Source: a virus. From it: 64,000 bases of DNA. Positions 1 through 64,000 of the stretch are shown piece after piece. The notes under the pieces are model-generated. The model saw nothing but the letters and a program-made list of their open reading frames with translations, did no database searches and was not told the origin of the DNA. Numbering within the stretch: the first letter of the stretch is position 1; each line of letters starts with the position of its first letter. The stretch lies in the IMG/VR virus record IMGVR_UViG_3300021963_000063, positions 32,731 through 96,730 of that record. The stretch is one strand, 5' to 3'. A program made the position numbers and the translations under genes.

Positions 1-1
1 T

Positions 2-1369
2 CCATCTATCGAATGTAACCTTCTTAATTCTAAACCCTCTTGATCTAAGTTCAAGAATATAATTCTTTACATCCTTAAACTCAACAGTCTTATCTGCTGT
101 TGGAGTCCACCACCTAACTGCATCAACAACAACAAATGGATTAATTACTTCATGATCATTAAAAGTATTAATTGTTACCCACTTATCAACGTGTGCAAGG
201 GCTACCGCACAGTGGTCATGCTTTTGTGCAAGGTCAACGTGAATATAATATTCTTTATCTTCTTGTGGCTTAAATGATTCAAAGAATCTTCCAGAGGCAT
301 CTACACCATTTGTACCACTAAAACAAGTTTCAATCTTTTCTCTTGAACGGAAGAAAGCATCAACAGCGTCTGGTGGCATACAGGCAAAACGAGAAAGAGC
401 ATCAATTGGATTTGTGTAAAATGCAATTTTAAAATCATCAATACTTCTTGTAGGATTGATTTCCCAAGTTGGTCTGCGTAATGCAAAAACTTTAGGAAAC
501 TTGTATGCATTGATATGATCTTCTTCCCATTCAACTGTAAATTCATTTGACGTTACGTTGTCTTCTACTGTTTCGTCAAGCTTAAATGTGTAGTCTTTAA
601 TCTTTACATCTTTGTCTGCAATTACAGCATCATATCTAGTTTGAATATAATCATTTTTATAACGAGGGAAGGAAAGCAATACTACTTTTCCAAAGTCAGG
701 GAAACGAGAATCTACGGATGCACGATACATCTCATAGATTGCAGAAGCTGTTTTTGCTTGATCATGTCCAGATGTTGATTCTGTTGCAAAGCCTGAGATC
801 TCATCAAGAATTACACATAGTACGTTGTATCCTTCCCATGATTCTCTTTCAGAGTGACCTGAGTGACAAGTAATACCTTTGTCAAAAGTTACAGAACCTG
901 CAGTAGGAGTATACCTACCCTGGAACCAAGGTGACTTATCCAATCTTGTTTTAAAACCTTTAAAGAAAACATTCTTAGCCTGTTCAGAGTTAATAGCAAT
1001 ATTAAGAATATCAATAGAGTCACCTGGAGGCTTTCCATAATACTTTGCAGGGTCTTTTAGACACAACAATAAATAAACCATATAGCTTACAGAAATGGTT
1101 GACATATAATCTTTTCCTGAACCCTTGCCAAGTTGTAAGATTACTTCGTTGCAGGTTTGATTCCACCTGTCTAATCCAGTTCTTTCTCCATAAAGATTTA
1201 TCAAAGTTTCTTTTTTATAAATTTGACTCATTGCTTTAATAGCATCGTACTGATATTTTGATAGTGGAGGAAGACCTAGATAATCTTCTGATGTAACAAA
1301 CTCTTCAAGTTCAACTGGATTTTCTTCAAACTCATCACCGCCAAGAAGACCAATAATATCTTCAAACAT
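2..1369 (-). CDS. terL: Terminase large subunit (runs off the window start)
   Basis: Translated by hand from ATG 1369 (TAATG overlap): MFEDIIGLLGG...; Walker A-like LGKGSGKD, Walker B VILDE, coupling motif LLSFP. Absent from the ORF track because its stop lies outside the window. Confidence 0.9.
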   Translation of the reverse strand, partial: MFEDIIGLLGGDEFEENPVELEEFVTSEDYLGLPPLSKYQYDAIKAMSQIYKKETLINLYGERTGLDRWNQTCNEVILQLGKGSGKDYMSTISVSYMVYLLLCLKDPAKYYGKPPGDSIDILNIAINSEQAKNVFFKGFKTRLDKSPWFQGRYTPTAGSVTFDKGITCHSGHSERESWEGYNVLCVILDEISGFATESTSGHDQAKTASAIYEMYRASVDSRFPDFGKVVLLSFPRYKNDYIQTRYDAVIADKDVKIKDYTFKLDETVEDNVTSNEFTVEWEEDHINAYKFPKVFALRRPTWEINPTRSIDDFKIAFYTNPIDALSRFACMPPDAVDAFFRSREKIETCFSGTNGVDASGRFFESFKPQEDKEYYIHVDLAQKHDHCAVALAHVDKWVTINTFNDHEVINPFVVVDAVRWWTPTADKTVEFKDVKNYILELRSRGFRIKKVTFDRW

Positions 1370-1884
1370 TAGATCTCCTCTGCTTGACCTGTTACTTTGC
1401 TAAGCTTTCCAAATACAATTGGCTTACATCTTTCACAACCAGAAACTACATCACGAATAATCTCAACAAGCATCTGTTGCTTTTCTTCTGTCTCAACAAT
1501 CTTTTCAGCCATCTCATTGTTATCAAGCATACCTGCTTTTTGAAGCATATCTATTTGTTTTTGTTGAACATCTGCAACAAGTTTTAGTGCTGCAGTTTGT
1601 TGCGGAAGCTGTCCTTGTCTTTTAGCTTCTTCAATAACTTCCCACGCCTCTTTAATAAGCATCGAGTAATGTTGGTCTGCACCTGCTAGTGCCTCACGAG
1701 CACGAACCTGAACTTGCCTATCGCTACGAATAACCATACGCCATTCGTCAAGGTATTCAATAACTTCAGCCCTCTTAAAGCCTGTTGCTTTAGAAATAGT
1801 TGTAGGGTTTGTATTACCCCTTAAAAACTCTTCCGCAACCTTATTAATGTTTTCCCAGCGATTTGCTAGTTCAATTTCAGACAT
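1369..1884 (-). CDS. Probable terminase small subunit
   Basis: N-terminal HTH-like segment, helical oligomerisation region, directly upstream of and coupled to terL. Confidence 0.6.
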   Translation of the reverse strand: MSEIELANRWENINKVAEEFLRGNTNPTTISKATGFKRAEVIEYLDEWRMVIRSDRQVQVRAREALAGADQHYSMLIKEAWEVIEEAKRQGQLPQQTAALKLVADVQQKQIDMLQKAGMLDNNEMAEKIVETEEKQQMLVEIIRDVVSGCERCKPIVFGKLSKVTGQAEEI

Positions 1885-2146
1885 TCTTCTTTACTCTTTT
1901 CTTCTTAGGTTTAATTATACCCTTAAAGTCGTGCAAATAAAAGGATCTATAGCCAGTTTGACCAATTACGTCAATCCATTCCTTGCCTGATTCAATGTTT
2001 TTTACATGCTTTTCAAACTTAAATTGTCCACGAACACTCTTTATTTTAACTAATGTTCCTGGAGTAATAAGTTCTTTGCCGTATTGATATTCAAATGATA
2101 CCTCCCAGTTAGGGTTGTAGTTCATCTGAACTCTTTTCTTTGCCAT
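1877..2146 (-). CDS. Hypothetical small beta-rich (SH3-like) protein
   Basis: ORF track; likely start MAKKRV at 2146, just after the upstream stop. Confidence 0.6.
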   Translation of the reverse strand: MAKKRVQMNYNPNWEVSFEYQYGKELITPGTLVKIKSVRGQFKFEKHVKNIESGKEWIDVIGQTGYRSFYLHDFKGIIKPKKKRVKKNV

Positions 2147-2147
2147 T

Positions 2148-2321
2148 TTAACGGAATCCACCAGCAGTTGGAGCCCAAACAGATACGTTACCCAGAGTCC
2201 AACTACGCTTTAAGATATCTCCACATTCATTACAAACTTGATGGTCTCTATCATCTACATTAACTCCAGACATTTCAATTGACTTATCACACTTAATGCA
2301 GGTATATTCATAAGTAGGAAT
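2148..2321 (-). CDS. FmdB-family zinc-ribbon protein with apparent ATT start
   Basis: Manual translation (M)PTYEYTCIKC...CNECG...WAPTAGGFR*, 57 aa; GGAAGG SD upstream; fills the gap exactly. Confidence 0.8.
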   Translation of the reverse strand: MPTYEYTCIKCDKSIEMSGVNVDDRDHQVCNECGDILKRSWTLGNVSVWAPTAGGFR

Positions 2322-2322
2322 T

Positions 2323-2568
2323 TTATTTACCTTCCAATCTATTTATTTCATCATTAATGTAAAATATTGCTTTTTGCAAATCTTCAATTTGTCTTTTATC
2401 ATCTTTAATTCCAGCTCTCCAAAGATACTTGAAGGCATTACCAATGTTAAAATTTCTGTGACGAGTAATCTGAATGCATTCAACACCAGAGGGGTCTGAT
2501 GTGTAGTGCATTGGGTGGTTTACCTGATCAACTTCAATGTGAAACTTATCATTCTTATATTCGTGCAT
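2323..2568 (-). CDS. DUF3310-family protein
   Basis: Signature DQVNHPxHY...ECI...GNAFKYLWRAGxK...EDLQKAxFY. Confidence 0.85.
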   Translation of the reverse strand: MHEYKNDKFHIEVDQVNHPMHYTSDPSGVECIQITRHRNFNIGNAFKYLWRAGIKDDKRQIEDLQKAIFYINDEINRLEGK

Positions 2569-3598
2569 TTAAATCTCCATATATTTCTTTAATTCTAGGT
2601 ACAGCGTGTCTAGCCGTAACATCTTCCCAGTTCCATTCTTTATGAATATCAATTGACTTATTAAAAGAATCCTGGAATTCTTGTTCTCTATTATTATATA
2701 CCTCTCGCATATTATATCTTACTGAATCAATTTTTGGAAGGTATATTTGTCCTAAATAGGTATCTTGTAGGTAATCTGGAAGACCATCTGGCACATCTAC
2801 TAAATCACTTTCAATCTTATGAGATATAAAATCTTTATATTCTGCCCATTCCCAAGTTGTAATTGTTGGAAGTCCCGTTGCCATTGCTTCAAGTGGCATC
2901 ATACCAAAACCCTCCCCCCAAGAAGGGTATACTAAGCAGTGAGTATTATGTAGCATCTTTAAGTAATCATTAAAACCTAAAGACTGTTTTATTGTTTTAA
3001 CATTCTTGTATGCAACTTCTGGTGCAACCTTTTTACCTGTACCATCATCAACTAGGATTGTATGACCACGATCATATGCTTTAATAATCATAATTACATC
3101 TTCGTTATCTGCAAACTCTTCTAGGAAAGCTTCAACTGCTACCTGACCACCTTTACGAACATATGGCTCTCCAGTATGCAGGAAGAAAAACTTATCTTCT
3201 CTTAACTTTCTTTTTGCAGGAACAAACTTTCCAGATACTCCGTGTGGGTAAACATTGATTGGCTTATCAACTTTCTTTCTAAAAACATCTGCTGTCCATG
3301 TTGATGCAGCCCATACCTCATCTGCTTTGTTTAAGCACTCTGCCCAGTAGTCAGATATCTCTGTTGTCTCATGAGAGGAATAAGAAATATTATATGCTCC
3401 TGAAAACATAATGTGTTGATGTGGGGTAGCAAATGAAAGATTAACTTTAGAGTTTAGATCAAAGTTAGATAAATGAAAACCATTATCAACAAAGCCCTGA
3501 GCCATATTTGCAGCAGCAGTTGGGTATCCCATATCCTGCTTACTAAAACCTTTATGAAGATTAACTCCCGTAAGATTTAACTTTATCTTTTCTTCCAT
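2555..3598 (-). CDS. Glycosyltransferase, GT4 (GT-B fold)
   Basis: RKG motif and PSWGEGFGMMPLEAMATG (EX7E). Confidence 0.9.
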   Translation of the reverse strand: MEEKIKLNLTGVNLHKGFSKQDMGYPTAAANMAQGFVDNGFHLSNFDLNSKVNLSFATPHQHIMFSGAYNISYSSHETTEISDYWAECLNKADEVWAASTWTADVFRKKVDKPINVYPHGVSGKFVPAKRKLREDKFFFLHTGEPYVRKGGQVAVEAFLEEFADNEDVIMIIKAYDRGHTILVDDGTGKKVAPEVAYKNVKTIKQSLGFNDYLKMLHNTHCLVYPSWGEGFGMMPLEAMATGLPTITTWEWAEYKDFISHKIESDLVDVPDGLPDYLQDTYLGQIYLPKIDSVRYNMREVYNNREQEFQDSFNKSIDIHKEWNWEDVTARHAVPRIKEIYGDLNARI

Positions 3599-3747
3599 GT
3601 CCTCTGATCCCTAATTAATCCAAAGTCTACCAGATGCCTGTATATGGTCTGATGACTTGTATCACATTCTTTTGCTATCTCTTCGATGGTCTTCTTATCT
3701 GTTAAGTACCTCTTAGATAGCCACACCTTTGACTTGTAGAGCTTCAT
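3583..3747 (-). CDS. Small HTH DNA-binding protein (54 aa)
   Basis: Manual translation MKLYKSKVWLSKRY...KTIEEIAKECDTSHQTIYRHL; ATGA overlap with the upstream gene. Confidence 0.75.
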   Translation of the reverse strand: MKLYKSKVWLSKRYLTDKKTIEEIAKECDTSHQTIYRHLVDFGLIRDQRTWKKR

Positions 3748-4313
3748 ACACGCTCCGTAAGCGTTTTATATGCGTAATAGGCTATTCCTACTGCATCGCC
3801 AACATCATTGTCTGAGATTGATGTACCAAACTTATCATTGAAGAAATCCATAGTCTTTTGTTTTCTAATTTCTCTAATTTTAGACTTGTACCATGTTACT
3901 GATTTACCTGGAAATTGATTTTGAATCTCAAGCTTTTGTGCCTTTGTGAAATTATTGTTTCCAATATAAGACTGCCAGGAAATTGGAGCAACTGTTACTA
4001 CATTAGTTTCTGGCTTTAAGATAACTGACAAGATAGCACCAACTACCATAGCAATCTTAATCCCAGCATCTGGTGACTTAACCATAATTGCTGATTCAAC
4101 CGCAACATAATCTGGATTACAAAGTTTTGCAATTGCCTTAGCCTTGTTGTTAGCATCCTTAATTTTATCATATATGTCTGAGCCTAAAATTGGAAGCTTA
4201 CCCATTAGCACTGGTGTGCCATCCTCAAATAAACAAAACGCAACAGATGCAGTAGAGGCATCTATTCCTAATACTCTATCTGCTTTTTGTTTTAGAAGTT
4301 TTGATAATTGCAT
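3744..4313 (-). CDS. RuvC-like Holliday junction resolvase/nuclease
   Basis: VLGIDAS, VAVES and DNDVGDAVGIA acidic motifs; likely start MQLSK at 4313. Confidence 0.75.
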   Translation of the reverse strand: MQLSKLLKQKADRVLGIDASTASVAFCLFEDGTPVLMGKLPILGSDIYDKIKDANNKAKAIAKLCNPDYVAVESAIMVKSPDAGIKIAMVVGAILSVILKPETNVVTVAPISWQSYIGNNNFTKAQKLEIQNQFPGKSVTWYKSKIREIRKQKTMDFFNDKFGTSISDNDVGDAVGIAYYAYKTLTERV

Positions 4314-4578
4314 TTTGAATTGCCTCCTTTGCATGATTTGCTTTTTCCTTTTTCTTTTTATTTTGACACATTGCACATGTAGAATCTGGATTATGCATAC
4401 TTAAAGGAGATCCGCAAGAACATAGCCTTACCTTTCCTGCAAGTCTTTCTTTCTTTGCATAATACTTTTCCATAATTCTTTTGTTTGTAGAAACTCTGCA
4501 GCATGTTTGCGAGCAGTATTTTTGATTATGAGTCCTAAACTCAAAATCATTTCCACATTCAATACAGGCTTTGATCAT
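4276..4578 (-). CDS. Cys-rich zinc-finger protein
   Basis: CxxC...YCSxxC...CxC...CxxC. Confidence 0.65.
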   Translation of the reverse strand: MIKACIECGNDFEFRTHNQKYCSQTCCRVSTNKRIMEKYYAKKERLAGKVRLCSCGSPLSMHNPDSTCAMCQNKKKKEKANHAKEAIQNAIIKTSKTKSR

Positions 4579-5351
4579 TGACTGCGTACTTTCAGAGAGT
4601 CAATCTTAGTCCTACCATCTGGCTTTGACCAGCAAGATTCTTTGATTGGGCAATATGTACATGGGAAAGCGTTTTCCTTAAATGGTCTTTTAATGTTTTT
4701 ACCATCTATCCACGCCTGATATACTTCTTTCATCCAGTCAAAGATGTAATCTGCATAGACTTTATTTTCTTCTGACATGACAATAGGAACAACTGCAAGC
4801 TCATGAGAGTTCTTATTCTCATATAAGAAGAATCCTTCATCAAGTCCTAACACTTTCATATAAATTAAAAGTTGTACAACGTGGCTATCTGCTCCAGTTG
4901 AGGTATCTTTACGAATATCAAATCCTTCTGCTTTAATGGTTTTAATTTCTCCAACAACCTCTTCTCCGTCAATTTCCATAATGATATCTGCGAAGCCACG
5001 AATAGGTGGGTTAACTGACTTGATCTCACGCTCTAGTTCTTTTACAAGACCAGCCTTTTCCATTGCACCCTGAATACGCTCATGAGCCTGTGTACCTGCA
5101 TTCATTGCAGCCATTCCCTGAGCGTTAAAACTATCCTTAAACTCTGTTCCAGTAAAGGCTAGGCTCCAGTATCTTGCACAGGTTCCGTAACCATAGCCAA
5201 CTGTAGATGGAGAGAAGGTTTTCTTTTTCTTAAACTCTGTACCATTCTTACCTTGTAGATAAGCCTTACCGATTGCAAGACGAAGCTTTTTGGCATCAAC
5301 CTTTGTATCTCTTGGTTTTGTTGTTAGTGTCTTTATTAAGTTTTTAGCCAT
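4575..5351 (-). CDS. Cas4-like PD-(D/E)xK exonuclease
   Basis: CARY, GTQAHE, GFAD, EIKT, QLLIYM, C-terminal CxxCPxxxxC Fe-S ligands. Confidence 0.85.
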   Translation of the reverse strand: MAKNLIKTLTTKPRDTKVDAKKLRLAIGKAYLQGKNGTEFKKKKTFSPSTVGYGYGTCARYWSLAFTGTEFKDSFNAQGMAAMNAGTQAHERIQGAMEKAGLVKELEREIKSVNPPIRGFADIIMEIDGEEVVGEIKTIKAEGFDIRKDTSTGADSHVVQLLIYMKVLGLDEGFFLYENKNSHELAVVPIVMSEENKVYADYIFDWMKEVYQAWIDGKNIKRPFKENAFPCTYCPIKESCWSKPDGRTKIDSLKVRSQ

Positions 5352-5352
5352 A

Positions 5353-5688
5353 TCATGCTCCTAAGTTATATCTTGCTACATACTTTAATGCATCTACCAT
5401 TTTATCAAGACTATCTTTCATTGTATAGTAGACGTTCTTCTTTGTGTTATTAATACTTCCAGATGGACCTTTTGCTACTGTTGTGTAGTATGTTGCAAGT
5501 ACAGCAAACTTAACACTCATTGCTTGTAGTTTTCCAATTAGTGCTACTGCTTGAACAGATGGAATGTCAGGCTTCATCATAATTTTAACAATGATTGCCA
5601 TTGCCTCATCAAGTTCTGGATCATTCATAAACTCATGAATGTCGTTAAATTCTGTTACTTGGTTAATATAATCAAGTGTTGATTCCAT
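5353..5688 (-). CDS. Hypothetical helical protein
   Basis: ORF track, in operon. Confidence 0.65.
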   Translation of the reverse strand: MESTLDYINQVTEFNDIHEFMNDPELDEAMAIIVKIMMKPDIPSVQAVALIGKLQAMSVKFAVLATYYTTVAKGPSGSINNTKKNVYYTMKDSLDKMVDALKYVARYNLGA

Positions 5689-5977
5689 TTGCTCTCTCCA
5701 TTAAATCTTCTAGTGCAGCCCATTCAATGACTGCTAATCTTATCTTTTGTGTTTCTCCAATAGCTAGTAATAGGGCAGGATATTTGTTTTTATCCGTTCT
5801 CAATGTGTCTGTGACAATCTTAGCCCACACATCTTGATTGATAGTAAAACTTTTACCTGCTTCTTTTACATCTACAATAAACTCATCTGTATTGCCGTCA
5901 CCCTTATAGTACTGACCACGACCAGAGTTTTTATGTGGCTTGGCACCAATTCTTTTTAGTTCTGCTGCTTCACTCAA
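5672..5977 (-). CDS. Small PD-(D/E)xK nuclease (resolvase-like)
   Basis: NSGRG...KGD...VDVKE pattern. Confidence 0.6.
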   Translation of the reverse strand: MSEAAELKRIGAKPHKNSGRGQYYKGDGNTDEFIVDVKEAGKSFTINQDVWAKIVTDTLRTDKNKYPALLLAIGETQKIRLAVIEWAALEDLMERANGINT

Positions 5978-6159
5978 AGTGTTGCCTCATTATCGTGACC
6001 TGCTGCACAAGTATACTTTAAAATCATAGAGTCTTCATCTAAAATAGCAAACCCAATTGATTCCATACAGTTTTGGCATACAAATGTTCCTGTAACCTTA
6101 AGACCTTCTTGCTCTTCATTGTTTTTTAATTTAACAAAATCATTTGGATTTATACTCAT
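5974..6159 (-). CDS. Small zinc-ribbon protein
   Basis: CQNC...CxxGH; coupled to its neighbours. Confidence 0.6.
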   Translation of the reverse strand: MSINPNDFVKLKNNEEQEGLKVTGTFVCQNCMESIGFAILDEDSMILKYTCAAGHDNEATL

Positions 6160-7163
6160 AGCTTTGAATACACCTGAGATTCTAAGGTATCAAATACTTC
6201 TTGGTTTTCTCTAACATATTCTACTACCTTTGCACGACCCTGAAGTCTTTGATCTAGAACTGTATACCATGCTCCACCACGCTCAATAATTCCCATGAGT
6301 TCTGCTGTATCAACGAGGTCTGCAACCTTATCAACTCCAACATGGTCTCCCTGGAAATAGAAGTCATATGATCCACTAATGAACTGTGGTCCTGTTTTAT
6401 TGTAATCAATTGTCCAGTTTACTGGACGACCTACACGCTGTTCAATTAGTCTGTCTCCAACAGAGACCTTGTCCTTGATAGAACTTGCTTCAGATTCTGA
6501 TGACCATAACTTTACAATTGTGCTAGAGAAGAACTTAACAGCCATACCTCCAGTTGGGATATGAGTAGCGTGCATTCCACCAAAACTGTTTCTCTGTTGT
6601 GAAATTAAAACTAGCAAAGTATTTTCATTTACATAGTTAAGCATCTTTACTGCATGTGTCATGTCTTTTGCTTCAGCACCAATCTGCTTGGTGTCTTGAA
6701 GATCTTTTAGTTCGTTACCATCTTTTTCAAAGTAAATAGCAGGAAGAAGTGCAGAGATTGAATCAACAACAATTAAATCTACTCCAGCCTTCATGAGGTC
6801 TACTGCTACATCTACCATGTCATTGATTGTTTTAGCAGAAGAATAAATTAATTTGCTTGAGTCTACTCCTAGCTTTTCAGCCCACTCTGGAGAATAAGAT
6901 GCTTCTGAATCAATCCAGGCACACATCTTTCCTTCTTTTTGTGCTTCACCAATCATCTGCAAACAAAATGATGATTTACCTGCAGACTTATTTCCCCATA
7001 CAAGGATTTGTCTACCGTATCCAAAGCCACCCTTTAGTCCAACATTAAGACTGAGGCTTGGTGTTGCTTGTTTTTCTGTTTCTACTTCTGTTGCTGCTTG
7101 TACCCTTTTTCTTGTTTTGGGGTCTAGCTTTGACAGGATTTCTTCCATTGCTAATTCGGTCAT
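6156..7163 (-). CDS. recA: RecA/UvsX-like recombinase
   Basis: GNKSAGKS Walker A, IDSE, LIVVDSIS, GGMAVKF, GGAWY. Confidence 0.93.
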   Translation of the reverse strand: MTELAMEEILSKLDPKTRKRVQAATEVETEKQATPSLSLNVGLKGGFGYGRQILVWGNKSAGKSSFCLQMIGEAQKEGKMCAWIDSEASYSPEWAEKLGVDSSKLIYSSAKTINDMVDVAVDLMKAGVDLIVVDSISALLPAIYFEKDGNELKDLQDTKQIGAEAKDMTHAVKMLNYVNENTLLVLISQQRNSFGGMHATHIPTGGMAVKFFSSTIVKLWSSESEASSIKDKVSVGDRLIEQRVGRPVNWTIDYNKTGPQFISGSYDFYFQGDHVGVDKVADLVDTAELMGIIERGGAWYTVLDQRLQGRAKVVEYVRENQEVFDTLESQVYSKL

Positions 7164-7323
7164 TAAAATGATTCTCCAATACTTCCGCTAATTCTTTTAC
7201 TTCTTGATCACGCATTGATTCTAATTTTTTAATAATAGAATACATTTGCTCTTCATTATATCCTCTAATTACAAGTAACAGTTCTTCGTTTACTCCTTCT
7301 AAAAGATATCCTCTTATTTTCAT
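7045..7323 (-). CDS. Hypothetical protein, leaderless
   Basis: TATAAT 6 nt before the ATG; C-terminus overlaps recA. Confidence 0.6.
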   Translation of the reverse strand: MKIRGYLLEGVNEELLLVIRGYNEEQMYSIIKKLESMRDQEVKELAEVLENHFNDRISNGRNPVKARPQNKKKGTSSNRSRNRKTSNTKPQS

Positions 7324-7335
7324 CTGTCTATTATA

Positions 7336-7680
7336 TCATCCCAGTACGCCATGCATTTTTGGGCGTTCTGTATTGATATTAATCTTTTTCATTAAGGTAT
7401 CTTCTAGTGAGTCTTCTACTTCTCCATACATTCTTAATCCCTCATAAAGATCAAGTACACGGATTAAGATATCAGCAAGCTCTTCTACGACCTCACCCTT
7501 ACCTTTTTGCTTACGAAGGGCTTCAAGAACCTCTGTAACCTCTGAGTGAATCATTGCTAACTGCTTACCAAAGAAGATAAATGTTTCACCTACTGGTTCA
7601 GCGTTTGAGTACATATAATCCCAAAAACCTTTTTCTGTTGCATTTCTATGAATTTCTTTTGCTAAATTATCTAAGTTCAT
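7336..7680 (-). CDS. MazG-like NTP pyrophosphohydrolase
   Basis: SEVTEVLEA...EELADILIR motif. Confidence 0.85.
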   Translation of the reverse strand: MNLDNLAKEIHRNATEKGFWDYMYSNAEPVGETFIFFGKQLAMIHSEVTEVLEALRKQKGKGEVVEELADILIRVLDLYEGLRMYGEVEDSLEDTLMKKININTERPKMHGVLG

Positions 7681-10600
7681 CGTTCAAACTCCTTTACTGT
7701 TACGCTTCCTGATGATGTTGTCTGTAAGACTGGCTTACAGTGTGTTCCTGGCTTCATGTTAATCAAAGACGTAGCATACATATTAGGGAAGATAACTAAA
7801 GAGTATAACTCTTTATCTTTATCTGCCAAAACTGCGTTAGCCATTTTCTGTCCTGTTTTAGTTTTGCGAGGAATAAAACTAATGGTATACATTTCATTGT
7901 CAGCAAGTGTCATTGTCTTTGCCTGAATGTACTTAATGAAAGGATCATTAATATCTTTCATATTATCTGCTGTTGCATATGCACCAATTCTGTTATCTGC
8001 TACCAAGAATATGTAAATCTTTCCTGGCTCGATTACAGTATCTGATCTATCAAAGATTCCAACTGATCCTGTCTTGTCAACAATTTCAATTCTGCTCCAG
8101 CCGTCTCCACGCTTAATAGATTTTACCATAGCGACAACAAGGAAGGAACCCTCTTCTGAATATTCTTCAAGTGGTCTTGAATATGCTTCAATCCATCTTG
8201 GAATATCACTAGTGAATTCAGGAATGTTAAGATACTCATAGTAGTTATCTTTTTCATCTCCGATTCTTGGGTTATCAGTAAATGCTGCTGCACCAACCTT
8301 GTTTAAGGATTCAACCGCTCTGTTATTTACTCCAGAGCCTTTTGCAGTTGCAAATTCTTTAAACTGCTGATAGCTACTGAATGGTCTTTCAGCAATAATC
8401 TTACTTCCAATGTTTTCGGAAATAAACTTAATATTACCTAGACCAAATCTAATTGCATCACCGTCAAGGGCAAAGTCAATATCAGATTCATTGATGTGTG
8501 GAAGACGAATAGATATACCCATACGCTTTGCTTCAATCAGGTAGTCTGTACGAGTATCCTTATCTTTTTCATTCTTTAACAAAGAATACATAAACTCATG
8601 TGGGTAATACTTCTTTAACCAAGCAGTCCAGTAAGACAGCATGGAATAGGCAACAGCATGAGATTTATTAAATGAGTAACCTGCGTGAGCTTCAAAGTCA
8701 TGCCATAATTTTTCTGCTTGTTTCTTTTCAATATGCTTAGAAGCACCTGTAACAAACTGCTCTTTATACTGATCAAATTCTCTAGCATCTTTTTTCTTAC
8801 CAATAATTTTACGGACTTTATCTGCTTCTGCCATAGACATACCCCCAAGATGCACACAGGCAAGCATTACCTGCTCCTGATATAGAATACATCCGTAGGT
8901 ATCTTTTGTAAATTCCTTTACAATCTCATGAACATAGTTTACTGGAGCCTTACCCTTTTTACGCTTAATGTATTCTGCACCAATAGTATTCATAGCACCT
9001 GGTCTTACAAGTGCGTTAGATGCAGCAAGTTCATCAAAGTTATATACACCCATCTTAATTAAAAGGTTAGTATATGGAACTGCTTCTGCTTGGAAAACAC
9101 CCTTTGTAAACCCTGCCGTTAAGTCTGCATAAACTTCTTTATCGTCTAGTGGAATTTCACGAAGGTTTATTTTTTTCTTTTTACGCTCTACAATAATATC
9201 TAATGTATCGTGAATTACTGTAAGAGTCTTAAGACCAAGTGCATCAATCTTAATCAAACCAATATCTGCAGCCTGTTCCATATCAACAGCAACCACCTGA
9301 ACTCTTTCATCTGATTGTGTGTCCTTACGAGTCTCCATAGGAGCATAACGCCAGATCTCATCTTTAGATGCAACAATACCAGCAGCGTGCATTCCAGTTC
9401 CACGAATACGTCCACGAAGCCTCTCAGCATACTTTACGACCTCTGGATATTTATCACGGAACTCTTTACAGGTTGATGCTGTCATAAACTCATCCCAAGT
9501 TTCAACACCCTTAAGTGCTTTATTAACTTCTGGAAGTGGAACGTGGAAAGCTCTAGCAACGTCACGAACAACACCCTTATCTTTAAATGTTAAGAATGTA
9601 GCAATAGATGCAACATGAGTATATTGATCTGAAAGATATTCTTTTACTTGACCACGTTTACGATCTTCATAGTCTGTATCAATATCGGGAAAGTCATTGC
9701 GTTCTGGATTAATAAATCGGAAGAATAGCAATCCATACTTAATTGGATCTACTTCGGTAATTCCTAGAGCATAGCAGACAAGTGAACCTGCAGCAGAACC
9801 ACGACCAGGACCAACAAGGATGTTATTATCCTTTGACCAGTTAATCATATTGCCTACAACAATAAAGTAAGATGAAAAGTTTTTAGACTTAATGATATCT
9901 AACTCTTCATTTAGTCTTGCTACATATTCTTCATTGTCTGCAAACCCACGCTTAGCAAGACCTGTTAATGCTAATTGCTCAAGCTCGTAGTCTGGATCTT
10001 TATATTCTGCAGGAAGTAAGTCAAGGTTTTCTTTAAAGTCATAAGAGCCAATCTTATCAGAAATCTCAACTGAGTTTTCATATAAATCATCACGATCAAT
10101 ACCTTGGTCAAGCATAAGGTCTTTAACATCCTTGTGACCCATAAGAAAAATTTCTAAGTCTTTGAAAGACATAAATCGATCACCATATAAGTAATCAAGA
10201 CGTTCAATAATATCTTTAATCTTACGACTATCCTCAAACTTTGCTTCTTTACGAATGTTTGGATGTGTTCCAAGAATAAGCATAATTTCTTCTGCCACAC
10301 GATCTTCTGGAGATGCATAATGACAATCAAGGGTAACAGTGCTTTTAATATTCATTGAGTCTGCTAGTTCTAGCATTTGATGGTTAAGTTCTGCAGGATT
10401 ATGTGGTTGTAGTTCCATGTAGAAGTTATCTCCAAACACTTCCTTAAACCATGCTGTGTGCTTCTTAGCCATTTCTAAGTTACCATTTTGAATAGCCTTA
10501 GCAATAATTCCATTCATGCAGCCAGATACGATTACTAAGTCTGACGAATGCTTTTCTAATACATCAAAGTCAATACGAGGCTTGGAAAAGAAGCCTTCAT

Positions 10601-10937
10601 TCCACCCGATCTCTGATAGTTTAGATAGGTTTTGTAATCCGTTTTCATTCTTTGCTAAAACAATTAAGTGATTGTAAATTTGATCATCTGCACCACGATC
10701 TTTCCTAGCTCTTTTATCAAGACGGTCAGGTGTAAAGTATGCTTCTAAGCCAAGTATTGGTTTTACTTTCGTGTCTTTTGCTGCAATAAGAAAATCTCTA
10801 TGACCACTAAGTGTTCCATGATCTGTAAGTGATAGTGCTGTCATCCCCACCTCTTCTGCACGTTTCAGAAGCTCTTCTGGTGAGGAGAATCCATCTAGCA
10901 AACTATAGTATGAGTGCGAATGGTGATTGTGATACAT
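7677..10937 (-). CDS. dnaE: DNA polymerase III alpha subunit
   Basis: PHP HxHSxYSLLDG, GPGRGSAAGS, PDIDTD, KIDALGL, YSFNKSH; no intein-sized insertion. Confidence 0.96.
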   Translation of the reverse strand: MYHNHHSHSYYSLLDGFSSPEELLKRAEEVGMTALSLTDHGTLSGHRDFLIAAKDTKVKPILGLEAYFTPDRLDKRARKDRGADDQIYNHLIVLAKNENGLQNLSKLSEIGWNEGFFSKPRIDFDVLEKHSSDLVIVSGCMNGIIAKAIQNGNLEMAKKHTAWFKEVFGDNFYMELQPHNPAELNHQMLELADSMNIKSTVTLDCHYASPEDRVAEEIMLILGTHPNIRKEAKFEDSRKIKDIIERLDYLYGDRFMSFKDLEIFLMGHKDVKDLMLDQGIDRDDLYENSVEISDKIGSYDFKENLDLLPAEYKDPDYELEQLALTGLAKRGFADNEEYVARLNEELDIIKSKNFSSYFIVVGNMINWSKDNNILVGPGRGSAAGSLVCYALGITEVDPIKYGLLFFRFINPERNDFPDIDTDYEDRKRGQVKEYLSDQYTHVASIATFLTFKDKGVVRDVARAFHVPLPEVNKALKGVETWDEFMTASTCKEFRDKYPEVVKYAERLRGRIRGTGMHAAGIVASKDEIWRYAPMETRKDTQSDERVQVVAVDMEQAADIGLIKIDALGLKTLTVIHDTLDIIVERKKKKINLREIPLDDKEVYADLTAGFTKGVFQAEAVPYTNLLIKMGVYNFDELAASNALVRPGAMNTIGAEYIKRKKGKAPVNYVHEIVKEFTKDTYGCILYQEQVMLACVHLGGMSMAEADKVRKIIGKKKDAREFDQYKEQFVTGASKHIEKKQAEKLWHDFEAHAGYSFNKSHAVAYSMLSYWTAWLKKYYPHEFMYSLLKNEKDKDTRTDYLIEAKRMGISIRLPHINESDIDFALDGDAIRFGLGNIKFISENIGSKIIAERPFSSYQQFKEFATAKGSGVNNRAVESLNKVGAAAFTDNPRIGDEKDNYYEYLNIPEFTSDIPRWIEAYSRPLEEYSEEGSFLVVAMVKSIKRGDGWSRIEIVDKTGSVGIFDRSDTVIEPGKIYIFLVADNRIGAYATADNMKDINDPFIKYIQAKTMTLADNEMYTISFIPRKTKTGQKMANAVLADKDKELYSLVIFPNMYATSLINMKPGTHCKPVLQTTSSGSVTVKEFER

Positions 10938-10956
10938 TTTTCTCCGATAATAATAA

Positions 10957-11002
10957 GTGAGGGTGATAAGCTATTATAGCCCATCACCCTCACGCTTGTC
11001 AA
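10957..11002 (-). promoter_or_regulatory. sigmaA-type dnaE promoter inside an 11-bp inverted repeat
   Basis: TTGACA(11002-10997)-N18-TATAAT(10978-10973); arms GTGAGGGTGAT/ATCACCCTCAC. Confidence 0.65.
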
Positions 11003-11009
11003 CTAACTT

Positions 11010-11666
11010 TTACCAGTCAACCGATGCACTTGCAGTTACGTCTGCATCAAGACCCATAAAGAAAGCTTCCTGGTCTGAATACTTTACTTGACGTACAGCA
11101 GTCTCATCAAGATTGTAAAGGTCAAGACCCTTAAAATCAAAAGGTGATTCATCTGTAGTTAGTGGGAATAGGGAGTAACTGGTTTGAGTTCCAGTTCCTG
11201 TTCGCTTTAATCGCCAGATTACATTTGTAATTGAACCTGTATCTCCAGCATACTCAACGATTGTCGTTGTTGTTGGGGACTTTGGACCAACACCTTGCGA
11301 CCAAATAGCAACGTATGGTTCATCTGTACCCTCGTCTACTAGCACGTTTGTGTAGTAGCGAAGACGAGCCTTCCATCCTGCCTTTGGATCACGGCGATTC
11401 ATCTCACAACCGTAGCAACGACCTTCCTCGTCCATTGAACATACTGCCTTACGGCGATAGTCTTTTGGATTTGTGTGTTCTGCTACAACGATTGCAAGAC
11501 CACGTTCTGTATTGTAATTTTTTGAGTCTGCATCAACTTCGTTCATAAAACGAATCTTTACGCTCTGTCCATCTTCTAGCTTAAGCCAGCGAGCCTTTGG
11601 ACCACTTTCGGTCCTTGGACGATCAATTAGGTTTTTAATATTTGCTAAACCTGTAATACTTGCCAT
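11010..11666 (-). CDS. Single-stranded DNA-binding protein (gp32-like)
   Basis: WLKLEDGQSVKIRF start, H/C Zn ligands, KRTGTGTQTSY, acidic aromatic tail; lies between primase and dnaE. Confidence 0.7.
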   Translation of the reverse strand: MASITGLANIKNLIDRPRTESGPKARWLKLEDGQSVKIRFMNEVDADSKNYNTERGLAIVVAEHTNPKDYRRKAVCSMDEEGRCYGCEMNRRDPKAGWKARLRYYTNVLVDEGTDEPYVAIWSQGVGPKSPTTTTIVEYAGDTGSITNVIWRLKRTGTGTQTSYSLFPLTTDESPFDFKGLDLYNLDETAVRQVKYSDQEAFFMGLDADVTASASVDW

Positions 11667-11714
11667 AATATATTTCTCCTTAATAGTTGGTTCGATAAGT
11701 GAACCTGTCTAAAC

Positions 11715-11743
11715 ATTGTATCAGATTGATAATGCTAAGTCAA
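11715..11743 (-). promoter_or_regulatory. sigmaA-type promoter for the SSB gene
   Basis: TTGACT-N17-TACAAT. Confidence 0.55.
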
Positions 11744-12671
11744 GTGACTTTATTTGTTTATATGAAGATAAGATTTGATCATCTTTCATATCTCCAATGT
11801 CTTTTACTCCATCTGGGAAGTCCATTGACAACACTGGAACAGTTAGGTTGTTATTTAGATTTTGCATTAGTTTCATTCCTGCTTCATCCTGATCCATAGC
11901 AAGGATAACTCTAACAGCATACTTATTTAAAAGTTTTATTTGATTCTTTCCAAGGTTGGCACCAAGGGTTGCTACCGCAGGAATATTTAATTGCCACAAA
12001 CGAATTGCATCAAAAGAAGACTCTACAATAACTATGTCTTTAAACTTGCAATTGTTTAGATTAAAGAGTACCTTGTTCCTTGGTAGACCAGTTGAGTTCT
12101 TGAACGACTTTCCTTCTACCGAACGTCCCACAAATCCAACGCATATGTTTGTGTGTGAGTAAACAGGAACCGTAACCATGTCTTGCTTTTCTGAGTACCC
12201 AAGCTTAAAATGTTTTATTGCATCTGAAAGAATATTTCTACCATTAAAGTATGCTAGGGCTCTTTCGTTTTGCATCAAAGAGTTATGTAGCCTGTTTACA
12301 GTTGCTGAATCAAACTCCTCAAACTCTTCTTTCACCTGGATATCTTTTTCAATAACTGAAGAAAAGTCAATGCTTTTTTCTGAAGATGAAATTATTCTAC
12401 TGGCTTCAAAGTAGTTTCTATTAGTTGTTCGCATAACTAAATCTAATAAGTTACCACGCTCTCCGCAGGAGAAGCAAACAAACAAACCTTTTTCTTTACT
12501 TACTTCACAAGCAGGGGTATTTTTGTTATAGTGAAATGGGCAGAATACAAGATAGTCAGAGTCTAACTCTGAACCTATTTCGACTCCACAGACTTTGAGG
12601 ACTTCTCTGATTTGATCTGGGTCGTATGACTCATTGGAACTAGGCTGTTTCCACTTACTCCTCTGTAGCAT
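11721..12671 (-). CDS. dnaG: DNA primase
   Basis: CPFH...CFSC Zn finger; TOPRIM VESSFD and DQDEAG, KDIGD. Confidence 0.92.
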   Translation of the reverse strand: MLQRSKWKQPSSNESYDPDQIREVLKVCGVEIGSELDSDYLVFCPFHYNKNTPACEVSKEKGLFVCFSCGERGNLLDLVMRTTNRNYFEASRIISSSEKSIDFSSVIEKDIQVKEEFEEFDSATVNRLHNSLMQNERALAYFNGRNILSDAIKHFKLGYSEKQDMVTVPVYSHTNICVGFVGRSVEGKSFKNSTGLPRNKVLFNLNNCKFKDIVIVESSFDAIRLWQLNIPAVATLGANLGKNQIKLLNKYAVRVILAMDQDEAGMKLMQNLNNNLTVPVLSMDFPDGVKDIGDMKDDQILSSYKQIKSLDLALSI

Positions 12672-12910
12672 TTAGCTTTTACCTTTCCTAGATATATACC
12701 ATACCATGTTATCTTAAATTCGTAAGAATGTCCAGTGTAACTTGTACTAAAAATTGGATCTAAATCAAGGTGAGGAACATAACCTTTTATTCTCATATAT
12801 TCCTCAACAATAACCATATATTGTTCACGCAGTCTTGGGAAATCGGCATCATCATAGATTTGACCATCTATTGAAAAGTCTTTAATTTTCCTGTGTCCTG
12901 CAAACTCCAT
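12575..12910 (-). CDS. Hypothetical protein, leaderless
   Basis: TATAAT-N6-ATG. Confidence 0.65.
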   Translation of the reverse strand: MEFAGHRKIKDFSIDGQIYDDADFPRLREQYMVIVEEYMRIKGYVPHLDLDPIFSTSYTGHSYEFKITWYGIYLGKVKAKCYRGVSGNSLVPMSHTTQIKSEKSSKSVESK

Positions 12911-12927
12911 ACATCCATTATATTGTA

Positions 12928-14157
12928 CTAAAAGCTATCAGAAGGATCTTCTATTTCTTCAAACTTTCCTTTATCAAAATCAGCAAACATAATAAAGTCA
13001 CCCAAAAATCCGTGACGATTCTTTCTAAAGGCACACTCCAATGCATCAGAGTTCTGTTTACGACCCATAGCAAGCACCCAGTCAGCATCGTAGGCAATTT
13101 GGCGTGACCATGCTACCTGACCTAGCTGTGGCACAGATTCAAGGTCTGAGGCATCGTCAGGGGTCGCTGAGGCGATTGCAACAATAGGTACTTGTTCAGA
13201 TATGGCTAAAAGTTTAAGTTCTCTAGAGAGATTCTTAATCTTAACAGTCTCATTCTGACCAGTACCTGCGTTATCTTGCATCAACTGTAAATAGTCAATG
13301 AATACAATATCTGGCTTATATTGATCAATTTTTGCACGAATAACATTTGGTGTTACTTCACTGCCACCGTCATTTGAAATAATCTTAAATGGCTGTTTAC
13401 CAGCAACATTCTTTTCAGCCCAATCTTTAAACTCTGATTCATCAATACGACCTGCACTAATTGCACGATGAGAAAACTTTCCATCACCTGCAATTGTATA
13501 AATACGATTACGAACTTCTTGCTCTGTCATTTCAAGAGATAGGATCATTGGAACACGACCATTCTCCCAAGCCTTTACAGCAAGATACATAGCCATCCAT
13601 GACTTACCAATAGCAGGATATGCTAATAGAATACCTAACTGACCCTTAGAGATACCCATGGGCAAACAAATATCAAATGCTGCAATACCAGTCTTAATAC
13701 CAACGTCACCATTCTTTGCTGCCTGACGAGTCTTTTCAAAATGTGCAAGTGCATCCTCAACATCTGTTACATCAATGTCTCTAACTTTTGCAGTTAATCT
13801 AGATATTGAAGAGATGTCAGAATTAAGTGAACTTAATGCGTTTGAAGATTGATTGTCTTGAAGCAATTGAGCAGCCTTTTTAACAGCACTTCTTAGTGAG
13901 TCATCAAGGAATGTTTCCTTTAATCTATTAACGTGATAAATTGTTGGTCCAGAGTCAACTGGTTCAAAGTCACGGAATCTAGTTGCAAGTAAATCTTTAT
14001 CTGGAATCTGCTTGGTTTCATTGTAGTACTCTTTAACAAAGTACCACACATCTGCACAGCTTTTAAGCATTGAGTCTACATTGTTTTCATATAGAACATG
14101 TATGTCTTTATTCTTACATACAGCAGAAATAACTTCTACTTCTTCACGCATTCCCAT
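12928..14157 (-). CDS. dnaB: Replicative DnaB-like helicase
   Basis: AYPAIGKS, SLEM, IDYLQLM, IAYDAD, KNRHG. Confidence 0.93.
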   Translation of the reverse strand: MGMREEVEVISAVCKNKDIHVLYENNVDSMLKSCADVWYFVKEYYNETKQIPDKDLLATRFRDFEPVDSGPTIYHVNRLKETFLDDSLRSAVKKAAQLLQDNQSSNALSSLNSDISSISRLTAKVRDIDVTDVEDALAHFEKTRQAAKNGDVGIKTGIAAFDICLPMGISKGQLGILLAYPAIGKSWMAMYLAVKAWENGRVPMILSLEMTEQEVRNRIYTIAGDGKFSHRAISAGRIDESEFKDWAEKNVAGKQPFKIISNDGGSEVTPNVIRAKIDQYKPDIVFIDYLQLMQDNAGTGQNETVKIKNLSRELKLLAISEQVPIVAIASATPDDASDLESVPQLGQVAWSRQIAYDADWVLAMGRKQNSDALECAFRKNRHGFLGDFIMFADFDKGKFEEIEDPSDSF

Positions 14158-14479
14158 TTAAATACTCCTGCTTTAACCTTGCTGTTTGTGCTCTACGCTC
14201 TGCTCTTAATTGTTCATCTCTAATGTTTGATTCATAAGAATTATACACTATGTCAAAGTTATTAAACAGCCACCCAAGAGGATGACCGTCTTTATTTAAC
14301 TTAAAGTAGTACTCAACACCTATAATTACTTTTTCTTTGCCATAGTCATCTAGGAGTGAGATGGCTCCCCATTTTTCTTTATACTTATTCAGTAAAGGCT
14401 TCTTGCCATACTTTTTCTCATAGCATTTTTCATAGTGGGCAAGGATCCCAAATGCAGCACCTACTGATTCTTTAGTCAC
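14144..14479 (-). CDS. Hypothetical protein next to the helicase
   Basis: ORF track, coupled. Confidence 0.6.
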   Translation of the reverse strand: MTKESVGAAFGILAHYEKCYEKKYGKKPLLNKYKEKWGAISLLDDYGKEKVIIGVEYYFKLNKDGHPLGWLFNNFDIVYNSYESNIRDEQLRAERRAQTARLKQEYLNGNA

Positions 14480-14697
14480 TTACCAAGATCCTTTTCAATC
14501 TCTTGAACTTTTTCTACTAACTTTGATGAAACAAATTCATAAATGCGATCTACTGCAGCATCTGTGTTGGCATCAATGTCACGAACAAAATCATCTACGC
14601 CAATATCAATATGGATACTTTCATAGTTACCTAGATTTTTTACGAACTTTAGATCTACCTTTACTCTTGTTAGATCTTTCTGTACTGATTTCTCCAT
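14476..14697 (-). CDS. Hypothetical protein
   Basis: ORF track; NLGNYES motif. Confidence 0.65.
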   Translation of the reverse strand: MEKSVQKDLTRVKVDLKFVKNLGNYESIHIDIGVDDFVRDIDANTDAAVDRIYEFVSSKLVEKVQEIEKDLGK

Positions 14698-14941
14698 TTA
14701 CTTCACTTTCTTCTTCGACTCCAATAAAACCAAATGTTTTATTTTTAGAAAACTCTTCTTCAAGAACTAGAACCTTAGAGATACTAAGCCATCTATCTGA
14801 TATTGATAAAAGCATTTTAGTGTCTGCATTTATTCTTGCTAGTTCTTCAGCGTAAAGCAAAGAGCTCGCTGCATTAATTATTGCATACTCCTGTGTTATT
14901 GTCAACACTTCTTCTTTGTCTTTACTTTTCTTTTTATGCTT
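14627..14941 (-). CDS. Hypothetical protein
   Basis: ORF track 14627..14974; true start uncertain (near MSKHKK). Confidence 0.5.
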   Translation of the reverse strand, partial: KHKKKSKDKEEVLTITQEYAIINAASSLLYAEELARINADTKMLLSISDRWLSISKVLVLEEEFSKNKTFGFIGVEEESEVNGEISTERSNKSKGRSKVRKKSR

Positions 14942-15482
14942 ACTCATATTCTTCAGCACTCCAAACTGGAACAAAATTTCCTTCTTTCGTTCTCATATAT
15001 AGCATAGGCTTTTTACCAAGGACTGCATCTATCTCAGATATCGTTGGTACATTTTTAGATACCACTATGCCATCATTTCTTGGTCTACCACGATGAACAT
15101 TTGCAAAGTAGTCTCTAAGTTCATAAATGTTTTCTTCTGAAAAATAGTATACTCCACTTCTATTTTTATACTCAACCATATAAGGCTTTGATACATCCAG
15201 GTTCCAGATAGCAATTCTTATTCTATCTTCATGCCTTCTTAGAATTTTAGAAACCTCGCTTATTCTAAATGCTGGCTTTCTAAACTTTTTGTAGTCATAG
15301 TATGTATACTTAACTACTTTATTTTGATGATAGTTAAATGCATGACAGACATTTCCAGAGGCATTTGTCCTAACAACTCTATGTAGTTCTCCATTAAGGA
15401 AAAATATTAGATTGTTGTTTTTCTTGACCAGCTGCCCATTGCTGAAAGCTTTAGTACCTGTCTTTCCATTTTCCATATCCAT
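14940..15482 (-). CDS. Possible DNA-binding protein
   Basis: FRISEVSKILRRHEDRIR HTH-like segment and RGRPR AT-hook-like motif. Confidence 0.55.
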   Translation of the reverse strand: MDMENGKTGTKAFSNGQLVKKNNNLIFFLNGELHRVVRTNASGNVCHAFNYHQNKVVKYTYYDYKKFRKPAFRISEVSKILRRHEDRIRIAIWNLDVSKPYMVEYKNRSGVYYFSEENIYELRDYFANVHRGRPRNDGIVVSKNVPTISEIDAVLGKKPMLYMRTKEGNFVPVWSAEEYE

Positions 15483-15619
15483 AACGCAAAACTTCCTCTA
15501 TTTTGTGGATGATTAAATATCCATCTCTTGCCACAAGTAAAACAGTATAACTCTATATGAGTTTCAGAGCTAAAAACTCTATCAACTAAAACTCTTCCAT
15601 TACACTTCTTACACCACAT
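15407..15619 (-). CDS. Small zinc-ribbon protein, leaderless
   Basis: CKKC...CFTC; TATAAT-N6-ATG. Confidence 0.65.
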   Translation of the reverse strand: MWCKKCNGRVLVDRVFSSETHIELYCFTCGKRWIFNHPQNRGSFALWIWKMERQVLKLSAMGSWSRKTTI

Positions 15620-15639
15620 TGTTAAATTATAGCGTAAAG

Positions 15640-16449
15640 TTATACTTTAAACATCTTTCCATCAACAATACAAGAGTAATCTGGTGATACATGAACTAGT
15701 TGAATGTGTGGATAATTACCATTTTCAATGTGAGCAATAGCAAATGCTTTTTGCCAATTGTGATTATTTGTATACATCATTCCTGTAGACTTTTCATCAC
15801 ACATATGACCAATTTCATATCCTCGTAAGGTCTCACCCTTACCACCATTTCTAAGCTCATAAGTATTAAAGTATACACCTGCACGATGTGAGTGACCACG
15901 AATAAGTGATACGCCAAAGTTATCTACGTCTTTACGAACAGACTCACCTGCATTTTGAGAGATAGCATTGCCATGATGAACGTGAATATCTCCAAAGCGA
16001 TGTGCAGGTGGCTGGTTGTAATAAATATAATCATAACCAAGGCTGTCTAAGTTCCACAAACTTTCTGGAGTAGTAACCTCAATGTAATCTGGTAACTTTG
16101 CATCTACATAATCAAACACACGAATATCGTGATTTCCAAGTGCGGAAAACAGTTGTGCATTCTTAGCAACTTTACGAGTCTTAGTATAAAAATCCCTTGC
16201 TAGTTTTGCTTCATGCTTCATAAGAGGAACAATAGCATCACCATTGTTATCTTTGTGCATCTTTAAAAACTCTGCTGAGCGACCTTCTGTGTACTTGCTA
16301 TAGCAAGCCTGATCGTCAGTATCACCTAAGTAGTCAATAACATCTGGCTTAAACCATCTCATTACTTTAAACCATAGTTCAATCATCTTATCGTCTTGAT
16401 AAGGGAATTGCTGATCGGATGATATCATCCACTTTAAATCGTTTGTCAT
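15640..16449 (-). CDS. Calcineurin-like metallophosphoesterase
   Basis: SDxQ, GDxxD, GNHD, HG and GHSH motifs. Confidence 0.85.
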   Translation of the reverse strand: MTNDLKWMISSDQQFPYQDDKMIELWFKVMRWFKPDVIDYLGDTDDQACYSKYTEGRSAEFLKMHKDNNGDAIVPLMKHEAKLARDFYTKTRKVAKNAQLFSALGNHDIRVFDYVDAKLPDYIEVTTPESLWNLDSLGYDYIYYNQPPAHRFGDIHVHHGNAISQNAGESVRKDVDNFGVSLIRGHSHRAGVYFNTYELRNGGKGETLRGYEIGHMCDEKSTGMMYTNNHNWQKAFAIAHIENGNYPHIQLVHVSPDYSCIVDGKMFKV

Positions 16450-16464
16450 TGTAAACCTTTCTGT

Positions 16465-16953
16465 TTACGCAGCTTTGGCTCTAAGGCGACAAACCTTAGA
16501 GCAATACTTGTAGTGCTTATCTGCAGTTGCAGGTATAGTGTAACTAGTGTAACAGTGCAAACAAATTTTATCAATAGTTTTTTTACTTTTACACATAGAA
16601 TTACATCTTTTTCTTTTCTTCATAATACTAGGAGTACCATAAAATGTTTTGCCACAAGATTCACATTGTTTTCCTACCCATGTTTCATGCACTCTATAAA
16701 GAGATACATTCTTCATTCCGTGGGCTTTGTCATGCTCTTGCCTGTGGCAAACAAAAAGATTATCTATTCTGTTATCTGTTTTTATTTCATTTATGTGGTG
16801 AACTGATTCATACTCTTTTAAGTATCTTCCAAGTTCTTTTTCTATATTTATGACGTGCTCAAAATACCAGCCTCCATGAAAGGCTTTTGGATGCTTTGTC
16901 TCTTTTACCAAAACATATCCGTTTAGTATTTTATGGAGCATCCCCCACCGCAA
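16465..16953 (-). CDS. HNH endonuclease with C-terminal Zn fingers
   Basis: VHHINEIKTDNRIDNL plus CxxC pairs. Confidence 0.85.
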   Translation of the reverse strand: MRWGMLHKILNGYVLVKETKHPKAFHGGWYFEHVINIEKELGRYLKEYESVHHINEIKTDNRIDNLFVCHRQEHDKAHGMKNVSLYRVHETWVGKQCESCGKTFYGTPSIMKKRKRCNSMCKSKKTIDKICLHCYTSYTIPATADKHYKYCSKVCRLRAKAA

Positions 16954-17389
16954 TGTAATTAATAATTACATCCTGTCCTGCTTTTAATGATTCGCCATCA
17001 ATTGGAGTAACTGTGCAAGTAAATCCATCTTTTGTAACATTGGCTACTGATACAGCAAGCTGTTCTGCTGATGTTTTATTCTTACGCATATCTGCGGTAG
17101 CAACAACAATTACACTTGCATCTTTAAATCCATTTCCAGGGAAGTCAACGTATGCATTAAATGCTGCTTTAGACTTTCTAGCATCACCAATTTTTTGCTG
17201 ATCAGCAATAACTTTAATCTTACCTGCAGAAGCAATTGCGTCTCCAGCATAGGTAATTGGTCTTGCTCTATTTTCTGCATCTGCTTTAGTATTGGCTGCA
17301 AGTTGTGATTGCAATGTATTAATTTCAGACACAAGACTATTAAGCCACTCAAAAGTAATTGGCTGTCCGTCACTTAGTTGTGCTGCCAT
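16931..17389 (-). CDS. Minor tail/fibre-associated protein
   Basis: Coiled coil followed by a beta domain ending INYIAVG; end of the tail operon. Confidence 0.55.
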   Translation of the reverse strand: MAAQLSDGQPITFEWLNSLVSEINTLQSQLAANTKADAENRARPITYAGDAIASAGKIKVIADQQKIGDARKSKAAFNAYVDFPGNGFKDASVIVVATADMRKNKTSAEQLAVSVANVTKDGFTCTVTPIDGESLKAGQDVIINYIAVGDAP

Positions 17390-17394
17390 TAAAA

Positions 17395-17559
17395 TTATTC
17401 TCCTTTAGATTCCTTGAGACTTGCAATTTCTGCATCCTTTGCCTCAAGTGCCTCTGTTGCTTGTGCCTTAAGCACAGCCATTTGTGTTTCATAGTTACTA
17501 GTCATTTGTCCAATTCTGCTTTGCAGTTCTTGTACTACTAGTTCTAGTGTTTTTGACAT
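17395..17559 (-). CDS. Small coiled-coil protein (54 aa)
   Basis: Manual translation MSKTLELVVQELQSRIGQ...; AAGGAG SD and an upstream TGCTATAAT. Confidence 0.7.
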   Translation of the reverse strand: MSKTLELVVQELQSRIGQMTSNYETQMAVLKAQATEALEAKDAEIASLKESKGE

Positions 17560-17616
17560 TATTGTCTCCTTTGTCTCTTGTACATTATAGCATTTATAAA
17601 GTGTTTCTGCAACCTT

Positions 17617-17841
17617 TTATTCTGCTTCTATTTCTTGAATTTTTTCTTTTAACCAAATTTCTTTTGACTCTAAAGATTCAATTATTTCATCCTTTACTTG
17701 GTTAAAGTCAAGATAAAACCATGGAATGTCTTCGTGTGGAACACCTTCAAAATAATTAAAAATACCATAGTATGTTTCTTTTTCTGAGTTATTAAATTTT
17801 AACTGTTTATTTAGAAATAATAGTTTTTCTTCTTTATTCAT
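17617..17841 (-). CDS. Hypothetical protein (possible fibre chaperone)
   Basis: GGAGG SD; follows the tail fibre gene. Confidence 0.55.
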   Translation of the reverse strand: MNKEEKLLFLNKQLKFNNSEKETYYGIFNYFEGVPHEDIPWFYLDFNQVKDEIIESLESKEIWLKEKIQEIEAE

Positions 17842-17849
17842 TTTTCCTC

Positions 17850-20800
17850 CTATCCTGCATATATAATAAAGTATACAGCAAGATATGGTGGTATCGTTGC
17901 AACCGAAGCTGTTGCTGCTGTATTTGCTCCTGCATTACCAATAATTGATCTGTCTGTTATAGAGAAATTATGATTAAATGCGTTAAGTGTGTGAGAGTGT
18001 CCATTTCCAGCATTTGCTACATACGTTCCATCTCCGTGGGTGTGGTTAACGGTAGGAGTTAAAATAGTTGTTCCACTAATTCCTCTTGATCCAGCTTCAG
18101 CATTTCCTGCGGCTGAGGAGGTACCTGTTACAGAGTGAGTATGATTATTTGTACCAACTGTTCCTTCTGTAACGCTTCCAGATATACCTCCGATTACATT
18201 TGCATTGTTTGTAGCAGCAGTGGCATCTGATGCCATTGTGTGCGTATGTGCAGTTACTGTTGTATATGTTGCTGATGCAGCACCACCAACGTCTCCCAAA
18301 GGATAGGTTGTTCCACTTACGCCAAGTGGGAATCTTCCTGTTAGATTTGGAGTAGTAGTCATTATTGCACGAAGCTGTGGATATAGTGTTGAGCTAACTG
18401 CCTGACCATTACATAATAGCCACCCAGCTGGTGGGGTTGCTGTGTACCACATAACAATAGATCCAATTGGTACAGCACCCTTACCAGAAAATTCTGGGGC
18501 TAGAAGAACTCCATCATTTCTAAAATAGAATTTTTGATCTTCTGTTCCATCGCTATTTAAATTATGAAGTACGGTATGAATTGTATTATCAGTATTATGA
18601 ATTTGACCTAAAACAGATATTCTTGTTTTTGCAGCTCCTTGAACTCTTGACTTAATTAATGGCACAAAAGATGATCCTGATATTCCAGTGGCTTTTGCTG
18701 TAAATGGTGCAAATGTTGATTCAACTGACTGACTTACAAAAGATTGACCCAGAGCTCTATTTTCAATAGTAAGGCTATTCAATCCAGTGGCGGTAGACTT
18801 TTTTATTGTAAATGGAGCTAGGTCTGCGTCATCATCACCTGCCCACATATAATAGAATCCATCAGCCAAGGGAGATGTTACTAGTTCATCATAAAATGAT
18901 AACTTAGGTTTTGTTGTGGTATATGAATAAAATCCCTCTGAACCTGTATCATGTACAACAATACCAGAATCTTCTGGATAAAATACTAATGTATAGTATC
19001 CAGCGGTGTCTAATAAACTAAGACCTCCTCCAGATGATTCTTGTAAAGATATTGCAGATCCGCTTCTTGTTAAAGTAAGTTTTCCAAACCTGGCATTATA
19101 TCCATCAGCTTCTCCATATAAAATTGTTCCTTCGTCTAAATCTTGTGTTCCAATAGCTGCAATTACATAGTTTCCAGCAGCCACTCCAGGTAGAACATCT
19201 GATTCAAGAACTAAAGTATTTCCTACAGCTAGTCCTCCTGTGGATGACGTAAACTCATCATCTGTAAAAATTTCTGTAAAATATAGTGATAGCTGAGTTG
19301 TTGTTGCAGAACCGTATACAGGATAAATATCTGTAGCAGCCTGTGGTGAACTTATCTCTGGAAAACCACCATCTGGATCATAATTATCTATTTCTTTTAC
19401 AAAAAAAACTCTTTTTCTATCAAGTACATCAGTAATCGAAATACTTTTTCCATCAAAAACTGTTGTTAGATTATTTGTACTAATCCCCTGGAAATCAAAT
19501 TTCATAATTTTTCCATACAAAATATCTGGTAATTGTGCTTGCATTTCTGAAGAGAATCCTGATGTTGCTACCGTAACATATATAGAAGCAAAATTTTCTT
19601 CATAATCTTCAAATTCATCATCAAGAAGAATTCTTTCAATATTAATTGTTGCAAGTCCACCAGTAAATTCTGCTGCAGATGAAGCTAAGGCTAATCTTCC
19701 TTCTCCAGATCCAGTTTGTAAAATTCCAGCAGCATCAAATTTCCATCCTTTATCTCTACTTCCAATAGATCCTTGAAGAGCTTGGATTGTTCCAGTTACG
19801 GTAACGGTTCCCTTACCGCCAATTCCAATATCTGGCTGATAAGTTAAAGAAGAGTCTCTATCTCCAACCGAGAAATATCCTTGAGAGTCTACATAAAATG
19901 GGGTGTCAGCACCATTCCAGCTGGCGGTTTCAGTTGGTCCAATAAATATCTTTGGGTTATTTTCATCTGTTGCTCCATCAGATAAATGAATATTTTTATT
20001 GTCTTGATTTGCAATTGATTTAATTAGTCCACTTGAAATTTCCCATCCACTATCTGTTCCACCAATATATCCTGATGTGGCTCTAATTTGACCTACTACA
20101 TCAAGTAGTGGCTCTGGTTCAGTTGTCCATTTAATATAAGAATCCACTGATCCTACTCTAAATTGATTATTTGTAAACCACCAATTAAATTTATCAAGTC
20201 TAATTCCAGTTCCATTTGAATGAGAATATGATCCTGTTCCTTGTGCAGGATGAAGACCTAATGTTAACTCTCTTAGCGTAACTGTTCCTGTAAGACTATT
20301 ATTTGTTGAGTTTGTTACCCCTGAAACTCCAGACAGTTTTATAGTAAATGTTACGCTATCTGCAAGAGTGTCAATAGCAAATTCTCTATTAAGATTATTT
20401 AATCCATTAGTTGCTGGAAGGTTTTCAATTAATACTTTTTCTCCAGCTATAAATGCGTGTCCTGTTGTAGTAATTGTTGCTATTTGATTTCCTGCTGTTC
20501 CTGAAATTACTACTGAAGTTGCGGTTGTTTGAAGTCTTGGGGTAGAAATAGATGTTGTTGATTCAAGGACACCTTTAATTCTTCCTTGAACTTGAAGCTC
20601 TGAAAAATCTGCAAGGCTAAATGTTAAACTTACTCCTGATCCATTTGCAGTGTGATTATTTGTAACAGTTATGGTTGTTCCTGAAATATTTGTTACTGTA
20701 GAGTTTGATGCAATACCAGTTCCGATAACAAGCATTCCCTTTACAATTCCAGTAGCACTGGAAACTGTTATGGTATTATTTCCTGAAGTAAATGTTCCTG

Positions 20801-22601
20801 TTGTTATTACTTCTGGGGTATCTACATCTGGGGAAAAGGTAAGCTGATCTGATAATGAAAACTTACCTGTTGAATCAACATAAAATCCTGTACCTGCTGA
20901 TGAGTGTACACCAGATCCAATATATATCTTTGGCGTTGTACCTGCGTTTAATGCAATCTTAGAAGATCCGCTGCCTTTAAATATTTCATCTGAGCCAATT
21001 GACCAACCTGCTATGCTTCCACCTGCGGAAGCATTAATTACACCAGTTACATTTAGTGCTGAGCCATTCCAAGTTAGACCTTTTGTACCGTCCCCAATTC
21101 CAAATAATCCATTACTATACCAATAGTTGTGTTGATTTACATAAATACCATCATAAGAATATTCTGTAATACCATTACTCCATCCAGCATCGGTAGAGTC
21201 ATATGTTCCATTAATTGGACTAAACGTAATAGATACATCAGATAGTGCTTGTGTGGTTGCATTTGAAATTGTTATTACTGTTGCAGTTGCACTAACTACA
21301 GTTGTATTTGACGGAATTCCTGTGCCTGACACTGACATTCCTGCATATACTCCAGTAGAGGATACTACAGCTAGTGTGGTATCTGAATTATCTGCATTTA
21401 CATTTATAGATTTTGTAGAACTACTAGCATTAACATTAATTATATTAGAGCTAACAGAAGCTACTTGGAAAACTTTATTTAAAGATCCTAATCCACCACC
21501 ACTATTGCTTAACCCCGATAAGTAAATAAAATCTCCTGCAACAAAAGGATGTGAAGTTGACGTAGTAATTTCTGCTAACTGAGGAGAAGTTCCTGATAGT
21601 ATAACTTTTGTTATAGTTCTTTGTGAAGAAGAAATTGGATTATGGTTTGCTTTAATAGACATGCTAAATGCACCACTGGTAAGAAGTAGAGAGTTAGCAC
21701 TAATTTCACCAGCAATCTGTACACCCGTTCCAACAACAATATTTGAACCATTAAATGAGATAGTATTTGTTCCAGTTCCAAGCGAGAAGTTTCCATCATC
21801 ATACCAGTAGTTTGTTGCATCAATATAAATTCCATCTTCTAAAGATGGGGAAGCATCTACACCAAGGAACATGTCTCCAATTCTTACTTTTCCTGTAAAA
21901 ATTCCACCTGTTGCATTTATATCACCAGTGACGGCTAGGTTTGTGTTATTCCAGGTAACATTTTTTGTAGCATTTCCAATTTTAAATAGTCCAGAATCAT
22001 ACCAGTAATTATGCTCATTTATATATATACCATCATTGGTGCTATTTACATTTGTTCCAATTTTCATAGACCCTGGAGAATCTGGATCTAATGGATCTCC
22101 AATTACTAGGAACCCGTCAAAATATCCATCTGTTGCTTCAATTGTTCCTCTTACTGCAACATTAGAAAATACTGAATTTCCTTCTGTAGTAATTGTCCAA
22201 CCTGAATCACCTATAGATTTATTACTCCAGTCATCTTTTCTTATTTGAAGCTCTGTACCATCTGTAAATATCTTTACACCATTTAATATTGTTTTGTATC
22301 TTTCTACTCCACCTGCTGTATACCAGACGTTGTAAGATATGGTATCTGTTGTTGTTGGATCAATGTTTTCATCAACTCTAGTAATTAAATAATAAGTATC
22401 TGATATTAAAAAGAATCTTCCTGGAATCAAATCATCTGTTACAGCATCTGGATATTGTACAACTAAGTCTGGAATTGCTCCATTAAAGTTTGCAGAAGAA
22501 ATTGTTGAAAGCAATTTAGAGGAACCATCAAAGGGATCAAAAATTGCTTCTAGATAGCTAGACTGTGGAGAACTTAAAGAGTCCTGTGTTTGATTAGTCA
22601 T
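17850..22601 (-). CDS. Long tail fibre with C-terminal collar domain
   Basis: Gly/Thr/Ser-rich repeats; PIGSIVMW...GWLLCNG...PNLTGRF collar; HxH repeats; PPYLAVYFII end. Confidence 0.85.
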   Translation of the reverse strand: MTNQTQDSLSSPQSSYLEAIFDPFDGSSKLLSTISSANFNGAIPDLVVQYPDAVTDDLIPGRFFLISDTYYLITRVDENIDPTTTDTISYNVWYTAGGVERYKTILNGVKIFTDGTELQIRKDDWSNKSIGDSGWTITTEGNSVFSNVAVRGTIEATDGYFDGFLVIGDPLDPDSPGSMKIGTNVNSTNDGIYINEHNYWYDSGLFKIGNATKNVTWNNTNLAVTGDINATGGIFTGKVRIGDMFLGVDASPSLEDGIYIDATNYWYDDGNFSLGTGTNTISFNGSNIVVGTGVQIAGEISANSLLLTSGAFSMSIKANHNPISSSQRTITKVILSGTSPQLAEITTSTSHPFVAGDFIYLSGLSNSGGGLGSLNKVFQVASVSSNIINVNASSSTKSINVNADNSDTTLAVVSSTGVYAGMSVSGTGIPSNTTVVSATATVITISNATTQALSDVSITFSPINGTYDSTDAGWSNGITEYSYDGIYVNQHNYWYSNGLFGIGDGTKGLTWNGSALNVTGVINASAGGSIAGWSIGSDEIFKGSGSSKIALNAGTTPKIYIGSGVHSSAGTGFYVDSTGKFSLSDQLTFSPDVDTPEVITTGTFTSGNNTITVSSATGIVKGMLVIGTGIASNSTVTNISGTTITVTNNHTANGSGVSLTFSLADFSELQVQGRIKGVLESTTSISTPRLQTTATSVVISGTAGNQIATITTTGHAFIAGEKVLIENLPATNGLNNLNREFAIDTLADSVTFTIKLSGVSGVTNSTNNSLTGTVTLRELTLGLHPAQGTGSYSHSNGTGIRLDKFNWWFTNNQFRVGSVDSYIKWTTEPEPLLDVVGQIRATSGYIGGTDSGWEISSGLIKSIANQDNKNIHLSDGATDENNPKIFIGPTETASWNGADTPFYVDSQGYFSVGDRDSSLTYQPDIGIGGKGTVTVTGTIQALQGSIGSRDKGWKFDAAGILQTGSGEGRLALASSAAEFTGGLATINIERILLDDEFEDYEENFASIYVTVATSGFSSEMQAQLPDILYGKIMKFDFQGISTNNLTTVFDGKSISITDVLDRKRVFFVKEIDNYDPDGGFPEISSPQAATDIYPVYGSATTTQLSLYFTEIFTDDEFTSSTGGLAVGNTLVLESDVLPGVAAGNYVIAAIGTQDLDEGTILYGEADGYNARFGKLTLTRSGSAISLQESSGGGLSLLDTAGYYTLVFYPEDSGIVVHDTGSEGFYSYTTTKPKLSFYDELVTSPLADGFYYMWAGDDDADLAPFTIKKSTATGLNSLTIENRALGQSFVSQSVESTFAPFTAKATGISGSSFVPLIKSRVQGAAKTRISVLGQIHNTDNTIHTVLHNLNSDGTEDQKFYFRNDGVLLAPEFSGKGAVPIGSIVMWYTATPPAGWLLCNGQAVSSTLYPQLRAIMTTTPNLTGRFPLGVSGTTYPLGDVGGAASATYTTVTAHTHTMASDATAATNNANVIGGISGSVTEGTVGTNNHTHSVTGTSSAAGNAEAGSRGISGTTILTPTVNHTHGDGTYVANAGNGHSHTLNAFNHNFSITDRSIIGNAGANTAATASVATIPPYLAVYFIIYAG

Positions 22602-23428
22602 TATGCTGCTCCTGCTGCTGATACTATAATATCATCAATTGACGATGCCCTAACAGAGTCTCCTAAAAGCATTGGAAAGTATCCAATCCAGGATCCTGAA
22701 GAATTTTTATAGTATCTAACTATAACATATCTAAACTTATAATTTCCAGACTCAATTCTAGTTTCAGCATTTGCTCTTTTTCTAGTAAGTCCTGAAGGGT
22801 ATGCTGGTGGGGTGGTAGTGAATGCTGTTCCTCCATTTGATATATCTGAATCTAGATAATAAAGCTCTCCAGGATTTTCTTCTTCTTCCCACAAAAAGAA
22901 AACTACATCTCTTAGTGTTGTTGTCCATTCTAAACTGTTTCTAAGATTTGTTGGAAGATATGTTTTAATTATAAAATAGTCTGGAACGCTTACCGTTTCA
23001 GATAAAGATATTGTTCCAGCGTCTGTGGTCTTAGCAAAATTTGATCCTTTTCTATTAAACTTTATCATTTTTGAATTTGGAACAGTTGTAACCGTATGAG
23101 TTGCGTTTAAATTTGCAACTGTCATACCATTTAACAATATCCTATTTCCCTTTTTAAGACCATGGCTTGCTGTGGTCCATAGGGTTACTACATTTTTTGA
23201 TCTTTGTCTATATCTAACAGTGTCTGTATAAGTTCTTGTTATTTGTTTTTTTACCACTCTTTTTGTTACTGTGGGTGCAAATTCTGGATTTGAAATAAGT
23301 GGTGGAGCTTTTGGAGTTTCAATAAACAAGGCTCTACTAAACGAAGAATCTGTTACAGAAAATGGATCAGAGTACTTTAAAAGAACTCTATGCTTTCCTG
23401 GTTTTAAGTTTGGTACTGTAATATCCAT
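22601..23428 (-). CDS. Minor tail protein
   Basis: Position in the tail operon; contains the shared beta module. Confidence 0.6.
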   Translation of the reverse strand: MDITVPNLKPGKHRVLLKYSDPFSVTDSSFSRALFIETPKAPPLISNPEFAPTVTKRVVKKQITRTYTDTVRYRQRSKNVVTLWTTASHGLKKGNRILLNGMTVANLNATHTVTTVPNSKMIKFNRKGSNFAKTTDAGTISLSETVSVPDYFIIKTYLPTNLRNSLEWTTTLRDVVFFLWEEEENPGELYYLDSDISNGGTAFTTTPPAYPSGLTRKRANAETRIESGNYKFRYVIVRYYKNSSGSWIGYFPMLLGDSVRASSIDDIIVSAAGAA

Positions 23429-24366
23429 TATTCATTAAATCCTAAAACTAAGTAATACTCAATTGTAATAGGTTCTCCTGCTGATTTTTGGATAGGTGTT
23501 GCAAGTGCTGTTCTAGAAATTAATCCGTAGTTTACATCTACGTTATCTGTATCATCAAATTTAATTCCATCAAGAACTAATCCAGTTGATGTCATTGTAA
23601 TTGATATTTTATTTATGTTTGCCCATGAAGGTGCTCCAGTTGCTAGAATTTCATCTTTTGCACAGTTTAATATCTGATACCCTCCAGAGGATATTGTAAA
23701 AGTTTTTGAGTAAAAGTTTGTATCATTTGTTTCAAACTTAATTAATAAAGTTCCACTTGTACCTGTTGGGTCAACTGCTAGTTTAAGTAAATCTTTATCA
23801 CTAAAATCTGTAAAGTTTTTAGAAAATACGGTACTAAAGACTGTTGATCCAGCATCTATGTATACTGCTTCGTTTCCAATTCTGTATGTGCCATTGGCAA
23901 TGTTTTCTGAAATCATTCTTGATCCAGTTGTTTTTGATGATAGTTCTTCTACTCCCTCCGTCCAGCCATCATCGCTTTCTCCATTAAATAAAAGTAAATC
24001 TGAAAATTGAATAATCTGATTTTGGATAGCTTCTGGATAAAGACCAACCTCATAGATTGTGTATTTTAACGGATCATTAATTGTTGTTTTAAAAATTAAA
24101 GCATCAACATTATCTGTTCTATTTAATGTTGCAAGCTGTACTGGGGATTGACCAATTGAGAACCCCATTGTATTTAGGTCAATTAACTTATTGGCATTTA
24201 GTGCTGGATTTGCTTGACTGTCAACTCCAATAGCAATAGATCCTCCCACTGAAGGAATAAGACCTAGCAAACTTTTAAGGATAAGGGATCTTCCAACTAC
24301 TGTCAAAGCATTATCTTGTTCACATACAAGAGTGTCTCCCTTATAAATTCTATAAAAACCTCTCAT
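23428..24366 (-). CDS. Minor tail/baseplate protein
   Basis: NALTVVG...IAIG...YEVGLY...K-x5-ITIEY pattern of fibre-anchor domains. Confidence 0.65.
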   Translation of the reverse strand: MRGFYRIYKGDTLVCEQDNALTVVGRSLILKSLLGLIPSVGGSIAIGVDSQANPALNANKLIDLNTMGFSIGQSPVQLATLNRTDNVDALIFKTTINDPLKYTIYEVGLYPEAIQNQIIQFSDLLLFNGESDDGWTEGVEELSSKTTGSRMISENIANGTYRIGNEAVYIDAGSTVFSTVFSKNFTDFSDKDLLKLAVDPTGTSGTLLIKFETNDTNFYSKTFTISSGGYQILNCAKDEILATGAPSWANINKISITMTSTGLVLDGIKFDDTDNVDVNYGLISRTALATPIQKSAGEPITIEYYLVLGFNE

Positions 24367-24388
24367 AATATACTATTTTACCACCTTA

Positions 24389-24934
24389 TTAGGATACATG
24401 TTCTGTCCTAACTTCAGCTTCTATTTCACCTATGGTATTGCCAATAGATACCCTCATATCGTACACAGGATTACCCTCAGCATCATATTTTATAATTGTT
24501 GGGTAAAAGGTTCCCGAAGCTGTATCTATCTTACCAAAATAGTTAATCAGGGAAGACTTATTACTTTTACCAAACTTTACCAATGATTCTATAGACCTTA
24601 CAATTGTATTTATTTTTTCAAGGTACTGGTTTTTAGTTATACTAACCTGTGCAGTTGCTGCTGCAAATGCCTGTGGTATAGTTCTATCATTTAGCCTAGT
24701 AATACTATCATTCGCTGGAATAATTGATTCTGGAATAGAGTTTACAGTACTAGCAGTAAATGTATTTAATAACCCTTCACCGCTTTTTATAAGAGACATT
24801 TGAAATTGATTAATAACTTCTTTGTATTTTTCATCAACATTTGGATCATTAAAAACCTTGCTTGATCCTGCAGGAGTTATTTTCTTTGAAGCTTTAGCTC
24901 TTGATGTAAAGTATTTAGATGCCATTATGGACAC
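24389..24934 (-). CDS. Hypothetical tail-region protein
   Basis: ORF track, in operon. Confidence 0.55.
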   Translation of the reverse strand: MSIMASKYFTSRAKASKKITPAGSSKVFNDPNVDEKYKEVINQFQMSLIKSGEGLLNTFTASTVNSIPESIIPANDSITRLNDRTIPQAFAAATAQVSITKNQYLEKINTIVRSIESLVKFGKSNKSSLINYFGKIDTASGTFYPTIIKYDAEGNPVYDMRVSIGNTIGEIEAEVRTEHVS

Positions 24935-27900
24935 TCCCTAATAACTATAGAAGTTGTTGGACCAGCTTCGTTTACTTCCCTGTTAATTTCAGCAACAACA
25001 TATGTCTTGTTTCCAATATCATCTACTGAGTAACCTGCGTCTGAGTAAAATACTCCTACCTTGTCACCTAGTTCTAGTAGGGGATTACAAAAGGCTGAAA
25101 TATTTAATTCTTTTCTTTCTTGAGATGCATTCTTAACAATCCATTGCATCATTTTTTCTGCCTGTCTTTCTGTTGCAATATACTCAGATGCAATACCTAC
25201 AGAAACATCACCATACATTTGTTTGTTTTGATATAACCTATTTTGTAAGATATCGTATTCGTTATTATCTTCAAGATCTTCAATATATTTCTTTAGACTT
25301 ATTTCTCCGTCTGCAATATAATCTAATTTAATGCCACTAATAAATAGTGGTGTCAGAGAATCTTCTCCAAGAGTTATTGTAGAGTTTGATGTATTGTATA
25401 CCCAGAACTTAGCACCAAAGGCATTTGGATAATAGTTTTTAACAAGGTAGTCTGAACTTACTGATGAAAAATCTATCATAGATGAAGTAAATGTTGGTGA
25501 ATCAAACTTAACATCAAACTTTTTAATTTCTCTAGCCATCGTAGCAAAGTCTTCAAAGTAAACTTTTTTATTATTCTGTGATCCTATAGCAGCCATCTTT
25601 ACTGCTTTACCCACACTCATCTGACGATATCCCAGTGAGTCTTCAAAAGATGATGTAATTTTATTTTCTGCATCAGAATAAGCATAGATGTGGTCATATA
25701 TTGCTTGGCTATCATCTCTAACAAACATTCCAATTCTATTTGTTCTTGGCAATCTTGATGCGTTTTTATCAATGATTTTAAATAATCTTTCACCTTGCCA
25801 ATATACACTAAACTCTAAATCAAACTTAGAACCCTTTTTATTTACTACTTTACACTTTAAATCTAATTCAAAAATTGTGGCAGTAACTCCATCCTTTAAG
25901 GACTTTGAATTTTCAGATATACTTCCAATAAAATTGGTTGTACTTATATTAGCTCTAGCGGTTCCTAAAACAAAACATTCAGTTGTATTAGATGTGGTTG
26001 TCATTCTATAAAGCCTTATATTTCCAGTTGCCTCTCCGTCTCTTGATGGAGCAACTTCAAGAAAATATCCACTCATATATTTGCCATCGCCAACTATTCC
26101 AGAGTCTGTTAAATGCATTGCTATTCCTGCAATGTGAGAAGAGGTATCCTTTTTAGGATCACCGTCAGTCATTACAAGTCTCATTCTTGTTCCAACTGCT
26201 TCTGGGATAGCCTCTAGATTATTTGAATATCCATGAATGAATCTTTGACCATAGTCATCTATTTGTAAGTTCTTTACTGCTGCACCTGGTTTTTGATTTT
26301 CTTTCTTTAAACTTGATGGTCCTGAAAGTCTAGCATATCCTGATTGATTTCCATTAAGTGTGTAAGATAAGGAAGCTTCTCTATTTCCTAATCCATCTAA
26401 TTTTTTATCAGCAATAATTGTTGACATATGTTTCCAGTCATCGTTAAAGTCTGATGAAGACCTTGCAACATGTTTTTGAGCACTAGTGCCATTTTGAGCT
26501 CTTCCATCGCTTTGAATAGTATATCTAAAACTACTATCTGAAAGAGTTGGCTTTCCAACAAACTTAAAGTTCATATAAACAATTAAGGCTTTTGGCAATA
26601 CTTTTGATCCACTAGGGATAGTTCCTCTAAGGGATTCAAGTTCATCTTGATTAAAAATAAATCTAGAATATGATTTTGCAGGCTCTGTAACACTAACCAG
26701 GATTCCATTATATTTAATAACTTCATTATTAATATAAACATATCCTTCATATTTATTTGACTGTAAAAATAGATATGCTGAGTCGTTATCAATGTTAATT
26801 AAAAGATCGTCATCTGTATATCCAGGATTTTGATATATGGTACCAAAAGCTTTTCTTATGGCATCTTCTTCATTTATGGCAGGTATTGTTTTTCCAGATA
26901 GTGCTTTTAATGGTCTACCGTCTTTTGACATACTTTTTTCTAAGATTGCTGAAATTAAAACTGATTGAGAACTATCTGATTGAGTTGCTTCCCAAAGTAT
27001 TCCTGGTACATAGGAAAGCTCTGTTAAAACTGTAGTTGGGCTGGTAGATGCCCTATCAATAAGTTCTTGTCTTTTTACTGGATCAAATTCTTCTGCAAGT
27101 GCTGTTGGCTCCTTTTTAATATTAATAATTTTGTACTGAATAGTACCATCAGTAACTGGAGGAATAGATGTTTCACTAATTGATTCAATGTTAGAAAACT
27201 TACCATCAATATAAGAATATTCAGCATCACTAGAAACTGGTTGATTTCCAATAAACCAGTAATTCTTTCCTCGTATTTCTGCAGAGTTTATATCAAATGC
27301 AGTTCTAGAAGATATTCTATCTTTTGTCATAACCACAAAGTTATTATCTGCATCCATGAACATTGATAGTTGTACCGAAGTTGCAATATCATTAAGTGCT
27401 TCTGCAACTGTAAAATCATTTGAGGAATAAAAGAAATTCATTTCTGGATCAATACCATCTTTTGTTTCAAAAGAAAACTTATTATATCCAATGTTATCTA
27501 GCAACATTCTAATAGCTAGAGATGACTTTAGTGGATTCTTATATCCAATAAGTAAGTTTGGTGCCTGAGTCTCTCTAAAGAATTTAATATAGTCTTCTAG
27601 GTTAACTGATGTAGTAAATTCTGAAGCCTGGGACCATTGGGTTGAATACATAGTTTTAATTGGAACAGCATATTCATTTAAATCATTTATAAGTATTTGA
27701 TAAAATACAAACTTAACATTTGCCCTTAGCATTGTCTCTAATTCATAATTTGCCACACTAGAATCTTTTACATATGTAAAAATAGAATCTGGATTCATCT
27801 TATCAAATATTCTAGTTTCATTTGATAAGACCATGCTTCCATTAGAGCTTACAAGTGATCCTAAAGGTAATCCATACTGACTATCTCCAATGCTTGAACT

Positions 27901-28815
27901 TATTGAAAAAGACATAACATGGTTTGTCATATTTACAACTAACCTTGGTGAAATTTCAATAAGTTCTAGTGGGATATACTGTCTTGACATTCCATAAACA
28001 AGAATCCTTACACCCTTCATTGTTACAGCCTGTGTTGTATTTTCAGAAAACTGATCTAAATAAGACTGAGAACTTGATGAGCTTACAAAATACCAACTTG
28101 TTCCATTATAAGATATCTCAATTTTTCCATTAATTCCAGCAGTGGTTGCAGATGAGGATCTATCAATTGCTGTTACCCAGTTATTACTTGTATTTAGATA
28201 TTGAATCTTAAATTTATTTGGATATCCTTTATCTTTTTGAGTTTTAATTGTTATCTTGTTAGCTTTAAAGCTATTTGAGTAAACAACAAAAGGATTAGCA
28301 TTTGATATGTTTAAAGAAGAGTTAGATAAGCCAACATTGGCATTATCTAAACTTCTATAAGAATTCCAATACTTAAAGGATGAGTCTGCAGATACTGGGT
28401 ATAGCCTAGTTTCTGAATTAGAAAAATTTGCCTGTTTAGTATAATTGCTATTAGATATAATTCTTCCAGGTGTGCTGTCTTTATATCCATTAATTGCTAC
28501 TCCGTGAATAAGACCAGCATCTGGTCTATTTGGTTTAAAGCATTCTCTTAATGGGCTTACCTTTAATCTATCATCATTATCAGTATAGATGTTACCTATG
28601 TCATCCGAACCAAATGCATTTTTATCATTTCCATTATCCCATCCACTTGCCGTGTAAGTTTGTGGAACAGCTGAGGGTGCACCAGTGTAGCATCCAAGCT
28701 TTGCAATCTCATAGTATGAATTCATATTGAACTCAGCAACTACAACATGAGATGATTTAAGAGATGCCTCTGTATCAAATAATAAATCTACAGAACTATT
28801 TCCTGTGGTTTTCAC
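24925..28815 (-). CDS. Large minor tail (hub/tip) protein
   Basis: Two genes after the tape measure; C-terminal NPLLELGDKV hub-type motif; probable GTG start at 28815. Confidence 0.75.
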   Translation of the reverse strand: MKTTGNSSVDLLFDTEASLKSSHVVVAEFNMNSYYEIAKLGCYTGAPSAVPQTYTASGWDNGNDKNAFGSDDIGNIYTDNDDRLKVSPLRECFKPNRPDAGLIHGVAINGYKDSTPGRIISNSNYTKQANFSNSETRLYPVSADSSFKYWNSYRSLDNANVGLSNSSLNISNANPFVVYSNSFKANKITIKTQKDKGYPNKFKIQYLNTSNNWVTAIDRSSSATTAGINGKIEISYNGTSWYFVSSSSSQSYLDQFSENTTQAVTMKGVRILVYGMSRQYIPLELIEISPRLVVNMTNHVMSFSISSSIGDSQYGLPLGSLVSSNGSMVLSNETRIFDKMNPDSIFTYVKDSSVANYELETMLRANVKFVFYQILINDLNEYAVPIKTMYSTQWSQASEFTTSVNLEDYIKFFRETQAPNLLIGYKNPLKSSLAIRMLLDNIGYNKFSFETKDGIDPEMNFFYSSNDFTVAEALNDIATSVQLSMFMDADNNFVVMTKDRISSRTAFDINSAEIRGKNYWFIGNQPVSSDAEYSYIDGKFSNIESISETSIPPVTDGTIQYKIINIKKEPTALAEEFDPVKRQELIDRASTSPTTVLTELSYVPGILWEATQSDSSQSVLISAILEKSMSKDGRPLKALSGKTIPAINEEDAIRKAFGTIYQNPGYTDDDLLINIDNDSAYLFLQSNKYEGYVYINNEVIKYNGILVSVTEPAKSYSRFIFNQDELESLRGTIPSGSKVLPKALIVYMNFKFVGKPTLSDSSFRYTIQSDGRAQNGTSAQKHVARSSSDFNDDWKHMSTIIADKKLDGLGNREASLSYTLNGNQSGYARLSGPSSLKKENQKPGAAVKNLQIDDYGQRFIHGYSNNLEAIPEAVGTRMRLVMTDGDPKKDTSSHIAGIAMHLTDSGIVGDGKYMSGYFLEVAPSRDGEATGNIRLYRMTTTSNTTECFVLGTARANISTTNFIGSISENSKSLKDGVTATIFELDLKCKVVNKKGSKFDLEFSVYWQGERLFKIIDKNASRLPRTNRIGMFVRDDSQAIYDHIYAYSDAENKITSSFEDSLGYRQMSVGKAVKMAAIGSQNNKKVYFEDFATMAREIKKFDVKFDSPTFTSSMIDFSSVSSDYLVKNYYPNAFGAKFWVYNTSNSTITLGEDSLTPLFISGIKLDYIADGEISLKKYIEDLEDNNEYDILQNRLYQNKQMYGDVSVGIASEYIATERQAEKMMQWIVKNASQERKELNISAFCNPLLELGDKVGVFYSDAGYSVDDIGNKTYVVAEINREVNEAGPTTSIVIRECP

Positions 28816-29336
28816 TAGACCTCCACCAAAGAAATATTTACATTCCAAAGATCGTTGTAGTGCCCTCTTCTAGACACGGAATAATCAAAAGACTGGAAAA
28901 ATACATGATACATTTCTGCGGAAACATCTACATTGTCTGATGCATCTGTATCATATACAAGCAACATCCAGAAATCTCCAGTATTTGTTTCATGCCAATT
29001 TTTAATGTCCAGACCTGCACCAAATGTGTCTGAGGTTAGTGATTCTGAACCATTTAATTTTCTTGATGGAATATCCGACCAAGATGTGGAGAATGTTTTC
29101 TTATCTGCAACATGGTATGAACGCATGGTGCCATCAATCATTCTTCTTTTATATTCAATTCTTTCTGGGTTAATTTGCAAAGGAGCTCTATTGTCATCTG
29201 TTAAATATAAAGTAGTTCCACCTTTGAAGTCCCACTTATTTGCATTTATGCCAATGCCTTCTTCTGGCTCTACAGTAGAAAAAACAATTAGAGAGGGTCT
29301 TCTCCAAACTTTATTTAATGAACTATATGTTGCCAT
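28815..29336 (-). CDS. Distal-tail-like protein
   Basis: Directly after the tape measure; RMIDGTMR motif. Confidence 0.65.
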   Translation of the reverse strand: MATYSSLNKVWRRPSLIVFSTVEPEEGIGINANKWDFKGGTTLYLTDDNRAPLQINPERIEYKRRMIDGTMRSYHVADKKTFSTSWSDIPSRKLNGSESLTSDTFGAGLDIKNWHETNTGDFWMLLVYDTDASDNVDVSAEMYHVFFQSFDYSVSRRGHYNDLWNVNISLVEV

Positions 29337-32300
29337 TACCCTATGCTCCTGCTAAACTTTCTTCTATTCATTTCTGAATTAATTAATTGAGCTGCTCTAT
29401 CTGCTGCCTGTTTAGGATCATTAACACCATTTACAGTAACATTAATCTGTGGTGAACTTGATACCATGCTACCATTCATTATACCACCACTAGCCATTGC
29501 TGGAACATTATATTTAATTGGAACAACTTTACCACCTGAACCATAAGGCATCACGATTTCAGGACCATTTTCACCAACCATGTAAGGTTTATTCATTGTC
29601 ATTGATCCACCGAACCTGCGACCAACTAAGGATGCAACTCCATCCTTAATAACCTTATTGTATGTAGCTTCAGTAGTTCCCATTGCTGTTGCGATTTGAG
29701 CAACAGATGCTTCAAGTTGTGTATCTGATTGTGAGATTTCTTGTGTTCCAGTTGGACCATTGTAGTTTCCGCTAATGGCAGCCAGAGGGTTCATTCTTCT
29801 TCCACCCTTAAAAACTTCAAAGTGAAGGTGTGGTCCCGTTGAGTTTCCTGAATTTCCAGAAAGGGCAACAACTTCTCCTTGAGATACATTTCCAGTTTTT
29901 AATACTTTTCCAAGGTGGGCATATTTTGTTTTCCATCCATTTCCAGTAATTGTTAATAATCTTCCGTAGCTGGCTAAACCGTCACCATAATTTCTTCCAG
30001 CCATTGGGTTTGATGCTGAGTTTATTCCATTTGGATCCATTTTAATAGTTTGAGATTCAACATTTCCACTGTGTGCTGCAACAACAGATGCTCCTGTTGG
30101 ACCGCTAAAGTCTGTTCCAAGGTGTCCGTTGTCTCCGTAAGGATATCCCTTGTTTGCTCCATAACTAATTGGTTTTACAATTCCACCATCAGCAAACTTT
30201 TGCTCGTTAATAGCATCCATCATGCCTACGCCATACTCATCTACTGCAGATGCTTGCACAACATATTCTCCATTAGATAAGCGAGCAGGGATTAAATCAG
30301 CCTTTGGTCCACCTGCACCTGAAATGTATCCCCCCGATGCGTAGCCTCCCTTTGATTCTCCACCAGATGTAGGACCATTTGATCCTGATCCAGAGTTTCC
30401 TGCAGTTGTTCCTGTTGTAGTATAGGCAGAAGATCCTTCACCACCATTTGAGTTTTGAACTCCATAGGTCTGCTTCATGTATGCCTGACCAGCTGCTATT
30501 GCTTCTTCAATAGTTTTACCCTTTGCTAATTCAGCAATTGCAATTTGAACGGCTACAACTTTTCCAGCTTCTGTTGCTGCTTTGCTATACCCACCCATCA
30601 TTGAGTCAAATGCTCCACCAGACATTGTGCTTAATGAGCTCCAAGCACCTTGCTGATCCTGTAAAGATTTCATTTCTACAGCATTTGCTGCTACAAGAGC
30701 ATCTCTTTGGGCTTGAATTGCTTCCAGTCTATTTTGATGACGCTCATCTTCTGTTGCAGCTAGTTCTTGTTCTTTCTTTATTTCTTCTTGTTTTGCATCT
30801 ACTGCTGCTTGTCTTCTATCATCAATAGCTTTTATTTCAGATTCAAAACCAAATTGTTGTGCTGCTCCAGCCATGTTTTCTTGTGCCTGAACAAATCCAA
30901 ATACGTCTCCACTTGCAAGTGACTTTAAGCCACCAACTGCGGTATCTCTTTGTTGATTTGCAAAATCATCTGCTCTTTGTTCATCCTGAAGTGCCTTAAT
31001 ATAAGCATCAGCACTCTTATTAATTTCTTCAATTTCATCTTGCTTTTGCTTAATAAATTTTTCATGTGCTTTTTGAGCATTTTCATATCTTTTATTTTCA
31101 GCTTCTGTTGCATTTTCATTAGCAATTATCTCTTGATCAAATTTTGCTTGTTGTGCTGTTATTTGCTTATCAAGATCTTTAAGGGCAGCTTCAGCTGCTT
31201 CTTTATTTTGAATATCAATATTTATTTTAACATCTCTATTTCTTTCGACCTCATCAAGAATTGAATTGACTTTTTCTATGTCTCCTTCTGCAAGAGCAAC
31301 ACTGATAATTCTTTGCTGAGACTCATTAATAATTCCTTGCTGTTCTGCATTCATAATTCTTGTTCCAAGAACTAGGTCTTGTTGTTGTTGGTCTTCAGTT
31401 TTTGTGTATCCATCTTCTGTTGTAGTACCAAATAGTTGTTCTAGGGTGGAACCCATTCCACTTTGAGTTCCATAGGCTGCAGCTGCTGCTTCTTTTAATG
31501 CCTCTGCACCTAAAGTAACCTGATCAGCATTAAAGTTGCTCATATTATTAATTAAATTATTTAATGCGTCTAACTGATCTTCTGGGGGAGCAAACTGAAT
31601 AACATCTAATGATCCAGCCATCGACTCTTTAAATGCTTCCTTTGCTCCTGCATCAAATACACCAAAATCTTTTTGTGAGGTTAATGCTTTTAGCTGTGCA
31701 TCTTGAGCAGCTTTAAAAACTTCATTAATATTGTCACTGTTCATTTGTTCAAGCTGAGGTCTCATGTCACTAAGAACACTTAATATATCATCTCCACCTT
31801 CTCTTGCAATTGTTGTAATGATTTCATTTGCATCTTCAACGCTTACACCCTGTTGTCTTAAAGTGGCATACTTAGTAATTAATTGACCCTTTACGTTATC
31901 TATATTTTTCTTATTTTCTTCATCACTAAGATATGGGCTTATTCCTTCTGTTTTTTCTTGAAGATTTGCAATTAAAGCTGAGTTATCTTCTTTAATAGCA
32001 GCTTTCTTTTCTTCAGAAACTACTGTTGATTTTGTTTCAGTAAAGCCAATTCCTAGGTCTTTTGTAAGCTGTGCATTTTCTTTAATTTTATCATTAATTT
32101 TAGTTAGCTCATAGCCATAGGCTTGTGCTGTCTTGGCACCAACAGAGAATGCTTGTTCTGCTGATTTTCTTGCTTCTTCAACTTCTTTTTTGTATTTCAT
32201 CCATGCTGCTGCTCCAAGTGCAATTGCTGCAACTGCAATTAGTCCAGGTCCAGACATTAAGGCACCCATTGCAAGTCTACCTGCACCACCTGCCATTTGA

Positions 32301-35300
32301 GCACCACGACCAAGAACTCCAGAAGTTTTACCAGCTGCACCAGTTCCCTTAATGGCTTCTAAGCCACTAGCTCTTTTACCAGCACCACGTTCAAGCACTC
32401 CTGACAATGATTGTGCATTTAATTTTTTACCGAACATATCCACTACACCAGATAGTGCTGATATCGTAAAGGATGCTGCAGCAAGATTATTAGAAAACTT
32501 TGCAAGACCTTCATTTGTTGGAGCAAGCATTGGCATAAAACTAGCCATCATACCAACTGCACCCGTACCTGCAGATATTCTTTGATTTTTTGAGAATCCT
32601 GAACTTTGTCTTACTTCATCAGGACTGCCACCTTCTTGGAATCTTGGTGCTTGGTTAAAGTTTATGTCTTCTAACATTCCACCATATTGTTTAGCAGCCT
32701 TCTTATTTACTACAAACTCTCCTGGCTCTAATAAAGCAGGAACTCTGTCTCCAGTTCCCTTTCCAGGAACCCATGGACCACCAGATTGCATACCAGCTAT
32801 GCCACCAACCTGTCTAGCCATCATTCCAATTCCAGTAGTTCTTGCAAATCTTCCAGTTACTGGGTTTCTAAGTCTAGGCTGTGATGCTGATTGTGTTACT
32901 GGCAAACCCATAAGTTTTGAAATTGATGGATGAATGCTTCTAGATCTTTCTGCTTCTGGTCTAAATTGTCTTCCTAACTCGTTTAAATATATTTTTTTAA
33001 TTCTTCCAGATGATGACTGTCTTTCGCCTTCATAAAAAACCTGACCGTCTTTTTCAAAAACTAAAACATCAGATTCTCTTCCTCCAGAAGATTTTAAAAT
33101 TGAGTCTTGAATTGTTTTTGGTGCTTGTGAAAATGGAATAATACTTTGAGAAAATCCTCTTTCTAATAACTTAGATCTACTTATTCCAACAGAGAATTCT
33201 TTTACATATTCTTGTCTAGAAAATAGGTCGGAAATTCTTTTCTTTCCAGACTCATATCTTAAATCTTTAGTCTTTTTATAAATCATTTGATCATTTACTA
33301 AATCATCTCCTAGTGCTGTTAGATACCTAGCTACCCTTGATTTAAATGTTCTAGCAATTGATTTAGCTTCATTTTCACTTAATCCATTTGATACCATTCT
33401 TTGTATCATTGCATCTTCTGACCCTGGTGAGTTAATTTCTTTTAATAAATCTGATGCTTTAACGCTTGGAGAATTTTTATTTAAATCTGAATTATATTGA
33501 CTATAAAATCCTAAATCTAAATATTCTTTTCCTATACCTCCAAAATCATTTGGGGGATACATATGAGCAAAGGCTCCACCATTTTGAAATCTTGGAACTC
33601 CATTGTTTATATCCTCTAATAAACCGCCATATTGCTTTGCTGCATTTCTATTTACAACAAATTCTCCAGGCTCAAGTAATGCCTTTACCCTATCTCCACT
33701 TCCAGATCCTGGAACCCATGAACCTTGTTGTCTTCTAATTGGTGATCCAGGAGGTGGCTTTCCACCCCTTCTTGGAGGATTAACTAATGGTGTGCTTGTA
33801 AATGCACCTGGAGTTGCAGATTTTTGTGCAATAAGAGTAGCATTATAATCTCTCATTAATTGAACTAATCTAGTCATTGCTGTAGCTTGATTTTGGATAG
33901 AAACAGTTAGTGTGTCTGTTGCTTTTGCTGCTGCAATTTGTTGATCATCAAGTAAGCTAAATTGTTTTGTTGGAAGACCAGCAAGTCTTCTACCTAAGTT
34001 AACAAATCCCATTGCACCCTTAGTTACATATCCAAGGAAGTTAGCGAGTACACCAGTGATCATAACTACTGGTCCTGCAATTGCAGTTAATCCTGCTGCA
34101 AATTTTAAGAAATTCTTAACTGGTTCTGGAAGACCCTTGCCAATTTCTATAACTCTTTCCATGAAATTTGCAAACTTTTCCATAAATGGAATTACTGCTC
34201 TTGTAATTGTTTCGCCAACTGGGAGTAGGGATGCTTTAATTCCTTCCATGGCACGTTGGAATCTCATGGATGTAGATTCTGTTAAAGTTTTAATTTCAGA
34301 GTCAGCAATTTTTGCAAGTTCTTCAGAAGAAGCACCCATCAATTTCATAACTTCAACTGTTTGTGATCCCTGTGCATTAAGGTTATCAAATAGTGCAGAA
34401 ATTCTAGCAAACTGATATTTACCAAAAAGTTGTTCAATAATCTTTGCTTTACCAAAATCATCAAGAGTTTGAAGTGATGCTTGGAACTCTAAAAGGGTTG
34501 GCATTAACTGTCCCTTGTTTCTGGTTACAATACCCTCAAGATCAATACCATATTGCTTTGCAACCGCAGAACCTGCTTTAGTTGGATTGATAAGAGAGGC
34601 AAGACCAGACTTTAATGCGTTAGCACTTTCAGCAGCATTGATGCCACCTTCTTTCATTGCTACAAGCAAAACAGAAAGATCTTTAACATCTCCACCAAGG
34701 GAGTTCATTACTGGTCCAACCTTTGGAATTGCTGTAGTTAAGTCTTGCAAAGATACAGAAGTTTGGTTTTCTACTGCGTTTAAGAAGTCAATAGATTCTG
34801 CTAATTCTTTAGTGCTCATGTTGAAAGCATTTTGCAAAGAAAGGGTTGTTGCCATAGCATCTTGTCTATCAAGTTCACCAAGAACTGCTAGTCTTGATGT
34901 TTGCTTAACAGAATCAACTAACTTTTTACCTTCAAGACCAGTTGCAGCTAAGTCTGCAGCAAGACCTGCAGTTTCTTTTGCTGCTATACCGTAGCTCTTG
35001 GCAATATCAATTGCAACTGCTTGAATAGCATTTCGCATTTCCATGGATGCTTCTTTTGTTGTTCCAACAAGGTCTGCACCATATACTTTTTGGAATCTTG
35101 TTAGTTCTTTATCAACATCGTTAAATGCTTTAATTGTTGTTGATGCAAATATTGTCATTGGAACGGTAAGACCTACTGTAAGCTGTCTACCTGCCCATTG
35201 GGTATTTTTACCCCAGTTAATTAACTGTGTTGCACCGTCTTGAATAAGTCTATTAAATATATCAAATTGTTTTCTAGCAACTTGTAACTGATTATTCATA

Positions 35301-35734
35301 TCAGTCATGTCAAGTCGCATTGGGGTTACAAGAATACCCTTACGTCTTCCCTCAGCATCCATGCCAAGTTCAACTAGTTGACCTTTTGTTCTTCTTACCT
35401 GATCTTCAGCAAGTTTTCTTGCATTACTATTTTGAGAAAATGCTCTAGAAGCTTCTCTGTAGTAATCTCTTAATTTTAGCTTGCTCTTATCAAGAGCTTT
35501 TCCAAAATTATCTAAGTCAGATGTAATAGTTACAGTTTTTGTACTAAAGCCACCAATTTGACCTGCTGCTGCTGTAAAGGTATTGGCAATATCGTTTCTT
35601 AATACACGAGCATTTTTATCTAAAGAGTTAAATGACGTGTTTAATACACTAAGCTCTTTGGATAGAGCTTTAATTTGTGATAAGGCTGATCCAAAGTCTG
35701 CATCATAATTAAATGTAGCATTTACATCAGCCAT
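29336..35734 (-). CDS. Tape measure protein with M23 peptidase domain
   Basis: 2132 aa, helical TMP core; HLGTDF/YAHL/STGPHLHFE M23 motifs; follows the chaperone genes. Confidence 0.93.
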   Translation of the reverse strand: MADVNATFNYDADFGSALSQIKALSKELSVLNTSFNSLDKNARVLRNDIANTFTAAAGQIGGFSTKTVTITSDLDNFGKALDKSKLKLRDYYREASRAFSQNSNARKLAEDQVRRTKGQLVELGMDAEGRRKGILVTPMRLDMTDMNNQLQVARKQFDIFNRLIQDGATQLINWGKNTQWAGRQLTVGLTVPMTIFASTTIKAFNDVDKELTRFQKVYGADLVGTTKEASMEMRNAIQAVAIDIAKSYGIAAKETAGLAADLAATGLEGKKLVDSVKQTSRLAVLGELDRQDAMATTLSLQNAFNMSTKELAESIDFLNAVENQTSVSLQDLTTAIPKVGPVMNSLGGDVKDLSVLLVAMKEGGINAAESANALKSGLASLINPTKAGSAVAKQYGIDLEGIVTRNKGQLMPTLLEFQASLQTLDDFGKAKIIEQLFGKYQFARISALFDNLNAQGSQTVEVMKLMGASSEELAKIADSEIKTLTESTSMRFQRAMEGIKASLLPVGETITRAVIPFMEKFANFMERVIEIGKGLPEPVKNFLKFAAGLTAIAGPVVMITGVLANFLGYVTKGAMGFVNLGRRLAGLPTKQFSLLDDQQIAAAKATDTLTVSIQNQATAMTRLVQLMRDYNATLIAQKSATPGAFTSTPLVNPPRRGGKPPPGSPIRRQQGSWVPGSGSGDRVKALLEPGEFVVNRNAAKQYGGLLEDINNGVPRFQNGGAFAHMYPPNDFGGIGKEYLDLGFYSQYNSDLNKNSPSVKASDLLKEINSPGSEDAMIQRMVSNGLSENEAKSIARTFKSRVARYLTALGDDLVNDQMIYKKTKDLRYESGKKRISDLFSRQEYVKEFSVGISRSKLLERGFSQSIIPFSQAPKTIQDSILKSSGGRESDVLVFEKDGQVFYEGERQSSSGRIKKIYLNELGRQFRPEAERSRSIHPSISKLMGLPVTQSASQPRLRNPVTGRFARTTGIGMMARQVGGIAGMQSGGPWVPGKGTGDRVPALLEPGEFVVNKKAAKQYGGMLEDINFNQAPRFQEGGSPDEVRQSSGFSKNQRISAGTGAVGMMASFMPMLAPTNEGLAKFSNNLAAASFTISALSGVVDMFGKKLNAQSLSGVLERGAGKRASGLEAIKGTGAAGKTSGVLGRGAQMAGGAGRLAMGALMSGPGLIAVAAIALGAAAWMKYKKEVEEARKSAEQAFSVGAKTAQAYGYELTKINDKIKENAQLTKDLGIGFTETKSTVVSEEKKAAIKEDNSALIANLQEKTEGISPYLSDEENKKNIDNVKGQLITKYATLRQQGVSVEDANEIITTIAREGGDDILSVLSDMRPQLEQMNSDNINEVFKAAQDAQLKALTSQKDFGVFDAGAKEAFKESMAGSLDVIQFAPPEDQLDALNNLINNMSNFNADQVTLGAEALKEAAAAAYGTQSGMGSTLEQLFGTTTEDGYTKTEDQQQQDLVLGTRIMNAEQQGIINESQQRIISVALAEGDIEKVNSILDEVERNRDVKINIDIQNKEAAEAALKDLDKQITAQQAKFDQEIIANENATEAENKRYENAQKAHEKFIKQKQDEIEEINKSADAYIKALQDEQRADDFANQQRDTAVGGLKSLASGDVFGFVQAQENMAGAAQQFGFESEIKAIDDRRQAAVDAKQEEIKKEQELAATEDERHQNRLEAIQAQRDALVAANAVEMKSLQDQQGAWSSLSTMSGGAFDSMMGGYSKAATEAGKVVAVQIAIAELAKGKTIEEAIAAGQAYMKQTYGVQNSNGGEGSSAYTTTGTTAGNSGSGSNGPTSGGESKGGYASGGYISGAGGPKADLIPARLSNGEYVVQASAVDEYGVGMMDAINEQKFADGGIVKPISYGANKGYPYGDNGHLGTDFSGPTGASVVAAHSGNVESQTIKMDPNGINSASNPMAGRNYGDGLASYGRLLTITGNGWKTKYAHLGKVLKTGNVSQGEVVALSGNSGNSTGPHLHFEVFKGGRRMNPLAAISGNYNGPTGTQEISQSDTQLEASVAQIATAMGTTEATYNKVIKDGVASLVGRRFGGSMTMNKPYMVGENGPEIVMPYGSGGKVVPIKYNVPAMASGGIMNGSMVSSSPQINVTVNGVNDPKQAADRAAQLINSEMNRRKFSRSIG

Positions 35735-36407
35735 TATTCACCACTCCTTAGTATTGCATAACCAATTCCCATGTCAGGCGTTAAACCAAGTTCTGCTGCA
35801 CCAGTAATATTTTCGTTACTGGTCAGCTTTGATAGAGCCCTTGCCTGTATTTCTTGAAATGTCGATGGCTTGTCTGTAGAGTCAGAAGAAGTATTGTCAG
35901 AATCTAAATCTACTCCTTGCATTGCTGCAATGAATTTATTTTTTCTATTTTCTACTTTGTACATTGCTTTTAATGTTGCTGTTAACTCAGGCATTGAGAT
36001 ACTTTCCTCAAGTTCTTCGTAGTCTTTCCAGTGTCCAAGCAAAAATACTTCTGCCTCTAGCTCCGCAAGATCTAGTTCGTTCCAACCAGTTCCTGAGCCA
36101 TCGCTACGAGGTTTGGGTCGTTCAGCTTGATTTCAGCAGCCACCTCCAAGATTTTATACATTGTCTGGATGTCAAGTGCATTTTCAAGTGCATCTCTATC
36201 TCCAGCAAGTTCTGCGTTGTACTGTTTGAAGGCAATTTGGGTGCAATTGATTAGAGTGTTTAAGAACTCATCTTCATCTTTTGCTTCCTGTGCTTTTTGC
36301 CATTCTTTCATTAGTTCTCTTAGGTTCTTTAAGTTTAAAGGCTTGATGTTTACTACTGTGCCGTCTAGAAGTTCTAGCTCTACACTTTCATATACTTTGG
36401 TTGCCAT
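35734..36407 (-). CDS. Tail assembly chaperone, long form via -1 frameshift
   Basis: Slippery CCCAAAC at 36117-36111; the -1 frame reads PKPRSDGSGTGWNELDLAELEAEVFLLGHWKD into ORF 35734..36042. Confidence 0.85.
36072..36407 (-). CDS. Tail assembly chaperone, short form
   Basis: Between major tail and tape measure genes. Confidence 0.85.
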   Translation of the reverse strand: MATKVYESVELELLDGTVVNIKPLNLKNLRELMKEWQKAQEAKDEDEFLNTLINCTQIAFKQYNAELAGDRDALENALDIQTMYKILEVAAEIKLNDPNLVAMAQELVGTN

Positions 36408-36457
36408 TTTTTCTCCTTTGGATTCTCTTTAATTATATAGCATTTATTGTTATAACA

Positions 36458-36489
36458 TAATAGGGTAGGCATTTCTGCCTACCCTATTA
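36458..36489 (-). terminator. Intrinsic terminator after the major tail gene
   Basis: 14-bp stem TAATAGGGTAGGCA, GAAA loop on the minus strand. Confidence 0.75.
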
Positions 36490-36507
36490 TACATTATTAA
36501 GTTATGT

Positions 36508-37182
36508 TTACGCTGGTGTGAAAACTCTATCAATGATTTTTCCGTATGCTGCATTGCCATCTGACGCTGCTGCATTAACTGAAGACGCTAGAAGACGGAA
36601 GGAAACAGGGAAAACTGTTGCTTCGTTTCTTCTAATGCCAACGGTTACAGTGTCCATAGAAAGAGCACGATAAGCTAAGTAGACTCGTTCTACTACTTCA
36701 CCTGATGTTGTCTTTGATTCTGGACCTGGACCAACAATTGCGATTGAACGCTCTAGTGGAGTATATCCAAGAGATCCACCGTTAATTGTGAAAGTCTGAA
36801 TGTCTGCAGTTGATGCACCGCTAAGGTCATCTGAATCTGCACCAAGAACGATAAGCATGTTTTCTAGTGTTGCTTCTGTAAGGGTTGTGTTAACCATTAC
36901 TCTCTGACCTTGCTTGAAGATCTTTGCAACGTCAAGAAGCTGATCAACTTGAACTTCACCGAAGTCTGGTTCAAAAGAAAGTTCAGCACCTTCCGATGTG
37001 TAACCTACTGATTTCCAGTCTGTTGAGTCAACATTAGCTGGGTCTGTCAAACGCTTGACTGAGCCAGATAGGGTCGAACTCGCTGCTGGTAGAGTATTTT
37101 CTCCGTATTCTGTGCCTGTAACTGCTCCTACATAAAGAGCACCAGCACCTACGATAATATTTTTTGCATTACCAATTGCCAT
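36508..37182 (-). CDS. Major tail protein
   Basis: IIVGAGALY...GYTSEG...VDQ...TLTEATLENM. Confidence 0.85.
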   Translation of the reverse strand: MAIGNAKNIIVGAGALYVGAVTGTEYGENTLPAASSTLSGSVKRLTDPANVDSTDWKSVGYTSEGAELSFEPDFGEVQVDQLLDVAKIFKQGQRVMVNTTLTEATLENMLIVLGADSDDLSGASTADIQTFTINGGSLGYTPLERSIAIVGPGPESKTTSGEVVERVYLAYRALSMDTVTVGIRRNEATVFPVSFRLLASSVNAAASDGNAAYGKIIDRVFTPA

Positions 37183-37267
37183 AGTGTATTTTTACACCTC
37201 CTGTCATTTATTAAGATATGACTTGCTGTGGTCTTGCTTCCTCAAGTTAATAGTACCACGATTAGTT

Positions 37268-37990
37268 TTATGATTTAGTATAATCATATGTAAGGATAAG
37301 GGAAGTAACAAATTTAGGCTTAAAGCTATCAACTCTTTTTTCGTCAATCATATAGTTTGACTGCTCACATTTGATAAACTTAAACTTAATTTCATCATCT
37401 TGAATATAGTCATTTACTGACTGAGCTGAAATATCAAATTTCTTCAATGTTTCATAGATAAAGTTTCTAAAATAGTAAATTTGAGGCAACTCTCCAACTA
37501 TAGTGTAGACAGCTTTTTCGCAGTCAATAAACCACTGGGTATTGGTTGGTGGGGTAAATAGGAAATCATAGATTACGAAAGGTGTAATGTCTGTATTTGC
37601 ACCAGAGTTTTCTGCTACTGGGTAGAATGGAAAAAGACCTATTTCTTTGACTGTTCCACCACCTGATGCACTTGATCCAAGATTTGGTCTTGCAATGGTA
37701 AAAGTGGTTGGGGTTGGTGTGGATAAAACTCTATGGTTTTTATCATAATAGGCATTAACTCCAGAAATCTTACACAACTGATTTGCTATGACTCCATGAT
37801 CTGAGGTAGTTGTAACTGTAGAAATTTCACCAGAAGAGGTGATTCCAGATACGGTTGACGTTGTTCCATTTAACGAATAGTTTTCAACATTTATAACTCC
37901 AGTATCTATAACATTTCCATCAACAAGACCTGATGCTAGGTCCCAGATGTACTTGTTAATAAGTTGTATTGGTAGCTTATTATAAGTCAT
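37268..37990 (-). CDS. Tail terminator-like protein with inserted beta module
   Basis: Position before the major tail gene; PFVIYD motif. Confidence 0.6.
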   Translation of the reverse strand: MTYNKLPIQLINKYIWDLASGLVDGNVIDTGVINVENYSLNGTTSTVSGITSSGEISTVTTTSDHGVIANQLCKISGVNAYYDKNHRVLSTPTPTTFTIARPNLGSSASGGGTVKEIGLFPFYPVAENSGANTDITPFVIYDFLFTPPTNTQWFIDCEKAVYTIVGELPQIYYFRNFIYETLKKFDISAQSVNDYIQDDEIKFKFIKCEQSNYMIDEKRVDSFKPKFVTSLILTYDYTKS

Positions 37991-38718
37991 TACCTTAGTC
38001 TCCTAACAATTGAGTTGGCTGATTTTGCTGCTTCTGATGCCATACCCTCTATTCTACCAGCAGACACCCTAGCAAGTGCAATTCTTGATTCGTTTGATAT
38101 TCCATTTTCTATTCTTTCAAAGAATCCTAATTCTTTTAATGCTGAAGGTCCCATTGATGTCATAAATATGTTAAAAGTTTCTACAAATGATCCAGCAACA
38201 TCTTCTCCACCTGGCTCAGCAACAAAAACTGTTTTCTTTGAGTAGAACTCACCCTCATACTCAAATCTTAGGTATTCAGCATTTCTTGCAGTAATTGTTA
38301 ACGGTATCTGATTTTCCATAACATATGCCTTATTTTTAAACACATATCCACTTTCTGGTGGAATTCTTGAAGGCTTAAAATTATATACAAGAGATGGCTT
38401 GGTTGCGGATGTAGATATACTGGACTCAAATAGCCTACCCGTTTTGTCTCCTACCATTCCAGGCTCATAGACGTGATGAAATTTTGAATAGTTCATTCTT
38501 GCTAGATTATCCACATACGCTTCAAAATAGGTAGCAAGCATTTTTAATCCTGCAATCTGAATTCTAGGCTTATCTTGGTTATTTATTCTATTAATGAGTT
38601 CTGAATTAAATAAAACACTAGCAGCGATTTTTTCTGTTATGTTGCCTGTTCGTATGTGTTTTCTATATTTAGGCTTTGTGAGGGCTCTGAGAGCTCCTGT
38701 GTCTATACTTCTAGCCAT
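37990..38718 (-). CDS. Neck/tail-completion protein
   Basis: Synteny. Confidence 0.55.
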   Translation of the reverse strand: MARSIDTGALRALTKPKYRKHIRTGNITEKIAASVLFNSELINRINNQDKPRIQIAGLKMLATYFEAYVDNLARMNYSKFHHVYEPGMVGDKTGRLFESSISTSATKPSLVYNFKPSRIPPESGYVFKNKAYVMENQIPLTITARNAEYLRFEYEGEFYSKKTVFVAEPGGEDVAGSFVETFNIFMTSMGPSALKELGFFERIENGISNESRIALARVSAGRIEGMASEAAKSANSIVRRLR

Positions 38719-39161
38719 TACTCTGTCTCCAGAGTTTGGATTTCCTGTCTATAAAGAACGGTTTCATATTCTAGTACTCTGCCATCAAAATCAATAATAG
38801 GGGTACTACCACGAGGTTCAAAAATAGTTGCTCCATTTACACCACCACTTGTTGTAATGACTCCAGATTCGCTCCAGATGACTCCAGAGGCATTTCTAAT
38901 TGATACCACCCTGTCTTCAGAGCTAATAGGATTTGCTGTTCTTACTTTTACGATATTACTAACTGCAGTTAAATAATTTTTAATGTCAACAGCACTAGAG
39001 TTTTGAGAGATTGTATCTCTTACAATTCCTTTTGCCAAGCAGTTAACTGTGCTAGATAGTGTCCAGATATTTTGAAAGGTTCCACTATTAACGTCCTGAA
39101 TTTTTCTAGGACTATAGATATCTGCTTTCATTGTATAGGAGGCGTGAGATAAGCAACTCAT
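38718..39161 (-). CDS. Head closure (stopper) protein
   Basis: Size, beta-rich sequence, synteny. Confidence 0.55.
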   Translation of the reverse strand: MSCLSHASYTMKADIYSPRKIQDVNSGTFQNIWTLSSTVNCLAKGIVRDTISQNSSAVDIKNYLTAVSNIVKVRTANPISSEDRVVSIRNASGVIWSESGVITTSGGVNGATIFEPRGSTPIIDFDGRVLEYETVLYRQEIQTLETE

Positions 39162-39164
39162 TTG

Positions 39165-40313
39165 TTATACCGCCCATAGGTCAAATCTATTATACTGAGA
39201 TATCAAAGACTCAACTAAAATGCTTCCAATTCCATTTCCTGGCATAAACTCAACAGTATATGCATCATTTTTAACTGACTTAACTCCACGATTTTTATAA
39301 TTAAAGTCTGAACATAACATATCGTTAACAAGCTCAAGTGTTGCTAGATTAATATCATTTGGAATATACTTCCATCCATATTCTCCACGAATTAGATAAA
39401 GACTGTTTCTTTCAAAGTATCCTGCTGAATTAATTACGCTGGTATCTGACCACTCAATAATATTTGCACCTTCCCAGACAACCTTTAAGCTATTCTTTCC
39501 GTTTGTGACTGCAAATGGGTAATCTAAAAGGTTAATTTCTGGGTCTGCTGTAGTATCATAAATAACTTCATCATCTTTAATAATCTTGTCAAATGATTCA
39601 ATTCTTTGACCAATAAATAGTACATCTGATCCTTGACCAAGGGTTCCTACGGTTTTATATTTAAATGTAAAATCATCACTAATTTTTGAATTAATATATA
39701 GTCTTGCTCTTCTTTCTAATTTAGTAAGTTCTGCTTCTGTAATTTCACCAAAACCTGGATCTAATGCTACGATTGTAAGACCTGCATGTTCTGCAAGTTC
39801 TACTGTTGTTGCATATGGTCTAATTAGACTTACATAAATTTCATCTTCTGTATAAGAAGAAGCATCAATAATCTGAAGTTCAATTTTAAGTCTTCTATCA
39901 TATGTGGTAACTTCTTGATCTAAAACTAAGTTAAAATCAGTTGTTATTTGCAAGGCTGTACCAGATTGGGTGGCTGTTGCAGTTCCTGTGGTTGTATCAG
40001 TTATAGTAAATTGTGAGTCTGATCTAGTTGCAATTGTAACATTTGACTTATTAAGGCTTGATCCAGTTGTTGTGGATAGTCCAGTAATTGTAACTACATC
40101 ACCAACCGCAAATGTGTTTGATGCAGTGTAAGTGATAGTTGTTCCATTTCCAGATGCTCCTGTTACTGTTGCTCTTTTTACCAGTGATTCATCTGACTGA
40201 ACATATTCTTCTAGATCTAGGTCATATACACTAAAAACAACTGCGTCTGTGCCTGATGGGGCTGTATATGGAATAGTTACAATATCTCCATCTGACCTTA
40301 AGTATTCTTTCAT
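39165..40313 (-). CDS. Head-tail adaptor with N-terminal extra domains
   Basis: PYATTVEL...YGWKYIPNDINLATLEL adaptor pattern. Confidence 0.7.
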   Translation of the reverse strand: MKEYLRSDGDIVTIPYTAPSGTDAVVFSVYDLDLEEYVQSDESLVKRATVTGASGNGTTITYTASNTFAVGDVVTITGLSTTTGSSLNKSNVTIATRSDSQFTITDTTTGTATATQSGTALQITTDFNLVLDQEVTTYDRRLKIELQIIDASSYTEDEIYVSLIRPYATTVELAEHAGLTIVALDPGFGEITEAELTKLERRARLYINSKISDDFTFKYKTVGTLGQGSDVLFIGQRIESFDKIIKDDEVIYDTTADPEINLLDYPFAVTNGKNSLKVVWEGANIIEWSDTSVINSAGYFERNSLYLIRGEYGWKYIPNDINLATLELVNDMLCSDFNYKNRGVKSVKNDAYTVEFMPGNGIGSILVESLISQYNRFDLWAV

Positions 40314-40735
40314 TAAACATTTACACCATAGAATGTTGCAACTTCTTCTGGGGTAGCCTCCCTAACTTCGTCTTTTGCTCTTCTTAAGATATCGTCTGCA
40401 ACTGATCTTGAGAATGTCTTGAATGGTTCATCAATTGTAAAAACAATTCCGTTTCCAACATTATAAGCACCTCTTGGGTATACCATTTTTAGTACAACCT
40501 TTTCTTGGGTTTTTGTTTCAACTGGTTCTTTTTCTACAACCACAATTTCTTTTTCTACTTTTTCTGCTTCTTTAATGCCAAAGGCATCTTCTAATTCTTT
40601 TGCATATTTTTCTTCTGTAATCCCTGCTTTTTCAATAAGCTTGATAATATCAGCTTTCTTAGCAGCTTTTGGATATTCAATATCATACATCATGCAGATG
40701 CTTTTTAATTCATAAACTGTTTTTTCGTTAAACAC
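40313..40735 (-). CDS. Hypothetical protein, N-terminal HeH/Rho-N-like motif
   Basis: TVYELKSIC...KKADII; GTG start with AGGAGG SD. Confidence 0.6.
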   Translation of the reverse strand: MFNEKTVYELKSICMMYDIEYPKAAKKADIIKLIEKAGITEEKYAKELEDAFGIKEAEKVEKEIVVVEKEPVETKTQEKVVLKMVYPRGAYNVGNGIVFTIDEPFKTFSRSVADDILRRAKDEVREATPEEVATFYGVNV

Positions 40736-40769
40736 AAAATCCTCCTATCATAAATTATACACTAAAAGT

Positions 40770-40802
40770 AAAACAGGGGCTACCGAAGTAGCCCCTGTTT
40801 TT
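40770..40802 (-). terminator. Intrinsic terminator after the capsid gene
   Basis: AAAACAGGGGCTAC-TTCG-GTAGCCCCTGTTTT; A/T tracts on both sides. Confidence 0.85.
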
Positions 40803-40812
40803 AATAGATAGA

Positions 40813-41862
40813 TTAGCTGGCACGAGTTGCGTATGCAATCGCTGACTTTTCTTCTACTGCTACACCCATACGGACGTATACTGTGTACTCTACTGTGTCC
40901 TTCTTTGGCTTGAATTCACGATGTACGGTTACATCACGCTGGAAGCCCCAGATTCTGTTGCTTGGTAGAGTTAGATCAACATAGTTGTCTGGATACAAAG
41001 GTACTTCTACAACTGGCAATCCGAAGATCAGGTATTGTGCACCTGCGGATCCACCAACTTGTGGAATTACACCATCGATTACACGAGTTGCAACCATATC
41101 TGGAACTGTTCCGATGTTTCTCAACTCGGAAAGCAATTCTGATAGATGCTTGCTATTCATGTAGAACTTTAGGTCCTGACGGCGAGCCTTGAACTTACGA
41201 GGCAATGCATTGTAGATTGCTTCGATAGCGTCCAAACCAAGTGTCGTTGTAGAACCATCGCTTGATTCAGGAGTAGACTCCCAAATGTTAGTCATTGTTG
41301 CTGACGCAGCAGCTGCTTCGTGAGCACCTGCATATGTTGCATCAAGAGTCTGACGATAGAACCCTGCAAGGGTGTTATTGTAAGAACCATCTCCTGATGT
41401 AGCTGGACGACCATTGATAGCAATGTCCTCAAGATCGTTTCCGAACTGAGTTGCCATCAAGCGAACGATGTGATCTTCTAGCTGTTCACCTTCAATGTTA
41501 TCCTCTAGGGATTCTGTTGAAAGTTCGTAGTCTAGACGGAACTTTGTTGTTGTAAGTTCGATCTTAGTGAACGCTGGAGCTGAATTGCTTCCTGTATCCT
41601 CAGCCTGGGTTGCCTTAGCAACTAGGCGTGAACCAACACGAACCTTATCAAGTTCCATTGTATTAGCTCTCATTACAACTCTACGACCATCATTGGCGAG
41701 AACCATCTCGTCAAAAATGTAGTCAATGAATTGGCGTGACTGCTCTGGGTTAAGTACACCACCCTCGTTTGTGCTAACATCAAAAGATGTCATTGCACCT
41801 GGGGATTCCAGTGGAGAGATTACTGTACCACTTGCTGCAGCCTTTTCGATAATATCACTCAT
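40813..41862 (-). CDS. Major capsid protein (HK97 fold)
   Basis: GGVLNPEQ, ESLEDNIEG, DLEDIAING; follows the protease. Confidence 0.9.
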   Translation of the reverse strand: MSDIIEKAAASGTVISPLESPGAMTSFDVSTNEGGVLNPEQSRQFIDYIFDEMVLANDGRRVVMRANTMELDKVRVGSRLVAKATQAEDTGSNSAPAFTKIELTTTKFRLDYELSTESLEDNIEGEQLEDHIVRLMATQFGNDLEDIAINGRPATSGDGSYNNTLAGFYRQTLDATYAGAHEAAAASATMTNIWESTPESSDGSTTTLGLDAIEAIYNALPRKFKARRQDLKFYMNSKHLSELLSELRNIGTVPDMVATRVIDGVIPQVGGSAGAQYLIFGLPVVEVPLYPDNYVDLTLPSNRIWGFQRDVTVHREFKPKKDTVEYTVYVRMGVAVEEKSAIAYATRAS

Positions 41863-41889
41863 TTTATTTATTTCACCTTCTTTTCCTTT

Positions 41890-43602
41890 TTAATTTAGGT
41901 ATTCTGCGGAGCCGAGGAAGCGTCCACCCCATACTGACTTGCGTAGTATGGTAGTCTGTTCTGGAGCATTTTCCAATTCTCCAGACTTCTTTACGGCTGT
42001 GTCTGACTCAACCGAGTCAACTCTGGAATTTAGATTTTCCAAAGTGCTTTTAACATCAGCCAAAGCTTTGTTTAACTCTTCATTTTTATCTGCAAGAGCC
42101 TTTGTTACTTCTGCAACAGAAGATGCTACCTCATTGATAGCGTTTGTATTTGTTGCAGTATTCGTTGAAATTGTTTCTGAAATGAAGTTTTTAATCTCGT
42201 CAAGAGCCTTAGCCATATCAGTTACCTCACCGTTATCGGTGGAGGCTACTGTAGCTTCAACATTTTCTGAATCGGATTTTTCAACAGATTCCTCTGCTGG
42301 TGCTTCTACTACTGGAGCTTCTTCAACTGGAGCTTCCTCTGCAACTTCTGCAGACTCTTCAACAACTTCATCAACTACAACATCTTCAGCTACTTCATCA
42401 GACTTAACAATATCTTCATTGGTCTCTACGACCTCTGTATTTTCAGCCACTTCAACACCTCCTTCATTTTGTTGGTAGGCAACTGATTCTAAGTCAACTG
42501 CCATTTTTACTACTTCTGATTGTAGCAAACCTGTGGTTACACCTAAAGATTTGGCAACTTTTGCTGCCCAAGATCTTAGTGTATTCATTCTATGTCCTAC
42601 TGTGGTATCGGATGGCTTCCAAGAATTACCATCCTTTTGATAAACTCTAATAGCAACTGCTGGATCTTCTGGAGTTCCAGTAATAGTAACATTAGAGTTT
42701 GGTACTTTTATTTTACCATTAGTTACTACTCTTGTTACTTTACCTCTTGCTGTGCCACCTGAAGAGTTCCATTGTACAAAATCTCCTACAGAGTATTTTG
42801 CCTTTAGTAGTTCGTCTTCTAATTCATTTTGTTCTGGATACTTATTTGGTGTTTCTTCATTAGTAACAACATTATCCTGTGACTTTTGAAGTAAAGCAAA
42901 TACTGCTTTTGTTACTTCTTCTTTTGACACTTCATCAATCCATCCAATTGATGTTAAATCACAGTCGCAATTAGCACATTTGTGTGATTCGTTTTCATCA
43001 ACGTAGGCAAGCTCGTCTGTCTCGCACCAGAATACGTTTTGAATATTTGATTTGTTAAAAATTCCTGTTGCAATGTCCCCATTGTCTGTTTTTTGAATTG
43101 AAAAAATATTTGCTAGGTGATTTGCAGGGGAATCAACAAGGGATAGCTCAACCAAGTCATAGTCCTTAATAATTCTTACTGAGTTCTTTGATTCTCCATC
43201 TAGAACGCTTTCTGAATCTTTTACATTTCCACCAATTGAAAATCCTGTTAGGGTTCCATCAAGAACCATTTCCCATACTTCTTGAGCACCCTTAGAAACA
43301 TATGTATCTACATATACACCGCTATATTGCTTGTTTGTATTTGGATCAAAGAAAGTTTCTGTTCTAAAGTTTACAACTTTACCTGCTGGAATTGGCTGGT
43401 GCATAAGGCGAACATTTCCTCTAAAGTTTTCAAAAGCTCTGCGTGAAGCCTCTGCTGTAACACGATCACCTTGACGGTCAATATTATCAAGTGTGGCAAA
43501 GCCAGAAACAATTCTTTTTTCTACATCTACCTTTGAGATAGGCATGGTAAGCGTAACTTGATTACCATTAGTAGTAAGGGATGCCTTTTGTAAATCTACC
43601 AT
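41890..43602 (-). CDS. Prohead protease-scaffold fusion
   Basis: DRQGD, RLMHQ, GFSIGG, ELSLVDSPAN; acidic linker and coiled-coil C-terminus. Confidence 0.88.
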   Translation of the reverse strand: MVDLQKASLTTNGNQVTLTMPISKVDVEKRIVSGFATLDNIDRQGDRVTAEASRRAFENFRGNVRLMHQPIPAGKVVNFRTETFFDPNTNKQYSGVYVDTYVSKGAQEVWEMVLDGTLTGFSIGGNVKDSESVLDGESKNSVRIIKDYDLVELSLVDSPANHLANIFSIQKTDNGDIATGIFNKSNIQNVFWCETDELAYVDENESHKCANCDCDLTSIGWIDEVSKEEVTKAVFALLQKSQDNVVTNEETPNKYPEQNELEDELLKAKYSVGDFVQWNSSGGTARGKVTRVVTNGKIKVPNSNVTITGTPEDPAVAIRVYQKDGNSWKPSDTTVGHRMNTLRSWAAKVAKSLGVTTGLLQSEVVKMAVDLESVAYQQNEGGVEVAENTEVVETNEDIVKSDEVAEDVVVDEVVEESAEVAEEAPVEEAPVVEAPAEESVEKSDSENVEATVASTDNGEVTDMAKALDEIKNFISETISTNTATNTNAINEVASSVAEVTKALADKNEELNKALADVKSTLENLNSRVDSVESDTAVKKSGELENAPEQTTILRKSVWGGRFLGSAEYLN

Positions 43603-43640
43603 AACAATTCTAATTATATAACATATTTGTTATTATAGTG

Positions 43641-45209
43641 TTATGCTTGTTGTCTACCTTCACCTTGAGGTACTCTAGCACCTGTTCCAGTATCTGCTGC
43701 ATTGGCTTCTCTTTGCTGATCTCTTAACCTATTTCCATTAGCTTGGGCTCTTTGTTCTGCCTGACCTTGTGCAGTTAATTGCACTGGTTCATCGCCTGTT
43801 GGCAATGCAGTCATACCCTTTCTTGATCTAACTTCATTAGGAAGATATACTCCCATTCTTAGATAACGCTCATCAATCTTTGATTGAGTATCTTCATCTG
43901 TAAGAGTAAGTTCATTAAATTTAAGCTTAAACATATCAGTTTTTTCTGAAACAATTCTGTTTACAGACTTTTCTAAAGTATCTTGTTCTGGACGACATAC
44001 CTGATCCTTAAAGGTTCTATCTGCTTCACGAGCATTCGCTAAAGATATATTTTCAGCAGTTCCAACTTTTGAAATTGGAACACGATGTGCCATAAGAATT
44101 TCACTAAGGTTTGTTTTTCTGTAGTTATTAAATGAAGAATCTTGAATTCCATTTTCTACTGCTTCCATCTTTACATCAATCTTTTGACCATTCTCATCAC
44201 CAGGAATTGGGATTACGAGGGTTCTATGGGATTGACCACGAAGGTTATTTTGGAAGAATTCAAATAACTTTGCTTCTGCATCTTTTGATAACTTTGCTCC
44301 CTTGATCCAGAATATGTATCTGGGAGTTGCTTTGTTTTCAAAGTATTCAAGATTAAATCTTGATGCAAATTCTGTACCTGCCATTGCATTTTTTGCTGCA
44401 ACGATAGGTGGAATTCCGTAATAAGTGTTTGTTGGTGTGTAAGACTTTAAGTGAATAATTTCATTTGGACGAGCATCCGCACCAACTGGATTTGGTTGAG
44501 ATAGGTCTTGAAAGTTTCTAAAGAATACTGCTTTACCATTTACGATTTGAACAAATCCATCACGAAGTCTACGGATACGAACAGTTGCTGCAGGAATGTG
44601 ACCAATATAGCCAATCTCTCCTGTTACCTTACGACCAATTTCTAGGTATCCATTTCCAGTTGCTTCTTTATCAATGTATGCTTTTACAAGAGTTGCGGTA
44701 AATGTATCTTCATCATTTCTTGATTCTAGCCACTCTTCAATTTCAAGCTTAGTTCTATCAAGCTTGCGTCTTCTTCTAGAAAGTTGATCCTTGTCTGTGG
44801 TTTCTTCAAGCATCTGCAAAACCTGTAGTGTTGGCTCTAGATTATAACCAAGACCTACAATGTTTGCAACCTTAGCATTAATTGCAGCAAAGTTTGCTGC
44901 TGAAACTTCATAAATTCTTGATAGAGAAATTAAGTTATATGGAGGCTCTACAACATCAAATAGACCATAGCCATACTTGTCTGGAACCAGTTGCTTAGAT
45001 TCTGATTCATCTCCATTTAGAGAGTTTTGATCTGCTTTTTCTAACTTTCTTTTAGCATTTCTTTTAAAGTTATGACCAAGACCTGACAACTTCATTAAGT
45101 CATCTGGCTTCTTACTAAAATCATCTGTGTCGTTATTATTAATAAGAGAATTAGACTTTACTGTATCAAGTCCAATATCTCTACCACTAATTTCCTGCAT
45201 TTCGTGCAT
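43641..45209 (-). CDS. Portal protein
   Basis: TGNGYLE, EIIHLK, YYGIP, NEVR motifs. Confidence 0.92.
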   Translation of the reverse strand: MHEMQEISGRDIGLDTVKSNSLINNNDTDDFSKKPDDLMKLSGLGHNFKRNAKRKLEKADQNSLNGDESESKQLVPDKYGYGLFDVVEPPYNLISLSRIYEVSAANFAAINAKVANIVGLGYNLEPTLQVLQMLEETTDKDQLSRRRRKLDRTKLEIEEWLESRNDEDTFTATLVKAYIDKEATGNGYLEIGRKVTGEIGYIGHIPAATVRIRRLRDGFVQIVNGKAVFFRNFQDLSQPNPVGADARPNEIIHLKSYTPTNTYYGIPPIVAAKNAMAGTEFASRFNLEYFENKATPRYIFWIKGAKLSKDAEAKLFEFFQNNLRGQSHRTLVIPIPGDENGQKIDVKMEAVENGIQDSSFNNYRKTNLSEILMAHRVPISKVGTAENISLANAREADRTFKDQVCRPEQDTLEKSVNRIVSEKTDMFKLKFNELTLTDEDTQSKIDERYLRMGVYLPNEVRSRKGMTALPTGDEPVQLTAQGQAEQRAQANGNRLRDQQREANAADTGTGARVPQGEGRQQA

Positions 45210-45528
45210 TGTGGAACACCTCTCTCCAGTTGTCTGTGTCTCCGTATGGAGTTAGACCTTCTGCCATTCTATCAATATCTTCTTGAGCCTGAGTATCAGA
45301 AGACCTACCAACACCTGGCATAAATACGGCTTTTCCTTCTGGTTTACCCCAGTATGCTGCTGCATCTGCAAGTTGTTTCATCTTTTGAATATCATATTTG
45401 CGAGCAGGTACGTTTAGAGTATTACCCTGATCGTCCTGAAAGTTAGATCCGTTTGGCAGTTGCCATACATAAATTCCATATTCTGCATTGCTTTGTACTG
45501 CTTGTACTTTGTTTTTAGGTTTTGACAT
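45187..45528 (-). CDS. Hypothetical protein upstream of portal, leaderless
   Basis: TGGTATCAT-N6-ATG. Confidence 0.65.
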   Translation of the reverse strand: MSKPKNKVQAVQSNAEYGIYVWQLPNGSNFQDDQGNTLNVPARKYDIQKMKQLADAAAYWGKPEGKAVFMPGVGRSSDTQAQEDIDRMAEGLTPYGDTDNWREVFHNARNAGN

Positions 45529-45577
45529 ACCACAATGATACCATTTTTTAAATCTTATTGCTAGTACTTGTCAAAAA

Positions 45578-48466
45578 TTAATCTGAACTAACTAAGTCTG
45601 TTTCTTTATATGAAACTATTTTGTTTGTCATAAACACTTGACTATATGTTCCATTTGATTGTTTTTGTAAAAATTCTTTTCCATTTTCATCACCATTTTG
45701 AACATATATTAAATCTCCAGTTGCTATGTCTGCTGCTTCTAGTGATGTGTTAGCTGTAAAAGTAGCAATTCCATCGGAAAATCCAATTGAATAAACACCT
45801 CTATCTGCTGCTAATGTTTGATTTGCCAGTAAAACTGTAACTGGTCTTGCCAATCCTGGTGCACTAACACTATCAATTTCAATTAGATCTATATCATTAG
45901 AATAATTTATTGTATTAGAAGAAAGGGTATAATTTTCTGTGGCTGCTAGGGATACTGTAGCTTTTATTGAGTTTTGATTTGGAAGAAGTTCGTATTCTAG
46001 ATTTTCGTGTCTTACTTCTTTGTCATAAAAATTAATATTAAGAACACTAGAATCTTTCACTGATTCTGAGTAAGATGAATAAAATAAATTGTAATACTTT
46101 AAGGCTTGAGATGCTGTTAATTGAGATTCTAAGAAAGACAAATTATCAATATAGAATGTTCCTGTTGTTGATGAGGAGTTTCCAATTTCAATAGGTGTTC
46201 CAGTGAGAGTGTTGATTGGGATTGGATTATCTAAAACAATAGTATAGTGATTCCACTCATTAGTTTCTGCACTTGTTGTTGGTAGTCCATTAACATAGAC
46301 CGTACCAGTAATTCCACTACCTGCAATTGCTACTGTGCCTGATGTCTGCCTAATTATAACTGGATTAGAGTAAATAAATCTGCATTGAGATGTAGTTGTT
46401 GGCTTTGCTGTAAATATGATTGTACTAATTCCTTCAGTTGATTCTGTTCCAATGGCTTTTGCTGAATAATTTATTGTTCCATACTGATCACCAATCTTTA
46501 GACCAGTGGTGTTTCCATAGTACATTGAAGGTGTTTTCTTAACTTCTGGCAGATATAAATCTTTTCCAGACTTTGGTGTAATGGTTATATTTTGACTACC
46601 AATATCTGATCTCATTTCAACAGATGAGTTTGTTGAGTTAAATACATTAAGATTAAAGTATTGTAAAACGGGAGGATATAATTCATAATCATCTGACTCC
46701 ATAGTTATATCAAATCTAACAACATGGTCTGTGATAGCCTGACCAACTAAACCTTTTATTGGATCTCCATTTAAAATTTCTTGAGATGCTAAAAGTTCTG
46801 ATGTCTCATTATATACGGTAGCTTCTACCTTAACAAAACTATCTCCTTCAACTTCTCCATATCCTAAATCTATTCTATGTGGAAGAACTGCTGTAGTTCC
46901 TAGGAAATTAACTCCAACATAAAACTTAGCTTTACCCTTTGTGTATCTAAGTAATCTTTTTTCTTTGCTTGGAGATATTTTATAATTGTAGTCATAGTTT
47001 TCTAATTCAGTAAAATTTTGTGGGATAGATATTGTATCTTTTAATGCACCAATTAGATTTAGCTTTCCAGTAAATCTATTGGTTTCTGTTTCCGTTGAGG
47101 GAAGTATCTCGGTATTCGCAAAAGGAGTTATAGTTTCTCCACCAAATGTTATTGATGATGACATGATAGGTAGCTCTAAGCTTGTATTAGATTCTGTGTA
47201 TTGACTTGATGGTGTGTACAAAAATAGACTTAAAATATTATTTGATTCATAAAATCCTAAATAAACTTTTCCAGTTATTTCTGTAGTAGTTGATAGCAGT
47301 GTTGTGTCTGCCTTCTTAGTTCCATTAACATATTCTGTTGAATAATAAATTTTATAATCTGATCCGATTTTTTCAGCATATACAGATAAACCTGCATTTG
47401 TTAATGAATCTATTTTAAATAATAATTGTTTTGTTGTCCAGGTGGCTCCTGTAAAATCAAGTTTTGATATCATTCCATTAGGGAATGAATTAACTTTATC
47501 TGCAACATATAAAGATGTTCCGTGTGGAAAAGAAATTTCTCCATCAGTAGTTCCGTACATTGTTTCGTAACTAACATCTGAAAAGGTAACATGCTCTATT
47601 GTTGAATAATTATTGGTTGTTAAGTATCCATCTTTTTGAATTTGTAATGTATTATTTTCAATAACTAAGTTATTAGACCATGATGACTTATCGTTATAGG
47701 AAAGAGAGTAAAGCTTAGATGTGTTTTCCATATGCATCGAATACATTGTTCCAGCTTTTGCTGATATAGCAAATCTAGAAATATCATATCCTACTCCATA
47801 AATAAAATGCCTTTTTGCTATTGTGGGGTTAAATGGGTAGCTATAAATTGCAATACTATCTACATAAATTCCTAAAGATAAGCTTCCAAAAAAATCAAAG
47901 TACTCATCAGCGGAACTATAGGTTTTTGTAAAATATCTTAAATTTGATATTGGGGTTGAAGACTGAACTCCATTTACAAAAAGACTAATACCTTTTGGTG
48001 TATAGGTCATTGCAATATGAAGTGGTTTATTGAAAGTATCTACTGGCAAGGAAACTGCTATTGTATCTTGATCTCCAACTCTAAATATTAAATAATTATC
48101 TTTAATATAAAGACCAGTAGCACTGTTTGGTTTTCTAAGAATTACTGTTTCATCTTTTACAGAGTTTGTTATTTTAAGCCAAAACTCTAGGGTTGATGTA
48201 TATTGTCTATTTGCGGAAGACATTTTATCTAAAGATGGTATTCTAAGAGAAGGTATATTGTTTCCTACTAATTTTATACACTGTCCACCGCCATATACAA
48301 GAGGAACTTTAATTCTTTTTGAATTTGCTCCACTGGTACCTAGATATGTTCCGTTATATGAATCTCCTAGTAAAAAACCATCATTATTTGCTACAGTGCC
48401 ACTTGCCTCAGATAAACTCCAAATTGAGACAGGTGAATCTTGTAAAATTAAATCAGTATAAGACAT
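45578..48466 (-). CDS. LamG/concanavalin-like domain virion protein
   Basis: DSPVSIWSLSE...TLEFWLK...HIAMTY...LFVNG...DSIAIY. Confidence 0.75.
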   Translation of the reverse strand: MSYTDLILQDSPVSIWSLSEASGTVANNDGFLLGDSYNGTYLGTSGANSKRIKVPLVYGGGQCIKLVGNNIPSLRIPSLDKMSSANRQYTSTLEFWLKITNSVKDETVILRKPNSATGLYIKDNYLIFRVGDQDTIAVSLPVDTFNKPLHIAMTYTPKGISLFVNGVQSSTPISNLRYFTKTYSSADEYFDFFGSLSLGIYVDSIAIYSYPFNPTIAKRHFIYGVGYDISRFAISAKAGTMYSMHMENTSKLYSLSYNDKSSWSNNLVIENNTLQIQKDGYLTTNNYSTIEHVTFSDVSYETMYGTTDGEISFPHGTSLYVADKVNSFPNGMISKLDFTGATWTTKQLLFKIDSLTNAGLSVYAEKIGSDYKIYYSTEYVNGTKKADTTLLSTTTEITGKVYLGFYESNNILSLFLYTPSSQYTESNTSLELPIMSSSITFGGETITPFANTEILPSTETETNRFTGKLNLIGALKDTISIPQNFTELENYDYNYKISPSKEKRLLRYTKGKAKFYVGVNFLGTTAVLPHRIDLGYGEVEGDSFVKVEATVYNETSELLASQEILNGDPIKGLVGQAITDHVVRFDITMESDDYELYPPVLQYFNLNVFNSTNSSVEMRSDIGSQNITITPKSGKDLYLPEVKKTPSMYYGNTTGLKIGDQYGTINYSAKAIGTESTEGISTIIFTAKPTTTSQCRFIYSNPVIIRQTSGTVAIAGSGITGTVYVNGLPTTSAETNEWNHYTIVLDNPIPINTLTGTPIEIGNSSSTTGTFYIDNLSFLESQLTASQALKYYNLFYSSYSESVKDSSVLNINFYDKEVRHENLEYELLPNQNSIKATVSLAATENYTLSSNTINYSNDIDLIEIDSVSAPGLARPVTVLLANQTLAADRGVYSIGFSDGIATFTANTSLEAADIATGDLIYVQNGDENGKEFLQKQSNGTYSQVFMTNKIVSYKETDLVSSD

Positions 48467-48482
48467 AGGGACCTCTTATACA

Positions 48483-50426
48483 TTATACAGCTTTAACGGT
48501 ACCAAAATCACTTATATCGCAAGCTCCAGCAACACATGCTAGATCTTGTACGCTTGTAGTAGCATCAAATGTTTCATATATTTCAAGCCATTTCCAATCA
48601 AGATCAGATGGAGTTTCTGAAAGAAGAACTTCATATTCTGATTTAGTAATTTCTTGATATGGTGCTTGTTGATATGTATGCTCTGAATAAGGTAAGAATG
48701 ATACACCTGACATTTCATCAATATGTTCAAATACCCATGCACCTACAGCCATCCATTCATTTTCTTTTACAGATACTGTAATAGAAGGCTTGTGTTCTGC
48801 CCAATGACGTTGGTATGTTAACCAAATATCTAAATGCTGAACTGCTGTTAAATCTTGACGAAGCGTTGCACCTTCTGGTGCTGCAATTGGGAATGTGAAT
48901 ACCATAGTATCATTTGGCTTCATAACATCTGGCTCATTCTTTACACCCATATCAACTAGGAAAGATGTAATTGGATCTTTCATATCTCCACGAATTGTAC
49001 GAGCATAATATTGTGAGTGCCATGGATGCATACCAGATGAAGCATTTACTAACTGGGACACCGTTCCTGATGGCTTAACACATGTAATTGCTGCTGCTTG
49101 ATTAATACCAATCTTTTCAGACCATTCTTTATTTACAACAACAGAATACTCTCTTAGTTCATCTAGCCATGCTGATAGTAAATCAACGCCCTGTGAACCA
49201 TTAAGAACTGGATGAGATAGCTGACCTGTAAGAGAAAGACCTAATAATCTTTCTTCCTCAGAATTCTTTTGCCAAATCTTTCTTAAGTACTTAAAGCGAG
49301 TAAATGTTGACTGAATAGTTCCAAGGATAGCAGCTAGTTCTACCTTTGCCTTAAGATCTTCAAGAGTGTCTGTATCACGAACAATAACCTCAGTAAGATT
49401 ACAGAACTGATTTGGTCTTAAGATAATTTCAGAACAAGGGTTAGTTCCAAAGTCTACTGTAGAATCTCTACGACCATTTTTTGCTGCAACTCTTTGTGCT
49501 GCTTCACGACTAAAGATTCCACGCTCTCCAGACTTTGAATCATATAGAGCCTTCCACTCGTCCATAAAAACTTCCATGGTTGGTTTTGTATTATAGACTG
49601 CTGAGTTGTTGGCAAGTGCTCTTTGACCGCTGTATTCCCACCAGGAACCAGACTTAGCTGCTGCCATGTTTCGGTCTTCCAAGTCTGATAGCGAGATCAT
49701 CGCTGAACGGCGAACACCGCCAACAACAACTACTTCTGCGATCTTACACATTAAGTCATGTGCCTCAAGAGGAGTCAACTTACGACCTGCTGCACCCTTG
49801 ATAAGAGAAACAGAAAACTTAAACAAACGATCTAGTGGGTCTGGACCTGATGCACGACCACCAAATGTTTTTAGACGAGCACCTGCTGGTCTAACTTGTG
49901 ACATATCCCATGAAGGAACCTGTCCTTGCCAAAGTAGGGCAAGTAATTCTTTTAGGGAACGTGCCCATCCAGCTTTTGAATCTTCTACAACAATAGTTGT
50001 ATCTGTAGTTTCAAAGTGTTCAGAAATTTCTGGTAATTGATTTACATATCTTGACTCAACAGAATATCCAACTCCAGTTCCACACATTAGAATATACATA
50101 CCTTCATCAAATGAACGTAGGCTATCTACTGGCATATACGCACAGTTGTATATACAAGTGCTATCTCTATCAAGTGCTGGTCCTGCTGTCATAAGACCAC
50201 GCATGGATGGCATAACTTTTGTTTCTAAAATAGCAGTACGGAGTTGCTGCTTAATATTTTCTGAAAGGGTAAATTCGTTATGCTTCTTAATAGCTTCTGT
50301 TACATAGTCCATGTAACGATCAACAGTTTCATCCCAGTTTTCTCTACGATTATCTTCTTCTCTCCATCTTGCATATCTTGTCTTATGGATTACTTGCTGG
50401 TATGCCGTTGGCAAAGAAACTGTCAT
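48483..50426 (-). CDS. nrdJ: Class II (adenosylcobalamin) ribonucleotide reductase
   Basis: VVVGGVRRSA, TNPCSEI, CVKPSGTVS, C-terminal CVAGAC; no nrdB in the window; GGAGTG SD before ATG 50426. Confidence 0.9.
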   Translation of the reverse strand: MTVSLPTAYQQVIHKTRYARWREEDNRRENWDETVDRYMDYVTEAIKKHNEFTLSENIKQQLRTAILETKVMPSMRGLMTAGPALDRDSTCIYNCAYMPVDSLRSFDEGMYILMCGTGVGYSVESRYVNQLPEISEHFETTDTTIVVEDSKAGWARSLKELLALLWQGQVPSWDMSQVRPAGARLKTFGGRASGPDPLDRLFKFSVSLIKGAAGRKLTPLEAHDLMCKIAEVVVVGGVRRSAMISLSDLEDRNMAAAKSGSWWEYSGQRALANNSAVYNTKPTMEVFMDEWKALYDSKSGERGIFSREAAQRVAAKNGRRDSTVDFGTNPCSEIILRPNQFCNLTEVIVRDTDTLEDLKAKVELAAILGTIQSTFTRFKYLRKIWQKNSEEERLLGLSLTGQLSHPVLNGSQGVDLLSAWLDELREYSVVVNKEWSEKIGINQAAAITCVKPSGTVSQLVNASSGMHPWHSQYYARTIRGDMKDPITSFLVDMGVKNEPDVMKPNDTMVFTFPIAAPEGATLRQDLTAVQHLDIWLTYQRHWAEHKPSITVSVKENEWMAVGAWVFEHIDEMSGVSFLPYSEHTYQQAPYQEITKSEYEVLLSETPSDLDWKWLEIYETFDATTSVQDLACVAGACDISDFGTVKAV

Positions 50427-50479
50427 TTTTAATTCACTCCGTTTAATTTTTAATCTCCCCATATTTGAGGGTAAGTACT

Positions 50480-50508
50480 ATTGTACAACAACTAGTGTTA
50501 GTGGTCAA
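50480..50508 (-). promoter_or_regulatory. nrdJ promoter with possible NrdR box
   Basis: TTGACC-N17-TACAAT; the spacer holds GTACAACAACTAGTGT. Confidence 0.55.
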
Positions 50509-50526
50509 GTGTGATAGAATTATTCA

Positions 50527-50754
50527 ATGATAACAATTCAAGAAGCACACAAATATATGAACTTAGCAAATGATGGATTTACTAAAAAAATTTTATGCGG
50601 TAATGATTCAGATCACACTAGTTTACTTCCGTCACTTAATGAACAAGATGAAGTATATTTTTATTGTTTAGGGTGTACCTATAAAATTACTCCAGGTTAC
50701 AAAATGGAAAGATATATAAAATTTGTTTTAAATAGTTTTGCTGTTAAGAACTAA
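50527..50754 (+). CDS. Small Zn-binding hypothetical protein, leaderless
   Basis: TGATAGAAT-N6-ATG; C..H..CxxC. Confidence 0.6.
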   Translation: MITIQEAHKYMNLANDGFTKKILCGNDSDHTSLLPSLNEQDEVYFYCLGCTYKITPGYKMERYIKFVLNSFAVKN

Positions 50755-51076
50755 CGTCAGAAACAACTACAACTGGTCCATATAGAATTGTTGAAACAAC
50801 TCCTGAATGTGTCATCTGAACATCATATTCATATTTTCTTCCACCAGTAAGGTTTGCTGATTCTGAAGCAGGTAGCGTTAAAAGAACTACCCCACCAGCA
50901 GCGTTTTCAATTGTGTAATCAAATTCTGCAACTGCAGTTGATTTTCCTTTTTCTTTAATTTGTGCTAAAAAAGTATGGCTAGTAATATTATAGTTTGAAT
51001 TTCCAACATCTAAAGATAACCTAAAAGCAAAGGTATCACCTTTGTAGATTTTAAAAGGCTTATACCCTGGTAACAT
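50744..51076 (-). CDS. BppU-N-like virion adaptor domain protein
   Basis: IYKGDTF...YEYDVQM...ILYG pattern. Confidence 0.65.
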   Translation of the reverse strand: MLPGYKPFKIYKGDTFAFRLSLDVGNSNYNITSHTFLAQIKEKGKSTAVAEFDYTIENAAGGVVLLTLPASESANLTGGRKYEYDVQMTHSGVVSTILYGPVVVVSDVSS

Positions 51077-51077
51077 A

Positions 51078-52559
51078 TTATCCTACCACCACAACAGTGT
51101 ATTGGTTGGTAGTAGGAACACTATTTGTATTAATAGTAATTGTATCTGCTGTTGCATGAAGAACTTCTACTTCTACCTGTGCATATGGAGCAGCTGTTTC
51201 ATAAACCTGAACAGTAACTGCTCTTGTATTTAGGCTATGGGTAACTGTAAATGCTTGTAGAGTTCCATTTCCAATAGTTGTTGAATATTTTTTAGCATAG
51301 CCATCAGTTGTAAGCTTTGTTTCAAGAGCAGAAATATCTACTGCAAGACCAGATGAGATGGATAGGTATGGATTAGATGCTGCAAGGATTACTGCTGCAC
51401 TAATTGTACCTGCTGATGTTGAATTATCTGTATATGTAAAATCAATAGTTCCAGAATCTGTAAATGCTGTTGCTACTGTATCTTCAATATATTCTTGGAT
51501 TCCTGTAATATCACTGGTTGAATGTCCGTGACCTGCAACAGAAATTTCTGCTTCAACTACAGCATCTGTATTATCAACTGGTGTACCTAAGTACCACTTG
51601 TTTGAAGCTTCTTTCCAGAATAGTGTTGCGTTAGTATAATCTCCACGCTCAACTTCTAGACCTGCATTTAAAGTAGGTACTCCAGTAACTCCATTGTTAA
51701 GAAGAACAATATTATCTTCCACTGCAAGAGTAGCAGTATTTAGTGTCGTTGTATTACCATTTACTGTAAGATCACCAGTTACAGTAAGTCCTCCCCCAAT
51801 GGTTACATCGTTTGGAAGACCAATAGTTACTGCTCCTGTGTAAGGACCTGAACCAGTTCCGCTAACTTCAATCTCGTTTGAAGTTCCTGCAATACTTGTT
51901 ACTCCAGTATTTGTGAAAGCAAGGGTTCCTGCATTTGCACCATCATCTGTATATGCTACAGAAATTCCTGAGTGTGTTGATCCTGTAATTAGTGAGGCTA
52001 CTGCATCACGAGCATTTTCATCGCTGTATGTTGCACCTGCGGTAAATGCAAGAGTTCCTGCTTCATCATTATAGGATACCGAAATATTTGTGTGTGTTGC
52101 ACTTGTAATCATTGATGCAGCTGCGTCTTGTGCTGCTTCGTTAAAGTCTGAAATCTTTGAAGCTGTAATGCTAGGAATATCTCCTGCTACTAATGCTCTG
52201 AATGAAGGTGCTGCTGCAGATCCAGTTGTTGGTCCTGCCCATACATAGTTTGCAGTCTGGGCGGCAAGAGTAAGAGTAAGTGTTCCAGAACTTGTTACTG
52301 GATTATTAGATACTGTAAAAATATTAGGGGTAGAAATATCTACGCTTGTTACAGTTCCACTTGTTAGTTCTGAGGTATATGCAAAAGTCTTAAATTCGGT
52401 GCCATCATGCATCTTAAGTCTATCTGTACCCGTTGTATTATGGATAAGACGACCTGCAAAGTTGCCAGAAGTTGGGTCATTTGCATAATCTTCAACTCTG
52501 AAATTTGTGGCTTTATTGCCATTTAGGTTAAGATCAACAACAAATAATCTTTCTGCCAT
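51078..52559 (-). CDS. Fibre-like virion protein
   Basis: VTGDLTVNGNTT, internal repeats, VTHSLNT C-terminal domain. Confidence 0.7.
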   Translation of the reverse strand: MAERLFVVDLNLNGNKATNFRVEDYANDPTSGNFAGRLIHNTTGTDRLKMHDGTEFKTFAYTSELTSGTVTSVDISTPNIFTVSNNPVTSSGTLTLTLAAQTANYVWAGPTTGSAAAPSFRALVAGDIPSITASKISDFNEAAQDAAASMITSATHTNISVSYNDEAGTLAFTAGATYSDENARDAVASLITGSTHSGISVAYTDDGANAGTLAFTNTGVTSIAGTSNEIEVSGTGSGPYTGAVTIGLPNDVTIGGGLTVTGDLTVNGNTTTLNTATLAVEDNIVLLNNGVTGVPTLNAGLEVERGDYTNATLFWKEASNKWYLGTPVDNTDAVVEAEISVAGHGHSTSDITGIQEYIEDTVATAFTDSGTIDFTYTDNSTSAGTISAAVILAASNPYLSISSGLAVDISALETKLTTDGYAKKYSTTIGNGTLQAFTVTHSLNTRAVTVQVYETAAPYAQVEVEVLHATADTITINTNSVPTTNQYTVVVVG

Positions 52560-52586
52560 TTACCTCACCACCTTCTTTTTAAATTT

Positions 52587-53078
52587 TTATGTTAGAAAAG
52601 CCTTGCCAGATGCAGCACTATTCATAATAATTGTAGCAGTATTTATATTATTATATTGAATAAATGTTTCTAGAATTCTATTAGAATTATCTAATACTGT
52701 AACATTTGGAAAGAATCCTAAATTATGATTTATTGTCCAGGTTGATGAAATTGAAGCTTGAGTGTGTACATATTTTACATGATTAACTGGGTCTTCTTGC
52801 TCAATATCCTCAAATTGTAAATCTAGTAGTACATGACCAGTCATTCCATTTACTGACTGAACTGGTGCTGATGTATCAACCATTGAAATTTGAACAATAA
52901 TGTTTTCTTGGTTATCGTCAATTGCAATATTTGTAATAGGGCTTTGATCTTCAATAGTGACAATAGTTGCCTCTTCAACTGTATTAACAGCAATAGAATC
53001 AATGCTTTCTACAGGCTCAACACTAATAGTAGTAATGTCGTTTAAAACTTCTACGGTAACTGAATCTGGAACTGGCAT
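52587..53078 (-). CDS. Virion-associated protein, leaderless
   Basis: VQSVNGMTG and WTINHNLG motifs; TATAAT-N6-ATG. Confidence 0.65.
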   Translation of the reverse strand: MPVPDSVTVEVLNDITTISVEPVESIDSIAVNTVEEATIVTIEDQSPITNIAIDDNQENIIVQISMVDTSAPVQSVNGMTGHVLLDLQFEDIEQEDPVNHVKYVHTQASISSTWTINHNLGFFPNVTVLDNSNRILETFIQYNNINTATIIMNSAASGKAFLT

Positions 53079-53085
53079 ATTTTGA

Positions 53086-54036
53086 TTATACCATTAAACG
53101 GGCTTCAACAGAATCAAAATGTTCTTTAATTACACGTTTCCATTCATATTCTAGATGAAGTCCTTCAGCCAAATGAAACTGATTTTCTTGAATAATATCT
53201 AAATTAGATACAGTATGCTGAATGAGTCTAATAAAGTCTTCATGGTCTGGTTTAAATTGTTTTCCAGGGTGATAGTGTTGCCATGGACTGTCCTCAAGAT
53301 TTGACATAATAGTTAGTCCTTGAGAATACTTTGTATAGTCTGCCCAACCATTTGTAATAATTGAGGGAGTTCCAGTAGCCATAGCTTGTAAGGGAATTAA
53401 TCCAAAACCTTCACCCCAAGATGGGTACAGCAAGACATCATGATAATGCATTAATGAAGCAACCTCTGGATAAGAAACTGTCTTATCAATAATCTTGATA
53501 TTAGGCTCGTTAATTTCTAGGTTATTATACTTTTCATATATTTTAATTGTAAGCTCGTGATCTTTAGATCCAGCGTAAAGTTCTAGGAAGGAATCAATAA
53601 CATGTGGAATATCTTTTCTAAGTGCTGGATGTCCCATACTTAAAAACTTTATCTTATCCGTTCTTTCTTTCCTTTTGGCAGGAAAAGTAGAATCTACTCC
53701 ATGCTTAAATACATATACTTCTTTATCCGTATATTGCTCTACTACACCTTTAACAAAATTGCTGGGTACCCAGATTTCATCACATTTTTCATTTATGATA
53801 TCTTGCCAACCATCTTGAAGGTTTGTGGATTCCCAAGCCATATATCCAACTTTACGGGAATTTGGGTTATCTGAAAATTTAAAAAATTTAGGAAGGTTGA
53901 AGCAGAACTCTACATCTGCATTTCTTTCAACAAGTAGTTTATGTCCAGTATCTAGGATATTACGCATTATCTTTGAGGTTACATAACCATAGCCAGTATG
54001 TACTGAGCTTGCTGCATTTGTAATGCTAAATTTCAT
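53086..54036 (-). CDS. Second GT4 glycosyltransferase
   Basis: RKD, PSWGEGFGLIPLQAMATG. Confidence 0.88.
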   Translation of the reverse strand: MKFSITNAASSVHTGYGYVTSKIMRNILDTGHKLLVERNADVEFCFNLPKFFKFSDNPNSRKVGYMAWESTNLQDGWQDIINEKCDEIWVPSNFVKGVVEQYTDKEVYVFKHGVDSTFPAKRKERTDKIKFLSMGHPALRKDIPHVIDSFLELYAGSKDHELTIKIYEKYNNLEINEPNIKIIDKTVSYPEVASLMHYHDVLLYPSWGEGFGLIPLQAMATGTPSIITNGWADYTKYSQGLTIMSNLEDSPWQHYHPGKQFKPDHEDFIRLIQHTVSNLDIIQENQFHLAEGLHLEYEWKRVIKEHFDSVEARLMV

Positions 54037-54040
54037 TTAT

Positions 54041-54340
54041 CTACTTTTGTTCTAGTTGTTCTAAACGCTTTTCAATTCTGCCAATAGCATCTTTAATAGA
54101 TGTTCCAGAATTTGGTCTCATCTCATAGGAAATGTGTCTAAGTTCTTCTTCTATGATACGCATTCTTTCTTGCATTCCAGGACGACCATTAAATCCTGGT
54201 CTTTCTTCTTCTCCAAAGTAATCATCTAGGAAGTGTATAAATCTTTTTACAAGTTTGGTAGCCTTATAAAGTCCTACCCATATTACTCCAATTGCTGTAA
54301 CTGTAGCAGCCAACATCATTAGGAATTCATTTGCACTCAT
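54041..54340 (-). CDS. Single-TM membrane protein (holin/lysis-associated?)
   Basis: N-terminal TM; PNSGTSIKDAI..IE motif. Confidence 0.55.
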   Translation of the reverse strand: MSANEFLMMLAATVTAIGVIWVGLYKATKLVKRFIHFLDDYFGEEERPGFNGRPGMQERMRIIEEELRHISYEMRPNSGTSIKDAIGRIEKRLEQLEQK

Positions 54341-54365
54341 ATTAAATTATACACCCCTAAGAAAA

Positions 54366-54677
54366 CTACTTTGAAGTAGTCTTCTTTGCTGTGGATTTCT
54401 TTGCTGGAGCCTTGGCAGGTGCCTTCTTAGCTACAGCCTTAACAGCCTTAGTTACTTCAGCAGCAACTTCGTCAGGAGTTGAATTACCTGAAATCTTACC
54501 AAAGGCAATATCGTTCTTATTGAAGTAACGAATTGCTACTGGTGCAATAGCTGCTACAAAAGCATTTAGATACAAATATGGATCTGTTACTCCAGCTAGA
54601 TACAACGCAACTGCTGCACCAAGAAATGAGCGTCCATAAGACTGCAAGATTGCAATATTTTCTTTCGATAAAGTCAT
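54366..54677 (-). CDS. Holin-like membrane protein
   Basis: Two hydrophobic helices, NxxDxAFG, Lys/Ala-rich tail. Confidence 0.6.
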   Translation of the reverse strand: MTLSKENIAILQSYGRSFLGAAVALYLAGVTDPYLYLNAFVAAIAPVAIRYFNKNDIAFGKISGNSTPDEVAAEVTKAVKAVAKKAPAKAPAKKSTAKKTTSK

Positions 54678-54699
54678 TGACTTTTCCTTTTCTGTTTGT

Positions 54700-54832
54700 T
54701 AATATACATCATATATATGTTATATATAATATATATATTAATATATTTATATATTAAATATAATTCTATATTAATATAATACTTAATTATTATATTTAAT
54801 TATATATAATTACAATTATACACAGAATTTTA
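54700..54832. other. Extremely AT-rich intergenic tract
   Basis: About 130 bp of nearly pure A/T with (AT)n runs. Confidence 0.8.
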
Positions 54833-55086
54833 AATAATGCAACGGCTTTTGAAAAAAAAGTTATATTGTTACAAAGTTGTTATTGAAACTCTTATACCCT
54901 GGATTAAAATATTTTATTTCGGCTTTTAATAAAATAAATATACACGGCTACGGCGATGGCGAAAATGAGAACTACAAACAGCACACCTATATGTTTAAAA
55001 CTCCCCTATTTGCTTCCTATGCCCTCACAGGGGCATTTAAGCAATAAGAGTTCACAAATATAAATTGCTGTGATATGATTAGAAAC

Positions 55087-55287
55087 ATGGAAAATGACAT
55101 GAATGAAAATCAGGGAACAGTAAACTACATTATGCTAGGGCGAATATATGATCTTCTTGTCCTATTATGTGATGCACAAGGAAAATCCGAGGATGTTCTA
55201 AAATTGATGGAATTACACAGACAAGGACATTTAATGAGTCCCTTGCCATCTCTAGCTGCATATGAAAAAGAAAATAGCCCAGAGTAA
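55087..55287 (+). CDS. Hypothetical protein
   Basis: TGATATGAT-N7-ATG at 55087. Confidence 0.55.
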   Translation: MENDMNENQGTVNYIMLGRIYDLLVLLCDAQGKSEDVLKLMELHRQGHLMSPLPSLAAYEKENSPE

Positions 55288-55301
55288 ATAACTCTAGGCT
55301 A
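55275..55301. terminator. Hairpin between convergent genes
   Basis: TAGCCCAGAGT-aaata-ACTCTAGGCTA. Confidence 0.55.
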
Positions 55302-55314
55302 AATTCCTTATATG

Positions 55315-55749
55315 TTATTTTTTAGGTTTACCTTCCGAAAAATTAGTAATTTCAATTTCTCTAGGCTTTAATTCATCTGGCACATTACGCTTTAAGCCAA
55401 TTACCAAGATTCCATCTTGCATATGGGCATCTGTAACATAAATATGTTCTGCCAGAGAGAAAGATCTTGTAAACTTTCTACCTGCGATTCCTCGATATAC
55501 ATAGTTTTCTGAATCTTCTGGTTTTACACCCTCAACTGTGAGAGTACCGTTTTCTTCAGTAATTTTTAGCATTGACTTATTATATCCAGCAATAGCTAGA
55601 TCAATTGCATATGTGTCTTCGTTGATTTGTCTTACGTTATATGGTGGAAATGCTGTCGCATTTGTCTTTGATAGATCATTAAATCTATCTAGTACCTTAT
55701 CCCAACCAATAAAGAATGGGTCATTTGCCCATGTTAGTGTTCCGTTCAT
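55315..55749 (-). CDS. Small heat-shock protein Hsp20
   Basis: FPPYNV, LAIAG, YRGIAGRKFTRSF, DGIL. Confidence 0.93.
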   Translation of the reverse strand: MNGTLTWANDPFFIGWDKVLDRFNDLSKTNATAFPPYNVRQINEDTYAIDLAIAGYNKSMLKITEENGTLTVEGVKPEDSENYVYRGIAGRKFTRSFSLAEHIYVTDAHMQDGILVIGLKRNVPDELKPREIEITNFSEGKPKK

Positions 55750-55755
55750 TTTTTG

Positions 55756-55800
55756 CTCCTTTTAAGCGAGTTAATTTACATCCCCATAAGGCAGATGCAT
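55756..55800 (-). ncRNA. ROSE-like 5'UTR of hsp20
   Basis: CUCGCU pairs the AGGAG SD with a bulged G; a second hairpin lies upstream. Confidence 0.55.
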
Positions 55801-55818
55801 ATATAAATTATAACATTT

Positions 55819-55868
55819 TGTTATTTTAATGTTATCATTTTGTTATCTAAATGTTATCTATTTGTTAA
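55819..55868. repeat. Five TGTTAW repeats at exact 11-bp period
   Basis: Starts at 55819, 55830, 55841, 55852, 55863. Confidence 0.85.
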
Positions 55869-55871
55869 ATA

Positions 55872-56297
55872 TTAAGATAAAGTATCCATGTTGAGCTTAT
55901 GATACTGATTTCTGATCATATCCTCAAAATTTTCTTTATTTGTTCCATATCGTAAGTTATCTAGATGATTGTTATTCTTTACATCATCCCAATGACAAAT
56001 TACCATTCCTTGTTCTGGATAACCCACAAAAGTTTGCATAACTAGAACATGTCCTCTGATGTTTTTTCTGTACCTTTCCTTAGAGTGCATTAGATATTGA
56101 ATATACCCACTCTTATCAGGTCTACCCGAAATTATTGTAGGTTCACTTACTAGCTCTCTATAACCAGATCCATTTCCATAGCCATAACGATTACGATATG
56201 ATCTAACTCTTCCCAAATTAGATACCTCGTATCCATAAGGTTCAAATGTTCCGTTTTTTTGTTTAATAGGCACTACTGCCTTCCATATTTCATTCAT
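55872..56297 (-). CDS. NUMOD4-HNH homing endonuclease
   Basis: EIWK...YEVSNLGRVRS; CHWDDVKNNNHLDNL; leaderless TGCTATTAT-N6-ATG at 56297. Confidence 0.88.
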   Translation of the reverse strand: MNEIWKAVVPIKQKNGTFEPYGYEVSNLGRVRSYRNRYGYGNGSGYRELVSEPTIISGRPDKSGYIQYLMHSKERYRKNIRGHVLVMQTFVGYPEQGMVICHWDDVKNNNHLDNLRYGTNKENFEDMIRNQYHKLNMDTLS

Positions 56298-56551
56298 ATG
56301 AGAATAATAGCACACTATTTATTATATTTAAATAGCACACTACATATTGATCAGAATGTGAATGTGATTTTAACTTGTATAGTACACGTTTTTAAAAACA
56401 ATAAAAAAATCAACTAGTGCGACCATAAGACACAATAGCTGACCTTTTATTTTAGTTTTAGTTTTTTTTAGTTTATTTTTTTTCTTATCTTGTAGTGGAA
56501 ATAATTCCTAGAATAATTAAAGTTGCAAGTATCGCAAAAGTTTCTAGCATC

Positions 56552-56740
56552 TTATCCGTCTATCATCTCGCATACTAACGCACCTATGCCAGATACTAAG
56601 CCAATAATAAAAGTAACTAGCATAACTGTTGGTGTCATACCGTCTAAGCCAATGACTAGCAATTGCAATTCAAGCAATAGGGCAGGTAATGAGAATACCG
56701 CAATAAAGGTTAGGGGAGCGATTAGGTTATAGATAAACAT
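56552..56740 (-). CDS. Small two-TM membrane protein
   Basis: Hydrophobic; follows 56743..56853. Confidence 0.55.
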   Translation of the reverse strand: MFIYNLIAPLTFIAVFSLPALLLELQLLVIGLDGMTPTVMLVTFIIGLVSGIGALVCEMIDG

Positions 56741-56742
56741 TC

Positions 56743-56853
56743 TTAGTCCTCACACATAATGCATAGTTGGGATTCGATTTCAAACGGTGCTAACTTGTCA
56801 CCGCACACTAGGCAAGTAGCCTTAGTGATTTGTTCTAGTGCTAATTCAGTCAT
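56743..56853 (-). CDS. 36-aa CxxC micro-protein
   Basis: MTELALEQITKATCLVCGD...CIMCED*; GAAAGG SD. Confidence 0.7.
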   Translation of the reverse strand: MTELALEQITKATCLVCGDKLAPFEIESQLCIMCED

Positions 56854-56873
56854 TGAACTAACCTTTCGTTTGT

Positions 56874-56911
56874 GTTAAGGTTTATTTGCTCTTTCGAGGC
56901 TCACCCTTAAC
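56874..56911 (-). ncRNA. 5'UTR RNA motif, copy 1
   Basis: GUUAAGG-GUGAGCCU-CGAAAG-AGCAAAUAAA-CCUUAAC. Confidence 0.6.
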
Positions 56912-56925
56912 TTTCTTATACTCTT

Positions 56926-56947
56926 AGTATGGCATAGGGGTATGACA
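56926..56947 (-). promoter_or_regulatory. PafBC/RecA-NDp-type promoter (variant)
   Basis: TGTCAT-ACCCCTATGC-CATACT. Confidence 0.65.
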
Positions 56948-57005
56948 ATTTCTGCCCTATTTTGGGCGTGTCGCATAATTATTTTTGTGATGTACACCAC
57001 ACTAC

Positions 57006-57134
57006 TTATACACAACCTTATACACATATGTGTATAACCTGTGGATAACCGCCTCGGGCATTTTTTCAGCCATTTGTCAATACGACACACCGTAAATCTC
57101 ACTGGAATTTTATCTGTGGATAACCTGTGGATTA
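57006..57134. promoter_or_regulatory. DnaA-box cluster 1
   Basis: TTATNCACA or its reverse at 57006, 57018, 57029, 57040, 57115; one mismatch at 57126. Confidence 0.8.
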
Positions 57135-57136
57135 TT

Positions 57137-57154
57137 GTTCACCTAATGTTCACC
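57137..57154 (+). promoter_or_regulatory. PHO-box-like direct repeat
   Basis: GTTCACC-taat-GTTCACC. Confidence 0.55.
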
Positions 57155-57232
57155 TAAACACACCCCTAAAACACCTAAAATTGTCAGCCCCCCCTGATAC
57201 GCTGAAAGCATAGAAAGAAAGGAGTGATTCAA

Positions 57233-57343
57233 ATGAAAAACTTACTAATCGTGGCTAAGTGCCAATGTTGTGAGGACAACTACCGTCTAGAAGAATTAGA
57301 TTCTGACGGTTACTGTTCAGGTTGTATCGAATACACCCTCTAA
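57233..57343 (+). CDS. 36-aa Cys-rich micro-protein
   Basis: MKNLLIVAKCQCCED...YCSGC; AAGGAG SD. Confidence 0.7.
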   Translation: MKNLLIVAKCQCCEDNYRLEELDSDGYCSGCIEYTL

Positions 57344-57400
57344 AACTGTCAGACCTATCTGATAGACTCAAACTACTAAACAAAAAGAAAGAGGTCACAA

Positions 57401-57586
57401 ATGACTTACTTAGTAACAAATAAGAGAGACGGTATCTCTAACGAATACATCTCTATTCATTCTGCCTTGCAAATGGTTGCAAGTTGCTATGACGGTGCAG
57501 GTATCACTTGCGAAATCGTCAATACAGAAACAGGGGAACAGGTAGAAATCTACCGCAACCCACTAACAGGTTGGAAGGTGGCTTAA
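57401..57586 (+). CDS. Hypothetical early protein
   Basis: ORF track; SD and promoter upstream. Confidence 0.7.
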   Translation: MTYLVTNKRDGISNEYISIHSALQMVASCYDGAGITCEIVNTETGEQVEIYRNPLTGWKVA

Positions 57587-57745
57587 ATGGCTTACACTAA
57601 ATTAAAGAATGCATCACTACTAGTAGATGCTATGAAACAATTGGAAGATGCGAAAGCAACTGCCCTAGAATTTCCTGCACACCAAAGAATGGTGGACTAT
57701 TGGGAAAATCAAATTCAAATCTTGACTAAGCGTGTCTACAGGTAA
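57587..57745 (+). CDS. Hypothetical early protein (52 aa)
   Basis: MAYTKLKNAS...; GAAGGTG SD. Confidence 0.65.
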   Translation: MAYTKLKNASLLVDAMKQLEDAKATALEFPAHQRMVDYWENQIQILTKRVYR

Positions 57746-57803
57746 AACTGTCAGACCCCTATGCTAGAATCAAACTACTAAACAAAAAAGAAAGGTGGTC
57801 ACA

Positions 57804-58019
57804 ATGACTACACTAAACACAAGAGAATTCATAGATTCTTACAATGCACTAAACAAGGCTAAGCACCCACTTAGCCACACCTCAAGTTCTGGCTATGTTG
57901 CATTAGCAACAATTCTAGAAATCTCAATTAACTGGAAACAGGGTATCAAGCAGATACAAGATACGCTAGATGAAAAATCTGCACAATGGAAAAACGAATT
58001 AGAAAGTTTGGTGAAATAA
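57804..58019 (+). CDS. Hypothetical early protein
   Basis: ATG 57804 after AAGGTGG. Confidence 0.7.
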   Translation: MTTLNTREFIDSYNALNKAKHPLSHTSSSGYVALATILEISINWKQGIKQIQDTLDEKSAQWKNELESLVK

Positions 58020-58020
58020 A

Positions 58021-58188
58021 ATGATGACACGCAAAGACTATGTAGCAGTCGCAGAAATTCTAAACTCTTACCACTTGGAAATTGAAGCACAAACTTTTGA
58101 GGATTTGCTTTCAGACTTCCAAACATTTTTCAAAAGAGATAATTCTAATTTTGACTTAACACGATTCAGAGATGCGGTGATGAAATAA
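58021..58188 (+). CDS. Hypothetical early protein (55 aa)
   Basis: MMTRKDYVAVAEIL...NSNFDLTRFRDAV. Confidence 0.7.
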   Translation: MMTRKDYVAVAEILNSYHLEIEAQTFEDLLSDFQTFFKRDNSNFDLTRFRDAVMK

Positions 58189-58332
58189 TGAATAGTTTTT
58201 ATTCTTGGATTTTAATTTTATCTTTAGCAAGTTTAGTTTTTTTAATCGGACAGGAAAAATAAAATGGAAATGTTTTTAGTTTTTATTTTTGGTCTGATCG
58301 CATTGGGAGTAATTTCAAAATACACAGACTAA
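58188..58332 (+). CDS. Two single-TM micropeptides (58188-58262, 58264-58332)
   Basis: MNSFYSWILILSLASLVFLIGQEK and MEMFLVFIFGLIALGVISKYTD; coupled stops and starts. Confidence 0.55.
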
Positions 58333-58393
58333 AAAAAATCCAAAGCTTCTGGGCGTGTTGACTTGACATTCCCAGAAATTTTGGCTCGGGGCG

Positions 58394-58468
58394 TTTTCCA
58401 CAACTTATCCACAGCTGTTAAGAACCTGTGTATAACTCACGGGAATTCTGGGGATAACCTGTGTATAA
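58394..58468. promoter_or_regulatory. DnaA-box cluster 2
   Basis: Perfect boxes at 58405, 58427, 58460; one mismatch at 58394 and 58449. Confidence 0.75.
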
Positions 58469-58471
58469 AAA

Positions 58472-58489
58472 GTTTACCAAATGTTTACC
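58472..58489 (+). promoter_or_regulatory. PHO-box-like direct repeat
   Basis: GTTTACC-aaat-GTTTACC. Confidence 0.5.
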
Positions 58490-58554
58490 TTAGACACGCT
58501 TAAAAGTCCCAAAATTGTCAGACCCCTCTGCTAAAGTGAAACTATAAATAAATA

Positions 58555-58612
58555 GTTAAGTATGAGCCTAGCAAATAAACCGCAAGGGTGAGCCTAGCAA
58601 ATAAGACTTAAC
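58555..58612 (+). ncRNA. 5'UTR RNA motif, twofold-symmetric double copy
   Basis: GUUAAGU...ACUUAAC encloses 2x UGAGCCUAGCAAAUAA joined by ACC-GCAA-GGG. Confidence 0.65.
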
Positions 58613-58632
58613 ACTAACGAAAGGAATACAAA

Positions 58633-58818
58633 ATGTATTCACTAACTATCGAAGAACTATTGGTGGGTCAGCGTTACACCTCTAGTCGTGGATTCGCTGG
58701 AGAAATTATCACTGCTGAAAAGCGTGAAGATACTATGAGCGATAGTGCTTATCTAATCTATGTCCGTCAAGACGGATTCCCTTACTACTTCTATTCAACA
58801 GTTGAGGTGACTGCATAA
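58633..58818 (+). CDS. Small beta-rich early protein
   Basis: ORF track; GAAAGGA SD. Confidence 0.7.
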   Translation: MYSLTIEELLVGQRYTSSRGFAGEIITAEKREDTMSDSAYLIYVRQDGFPYYFYSTVEVTA

Positions 58819-58973
58819 TGAATGAATTTATTTGTTGTTTTTGTGAAACAGAAATGAGTGAAGAACAAATTATTTGTTGCGACACTTACAAGGGTAAAAT
58901 GTCTTTGAAAGATTTTGAAGAAATTTATGGTTACACCTTAGTAACTCTTGACTACCAATACGAGGATTGCTAA
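58818..58973 (+). CDS. Acidic Cys-rich micro-protein (51 aa)
   Basis: MNEFICCFCETE...; TAATG coupling. Confidence 0.65.
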   Translation: MNEFICCFCETEMSEEQIICCDTYKGKMSLKDFEEIYGYTLVTLDYQYEDC

Positions 58974-59165
58974 ATGGGTTATGTAGAAATTTTTGAAATG
59001 AATTCCAATGGTGCAGGTTGGACAAATTTAGATGACCTGCCCGTTGGTGATGTAATCGAAATGCAATTTGAACTTTCAACTAATCCTAGCGTTCAATTGC
59101 TCTGTGCCTTTTGCCTTGTGCCAATTCCTAGTGGCTCAGGTAACGCCTGTGGAAAACATAAATAG
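58974..59165 (+). CDS. Hypothetical protein with C-terminal CxxC...CxxH
   Basis: ORF track. Confidence 0.65.
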   Translation: MGYVEIFEMNSNGAGWTNLDDLPVGDVIEMQFELSTNPSVQLLCAFCLVPIPSGSGNACGKHK

Positions 59166-59199
59166 TTATCCACAAGAGCTATCCACAGCCTGTGGATAA
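59166..59199. promoter_or_regulatory. DnaA-box cluster 3
   Basis: TTATCCACA 59166, CTATCCACA 59179, TGTGGATAA 59191. Confidence 0.75.
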
Positions 59200-59322
59200 C
59201 CGCCCGAGCACATTTTTATCCTGGTGTCAATTACGACATTACTAAAAAATCACGAGAATCACAGGAAAAATGTCAGACCCTTATGCTAGTATCAGAGATA
59301 CCTACTAAGAAATGAGCACTAC

Positions 59323-59856
59323 ATGACATACGCAACTCTATACCGCAACATTGCTAAGACCGCAACACCTGCACAAATTGAACAAGCCACGCAATGGTAT
59401 GCAGATGCAGAATTACTTGCTAGTGATCTAATCAGAATTTATCAGTCAAGAGGAATTAATCTAACACTAGAACATACCGCTAGTATCATTTCATCATTCT
59501 CACCTCGTCAGCGTTGGAATCGTAACGTAGTGCAAGCATTAGAATTTGCTCATGGAGGTGAGCCAAAAGGCTTAGGCAATAATCTACGCATGGCAAAACA
59601 ATCACAAGAAATTGGTTTCGATGCACTTAAGGGACTAAAGACAAATGCATTCGCTCGTGCAATTGCTGGCGATGATGATGCTATAACAATTGATGTGTGG
59701 ATGTGTTATGCAGCAGGACTAGATACCAATGCACCTAACAAAACACAATACAGAGAATTATCTGAGGCTGTAAGAATTGTTGCAAGCGAAATGAAAATGA
59801 CACCTAGAGTTATGCAAGCCCTGATCTGGATTATCTACAGGGGCAGTGCAGCTTGA
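59323..59856 (+). CDS. Helical protein resembling the HhH-GPD DNA glycosylase fold
   Basis: SPRQRW, GLKTNAF, ITIDVWM, MQALIW pattern. Confidence 0.5.
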   Translation: MTYATLYRNIAKTATPAQIEQATQWYADAELLASDLIRIYQSRGINLTLEHTASIISSFSPRQRWNRNVVQALEFAHGGEPKGLGNNLRMAKQSQEIGFDALKGLKTNAFARAIAGDDDAITIDVWMCYAAGLDTNAPNKTQYRELSEAVRIVASEMKMTPRVMQALIWIIYRGSAA

Positions 59857-59990
59857 CAGAGCCACCGAAAGGTGCTCGGGGCTTCCAGCTCCTTACCTAA
59901 TTACGACATTACTAATAACTCACAGGAATCACTGGAAAATGTCAGTGGTCTATGCTAAGATGATTTCATCATCAACCGAAAGGGTTTTCA

Positions 59991-60143
59991 ATGAAAACTT
60001 CAGTTCCAGATTTCGTTTCAGATTTCCAAGTTCAGTTTGAAGAGTGGGTTATGTCAATCCACGAAGACCTATGCACCTGTCAGGCTTGTGACCCAGAGTT
60101 TCACATGGAGTTGCTTGAAGAGTGGGAAGGTATGGTGTGGTAA
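59991..60143 (+). CDS. Acidic micro-protein (50 aa) with CxCxxC
   Basis: MKTSVPDFVSDF...; GAAAGG SD. Confidence 0.65.
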   Translation: MKTSVPDFVSDFQVQFEEWVMSIHEDLCTCQACDPEFHMELLEEWEGMVW

Positions 60144-60155
60144 AGGGCTCGGGGC

Positions 60156-60171
60156 TGTGACCTATCTCACA
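60156..60171. promoter_or_regulatory. CRP/GlxR-type site
   Basis: TGTGA-cctatc-TCACA. Confidence 0.6.
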
Positions 60172-60260
60172 TTTACGATTAAGTGAAATATCACGAAGAT
60201 CACGAGAATTGTCAGACCCCTGTGCTATGCTATGAGCATACCTACAGAAATGGAAATGCT

Positions 60261-60512
60261 ATGTTTACACTAAACAAAATTACTAAGAATGAAGAACTAA
60301 ACTATTTTGTATCTTCACACCCTTGCCCAAATTGCGATAGCACTTTATCAGTTGAGATTACTCCTGATAAGTTGTACGCATACAACCAAGGGGCTTATGC
60401 CCAAGATGTATTGTCTGCCTATGATGCAGGTGTGCGTGAGCGTTTCATTAGTGGAATGTGTGAAATTTGTTGGGGACTAATGTTTGACTTTGACGATGAT
60501 GATGAGGAATAA
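60261..60512 (+). CDS. Zinc-ribbon protein with acidic tail
   Basis: CPNC...RERFISGMCEICW; start downstream of promoter 60210. Confidence 0.7.
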   Translation: MFTLNKITKNEELNYFVSSHPCPNCDSTLSVEITPDKLYAYNQGAYAQDVLSAYDAGVRERFISGMCEICWGLMFDFDDDDEE

Positions 60513-60543
60513 AATTGTCAGACCTCTCTGATAAGGTATACCT

Positions 60544-60681
60544 ATGAATTACAAAACACCAGACCACCCTGAACGCTTGAGGGCTAGACTTGAACTACGC
60601 AGGTCAAGTGCCTCACAACCACACAAGTCCAAAAAGGCTTACACACGCAAGACCAAACACAAGAACCTACAAGGAGAATAA
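60544..60681 (+). CDS. Basic 45-aa leaderless protein (ArfA-like C-terminal motif)
   Basis: TAAGGT-N6-ATG; ...LELRRSSASQPHKSKKAYTRKTKHK. Confidence 0.65.
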   Translation: MNYKTPDHPERLRARLELRRSSASQPHKSKKAYTRKTKHKNLQGE

Positions 60682-60682
60682 A

Positions 60683-60979
60683 ATGGGAAGAAACTTCGCA
60701 ACAGAATTATCCGCTATGGATACTATGCCACTTGAGCAACAGATTAACTTGCACTTGCAATACAACTTCTATCCACCTGTACCGTCCTCAATGGTACAAC
60801 CTTGCATTGAAGCAATTGACGCTTATTGGGACGAGGACATTTATCGTGAAATAGAAATGCCATTAGGAGTTTCTTATCGTGGTAGTGATACTGCACCTGC
60901 TCACGCTATCGTTGAACAACACCGCTTAGATTCCTGGCTAAGCGAACTAGATGACTACTATGAAGATGAAGAGGTTTAA
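60683..60979 (+). CDS. Acidic hypothetical protein
   Basis: AAGGAG SD; start MGRNFA. Confidence 0.7.
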   Translation: MGRNFATELSAMDTMPLEQQINLHLQYNFYPPVPSSMVQPCIEAIDAYWDEDIYREIEMPLGVSYRGSDTAPAHAIVEQHRLDSWLSELDDYYEDEEV

Positions 60980-60981
60980 TT

Positions 60982-61188
60982 ATGTGGCAACTACAAGCAA
61001 ACTGTGATGAAACAAATACAGAACTATTCTTTAGCAAACTAGAAAGTAAAGTTGCTAAAGCAAAAGCCCTATGTGGCAGTTGTGCAGTTGCAGACAAGTG
61101 TTTGCAATTTGCATTAGATACAGAAATTGAATTTGGTATTTTTGGTGGAGTCACCGCAGACGAAAGGAAAGCACTTGTTTCAAACTAA
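60982..61188 (+). CDS. whiB: WhiB-family Fe-S transcription factor
   Basis: C...CxxC-x5-C and GIFGG turn. Confidence 0.9.
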   Translation: MWQLQANCDETNTELFFSKLESKVAKAKALCGSCAVADKCLQFALDTEIEFGIFGGVTADERKALVSN

Positions 61189-61366
61189 CTTAGTAGTGAA
61201 CTTTACCAATGGTGAAAGTAAAACTTATTTAGATGTTCACCCTGACCAAAGTTTCTTTATCCATAATGAGATGCTTACATTAGAAACGCTAAACGGTGAG
61301 ATGATTTGGTACATACCTGCCGTATCTGTAATTGACTACTACACAGAATGCGTGAGGGTTTCATAA
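61175..61366 (+). CDS. Hypothetical protein
   Basis: TTG start after GAAAGGA. Confidence 0.55.
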   Translation: MFQTNLVVNFTNGESKTYLDVHPDQSFFIHNEMLTLETLNGEMIWYIPAVSVIDYYTECVRVS

Positions 61367-61511
61367 CTTGACAAAAGCTCCGAAAGGGGCTCGGGGGGAT
61401 TTTTTTTGAAATGTCAATTACGACACGCTCAAAAACTCACTGAAAAAAACACTAGAAATTGTCAGACCCTTGTGGTAATGTATACACATAACCTACTAAG
61501 AAAGAGAAAAA

Positions 61512-61643
61512 ATGACAGACCAGCAACTTGTAGATAAAATTGTTGATTTATTTGATGCAGTCATTGACGAGAGTGCATTGGATAGATTATCAGAAGAAGA
61601 ACTAAAAGCAATTGACAAAATACTAACGGAAGCAGGTTACTAA
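61512..61643 (+). CDS. Acidic helical micro-protein (43 aa)
   Basis: MTDQQLVDKIVDLFD... Confidence 0.65.
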   Translation: MTDQQLVDKIVDLFDAVIDESALDRLSEEELKAIDKILTEAGY

Positions 61644-61644
61644 A

Positions 61645-61983
61645 ATGGGTGCAAGAATTAATTTCGTATTTGATGACGGAACAGATAGCCTAGTTAATCT
61701 TTATTCACATTGGGGTGAGACTGATTGGGAAAATGATTTAATAGGTGCATTGATACACGCACAGAAACGCAAAGGTGACTATTCATACTTTACTCGTATG
61801 GTTATCTCACACCTAATTAAAGACTATGTTTTAGATGAAACTGGTTTTGGTATCTATGCAATTAACCGTTCAGAAATTGCTAACAATTTTGATAAGACAG
61901 TTGTATTAGATTTAGTAAATAACACATTGACAGATTTAGACAATGATAAGACAGTTGAACTATATGGAAAGGTATTTGCATAA
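61645..61983 (+). CDS. Phage hypothetical protein
   Basis: MGAR...LYSHWG motif. Confidence 0.7.
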   Translation: MGARINFVFDDGTDSLVNLYSHWGETDWENDLIGALIHAQKRKGDYSYFTRMVISHLIKDYVLDETGFGIYAINRSEIANNFDKTVVLDLVNNTLTDLDNDKTVELYGKVFA

Positions 61984-62132
61984 TGGCAAAGATGAAAACA
62001 ATTGAAATGATTCTAATGGAAAACCACCCTGATGGAATTTACAATGAAGATGATGTATGGGAAGCAATTGCAGAAGCAAATGGCATGGACTATTCAGAAA
62101 TAGCAGACGGAGATTTAGCAGAATGGCTATAA
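61983..62132 (+). CDS. Highly acidic micro-protein (49 aa)
   Basis: MAKMKTIE...EDDVWEAIAEANGMDYSEIADGDLAEWL. Confidence 0.65.
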   Translation: MAKMKTIEMILMENHPDGIYNEDDVWEAIAEANGMDYSEIADGDLAEWL

Positions 62133-62254
62133 AACTATTTAATAAGAAACCAGAACTAATCGAAGATACATTTACTAAGTTAGATAGACTAATGAGTGAA
62201 ATGGCATCTACTGACATCTACATCGAATACCTTGAATTAAGGGAGGGTATGTAA
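62123..62254 (+). CDS. Hypothetical micro-protein
   Basis: MAIKLFNKK...; GGAG SD. Confidence 0.55.
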   Translation: MAIKLFNKKPELIEDTFTKLDRLMSEMASTDIYIEYLELREGM

Positions 62255-62459
62255 TGGCATTTGGTATCCTAATGGTATTGACTGTATACTCATTTATTGT
62301 TATGATAATGCTATACACAGACAAAGTTGAAAGCGAATGGGATAGTCAATAATGGAAATATTTTTTGGGGCAATTGGTCTGCTAATATTGTTTGGAGTGC
62401 TTATGTCTAATGGCAAGGGTACACCACACGATGAGGAAGATGGTTGGTATGATTACTGA
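62254..62459 (+). CDS. Two single-TM micropeptides (62254-62352, 62352-62459)
   Basis: MAFGILMVLTVYSFIVMIMLY... and MEIFFGAIGLLILFGVLM...; TAATG couplings. Confidence 0.6.
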
Positions 62460-62664
62460 GTATAAAGAAATAGATCAACTAATTGGAATGACTATTGAGC
62501 CAGGTGATATGGTAAAGCTGCCTAATGGTGATATTGTAAATATCATTCGCACTGAACCCACCGCAACAGGCTATGATTTATTCTTCTTAGATTTGTTTGA
62601 AGATGAGGAACTGGTTTACAGTTTAGACGACAATGAAAAGGTAACACTCCTAGAATTTGACTAG
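62449..62664 (+). CDS. Small SH3-like acidic protein
   Basis: IEPGDMVKL pattern; start MITEYK. Confidence 0.6.
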   Translation: MITEYKEIDQLIGMTIEPGDMVKLPNGDIVNIIRTEPTATGYDLFFLDLFEDEELVYSLDDNEKVTLLEFD

Positions 62665-62710
62665 GGGTGCTGCCCCGAGCTCATAACTTGCCAAATGTCA
62701 AGTTACGATG

Positions 62711-62726
62711 TGTGATTTAAGTCACA
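62711..62726. promoter_or_regulatory. CRP/GlxR-type site
   Basis: TGTGA-tttaag-TCACA. Confidence 0.6.
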
Positions 62727-62811
62727 GGAAATTAGATGTAAAAAAGACTAGAAATTGTCAGACCTATCTGCTAAGATGTTAGCATAACAACAACATAGAA
62801 AAGAGAAGCAA

Positions 62812-62967
62812 ATGGATAAAATCCAAACACCAACTGTTGGCTCACAGTTCACGACTGCTAAGTCAGGCGTAACAGGAACAGTTCAGGAAGTAATCAAAAA
62901 TACTACTGGCTCACTCCGTATTCGTCTTGATGTAAATGGTCAAGACCGTTGGACTACTGTAAAGTAG
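62812..62967 (+). CDS. Small beta-barrel-like protein (51 aa)
   Basis: MDKIQTPTVGSQFTTAKSGVTG...DRWTTVK. Confidence 0.7.
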   Translation: MDKIQTPTVGSQFTTAKSGVTGTVQEVIKNTTGSLRIRLDVNGQDRWTTVK

Positions 62968-63050
62968 TTTTAGTTATGGGGTCTGGCAAAACTGTCAGAC
63001 CCCTATGCTAAGATTATTTTAATAAACTACCTACAAATAAGGAGACCCAA

Positions 63051-63536
63051 ATGGGACTAGACATGTATCTTCGTGCGAATGAGTATGTATCACGCAACGA
63101 TTGGACTCGTAATGACAAAGGTGAATTAGTTGATAGCCCTAATTCATTGTTTCAACAAATTGTTGAGACTCTTGAGTTAGAAAACATTATTGACAATACT
63201 GGATTTGCTGGAATGAGCATTGACTTACCAATGGGTTACTGGCGTAAGGCTAATCAAATCCATAACTGGTTTGTTGAAAACTTAGCAGACGGTGTTGATG
63301 AATGTCAGCCAATTGTAGTTCGTAGAGAAGATTTAGAAACTCTAAAAGAATTGTGTATTCAAGTTCTTGCTGTGAAAGAATTAGCAGAAGATTTATTACC
63401 AAGTGCTTCAGGTTTCTTCTTTGGTTCAACTACCTATGATGAATACTACTATAGTGATTTGAATGACACCATTGGTATTATTAACAAGTGTCTTGAAAGC
63501 AAGTTTGATTACTTTGAATACCAAGCATCTTGGTAG
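63051..63536 (+). CDS. Phage hypothetical protein
   Basis: MGLDMYL...YWRKANQIHNWF...GFFFG...YQASW; AAGGAG SD. Confidence 0.8.
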   Translation: MGLDMYLRANEYVSRNDWTRNDKGELVDSPNSLFQQIVETLELENIIDNTGFAGMSIDLPMGYWRKANQIHNWFVENLADGVDECQPIVVRREDLETLKELCIQVLAVKELAEDLLPSASGFFFGSTTYDEYYYSDLNDTIGIINKCLESKFDYFEYQASW

Positions 63537-63594
63537 TAGGGCAGTGCCTGAATCCATAAACCTGCTACAGCCACGCAGGTAAAATAAGGGGGAC

Positions 63595-63630
63595 AGTCCT
63601 GAGTACCATACCCAGACTATAAACTGCTCA
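63595..63630 (+). ncRNA. H-type pseudoknot just 5' of the tRNA
   Basis: AGUC/GACU stem; loop UGAGUA pairs with downstream UGCUCA. Confidence 0.5.
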
Positions 63631-63634
63631 CCCT

Positions 63635-63708
63635 GGTCTGTTAGCTCAATTGGTTAGAGCACTACCCTGTCACGGTAGAGGTTGTGGGTTCAAGTCCCAT
63701 ACAGATCG
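63635..63708 (+). tRNA. tRNA-Asp(GTC), CCA not encoded
   Basis: Acceptor GGTCTGT/ACAGATC, D arm, CTACC-CTGTCAC-GGTAG, T loop GTTCAAGT. Confidence 0.95.
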
Positions 63709-63851
63709 CAAAAAGGGCTCGGGGCTCAGCTCCCTATTTGTCAATTACGACACGCCTAAAAATATCACGAAGTTTCTTAAAATAAGTATTGATTATTGTC
63801 AGACCTATGGTGTATAGTTAAACTATTAAACAAACAAACAAAGGAATAAAA

Positions 63852-64000
63852 ATGTCAATTGACCAAATTGAAATCATAGACGGCAAGGCTTCTTATGCTT
63901 CCTTGCGTGTACCTGCCTACCACCAATTAGGAACTGTCTTTCAGAATGAAGTTTCTACATCAGAGATGCTTTCACTAGCAAACCTTGACAACTGGAATGT
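63852..64000 (+). CDS. DUF932/DUF945-like protein (partial)
   Basis: ...RVPAYHQLGTV...EMLSLANLDNW N-terminal pattern. Confidence 0.6.
   Translation, partial: MSIDQIEIIDGKASYASLRVPAYHQLGTVFQNEVSTSEMLSLANLDNWN

Follow-up and report, generated by a model that had tools for sequence, protein, structure and literature searches.

A modular internal-loop RNA motif in the predicted early leaders of uncultured phages

Two predicted early leaders, one leftward and one rightward, in the window (the whole 64-kb stretch of viral DNA analysed here) carry a real, modular RNA motif whose transcription rests on predicted promoters. The unit is an asymmetric internal loop in which 5'-UGAGC-3' lies opposite 5'-CAAAUAA-3'. 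As a rule, a C-G pair closes the loop on one side; on the other side, an A.G, G.A or A.A juxtaposition or a single pyrimidine is followed by a helix of any sequence. Units occur singly, as a two-fold pair with a helix of 4-5 bp between them, or stacked two or three deep. That the motif is a structured RNA is well supported; it has no described family and, among the phages searched, is so far confined to uncultured ones. The WhiB gene and the PafBC-type early promoters point to actinobacterial hosts, probably of low GC.

Results

Two elements built from the same loop

The leftward leader contains a single module (copy 1), closed by an outer stem and capped by a GNRA hairpin. Its features are as follows.

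56911-56874, minus strand: copy 1, one-module (monomer) element (sequence and RNAfold minimum free energy, MFE, structure)
56911-56905 with 56880-56874, minus strand: outer stem, GUUAAGG paired with CCUUAAC (sequence, MFE fold)
56904 with 56881, minus strand: purine pair G/A (sequence, MFE fold)
56903-56899, minus strand: 5' loop strand UGAGC (sequence)
56898-56889, minus strand: apical hairpin CUC-GAAA-GAG, capping the module (sequence, MFE fold)
56888-56882, minus strand: 3' loop strand CAAAUAA (sequence)
56947-56926, minus strand: putative leader promoter TGTCAT-N10-CATACT with PafBC-consensus spacing (sequence, promoter scan)
56870-56862, minus strand: ribosome-binding site (RBS) AACGAAAGG (sequence)
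56743-56870, minus strand: this RBS together with the first leftward ORF (36 aa, CxxC...CxxC)

The rightward leader contains two modules related by a pseudo-two-fold axis (copy 2).

58555-58612, plus strand: copy 2, two-module pseudo-two-fold dimer (sequence and RNAfold MFE structure)
58555-58561 with 58606-58612, plus strand: outer stem, GUUAAGU paired with ACUUAAC
58563-58578, plus strand: repeat 1, UGAGC (58563-58567), CUAG and CAAAUAA (58572-58578)
58589-58604, plus strand: repeat 2, UGAGC (58589-58593), CUAG and CAAAUAA (58598-58604)
58568-58571 with 58594-58597, plus strand: central helix, CUAG paired with CUAG
58580-58587, plus strand: apical hairpin CC-GCAA-GG
Plus strand, next to the repeats: linker nucleotides, an A before and an A after repeat 1, a G before and a G after repeat 2
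58516-58537, plus strand: putative leader promoter TGTCAG-N10-TAAAGT (sequence, promoter scan)
58616-58624, plus strand: RBS AACGAAAGG (sequence)
58633-58818, plus strand: first ORF after copy 2 (61 aa), a predicted SH3/KOW/Tudor-like beta-barrel

Pairing of the two repeats through CUAG produces the same loop twice with the strand order reversed: the outer module is made of the UGAGC of repeat 1 and the CAAAUAA of repeat 2, and the inner, permuted module of the UGAGC of repeat 2 and the CAAAUAA of repeat 1. A first-pass annotation had described the stem and loop-strand layout of copy 1, the CUAG pairing and permuted double loop of copy 2, and a GNRA tetraloop in each; sequence and MFE folds confirm all three, the tetraloops being GAAA and GCAA. 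By RNAfold, copy 1 has an energy z-score of -2.6 and copy 2 one of just -0.37, no better than shuffles, so thermodynamics alone is insufficient for the claim.

Occurrence in the window and in databases

The 16-mer TGAGCCTAGCAAATAA occurs exactly twice in the 64 kb, both times within copy 2. A covariance model built from relatives matches two sites in the window, copy 2 (70 bits, E 5e-18) and copy 1 (26.7 bits, E 3e-5), with the next-best match at E 0.12, and it again yields just these two copies in the whole 96.7-kb record.

The absence of an assignable known family, noted at first pass, was borne out by Rfam 15: cmscan (E-value mode) over positions 55500-60000 of the window returned four chance-level matches located elsewhere (E 2.8-9.8), and none at E<=1 in 10 related loci with monomer, dimer and nested forms. 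No papers came up in a full-text search of the literature for the 16-mer and for its core. Among GenBank phages there was no real match to the 4-kb region by megablast or to the 58-nt element by blastn, a query length of limited sensitivity. A pattern scan of bacterial genomes gave chance single matches only, among the matches listed, and a model search of 151 genomes of the order Nanopelagicales (the order of a Planktophila MAG) did not find the motif, returning three weak non-motif matches. An exact-pattern scan of IMG/VR matched at least 119 contigs.

Module anatomy and architectures in relatives

The IMG/VR matches were parsed into at least 75 distinct structured elements (about 75 among the matches listed), comprising monomers, two-fold dimers, two stacked modules and a nested three-module form. 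With F for the UGAGC strand and T for the CAAAUAA strand, the architectures among the matches listed are FT (14), FTFT (50), FFTT (4) and FFTFTT (4). UGAGC is present in 136 of the 138 modules parsed from these matches and CAAAUAA in 119 of 138, with CGAAUAA (12) and CAAGUAA (3) as variants. The helix between two-fold modules is 4 or 5 bp without exception among the matches listed.

The helices around the loop are variable. At the position of the copy 1 apical hairpin, relatives have CUA/UAG, CUGU/ACAG, CUUA/UAAG or CUCUA/UAGAG. Apical loops vary likewise (GAAA, GCAA, hexaloops and others), and roughly 48% of caps are GNRA, a figure that includes GAAA loops misregistered by the parser as CGAAA or GAAAG. 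One copy each is present in five relatives (83-108 kb; completeness 92-100% in four); some contigs have 3-4 elements, each with its own promoter.

Covariation of the helices

All helices covary in the relatives while the loop strands are nearly invariant. In 48 dimers, 88% of cells are paired (64.3 +/- 1.3 in shuffles) and 161 cells are changed on both sides (55 +/- 7 in shuffles); 12 of 16 pairs covary, with slid controls at 24-48%. RNAalifold independently recovers the same three helices. The flanking purine pair also covaries (A.G 48, G.A 35, A.A 5, G.G 0; Fisher 1.6e-19, on counts that are not phylogenetically independent). Counts of G.U versus A.C separate neither the strand nor RNA from single-stranded DNA, and mismatches lie mostly at stem ends or reflect alignment offsets.

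The direct repeats of a dimer differ from each other in a complementary way, as in CUUAG/CUAAG and CUGAG/CUCAG and, in further variant dimers, CUAC/GUAG, CUAU/AUAG and CUAAU/AUUAG. Such differences are found in 23 of 71 unique dimers (exact-pattern loci, among the matches listed). These compensatory differences rule out iterons and double-stranded operators. A double-stranded DNA site of that kind, with origin iterons or repressor operators on the direct repeat TGAGCCTAGCAAATAA, has next to no chance of being correct: two identical 16-bp direct repeats do lie near DnaA boxes and beside promoters, but the repeats of relatives diverge complementarily rather than staying identical, as copies read in duplex form by one protein would, the repeat tolerates both nesting and interruption by an inserted hairpin (as in copy 1), and the flanking inverted repeats covary without sequence conservation.

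The proposal that a loop conserved under permutation marks a genuine RNA module is well served by the relatives, in which the loop occurs in monomer, permuted-dimer, stacked and nested forms and each flanking helix shows compensatory changes; the phage-contig search suggested alongside it supplied these relatives, from which the covariance model was built. A reading of the repeat as a mini-ORF (R-UG as AUG or GUG, with UGA, UAG and UAA in the repeat) was rejected, as there is no properly spaced Shine-Dalgarno sequence and it is RNA pairing that covaries, not codons.

Position behind early promoters

The PafBC promoter consensus is tGTCgg(N10)tA(N3)T (PMC8635444), and the early promoters of this phage clade have its spacing and motif. 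Both window elements sit between a TGTCAG/TGTCAT-N10-TAnnnT promoter and a AACGAAAGG RBS, as first annotated, and transcription is predicted to start near 56920 for the leftward leader and near 58544 for the rightward one. For 59 of 64 unique multi-module elements, the 80 nt upstream contain a promoter-like site on the sense strand; on the antisense strand the number is 6. The motif starts 26-40 nt past the extended -10. Its place just after predicted promoters would put it about 10-30 nt into a few early transcripts. This sense-strand placement 3' of predicted promoters agrees with the earlier expectation that the element lies downstream of the transcription start, the starts being predicted ones. 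Some of the promoters ahead of elements are canonical sigmaA-type and others PafBC-type.

What follows on the 3' side varies: either an RBS 24-68 nt away or, at 10-12 nt, a second promoter. One class has a consensus TTGACT-N17-TATACT promoter, then the element and, directly after it, a second promoter serving the gene, an arrangement that suggests a role for the RNA itself. The genes 3' of elements are diverse small early ORFs, and the motif is therefore tied to the leader and not to any single gene. The barrel ORF after copy 2 belongs to a family present in 40 of 62 related loci and has a confident AlphaFold model (pLDDT 93). As an RNA-binding partner it was not retained, its fold matches being generic small barrels (best Z 5.5). 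Further features around the two leaders are the following.

57006-57134 and 58394-58468: DnaA-box clusters adjoining the two divergently oriented copies
59148-59199: third DnaA-box cluster, ahead of a promoter without an element
55301-55275: strong terminator downstream of copy 1
61378-61396: terminator downstream of copy 2
60544-60681: Arg/Lys-rich early ORF (45 aa)

The 45-aa protein has weak PHROG relatives from cultured phages, a group in which the search for the element found none. At 100-200 nt upstream of elements, DnaA-box-like sites are enriched, with 33 and 17 in the 50-nt bins over a background of 2.75, and about 35-40% of dimers have at least one. Terminators of the hairpin-plus-U-tract type are not enriched downstream, at 0.09/kb on the same strand versus 0.21/kb antisense over 163 kb, in a scan blind to actinobacterial and Rho-dependent terminators; such an excess would have favoured antitermination, which the first-pass annotation had listed as an option beside protein binding and a decoy.

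Discussion

The best reading of the element, to which we give a chance somewhat short of even, is a protein-recognition module on early transcripts. Generic RNA recognition modules typically behave as this loop does, which is reused with its strands in either order and one to three times per element, and this argues for a specific binding partner. On this view, every loop would dock a single subunit of a protein acting in trans, which may come from the host or be a small early protein of the phage. The U1A polyadenylation-inhibition element and the LicT/SacY RAT have two asymmetric internal loops in pseudo-two-fold arrangement with a short helix between them, and each loop binds one protein subunit. 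The element resembles them in its two similar pseudo-two-fold loops and the short helix between, and by analogy the dimer form may bind a protein dimer or two cooperating monomers. It differs in that sequences and organisms are unrelated, in that its module also occurs alone, in same-orientation stacks and in three layers, and, from RAT, in that it does not overlap a terminator. Binding might mark these transcripts, or the leader could be an abundant early RNA that recruits or titrates the factor; the effect downstream could be on elongation, stability or translation, or that of a decoy.

Other small asymmetric loops, such as the kink-turn, loop E/sarcin-ricin and UAA/GAN motifs, can likewise be inserted between any helices in either strand order. 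The three-A bulge, with U.A and A.G pairs possible beside it, resembles a kink-turn, but the tandem sheared G.A pairs of the standard form need GA on both strands and the CAAAUAA strand has no G (119 of 138 modules), which leaves room for no more than a non-standard U.A/A.G arrangement. The signature of UAA/GAN, a motif otherwise defined by its non-canonical pairs and AAA stack, is present (UAA in CAAAUAA, GAG in UGAGC), as compared by sequence alone. The 11-nt receptor of the GAAA tetraloop (CCUAAG and UAUGG) is not matched, CCUAAG arising only where the variable central helix is CUAAG.

Lambda nut and HK022 put are also structured cis-acting RNAs just past phage early promoters, in leftward and rightward leaders and often with GNRA-type loops, and a small Arg/Lys-rich early protein exists here too (60544-60681). 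Unlike nut, the element has no boxA, and GCUCUU is absent from its predicted 5' tails, which in the window read AUAAAUAAAUA and AUAAGAAA and in relatives (A)UAACAAUUAAAUAAG; conservation lies in the internal loop and not in an apical loop of boxB type, the kind recognised by the arginine-rich N peptide. A factor-independent action on RNA polymerase, in which the nascent leader hairpin confers resistance to pausing and termination, including Rho-dependent termination, as put does, seems to us quite unlikely. It would suit an element that is formed early, within tens of nucleotides of the predicted transcript start, in front of early gene blocks, and that in the window does so in both directions. 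Genomes with at least 10 early promoters have no more than 1-4 copies, conserved early genes are found as far as 6 kb downstream on that same strand, and terminators lie beyond both copy 1 and copy 2. However, the terminator counts given above show no downstream excess, setting the element apart from both nut and put, and most early genes have their own promoters. Put itself consists of two adjacent stem-loops and has no sequence or architectural similarity to the element, which is one coaxial hairpin with 1-3 internal loops, and the variable number of modules is better suited to multiple binding sites than to a single polymerase contact.

RNase III sites are found in T7 early mRNAs and the lambda N leader, and phage examples with conserved internal loops are known. 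A role in mRNA stability or processing, as a block to 5'-end-dependent RNase E/J or as an RNase III site, is consistent with that precedent and with a long coaxial hairpin close to the predicted 5' end, and the T7 sites are likewise phage-specific hairpins with conserved internal loops on early transcripts. We nevertheless judge it quite improbable, since such a role has no need for 12 nearly invariant loop nucleotides where the helices have fully diverged, and since a single-stranded 5' tail of about 10-25 nt would be left before the hairpin. The T7 sites, moreover, are intergenic and define 3' ends, whereas the element is located 5' and keeps its 12 loop nucleotides across very diverged phages.

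The enrichment of DnaA-box-like sites upstream, with clusters adjoining both window copies, raises the question of a link to a replication origin, either as a primer or activator transcript or as a single-stranded DNA hairpin that a primase or primosome would recognise, as in the case of the RSF1010 and G4 ssi signals. The low copy number fits such a role, and a DNA hairpin is also compatible with the stem covariation. This link is very doubtful: about 60% of elements have no nearby DnaA box, the third cluster (59148-59199) precedes a promoter without an element, some contigs have 3-4 elements with a separate promoter each, and the tight, oriented coupling to promoters and the proportion of GNRA caps suit RNA better.

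A riboswitch-like sensor, with each internal loop a pocket for a small molecule or ion, is highly unlikely in spite of the highly conserved loop nucleotides, the 5' UTR location and the tandem aptamers known among other riboswitches. We saw no conserved expression platform, be it a terminator or an SD-sequestering helix, and no conserved alternative pairing, and the RBS or promoter that follows lies at a variable distance; the outer stems are free to vary, the modules number one to three and include a circular permutation, and no host copies were found in the genomes searched. Activation of PafBC by the leader RNA is also rated low because PafBC is reported to be activated by single-stranded DNA but not by a 12-nt single-stranded RNA (PMC11804915).

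Returning to the protein-recognition module, a broader and unlikely proposal sees in the UGAGC/CAAAUAA loop a portable module not known before, of a kind comparable to the kink-turn or boxB, through which RNA is recognised by a protein (or by RNA polymerase). Uncultured low-GC actinobacterial phages of a large clade would carry it on the transcripts they make first and so seize control of transcription in the host. The module might load a small phage protein, with the clade-specific SH3/KOW-like barrel after copy 2 and the Arg/Lys-rich 45-aa protein as candidates, or else it might capture a host factor.

The anatomy of the motif is unusual: with one small internal loop as the unit, elements are assembled from one, two or three copies, and the strands may come in either order. 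The partner, once identified, would reveal by what means the earliest transcripts of these phages are controlled, in hosts for which almost no phage gene regulation is known, and the motif could serve as a compact orthogonal RNA tag in Actinobacteria.

Structure of the two copies

Both elements are built from an internal loop in which a UGAGC strand (F) faces a CAAAUAA strand (T); copy 1 holds one such module and copy 2 holds two. Their sequence readings, and the promoters assigned to them by motif match, are as follows:

56911-56874, minus: copy 1, GUUAAGG-G-UGAGC-CUC-GAAA-GAG-CAAAUAA-A-CCUUAAC
56947-56926, minus: promoter of copy 1, TGTCAT-N10-CATACT
58555-58612, plus: copy 2, GUUAAGU-A-UGAGC-CUAG-CAAAUAA-A-CC-GCAA-GG-G-UGAGC-CUAG-CAAAUAA-G-ACUUAAC
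58516-58537, plus: promoter of copy 2, TGTCAG-N10-TAAAGT

The predicted -10 lies 15 nt before copy 1 and 18 nt before copy 2, and each copy is followed by AACGAAAGG and then an ATG (56853, minus, and 58633, plus, respectively). The first-pass annotation had described the pair as a circularly permuted internal loop and is right in all details of both copies; RNAfold gives structures identical to its folds, and the exact 16-mer UGAGC-CUAG-CAAAUAA is confined in the 64 kb to the two repeats of copy 2. The folding energies are modest for copy 1 (z -2.6) and unremarkable for copy 2 (z -0.37).

The base preceding UGAGC is mostly A or G, here (58562-58604) and in all related elements, giving AUG or GUG. 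The stop triplets UGA, UAG and UAA all occur within the 16-mer, and copy 2 contains a 9-codon frame that opens at the AUG at 58562 and stops at the second repeat's UGA. We judge these triplets to be a by-product of the RNA constraints.

A modular family in related phages

The pattern TGAGCCT-N0-10-AGCAAATAA matched at least 119 IMG/VR contigs. Most of the matches listed are structured elements with the same promoter context, and some single matches are due to chance. Parsing the loop strands as tokens, with flanking helices required, yielded 76 unique elements among these matches.

Architectures of the 76 elements parsed among the matches listed
Monomers (FT): 14
Two-fold dimers (FTFT): 50
Same-orientation stacked pairs (FFTT): 4
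Nested three-module forms (FFTFTT): 4
Short TF pairs: 4

Among the same matches, UGAGC is conserved in 136 of 138 modules and CAAAUAA in 119 of 138, with the variants CGAAUAA (12) and CAAGUAA (3). On its outer-stem side the loop carries either a purine-purine juxtaposition or one extra pyrimidine. The flanking purine pair covaries (A.G 48, G.A 35, A.A 5, G.G 0; Fisher 1.6e-19, from counts that are not phylogenetically independent). A covariance model (R1) finds two copies in this genome, the same number in the window as in the whole 96.7-kb record, while five relatives of 83-108 kb have one apiece (CheckV completeness 76-100%); a few contigs carry three or four elements.

Covariation of the helices

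The fold and its conservation can be regarded as secure with high confidence. In an alignment of 48 different dimers, 88% of the cells in the three-helix structure are paired, against 64.3 +/- 1.3 in shuffles, and 161 cells have changes on both sides, against 55 +/- 7. Double changes occur in 12 of 16 pairs, pairing falls to 24-48% in a control with the partners slid, and unguided RNAalifold recovers all three helices (outer, central and apical). Most informative is the central helix, in which the two direct repeats pair together. Besides CUAG/CUAG, we found CUUAG/CUAAG (12), CUAAG/CUUAG (8), CUGAG/CUCAG (3), and CUAC/GUAG, CUAU/AUAG and CUAAU/AUUAG. An exhaustive IMG/VR scan for dimers with a base other than C after the first UGAGC gave 91 stretches; just two were real dimers, both compensatory (GUAG/CUAC and AUAG/CUAU). 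Monomer caps covary as well (CUC/GAG, CUA/UAG, CUGU/ACAG, CUUA/UAAG, CUCUA/UAGAG). The same loop thus recurs modularly in relatives with covarying helices, which bears out the earlier proposal of a true RNA module.

That proposal could not assign the element to a known family; the window region and 10 related loci have no Rfam match, and a full-text literature search did not find the 16-mer or the core. A nut site has boxA and a conserved apical loop, whereas here boxA is absent and conservation lies outside the apical loop, so the element does not qualify as a nut site. The lack of a G in the 3' strand, CAAAUAA, excludes a standard kink-turn. At the sequence level, the loop strands contain the UAA/GAN signature. 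No copies were found among the host genomes searched, including 151 of the order Nanopelagicales.

Promoters, genes and host

A same-strand promoter match (extended -10, PafBC-type or -35/-10) lies within 80 nt upstream of 59 of the 64 unique multi-module elements, and an antisense-side match near only six. The distance from the extended -10 to the first loop strand is 26-40 nt, which would place the start of the hairpin ~10-30 nt along the RNA, counted from predicted transcription starts. Under a strict definition, 25 of 609 promoter-like sites in related loci, a small minority, carry the element. The first genes 3' of elements are many unrelated small ORFs; conserved early genes follow on the same strand at a distance of 0.2-6 kb.

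A set of 24 dimers has TGTGA-N6-TCACA as apical hairpin (L001, L003, L013, L020, L025 and ~20 other related IMG/VR loci; L248, 14887-15035). All 24 have a TGTCAG promoter on the 3' side, at 28 nt in 23 and 29 nt in one, independent of central-helix length; a nearby TGTCAG match occurs in only one of 30 other dimers, at 1-nt spacing. The apical sequence is thus shown to be free enough that it can also act as a palindromic DNA site; the palindrome is CRP/GlxR-like, and one sequence appears to serve both as RNA hairpin and as DNA site for the next promoter. At most of these loci a canonical TTGACT-N17-TATACT promoter precedes the element; the RNA is thus predicted to be made from a housekeeping-type promoter and to run into a second promoter, the gene's own, which is of the PafBC type. 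This arrangement suggests that the RNA itself is valuable.

The window is the final 64 kb of the 96.7-kb record and has a G+C content of 36%. Its minus-strand genes encode portal, capsid, protease, ribonucleotide reductase and large tail proteins. The plus-strand block of small early genes contains at least nine copies of TGTCAG-N10-TAnnnT, and the early region 56926-63014 has ten. Their spacing is that of the mycobacterial PafBC consensus, tGTCgg(N10)tA(N3)T (PMC8635444). Related contigs (L099, L248 and most related loci) have several hundred promoter-like matches, mostly of the TGTCAG-N10-TAnnnT type; some read TGTCAGTGG, as in mycobacteria. Other features of the region are:

55275-55301, minus: terminator-like hairpin (11 pairs and a U tract), the strongest of the region, after the next two genes
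55315-55749: Hsp20-family gene, downstream of copy 1
55872-56315: HNH endonuclease gene, downstream of copy 1
60982-61188: WhiB-family transcription factor gene (Pfam 3e-21)

The WhiB gene and weak protein matches to Streptomyces phages point to an actinobacterial host; we found no close relative among GenBank phages.

Possible functions

Our leading reading, held tentatively at somewhat below even odds, is that the internal loops may form a protein-recognition module on early transcripts. Two proteins are candidate RNA partners:

58633-58818, plus: 61-aa ORF after copy 2
60544-60681: Arg/Lys-rich 45-aa ORF, core ELRRSNAA...KKKYTRK

The first is a member of a clade-specific family that 40 of 62 related loci encode, often as two paralogues; neither Pfam nor PHROG gave a match for it. 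AlphaFold confidently predicts an SH3/KOW/Tudor-like beta-barrel (pLDDT 93), whose fold matches (Spt5 KOW, EF-P, UvrD Tudor, CdnL) have Z of at most 5.5, a level usual for small barrels. Of 62 related loci, 30 conserve the 45-aa ORF. Its sole matches, all weak, are to DUF7230 and to PHROG families of unknown function; the PHROG relatives come from cultured phages, among which the element was not found.

The element could instead act directly on RNA polymerase or be a stability or processing signal, both unlikely and about equally so. Antitermination loses its simplest support because canonical terminators are not enriched downstream (0.09/kb same strand versus 0.21/kb antisense, in a scan to which Rho-dependent sites are invisible).

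Slightly less probable still is an origin-linked role, as hairpin or primer. In related contigs, the stretch 100-200 nt upstream of elements is enriched in DnaA-box-like sites, which ~35-40% of dimers have. The window contains 44 such sites when up to one mismatch is allowed, where 22.6 +/- 4.6 would be expected, and the 9-mers cluster at ~11 nt spacing:

57006-57134 and 58394-58468: clusters flanking the two divergent copies
59148-59199: cluster preceding a promoter without an element

However, most elements lack DnaA boxes, and a leader RNA agrees better with the multi-copy contigs and the strict coupling to promoters. A riboswitch is very improbable, as no conserved expression platform was found around the elements. 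Iterons or operators in duplex DNA are scarcely credible, because the repeats differ in a complementary way and duplex sites for one protein would stay identical. Other roles would take up the remaining probability.

The element represents a new family of structured RNAs built from a portable internal loop as the unit. A phage early programme driven by PafBC-type promoters would be notable in itself.

Follow-up and report, generated by a model that had tools for sequence, protein, structure and literature searches.

Fourteen boxes in the genome of an uncultured, probably lytic phage most likely act as promoters for a block of small genes of early type. We assign a probability of about 0.6 to the reading, made from sequence, that they are sigma-A promoters read through PafBC of the host, and on the same grounds the phage probably borrows a DNA-damage switch of the cell it infects. 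The reading draws on the sequence and geometry of the motif, which lies before genes and is conserved among related phages, and on candidate host lineages that have PafBC and bear promoters of this type on DNA-damage genes.

Distribution of the TGTCAG-N10-TAnnnT sites

The window is a stretch of 64,000 nt, bases 32731-96730 of a 96,730-bp IMG/VR contig with a completeness of 90%. An earlier note on this DNA had listed 12 TGTCAG-N10-TAnnnT sites on the + strand, and a pattern search of the window returned all of them at exactly the starts given there. The window holds 13 exact matches, compared with 1.07 ± 1.0 expected, and none of 100 shuffles reached 13. Twelve lie on the + strand; the thirteenth, at 45067-45088 on the - strand, falls within the portal gene and is probably a chance match. 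A weight matrix made from the phage's own sites was then scanned over the whole 96.7-kb contig. This gave 14 sites, namely the 12 + strand sites of the window, a divergent site at 56947-56926 and an extra + strand site outside the window, at contig position 146, with the next-best score far below. A single 7.6-kb block contains all 14 and, because of the site at position 146, crosses the contig ends.

Every site is followed, 6-96 nt downstream, by a co-oriented start codon, mostly at 18-36 nt and with a GAAAGG-type ribosome-binding site, so that the earlier description of the sites as 5' of ORFs is borne out. The spacer, said to be invariant, is 10 nt in 14/14 sites. The claim that these promoters drive the whole early region proved too broad: the + strand block runs 4.7 kb past the contig end with one such site only, and a second recurrent element is present. 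The region shows no excess of classical -35/-10 (sigma-70-type) pairs (23 versus 24.8 expected).

Architecture of the boxes

The conserved block is longer than first stated and reads rAAAt-TGTCAG-ACC-YYT-N-TG-M-TAnnnT. Thirteen sites have the hexamer TGTCAG and one has TGTCAT, and GTC is invariant in all 14. TG occupies -15/-14 (the TGn extension) in 12 of 13 sites, and where a -35 would be expected the sequence is rich in A and does not resemble TTGACA; with the lack of enrichment of classical pairs, this upholds the view that the sites mostly carry a TGn extension and no -35. The hexamer continues as TGTCAG-AC(C) in 10 of 13 phage boxes, a form that creates a GTC-A-GAC inverted repeat, whereas boxes of candidate hosts (see below) mostly continue as TGTCAG-TG. 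An A-tract lies 5' of the phage boxes and is absent from the host promoters.

A second, bipartite element, TTACGA-N12-14-TCAC, recurs 37-52 nt upstream of five boxes and also precedes, on its own, three small ORFs at contig positions 830-1328, an arrangement compatible with a putative second promoter class. No match to the SOS box TCGAAC-N4-GTTCGA, with up to two mismatches allowed, was found in the early region; the only match in the window, at 50067, is at chance level.

Predicted promoters and the genes behind them

The leftmost site is the divergent variant (56926-56947, - strand), which on reading is TGTCAT-ACCCCTATGC-CATACT. It scores 25.9 bits, is the sole - strand site of the weight-matrix scan and would serve two small - strand ORFs leftwards (56853-56743 and 56740-56552). 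The remaining promoters of the window lie on the + strand. Promoter 1 (57182-57203), of TGTCAG-CCC flavour, precedes an ATG at 57233; promoter 2 (57347-57368) precedes an ATG at 57401 and the ORFs 57401-57586 and 57587-57745; and promoter 3 (57749-57770) precedes an ATG at 57804. Promoter 4 (58516-58537) has the top weight-matrix score, and its ORFs begin at 58633 after a 96-nt leader that carries two copies of TGAGCCTAGCAAATAA. Promoter 5 (59271-59292) is followed by a DUF7178 gene (59323-59856). Promoter 6 (59940-59961; ATG at 59991) has the phage's only TGTCAG-TGG box, the host flavour, and promoter 7 (60210-60231) has its ATG at 60261.

Promoter 8 (60516-60537) is leaderless, with an ATG at 60544, 6 nt past the -10. 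Its predicted transcript includes an early WhiB-family gene of 68 aa (60982-61188, + strand; Pfam PF02467, E 6e-22). Promoters 9 (61460-61481), 10 (62756-62777) and 11 (62993-63014) precede ATGs at 61512, 62812 and 63051, respectively, and a tRNA-Asp gene (63635-63709), the only Rfam hit over the region, lies downstream of promoter 11. Promoter 12 (63797-63818; ATG at 63852) is the weakest and has no TGn in register. Many of the early ORFs have no known family or function. The boxes precede small orphan genes at the genome end, oriented opposite to the replication and structural genes, a layout that is usual for early genes, and these small genes may be the first to be expressed.

The phage and its relatives

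The phage, a siphovirus, has relatives among the Streptomyces BE-cluster phages, whose portal and DnaE proteins are about 55% identical to its own. This likeness, together with two WhiB genes in the contig, points to an actinobacterial host. Domain searches of the contig found no WYL, sigma-70 region 2 or integrase gene, so that the absence of a WYL gene noted earlier for the window holds for the whole contig, and the search for a WYL or sigma gene in the rest of the genome, which the note had suggested, yielded neither. A temperate phage with damage-coupled induction was rejected, as no tyrosine or serine recombinase was found. A crAss-like phage with a virion RNA polymerase, guessed from size and GC, was also discarded, since the 2132-aa ORF encodes a tape measure protein.

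When the region was compared with 50,697 phage records by Megablast in search of a close cultured relative, nothing matched. DNA of the phage was found in lake, estuary and plankton metagenomes, in runs from 10 studies. In three relatives, whose portals are 60-70% identical, there are 12, 11 and 7 co-oriented sites, placed ahead of a Shine-Dalgarno sequence and ATG; these phages keep the box and the -10 while spacer sequences and flanks vary, and the spacer length of 10 nt is constant in 30 sites. TG and AC flavours are mixed within one array in these relatives. The ACC flavour occurs in at least 120 IMG/VR stretches, many of them with co-oriented clusters of 5-10. Streptomyces phage BillNye has no such site, and the trait is therefore not family-wide. 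One freshwater RNA library contains contigs that resemble parts of the early region at 90-95%; since they come from relatives and the library may contain DNA, they show neither transcription nor its starts. The GC content of the phage, 36%, is about 11 points under that of sampled acI genomes. The GC content of BE-cluster relatives is likewise far under that of their hosts.

PafBC and its motif in candidate hosts

The motif from PafBC ChIP-seq is tGTCgg(N10)tA(N3)T, in which a -26 element takes the place of the -35 and only the GTC triplet is read base-specifically, by PafB R46 and R50 (PMC8635444). The likeness to this motif proposed in the earlier note extends to the core, the spacing and the missing -35 (PMC8635444).

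In genomes sampled from the class, WYL domains are present in 398 of 401, and TGTC[AG]G-N10-TAnnnT lies upstream of recA in 26 of 27 small genomes. The recA box is TGTCAG in 19 complete genomes of 1.3-1.5 Mb, most of which read TGTCAG-TGG-N4-TG(C/A)-TACCTT with an adjoining LexA box; the acI 16S probe target was present in all four of these genomes that were tested. A check for pafBC in the host, as the note had advised, could be made in such freshwater acI-type genomes, which are a candidate host lineage only. PafB and PafC orthologues are encoded there in tandem (E 4e-39 and 9e-22 to the chains of 7P5X) and retain R46, R50, K52, R56, A43 and Y76.

The strict motif has 33 matches in the 19 genomes versus 6 for a control pattern, or 1-4 per 1.4-Mb genome. 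It marks recA, carD and an operon with an OGG-like glycosylase, has the TGn extension and is often leaderless, with the start 6-7 nt past the -10. Because the strict motif is this rare, it indicates a special regulon, and the idea that TGTCAG-N10-TAnnnT is the general promoter form of the host lineage was dropped. The motif is also carried by a defence island of about 30 kb in acI-type genomes, with genes for GmrSD, MmeI-type and C5-methylase proteins, an SNF2 helicase, proteases and TPR proteins.

Other pointers to the host did not single out a lineage. The early WhiB had no confirmed match in species genomes, and homologues of both WhiB genes were found in phage contigs only. In a tRNA/tmRNA comparison the best match was that of tRNA-Thr (92%) in a 1.7-Mb genome, while acI-type genomes gave 82-84% for tRNA-Thr and up to 90% for part of tRNA-Met. 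The phage RecA is too distant to serve as a bridge to host recA loci.

A model for promoter recognition and its alternatives

In our model, the 14 boxes would be read by the housekeeping host RNA polymerase (sigma-A), for which TAnnnT with its TGn extension would be the -10, with no -35. TGTCAG at about -26 would offer its GTC triplet to the PafB half of PafBC, and PafBC, active only while holding single-stranded DNA, would bridge DNA and sigma region 4 ("sigma adaptation"). PafBC would thus bind the phage boxes. As no such factor was found in the contig, the phage most likely relies on host PafBC. The activating single-stranded DNA could come from infection, nuclease attack or phage replication, although a lytic phage that starts on an activator silent in healthy cells requires the extra assumption that infection itself yields single-stranded DNA. 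The note's further suggestion, that the boxes may titrate PafBC from host repair genes, overreaches and is conjecture. It is quite unlikely that phage and host contest one alarm. In acI-type genomes the PafBC-type promoter would then drive both DNA repair genes and the defence island of about 30 kb; entry or restriction of phage DNA would yield single-stranded DNA and turn PafBC on; and the defence alarm would fire the 14 phage promoters first, which by their number would also draw PafBC from the few sites of the host. This phase would then be ended by the WhiB of the early block, expected to bind sigma region 4 as other WhiB proteins do.

Several features of the boxes would also fit ordinary extended -10 sigma-A promoters in which TGTCAG(ACC) is the site of a phage-encoded or virion-carried regulator that, for example, shuts off or boosts early transcription, the PafBC likeness being coincidence or convergence. 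We regard this as unlikely but worth weighing. In actinobacteria, an activator may be dispensable for a strong TGn-extended -10. TGn-TAnnnT is found in 12 of 13 sites, and a conserved -35 is absent from most actinobacterial promoters (PMC8635444). The inverted repeat GTC-A-GAC of the main phage flavour, unlike the host TGTCAG-TG, could suit a different, dimeric binder. Such a binder could be among the early ORFs without a known function, and the second conserved element lies upstream of five of the promoters. Against this, all six letters equal the host recA box at the same distance from the -10, which is unlikely by chance, and relatives mix the TG and AC flavours freely within their arrays. 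Moreover, a phage-made factor could not start the first transcription unless packaged, and WYL and sigma-70 region 2 domains were not found in the contig.

The requirement of PafBC for single-stranded DNA, without which it is inactive (PMC11804915), would also suit PafBC-type promoters that are delayed-early or middle and fire once such DNA has arisen through phage replication, recombination or the breakdown of host DNA, or boxes that serve mainly as PafBC decoys while another promoter class starts infection. TTACGA-N12-14-TCAC, upstream of five boxes and alone before three ORFs, is compatible with a second class, and 14 phage sites face 1-4 strict sites per candidate host genome. Nevertheless, we judge this variant distinctly improbable: small orphan genes at a genome end in opposed orientation are the usual early layout, the bipartite element is putative as a promoter, and titration would hinge on affinities and copy numbers. 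It is highly improbable that the repeats involve no special transcription factor and are chiefly recombination joints that shuffle gene cassettes among related phages. Seven of the 15 contig joints listed (from two DNA metagenomes and one RNA library) do start inside the 22-nt boxes, which make up 3.8% of the stretch used in this count. However, recombination would follow from repeated promoters and is no alternative to promoter function, and the -10, spacing, orientation and start-codon distance are all conserved.

Relation to known systems

PafBC-dependent (RecA-NDp, recA P1-type) promoters of Mycobacterium and other actinobacteria share with the phage sites tGTC(A/G)G around -26, a spacing of exactly 10 nt before TAnnnT, an invariant GTC and no -35, and the same form occurs on recA of the candidate lineage. 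The known cases are on chromosomal DNA-damage genes, whereas the phage has 14 copies before small genes, with an upstream A-tract, mostly AC(C) in place of TG and no adjacent LexA box. To our knowledge, PafBC-type promoters are known from chromosomal DNA-damage genes only, and no paper on such promoters in a phage was found in the literature searched.

LexA-controlled temperate phages have promoters in which SOS boxes wire induction to DNA damage through release of a repressor. They too tie phage transcription to a host DNA-damage signal, as proposed here, but here an activator signal would serve, in a phage without an integrase or LexA boxes found. In PeSL cassettes of T4-type phages, repeated early promoters after terminator hairpins flank small gene cassettes and act as joints for cassette gain or loss. 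The likeness to PeSLs is limited to genome mosaicism; promoter type and phage family differ.

The middle promoters of T4 (MotA box at -30, sigma-70 -10; AsiA/MotA "sigma appropriation") are also a phage class with a -10 and without a -35, in which an adaptor protein joins an upstream box to sigma region 4; the PafBC paper itself likens PafBC to MotA/AsiA (PMC8635444). The T4 adaptors are phage-made and the class is middle, whereas here, where no WYL or sigma-70 region 2 gene was found, the adaptor would be an alarm protein of the host. If so, a lytic phage clade would run its early programme on a host-encoded, single-stranded-DNA-sensing sigma adaptor, in effect a MotA/AsiA equivalent supplied by the host instead of the phage. 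Promoters of this type on the host defence island would connect the DNA-damage activator of actinobacteria with defence against phages. With at least 590 related IMG/VR contigs, the clade is abundant in both lakes and estuaries, and its hosts probably include some of the most common bacteria of fresh water.

Distribution and architecture of the TGTCAG boxes

A pattern search of the window for TGTCAG-N10-TAnnnT gave 13 matches against 1.07 expected, and none of the shuffled sequences reached 13. Twelve of them, all on the + strand within 57182-63818, coincide exactly with the 12 sites that an earlier note had reported; the remaining match (45067-45088, - strand) falls within the portal gene and is probably a chance occurrence. 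The window covers bases 32731-96730 of the 96,730-bp IMG/VR contig, and an additional + strand site at contig position 146, outside it, indicates that the cluster spans the contig ends. When a weight matrix derived from 13 sites was used to scan the whole contig at a reporting threshold of 10 bits, it returned 14 sites, namely the 13 input sites and the divergent - strand variant at 56947-56926 (TGTCAT ... CATACT) that had also been described, with nothing else reaching the threshold.

The conserved block extends over 27 nt (rAAAt-TGTCAG-ACC-YYT-N-TG-M-TAnnnT), with TG at -15/-14 in 12 of the 13 sites. As had been proposed, a -35 element is missing: the columns where it would be expected are A-rich, unlike TTGACA, and the region shows no excess of classical -35/-10 pairs (23 against 24.8 expected). 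The reported location 5' of ORFs likewise held, every site lying 6-96 nt ahead of a co-oriented start codon. This distance is mostly 18-36 nt and includes a GAAAGG-type ribosome-binding site; at site 60516, ATG follows the -10 after 6 nt, a leaderless arrangement.

The leaders at 57369-57400, 57771-57803, 63819-63851 and others share an A/C-rich word directly 3' of the -10, reading AAACTA(C/T)TAAACAAA or CCTACTAAGAAA, which points to conservation of the initial transcribed sequence or of one that enhances translation. The 96-nt leader of promoter 4 (window 58538-58632) contains two direct copies of TGAGCCTAGCAAATAA and might act as a regulatory leader or as a small RNA; similar GTGAGCCT...GCAAATAA words occur 3' of boxes in a relative, L254. 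Perfect or near-perfect DnaA boxes (TGTGGATAA / TTATCCACA) are clustered at window 57020-57140 and 58400-58470, directly upstream of promoters 1 and 4. About 150 nt of extremely AT-rich sequence with TATA repeats (window 54690-54840), flanked by convergent or divergent small genes, lies left of this block of early genes.

The region also carries a second recurrent bipartite element, TTACGA(A/C)C-N12-14-(A/C)TCAC(A/G)G, with eight intergenic + strand copies against 0.57 expected. A further occurrence is noted at window 62702. Five of the eight, at window 59231, 59901, 60173, 61418 and 63745, are situated 37-52 nt upstream of TGTCAG boxes, directly after terminator hairpins, and three solitary copies at contig positions 830, 1026 and 1328, outside the window, precede small ORFs by 10-20 nt. 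The element often starts with (T)GTCAATTACGAC and is followed by a second TCAC 9 nt downstream; it may represent another class of promoter or a binding site for a regulator. Since the + strand block extends a further 4.7 kb beyond the contig end and has a single box there, and since this second element is present, the claim that PafBC-type promoters drive the whole early region is too strong.

The phage and its relatives

The contig was rated 90% complete and has a G+C content of 36%. Its - strand genes encode a 2132-aa tape measure protein, portal, protease, capsid, DnaE, DnaB, a RecA-like protein, ribonucleotide reductase and two glycosyltransferases. The small + strand ORFs downstream of the boxes are mostly orphans; they include a DUF7178 protein, a WhiB of 68 aa and members of several PHROG families to which no function is assigned. 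Two WhiB genes identify the phage as an actinophage, and its portal and DnaE share about 55-57% identity with their counterparts in Streptomyces BE-cluster phages (Stanwilliamsviridae). Domain searches of the contig found no WYL domain, extending to the whole contig an absence noted earlier for the window, and no sigma-70 region 2, tyrosine recombinase or serine recombinase. The phage is probably virulent and probably carries no obvious factor of its own for the boxes. Metagenomes from 10 studies contain its DNA; they are of lake, freshwater, estuary, plankton and, in some cases, "marine" origin. Related portals are encoded on at least 590 IMG/VR contigs.

Arrays of 12, 11 and 7 co-oriented sites occur in three large relatives with portal identities of 60-70%, in each case close to one end of the contig. 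Every site leads through a short leader to a ribosome-binding site and an ATG. Conservation covers the hexamer, the 10-nt spacing, TGn and the -10 but not the spacers and flanks, and TGTCAG-ACC and TGTCAG-TGG flavours are intermixed within the arrays. The ACC flavour occurs in at least 120 IMG/VR stretches, several of which hold 5-10 co-oriented copies. No such site was found in the related Streptomyces phage BillNye, so the box is a trait of the low-GC aquatic branch and not of the whole family.

Match to PafBC promoters and the candidate host lineage

The motif obtained by PafBC ChIP-seq in M. smegmatis is tGTCgg(N10)tA(N3)T; its 3' part is the sigma-A -10, and its 5' part is a -26 element that takes the place of the -35 (PMC8635444). 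Base-specific reading is limited to the GTC triplet, via PafB R46 and R50, and PafC reaches sigma region 4 through its HTH (PMC8635444). Binding of single-stranded DNA activates PafBC (PMC11804915). The phage sites agree with the published motif in every sequence feature, which supports their earlier assignment as predicted PafBC (RecA-NDp) promoters.

To see whether a candidate host group has the system, we turned to aquatic actinobacteria with small genomes. Actinobacterial genomes were reached via a 16S signature, and WYL domains were present in 398 of 401 sampled genomes of the class. Ten of the 401 are unpublished (G016, G024, G033, G039, G041, G045, G052, G272, G313 and G382) and were used only in this tally and in a tRNA comparison. 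recA was located in 27 of 30 small genomes (1.0-1.5 Mb) searched, and TGTC[AG]G-N10-TAnnnT lies upstream of it in 26 of these 27. In 19 complete genomes of 1.3-1.5 Mb (G+C about 47% in six sampled), the recA box is TGTCAG, and most have TGTCAG-TGG-N4-TG(C/A)-TACCTT as the complete promoter, with an SOS box, TCGAAC-agat-GTTCG, directly 3'. At these recA loci (L215-L233) the PafBC-type -10 abuts the LexA box, TACCTT-TCGAACagatGTTCG, placing both damage controls of recA within one short stretch. Compared with this promoter, the phage copies the PafBC half only; a search allowing up to 2 mismatches found no SOS box in the early region, and the single match in the window, at 50067, is at chance level.

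The target of the AcI-852 probe, in the sequence that we take to be the acI-specific one, occurs once, inside the 16S gene, in all four of the 19 genomes that were tested and is absent from a Rhodoluna genome, making the acI identification a strong lead, short of proof. These acI-type genomes encode tandem orthologues of PafB (E 4e-39) and PafC (E 9e-22) from structure 7P5X, retaining R46, R50, K52, R56, A43 and Y76, with W70 replaced by F. The strict form TGTCAG-N7-TGnTAnnnT gave 33 matches in the 19 genomes against 6 for a control pattern, and besides recA it lies 5' of carD, a leaderless OGG-like DNA glycosylase operon, an MmeI-type enzyme and a vWA gene. We considered TGTCAG as the lineage's general promoter form and rejected this, because the strict form is too rare.

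In one acI-type genome (G149), 8 of 11 TGTCAG-N10-TAnnnT sites fall within a 28-kb island (L264 and L265; G149:C1:438000-470000), and at many of them a leaderless start lies 6 nt downstream of the -10. Encoded in this island are GmrSD, two C5 DNA methylases, an SNF2 helicase, an Hsp70-like protein, trypsin-like and subtilase peptidases and TPR proteins, and like clustering was seen in four further genomes (G104, G242, G170 and G361). It has the appearance of a defence island controlled by PafBC-type promoters; the same alarm may thus drive both host defences and phage early genes.

The GmrSD-type enzyme of this lineage is encoded at L265:7091-9007, and its family cuts glucosylated DNA. With the two phage glycosyltransferase genes (window 2555-3598 and 53086-54036, both - strand), it may reflect a DNA-modification arms race.

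Possible roles of the boxes

We favor, with a probability of about 0.6, the reading that the boxes are promoters used by host RNAP-sigma-A through host PafBC bound to single-stranded DNA. PafBC holding ssDNA would adapt the polymerase, transcription would start about 7 nt after each TAnnnT, and the transcript from each box would run to the next hairpin terminator, covering one to several small genes. The ssDNA could come from entry, nuclease attack on phage DNA or early replication. In the searchable literature PafBC is linked with resistance to phages and with WYL regulators associated with defence, and we found no report there of phage-borne PafBC-type promoters. The proposal is relevant to work on phage transcription and on how actinobacteria respond to stress, and reagents for testing it exist.

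Transcription might instead proceed from an activator-independent extended -10 promoter combined with a phage-specific operator, a reading that we consider unlikely. The TGn-extended -10 may permit activator-independent transcription. Host boxes are mostly TGTCAG-TG, like the RecA-NDp consensus, whereas 10 of the 13 phage boxes continue with AC(C), giving a GTC-A-GAC inverted repeat, and the A-tract 5' of the box is a feature of the phage and not of host promoters. Both leave room for a second binder of the TGTCAGACC box, such as a repressor made by the phage to close the early phase, but neither excludes PafBC, since the structure has no base-specific contact outside GTC. It is more doubtful still that the boxes, although of PafBC type, form a delayed class or act mainly as a decoy.

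The boxes also coincide with points of rearrangement. Across boxes 57347-62777, contigs from two DNA metagenomes and one RNA library exit and re-enter the sequence inside boxes, for example at 57365>58559, 58534>59267, 59288>60256 and 62774>63639. Such joints show that inter-box gene cassettes are gained and lost among related phages. That the repeats are chiefly recombination joints is very improbable; the concentration of joints argues that the repeated promoters serve in addition for cassette gain and loss, 7 of the 15 metagenome-contig joints listed beginning within the 22-nt boxes, which make up 3.8% of the stretch.

Follow-up and report, generated by a model that had tools for sequence, protein, structure and literature searches.

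Repeated promoter cassettes with boxes resembling host-regulator sites in the early-gene arm of an uncultured lake phage

Introduction

Promoters governed by PafBC (RecA-NDp) in Mycobacterium and other Actinobacteria, a case of 'sigma adaptation', follow the motif tGTCgg(N10)tA(N3)T, with the -26 element at -23 to -28 (PMC8635444). The same source also mentions MotA/AsiA, through which T4 reads its middle promoters. Repeated units placed between small genes of unassigned function, each joining a terminator to an early promoter, are represented by the PeSL (promoter-early stem-loop) of T4-type phages (PMC2839356, PMC4122927). In Cluster A mycobacteriophages such as L5 and Bxb1, short GC-rich words known as stoperators recur at operon boundaries.

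Here we describe a set of promoter cassettes from an uncultured lake phage, a probably lytic freshwater actinophage. The cassettes occupy its early-gene arm, located at 56.9-63.8 kb of the window (the whole stretch of 64,000 nt that was analysed) in a genome of ~97 kb (36% GC). The sole recognisable regulator in the arm is a WhiB-like transcription factor (60982-61188, + strand; PF02467, E 3e-21), and for about 30 small early ORFs no fold could be recognised. The phage has a lytic look, as neither a repressor nor an integrase gene was found in it. Likewise, the gene search found no PafBC-, CRP-, DnaA-, PhoB-type or sigma gene, the domain search of the phage detected no WYL, DnaA_C, Trans_reg_C, OmpR/PhoB, Crp HTH or sigma domain, and apart from WhiB neither the early ORFs nor the rest of the phage yielded a DNA-binding domain. 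Motifs, their order, spacing, enrichment, conservation and phasing, and the predicted start site were computed in silico, with 117 related phage contigs (834 promoters) as the comparison set; the identity of the binding proteins and the sign of regulation are what we infer.

Results and Discussion

The core promoter of the arm follows the consensus RAAAW-TGTCAGACC-N7-TAnnnT. Its -10 is usually of the extended kind, preceded by TGn, and there is no -35 hexamer. From 57182 to 63818 the + strand has 12 copies of the form TGTCAG-N10-TAnnnT, whereas 1.07 would be expected in the whole window; a thirteenth copy (TGTCAT) diverges on the - strand at 56947-56926, and genome position 146 has a fourteenth. 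In the related contigs the consensus was upheld first by 181 unique instances and then by 834, and all orthologous variants observed (TGTCAC, TGTCAT, TGTCGT) keep GTC. These promoters resemble those of PafBC in the 22-nt layout of TGTC.G, 10 nt and TAnnnT, in retaining GTC in every variant, in the absent -35 hexamer and in the placement of the element at -28 to -23 from the inferred start. Relatives even use the exact mycobacterial word TGTCGGTG; the canonical TGTCGGTGG variant counts 38 instances among them, and the studied phage carries TGTCAGTGG in the promoter at 59940. Unlike PafBC promoters, however, the phage copies drive early genes and not repair genes, prefer TGTCAGACC, and possess a strong extended -10 (TGn) with an A-tract just upstream; they are candidate PafBC sites.

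Among ORFs of at least 40 codons, the ATG falls exactly at +28 in 31 cases and at +29 in 12, thus the predicted start site fits the promoter geometry, with exactly 28 nt from TGTC to the start of leaderless genes. One of these is the gene at 60544-60681, whose ATG follows the T of TGTC in the promoter at 60516 by exactly 28 nt; its transcript is predicted to be leaderless, marking the start site. This short promoter (60516-60546, +) has no cassette, and neither have those at 57347-57368 and 57749-57770, both directly behind a stop codon, and at 62993-63014 (all +), which corrects the preliminary description of this DNA. Sigma-70-type promoters did not exceed their number in shuffled sequence (20 found, 21 expected). 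With neither this promoter type in excess nor a sigma or WYL gene in the phage, a host-read promoter would be needed to begin infection. A point against PafBC is that actinobacteria can transcribe from an extended -10 by itself, in which case TGTCAGACC might be the word of some other factor.

Eight of the promoters lie within paralogous cassettes of 100-130 bp, alignable over ~75-100 bp. The order first proposed for them, from a GC core through TTACGA and TCACnnGAA to the promoter, is borne out by the alignment and by the inner spacings: 26-30 nt from the core to TTACGA/TTACGACA and 18-19 nt from there to the TCAC of TCACnnGAA (~20 in c63797). The stretch between TCACnnGAA and the promoter varies in length and accommodates the optional inserts, i.e., CRP-type palindromes, DnaA boxes and a perfect PHO-type 11-nt direct repeat. 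In the window, the core GCTCGGGG was found 6 times (0.17 expected), TTACGACA 4 times (0.92 expected), always inside cassettes, TCACNNGAA 15 times (9.1 expected), 9 of them within the 7 kb region, and the PHO-like repeat twice (0.06 expected).

The diverging cassette of the minus-strand genes (56926-57001, -) comprises the promoter TGTCATACC..TA...T (56947-56926), the box TTATGCGACACGCC (reverse complement of 56964-56977) and a CRP-like site TGTGATGTACACCACA with one mismatch (56986-57001, offset -54). All others lie on the + strand. Cassette c57182 (57006-57203) opens with four DnaA-like boxes (57006-57048) and the core CCTCGGGC (57052-57059), followed by TGTCAATACGACA (57075-57087), TCACTGGAA (57099-57107), DnaA boxes at 57115 and 57126, the PHO-type repeat GTTCACCTAAT GTTCACCTAAA (57137-57158) and the promoter (57182-57203). 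In c58516 (58362-58537), CTTGACA (58362) and the core GCTCGGGG (58384-58391) are succeeded by DnaA-like boxes at 58394, 58405, 58427, 58449 and 58460, by TCACGGGAA (58437), the PHO-type repeat (58472-58493) and the promoter (58516-58537). The TTACGA position of this cassette had been called absent, but it is filled by GTTAAGAAC (58417-58425), which stands in for TTACGACA throughout one subgroup of relatives. Cassette c59271 (59148-59292) consists of four DnaA-like boxes, an inverted pair among them (59148-59199), the core GCCCGAGC (59202-59209), TGTCAATTACGACA (59225-59238), two TCACnnGAA boxes (59250-59267) and the promoter (59271-59292).

Further along the arm, c59940 (59852-59961) contains CTTGACA (59852), a GAAA-loop hairpin (59859-59877), the core GCTCGGGG (59874-59881), TTACGACA (59901-59908), two TCACnnGAA boxes (59920-59937) and the promoter starting with TGTCAGTGG (59940-59961). 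In c60210 (60147-60231), the core (60147-60154) precedes a perfect CRP-type palindrome TGTGACCTATCTCACA (60156-60171, offset -54), TTACGATT (60173-60180), TCAC boxes (60191-60208) and the promoter (60210-60231). Cassette c61460 (61361-61481) comprises an inverted box TCATAACTTGACA (61361-61373), a GAAA-loop hairpin (61376-61391), the core (61389-61396) with a T-run behind it, TGTCAATTACGACA (61412-61425), TCACTGAAA (61437) and the promoter (61460-61481). A hairpin (62664-62676), the core CCCCGAGC (62673-62680), an inverted box (62681-62693), TGTCAAGTTACGAT (62696-62709), a second perfect palindrome TGTGATTTAAGTCACA (62711-62726, offset -45) and the promoter (62756-62777) make up c62756 (62664-62777). 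Lastly, c63797, which together with the preceding tRNA-Asp (63635-63709, +) occupies 63635-63818, holds the core (63717-63724), TGTCAATTACGACA (63739-63752), TCACGAAG (63765-63772) and the promoter (63797-63818). Further corrections to the preliminary description are that the cores at 57052 and 59202 are degenerate and those at 59202 and 62673 inverted; it had also missed the CTTGACA words and GNRA-loop hairpins that head several cassettes.

Upstream of the relatives' 834 promoters, the box words are 8- to more than 100-fold enriched. As relatives keep and enrich them, the boxes are, on comparative grounds, selected and functional cis-elements and not chance words. Orthologous genes, however, are often preceded by different boxes in different relatives; therefore, of the proposal that each operon reads its own mix of signals, the conserved words stand, but a fixed per-operon logic is not conserved. 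Each box matches a published consensus for a host regulator, although the actual host may lack PafBC, CRP or PhoP or may use other words. To this extent the suggestion that host regulators may read the cassettes is supported.

With at most one mismatch, CRP-like sites number 3 in the window (3.3 expected), a count that is not significant by itself. Yet two of the three are perfect, all lie upstream of promoters, and their offsets (-45, -54, -54) are those preferred among relatives, in which a CRP-type site precedes 352 of 834 promoters (45 expected from random windows), or 183 of 507 upstream regions once similar ones are collapsed. Like class I CRP/GlxR sites (TGTGA-N6-TCACA), those of the phages form a perfect palindrome of 16 bp whose spacer is free, located upstream of the core promoter in steps of ~10.5 bp on one helix face (offsets -44, -54, -64/-65 and -75; period 10.5 bp, Rayleigh z = 78.6). 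Such phasing implies stereospecific action on RNA polymerase. In E. coli, class I CRP sites are centred at -61.5, -71.5 and -82.5; the phage centres (-64.5, -74.5, -85) are ~3 bp away from these. Further differences are a second, half-turn-shifted population at -49/-50 and the unusual frequency of the sites.

Found before 36-42% of promoters, they are much denser than one would expect of a regulon taken over from the host; this speaks against a host reader and could point instead to a phage-made factor. The boxes would then be operators of phage regulators, with TGTCAGACC, the palindromes and the repeats read either by the small early proteins without a recognised fold, which could include new DNA-binding proteins, or by phage WhiB together with host WhiA at the box that contains GACAC, and their likeness to host consensus words would be convergent or partial. 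Consistent with this, the palindrome almost always stands before one 51-aa gene (62812-62967) of wide conservation, the place expected of an autoregulated operator; in ~19 of 30 lineages the arms are kept before its orthologues, with a free N6 spacer and diverged flanks. Moreover, the family-wide box CGACACGCC holds the WhiA word GACAC and, as published for WhiA sites (PMC10243135), is met on either strand with variable spacing, WhiB is phage-encoded, and a layout without -35, with an element at -26/-30 and a good -10, recalls the T4 middle promoters. However, WhiB provides the only DNA-binding domain detected, and no other promoter class was found from which such a factor could be made first. 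The four boxes also match four different well-known host consensus words, two of them perfectly (the DnaA 9-mer and the GTTCACC 11-nt repeat), and relatives contain the exact mycobacterial word. We regard phage-made readers as unlikely.

DnaA-like boxes with at most one mismatch are twice as frequent in the window as expected (44 versus 22.6) and cluster at 57006-57134, 58394-58468 and 59148-59199; ~19 of them, 4 perfect, lie within 2.2 kb. Near the relatives' promoters, perfect DnaA 9-mers occur 164 and 95 times in the two orientations, where we estimate ~1 each from composition, and one subgroup of relatives has a DnaA box in nearly all its cassettes. The PHO-type repeat consists of two 11-nt units with GTTCACC, the PHO consensus of Streptomyces (PMC4415409), although the phage host may use another. 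In both its direct repeat and its 7-nt core it is like the PHO boxes of PhoP/PhoB-type response regulators in S. coelicolor, but it is always joined to two DnaA boxes as one composite and, instead of covering the -35 region, spans about -72 to -51. Of the 16 promoters carrying it, 15 have the repeat at offset -44/-45 behind the two DnaA boxes. Its reader could be any OmpR-family regulator, e.g., MtrA. Pho boxes are known from cyanophages.

For the DnaA boxes alone, the clusters at 57006-57134 and 58394-58468 might constitute a phage replication origin recruiting host DnaA instead of transcription controls. DnaA-box origins are known in P1 and plasmids, the first cluster lies between diverging promoters, the clustered boxes occur in both orientations, and the cumulative GC skew has its minimum at 56-58 kb. 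This minimum coincides with the gene-strand switch, which would produce it anyway; furthermore, the boxes form three clusters apart from one another, many relatives have the two proximal boxes fixed relative to promoters, and single boxes occur in most cassettes of relatives. An origin seems doubtful to us, and it would be compatible with host factors reading the cassettes.

The idea of a sponge, whereby replicating phage DNA with DnaA, CRP and PafBC sites draws host regulators off the chromosome and, e.g., blocks host replication initiation like the E. coli datA locus, is very improbable. It would suit the density of DnaA boxes here, their presence throughout the cassettes of one subgroup, and the lack of a sharp preferred position for those outside the composite. 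Nevertheless, this genome has merely 3 CRP-type and 2 PHO-type sites, all boxes lie upstream of a promoter, and the fixed composite offset and the CRP-type phasing point to action on RNA polymerase. A pure sponge would not need such phasing, which weakens the earlier proposal.

The hairpins at the head of several cassettes have GAAA loops, some with a T-run behind, and compensatory changes retain the hairpin in two relatives (L002, L003); folding is better than in shuffled sequence for only some cassettes. In the close relative L002, the gene at 59991-60143 is absent and a single cassette, a chimera of c59940 and c60210, marks the indel, with the junction within the cassette. As for synteny, ends of homology blocks fall at promoter cores ~3-fold more often than expected (37 versus 11.6), but many breakpoints also fall at promoter-free gene junctions. 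The notion that shared cassettes promote gene shuffling is thus backed by one clean case and by this excess, and limited by the breakpoints elsewhere.

In these respects the cassettes recall PeSL, which likewise show indels in close relatives with the junction within the repeat. They belong, however, to another phage group and host phylum, lack sigma-70 -35/-10 type promoters, are longer, carry extra operator-like boxes and offer a single clean recombination case. The GC core alone is comparable to stoperators, being lineage-specific with all copies changing in concert; in contrast, no repressor or integrase gene was found, it partly overlaps a hairpin arm, and 2 of its 8 copies are inverted. 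That the cassettes are mainly terminators and PeSL-like recombination substrates with incidental regulator-like words is, despite the hairpins and the chimera, scarcely credible, since incidental words are not expected to be phased, to keep fixed offsets or to outlast their flanks. Shuffling and regulation are not mutually exclusive.

Conclusion

With a probability of roughly 0.55, we favor a model in which host factors read the cassettes. Host sigma-A RNA polymerase would recognize the core promoter with the help of a host adaptor seated on the -26 element. The likeliest adaptor is PafBC, which single-stranded DNA activates. Repeated terminator-operator-promoter cassettes would divide the early arm into micro-operons, each with a constant scaffold (GC core, TGTCAA-TTACGACAC box and TCACnnGAA repeats) carrying optional boxes that match CRP/GlxR, DnaA and PhoP-type response regulator sites, through which host global regulators may raise or lower single operons according to host state. 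A cassette and its gene would form a portable unit, so that recombination between cassettes may add or remove genes. Early transcription in this probably lytic freshwater actinophage would thus be host-factor-dependent and tuned operon by operon.

Core Promoter of the Early Region

We found that the core promoter TGTCAG-N10-TAnnnT occurs 12 times in the window, exclusively on the plus strand and between 57182 and 63818, compared with 1.07 copies expected. A relaxed scan of the whole 96.7 kb added only two copies: a diverging TGTCAT variant on the minus strand at 56947 and a further copy at genome position 146. The motif is present 5–16 times in each of the 18 loci of related phages fetched via the DUF7178 gene, and the consensus of 181 unique instances is RAAAW-TGTCAGACC-YnTnTGn-TAnRnT, a pyrimidine-A (YA) being conserved 7 nt past the -10 hexamer. 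All fetched loci, 117 in number, hold 834 unique promoters, in which the words at -26 include TGTCAGACC (427), TGTCAGTGG (107) and TGTCGGTGG (38).

The published PafBC motif, tGTCgg(N10)tA(N3)T, has its 5' part at -23 to -28, lacks a -35 element and contains a GTC triplet recognized by PafB (PMC8635444). A bipartite 22-nt motif of this type with conserved GTC is found in 13 copies in the window and in the 834 promoters of relatives, including those with TGTCGGTGG. No -35 hexamer is present 16–18 bp from the -10; instead, TTGTCA lies 11 bp from it. A second promoter, of the sigma-70 type, at TTGTCA/TTGACA was considered and rejected, as no fitting -10 was visible by eye and sigma-70-type matches in the region stay at chance level.

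As for the transcription start, 43 of the 834 promoters precede leaderless ORFs (at least 40 codons), whose ATG lies exactly 28 nt (31 cases) or 29 nt (12 cases) downstream of the T of TGTC. One of the 31 is the window gene at 60544 (promoter 60516-60546), its ATG falling exactly at the predicted start. Since leaderless ATGs at +28 imply that transcription begins there, TGTCAG would occupy -28 to -23 of this predicted, sequence-derived start, which would match the position of the upstream element of PafBC promoters. Further downstream, many early transcripts, both here (57370-57400, 59293-59322 and 61482-61511) and in relatives, have ACCTACWA or ACTACTAA as a leader word right before the ribosome-binding site.

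Genome Layout and Likely Host

The 96,730-bp virus contig, of which the window is the final 64 kb, has a GC content of 36% and is rated ~90% complete. Minus-strand genes, including those for capsid, tape measure, ribonucleotide reductase, Hsp20 and an HNH endonuclease, fill positions 1-56,850, and a plus-strand block of tiny genes extends from ~57,200 to the window end, resuming over genome positions 1-4,340. The last window gene (63852-64000) has no in-frame continuation at genome position 1; thus, the contig ends are non-contiguous and the early arm is incomplete.

The small-gene block encodes a WhiB-like factor (PF02467, E 3e-21) and a DUF7178 protein, whose homologues in cultured phages are ~34% identical and belong nearly all to phages of Mycobacterium, Rhodococcus, Microbacterium and Gordonia. 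Their almost exclusive occurrence in actinobacterial phages supports an actinobacterial host, with no close relative among them. We detected no cultured close relative, a blastn search of GenBank phages with the region having matched the tRNA only. Searches with WhiB and ribonucleotide reductase returned metagenomic, phage-like proteins only. IMG/VR is rich in related contigs, and the sole match in bacterial assemblies, obtained in a profile search with the WhiB alignment, was a phage-like contig misbinned into a Lake Mendota Phycisphaerales MAG. No integrase, resolvase or repressor genes were found in the phage. We take it to be a probably lytic phage that infects low-GC actinobacteria in fresh water.

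Two further products of the early block were recognized in the part covered by the phage's own genome record (L138). A 172-aa ORF (L138:3580-4098, plus strand) has a match above the cut-off to the Proteasome subunit family of Pfam (PF00227; E 2.4e-5, 24.5 bits), limited to residues 2-38, and may encode an HslV- or proteasome-beta-like protein. The ORF at L138:3239-3580 (plus strand) carries a mannose-6-phosphate isomerase C-terminal cupin domain (PF01050, E 5e-29).

Cassette Architecture

Four of the 12 promoters (57347, 57749, 60516 and 62993) are cassette-free and directly follow a stop codon. The remaining eight (57182, 58516, 59271, 59940, 60210, 61460, 62756 and 63797), as well as the minus-strand one, lie within a longer unit. 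These eight units can be aligned across ~75–100 bp and keep a fixed spacing of 26–30 nt from the GC core to TTACGA and of 18–19 nt from TTACGA to the TCAC box (~20 nt in the cassette at 63797); inserts are accommodated beside the core or in the stretch that separates the TCAC box from the promoter. The repeated cassettes that the preliminary description had reported from this region are thereby confirmed. Within -150 to -5 of the 834 promoters, TTACGA[CA]A was counted 54 times, against 6 expected; this and all other expectations for that stretch were obtained from windows drawn at random from the same loci. Dividing the region by ORFs into long and short intergenic gaps is unreliable because of spurious ORFs.

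The GC core is lineage-specific, and all cassettes of one genome change together. It reads GGCTCGGGGC in this phage (cores across window 57052-63724), GGGTCGGCAC in the related loci L003/L004, GGGGCGACCC in L005/L012, GGGGTCGACCCC in L007/L010, CGGGGTACCCCG in L011 and GAGCCGCGCCCC in L013-L019. In some relatives the core is a perfect 12-bp palindrome, as in L007 and L011; the 24 occurrences of its L007 form in 12.5 kb of that locus come from a both-strand 9-mer tally, which probably counts a palindrome twice. The stoperators of Cluster A mycobacteriophages are lineage-specific, repeated asymmetric words read by the phage's own repressor. The GC core is lineage-specific as well and changes in concert, and neither a repressor nor an integrase gene was found in this phage.

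Several cassettes are headed by CTTGACA plus a GAAA-loop hairpin. Hairpins stand at the head of 4–5 of the eight cassettes, only two of the eight stretches surpass shuffled sequence in folding by a clear margin (z -2.3 and -3.9), and a clear hairpin with a T-run is present in one cassette only (61378). We therefore rejected the GC core as a general plain intrinsic terminator. The hairpin arms carry compensatory changes in L002/L003, e.g., GAGCCACC-GAAA-GGTGCTC vs. GACCCACC-GAAA-GGTGGTC, and the only known RNA family found in the cassettes is tRNA-Asp.

The 13-bp box TGTCAAGTTAYGA also occurs in inverted copies, namely TCATAACTTGACA at 61361-61373, which flanks the terminator hairpin, and TCATAACTTGCCA at 62681-62693, placed 2 bp from a forward copy. 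Its extension, CGACACGCC, is the most widespread repeated GC-rich word of the phage group and is used on either strand.

Boxes Resembling Host-Regulator Sites

The CRP-type site, a 16-bp palindrome TGTGA-N6-TCACA typical for CRP/GlxR, is perfect at 60156 and 62711 and has one mismatch at 56986, a count that equals chance at up to one mismatch. Across relatives it is found above chance, in 352 of the 834 upstream regions (-150 to -5) against 45 expected, and it persists in 183 of 507 after merging of similar upstream regions. Counted from TGTC, the 16-mers start at -44, -54, -64/-65 and -75, a phasing (Rayleigh z 78.6, period 10.5 bp) that places them on one face of the helix, as in class I type activation, and a second set starts at -49/-50; the three window sites have offsets of -45, -54 and -54. 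In ~19 of 30 lineages, reaching down to 50% protein identity, the orthologues of 62812-62967 are preceded by conserved palindrome arms, with a variable 6-nt spacer and variable flanks. The 51-aa protein encoded there is very widely conserved and gave more than 50 tblastn matches across the phage group, most lineages having the CRP-type palindrome upstream, and no Pfam match for it was found.

DnaA-like boxes are clustered at 57006-57134, 58394-58468 and 59148-59199, comprising four perfect TTATCCACA 9-mers and ~15 with one mismatch. Two or more such boxes were found within -150 to -5 of 135 promoters (12 expected), and perfect 9-mers beside the promoters of relatives number 259 (164 + 95 in the two orientations), where base composition predicts ~1 per orientation (~2 in total). 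The minimum of the cumulative GC skew, at 56–58 kb, coincides with the gene strand switch.

In Streptomyces, the PHO box consists of directly repeated 11-nt units that share the core GTTCACC (PMC4415409). A repeat of this type, with two 11-nt units and a 7-nt core, is present twice in the window (0.06 expected): the stronger copy, GTTCACCTAAT GTTCACCTAAA, at 57137-57158 and a weaker one at 58472-58493. In relatives, 16 were counted within -150 to -5 of the 834 promoters (1.2 expected), and in 15 of these 16 the composite CTGTGGATAAC-CTGTGRRTTAT-TGTTCACCTAATGTTCAYCTAA has an offset of -44/-45. A long leader with two TGAGCCTAGCAAATAA copies around a small hairpin, seen at 58538-58632 and on the minus strand at 56926-56860, follows 4 of the 16 DnaA-PHO-composite promoters in relatives.

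Helical phasing and fixed offsets point to an action on RNA polymerase; a decoy would need neither. The proposal that the cassettes form a host-state sensing panel or a sponge for host regulators is partly supported, with a pure sponge disfavored; by their number and loose placement, the DnaA boxes alone would suit titration or a function as origin. Weaker is the idea that each micro-operon reads its own fixed mix of signals, because orthologues of 60261-60512 differ in their box set, with a CRP-type site here and a DnaA box or a bare scaffold in others.

Cassettes and Gene Shuffling

The related locus L002 lacks the segment 59958-60185 with gene 59991-60143, although the neighboring proteins are 93–98% identical to those of this phage. 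Its single cassette is a chimera that matches the cassette at 59940 on the left and the one at 60210 on the right, the switch falling within the TCAC-TGTCAG stretch. An indel junction inside a cassette is the pattern described for the PeSL elements of T4-type phages (PMC4122927), and this is the one case of it we found between close relatives. Among 21 relatives, 37 of 167 homology-block ends lie within -10 to +30 of a promoter, compared with 11.6 expected, and many other block ends are located at promoter-less gene junctions. The suggestion that shared cassettes could promote gene shuffling is supported by the chimera as a single clean case. PeSL combine a stem-loop terminator with an early promoter, repeated between small ORFs; in this phage, hairpins head 4–5 of the eight cassettes, one of them with a clear T-run. 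PeSL belong to a T4-like myovirus and contain a sigma-70 early promoter. Both promoter type and lineage are different here, so the cassette works like a PeSL yet falls outside that family.

Candidate Readers and Significance

No sigma, WYL, DnaA C-terminal, OmpR/PhoB (Trans_reg_C) or Crp-type HTH domains were found in the phage, and WhiB is the only recognizable DNA-binding domain among ~30 early ORFs. Judged from consensus matches only, host factors are therefore the simplest candidate readers of the boxes. The GACAC word within the CGACACGCC box, its use on either strand and the phage WhiB would fit reading of the WhiA/WhiB type, in agreement with published WhiA/WhiB behavior (PMC10243135); we regard this as a lead.

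A further reading, to which we assign a probability of roughly 0.3, is that an entire, abundant group of freshwater actinophages runs its early program as a combinatorial read-out of host signals, with no early-gene transcription factor other than WhiB. In this reading, PafBC would open the core promoter once single strands are exposed in damaged or phage DNA, and single micro-operons would be gated by energy, replication and phosphate state through helically phased CRP/GlxR sites and through boxes of the DnaA and PhoP types.

The borrowing of individual host regulators is familiar from phages, as exemplified by LexA, PhoB and NtcA sites and by the DnaA boxes of lambda. Mobile promoter-terminator cassettes have been described in T4-type phages (PMC4122927). 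Here, transcription of the entire early region appears to depend on a damage-alarm class of promoters, which the literature searched describes for bacterial repair genes only; we found no paper there describing phage promoters of the PafBC-type class. Up to three additional host-regulator words appear to be combined on a common scaffold, as judged from motif matches across more than 100 related lake contigs.

If host factors bind these boxes, the phages would offer natural compact PafBC-type promoters usable as tools and a testable case of phage regulatory evolution through operator-module swaps, and infection of dominant freshwater actinobacteria would be tied to phosphate, energy and replication state. 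If the proposed read-out is true, host physiology would set the course of infection in nutrient-poor lakes.
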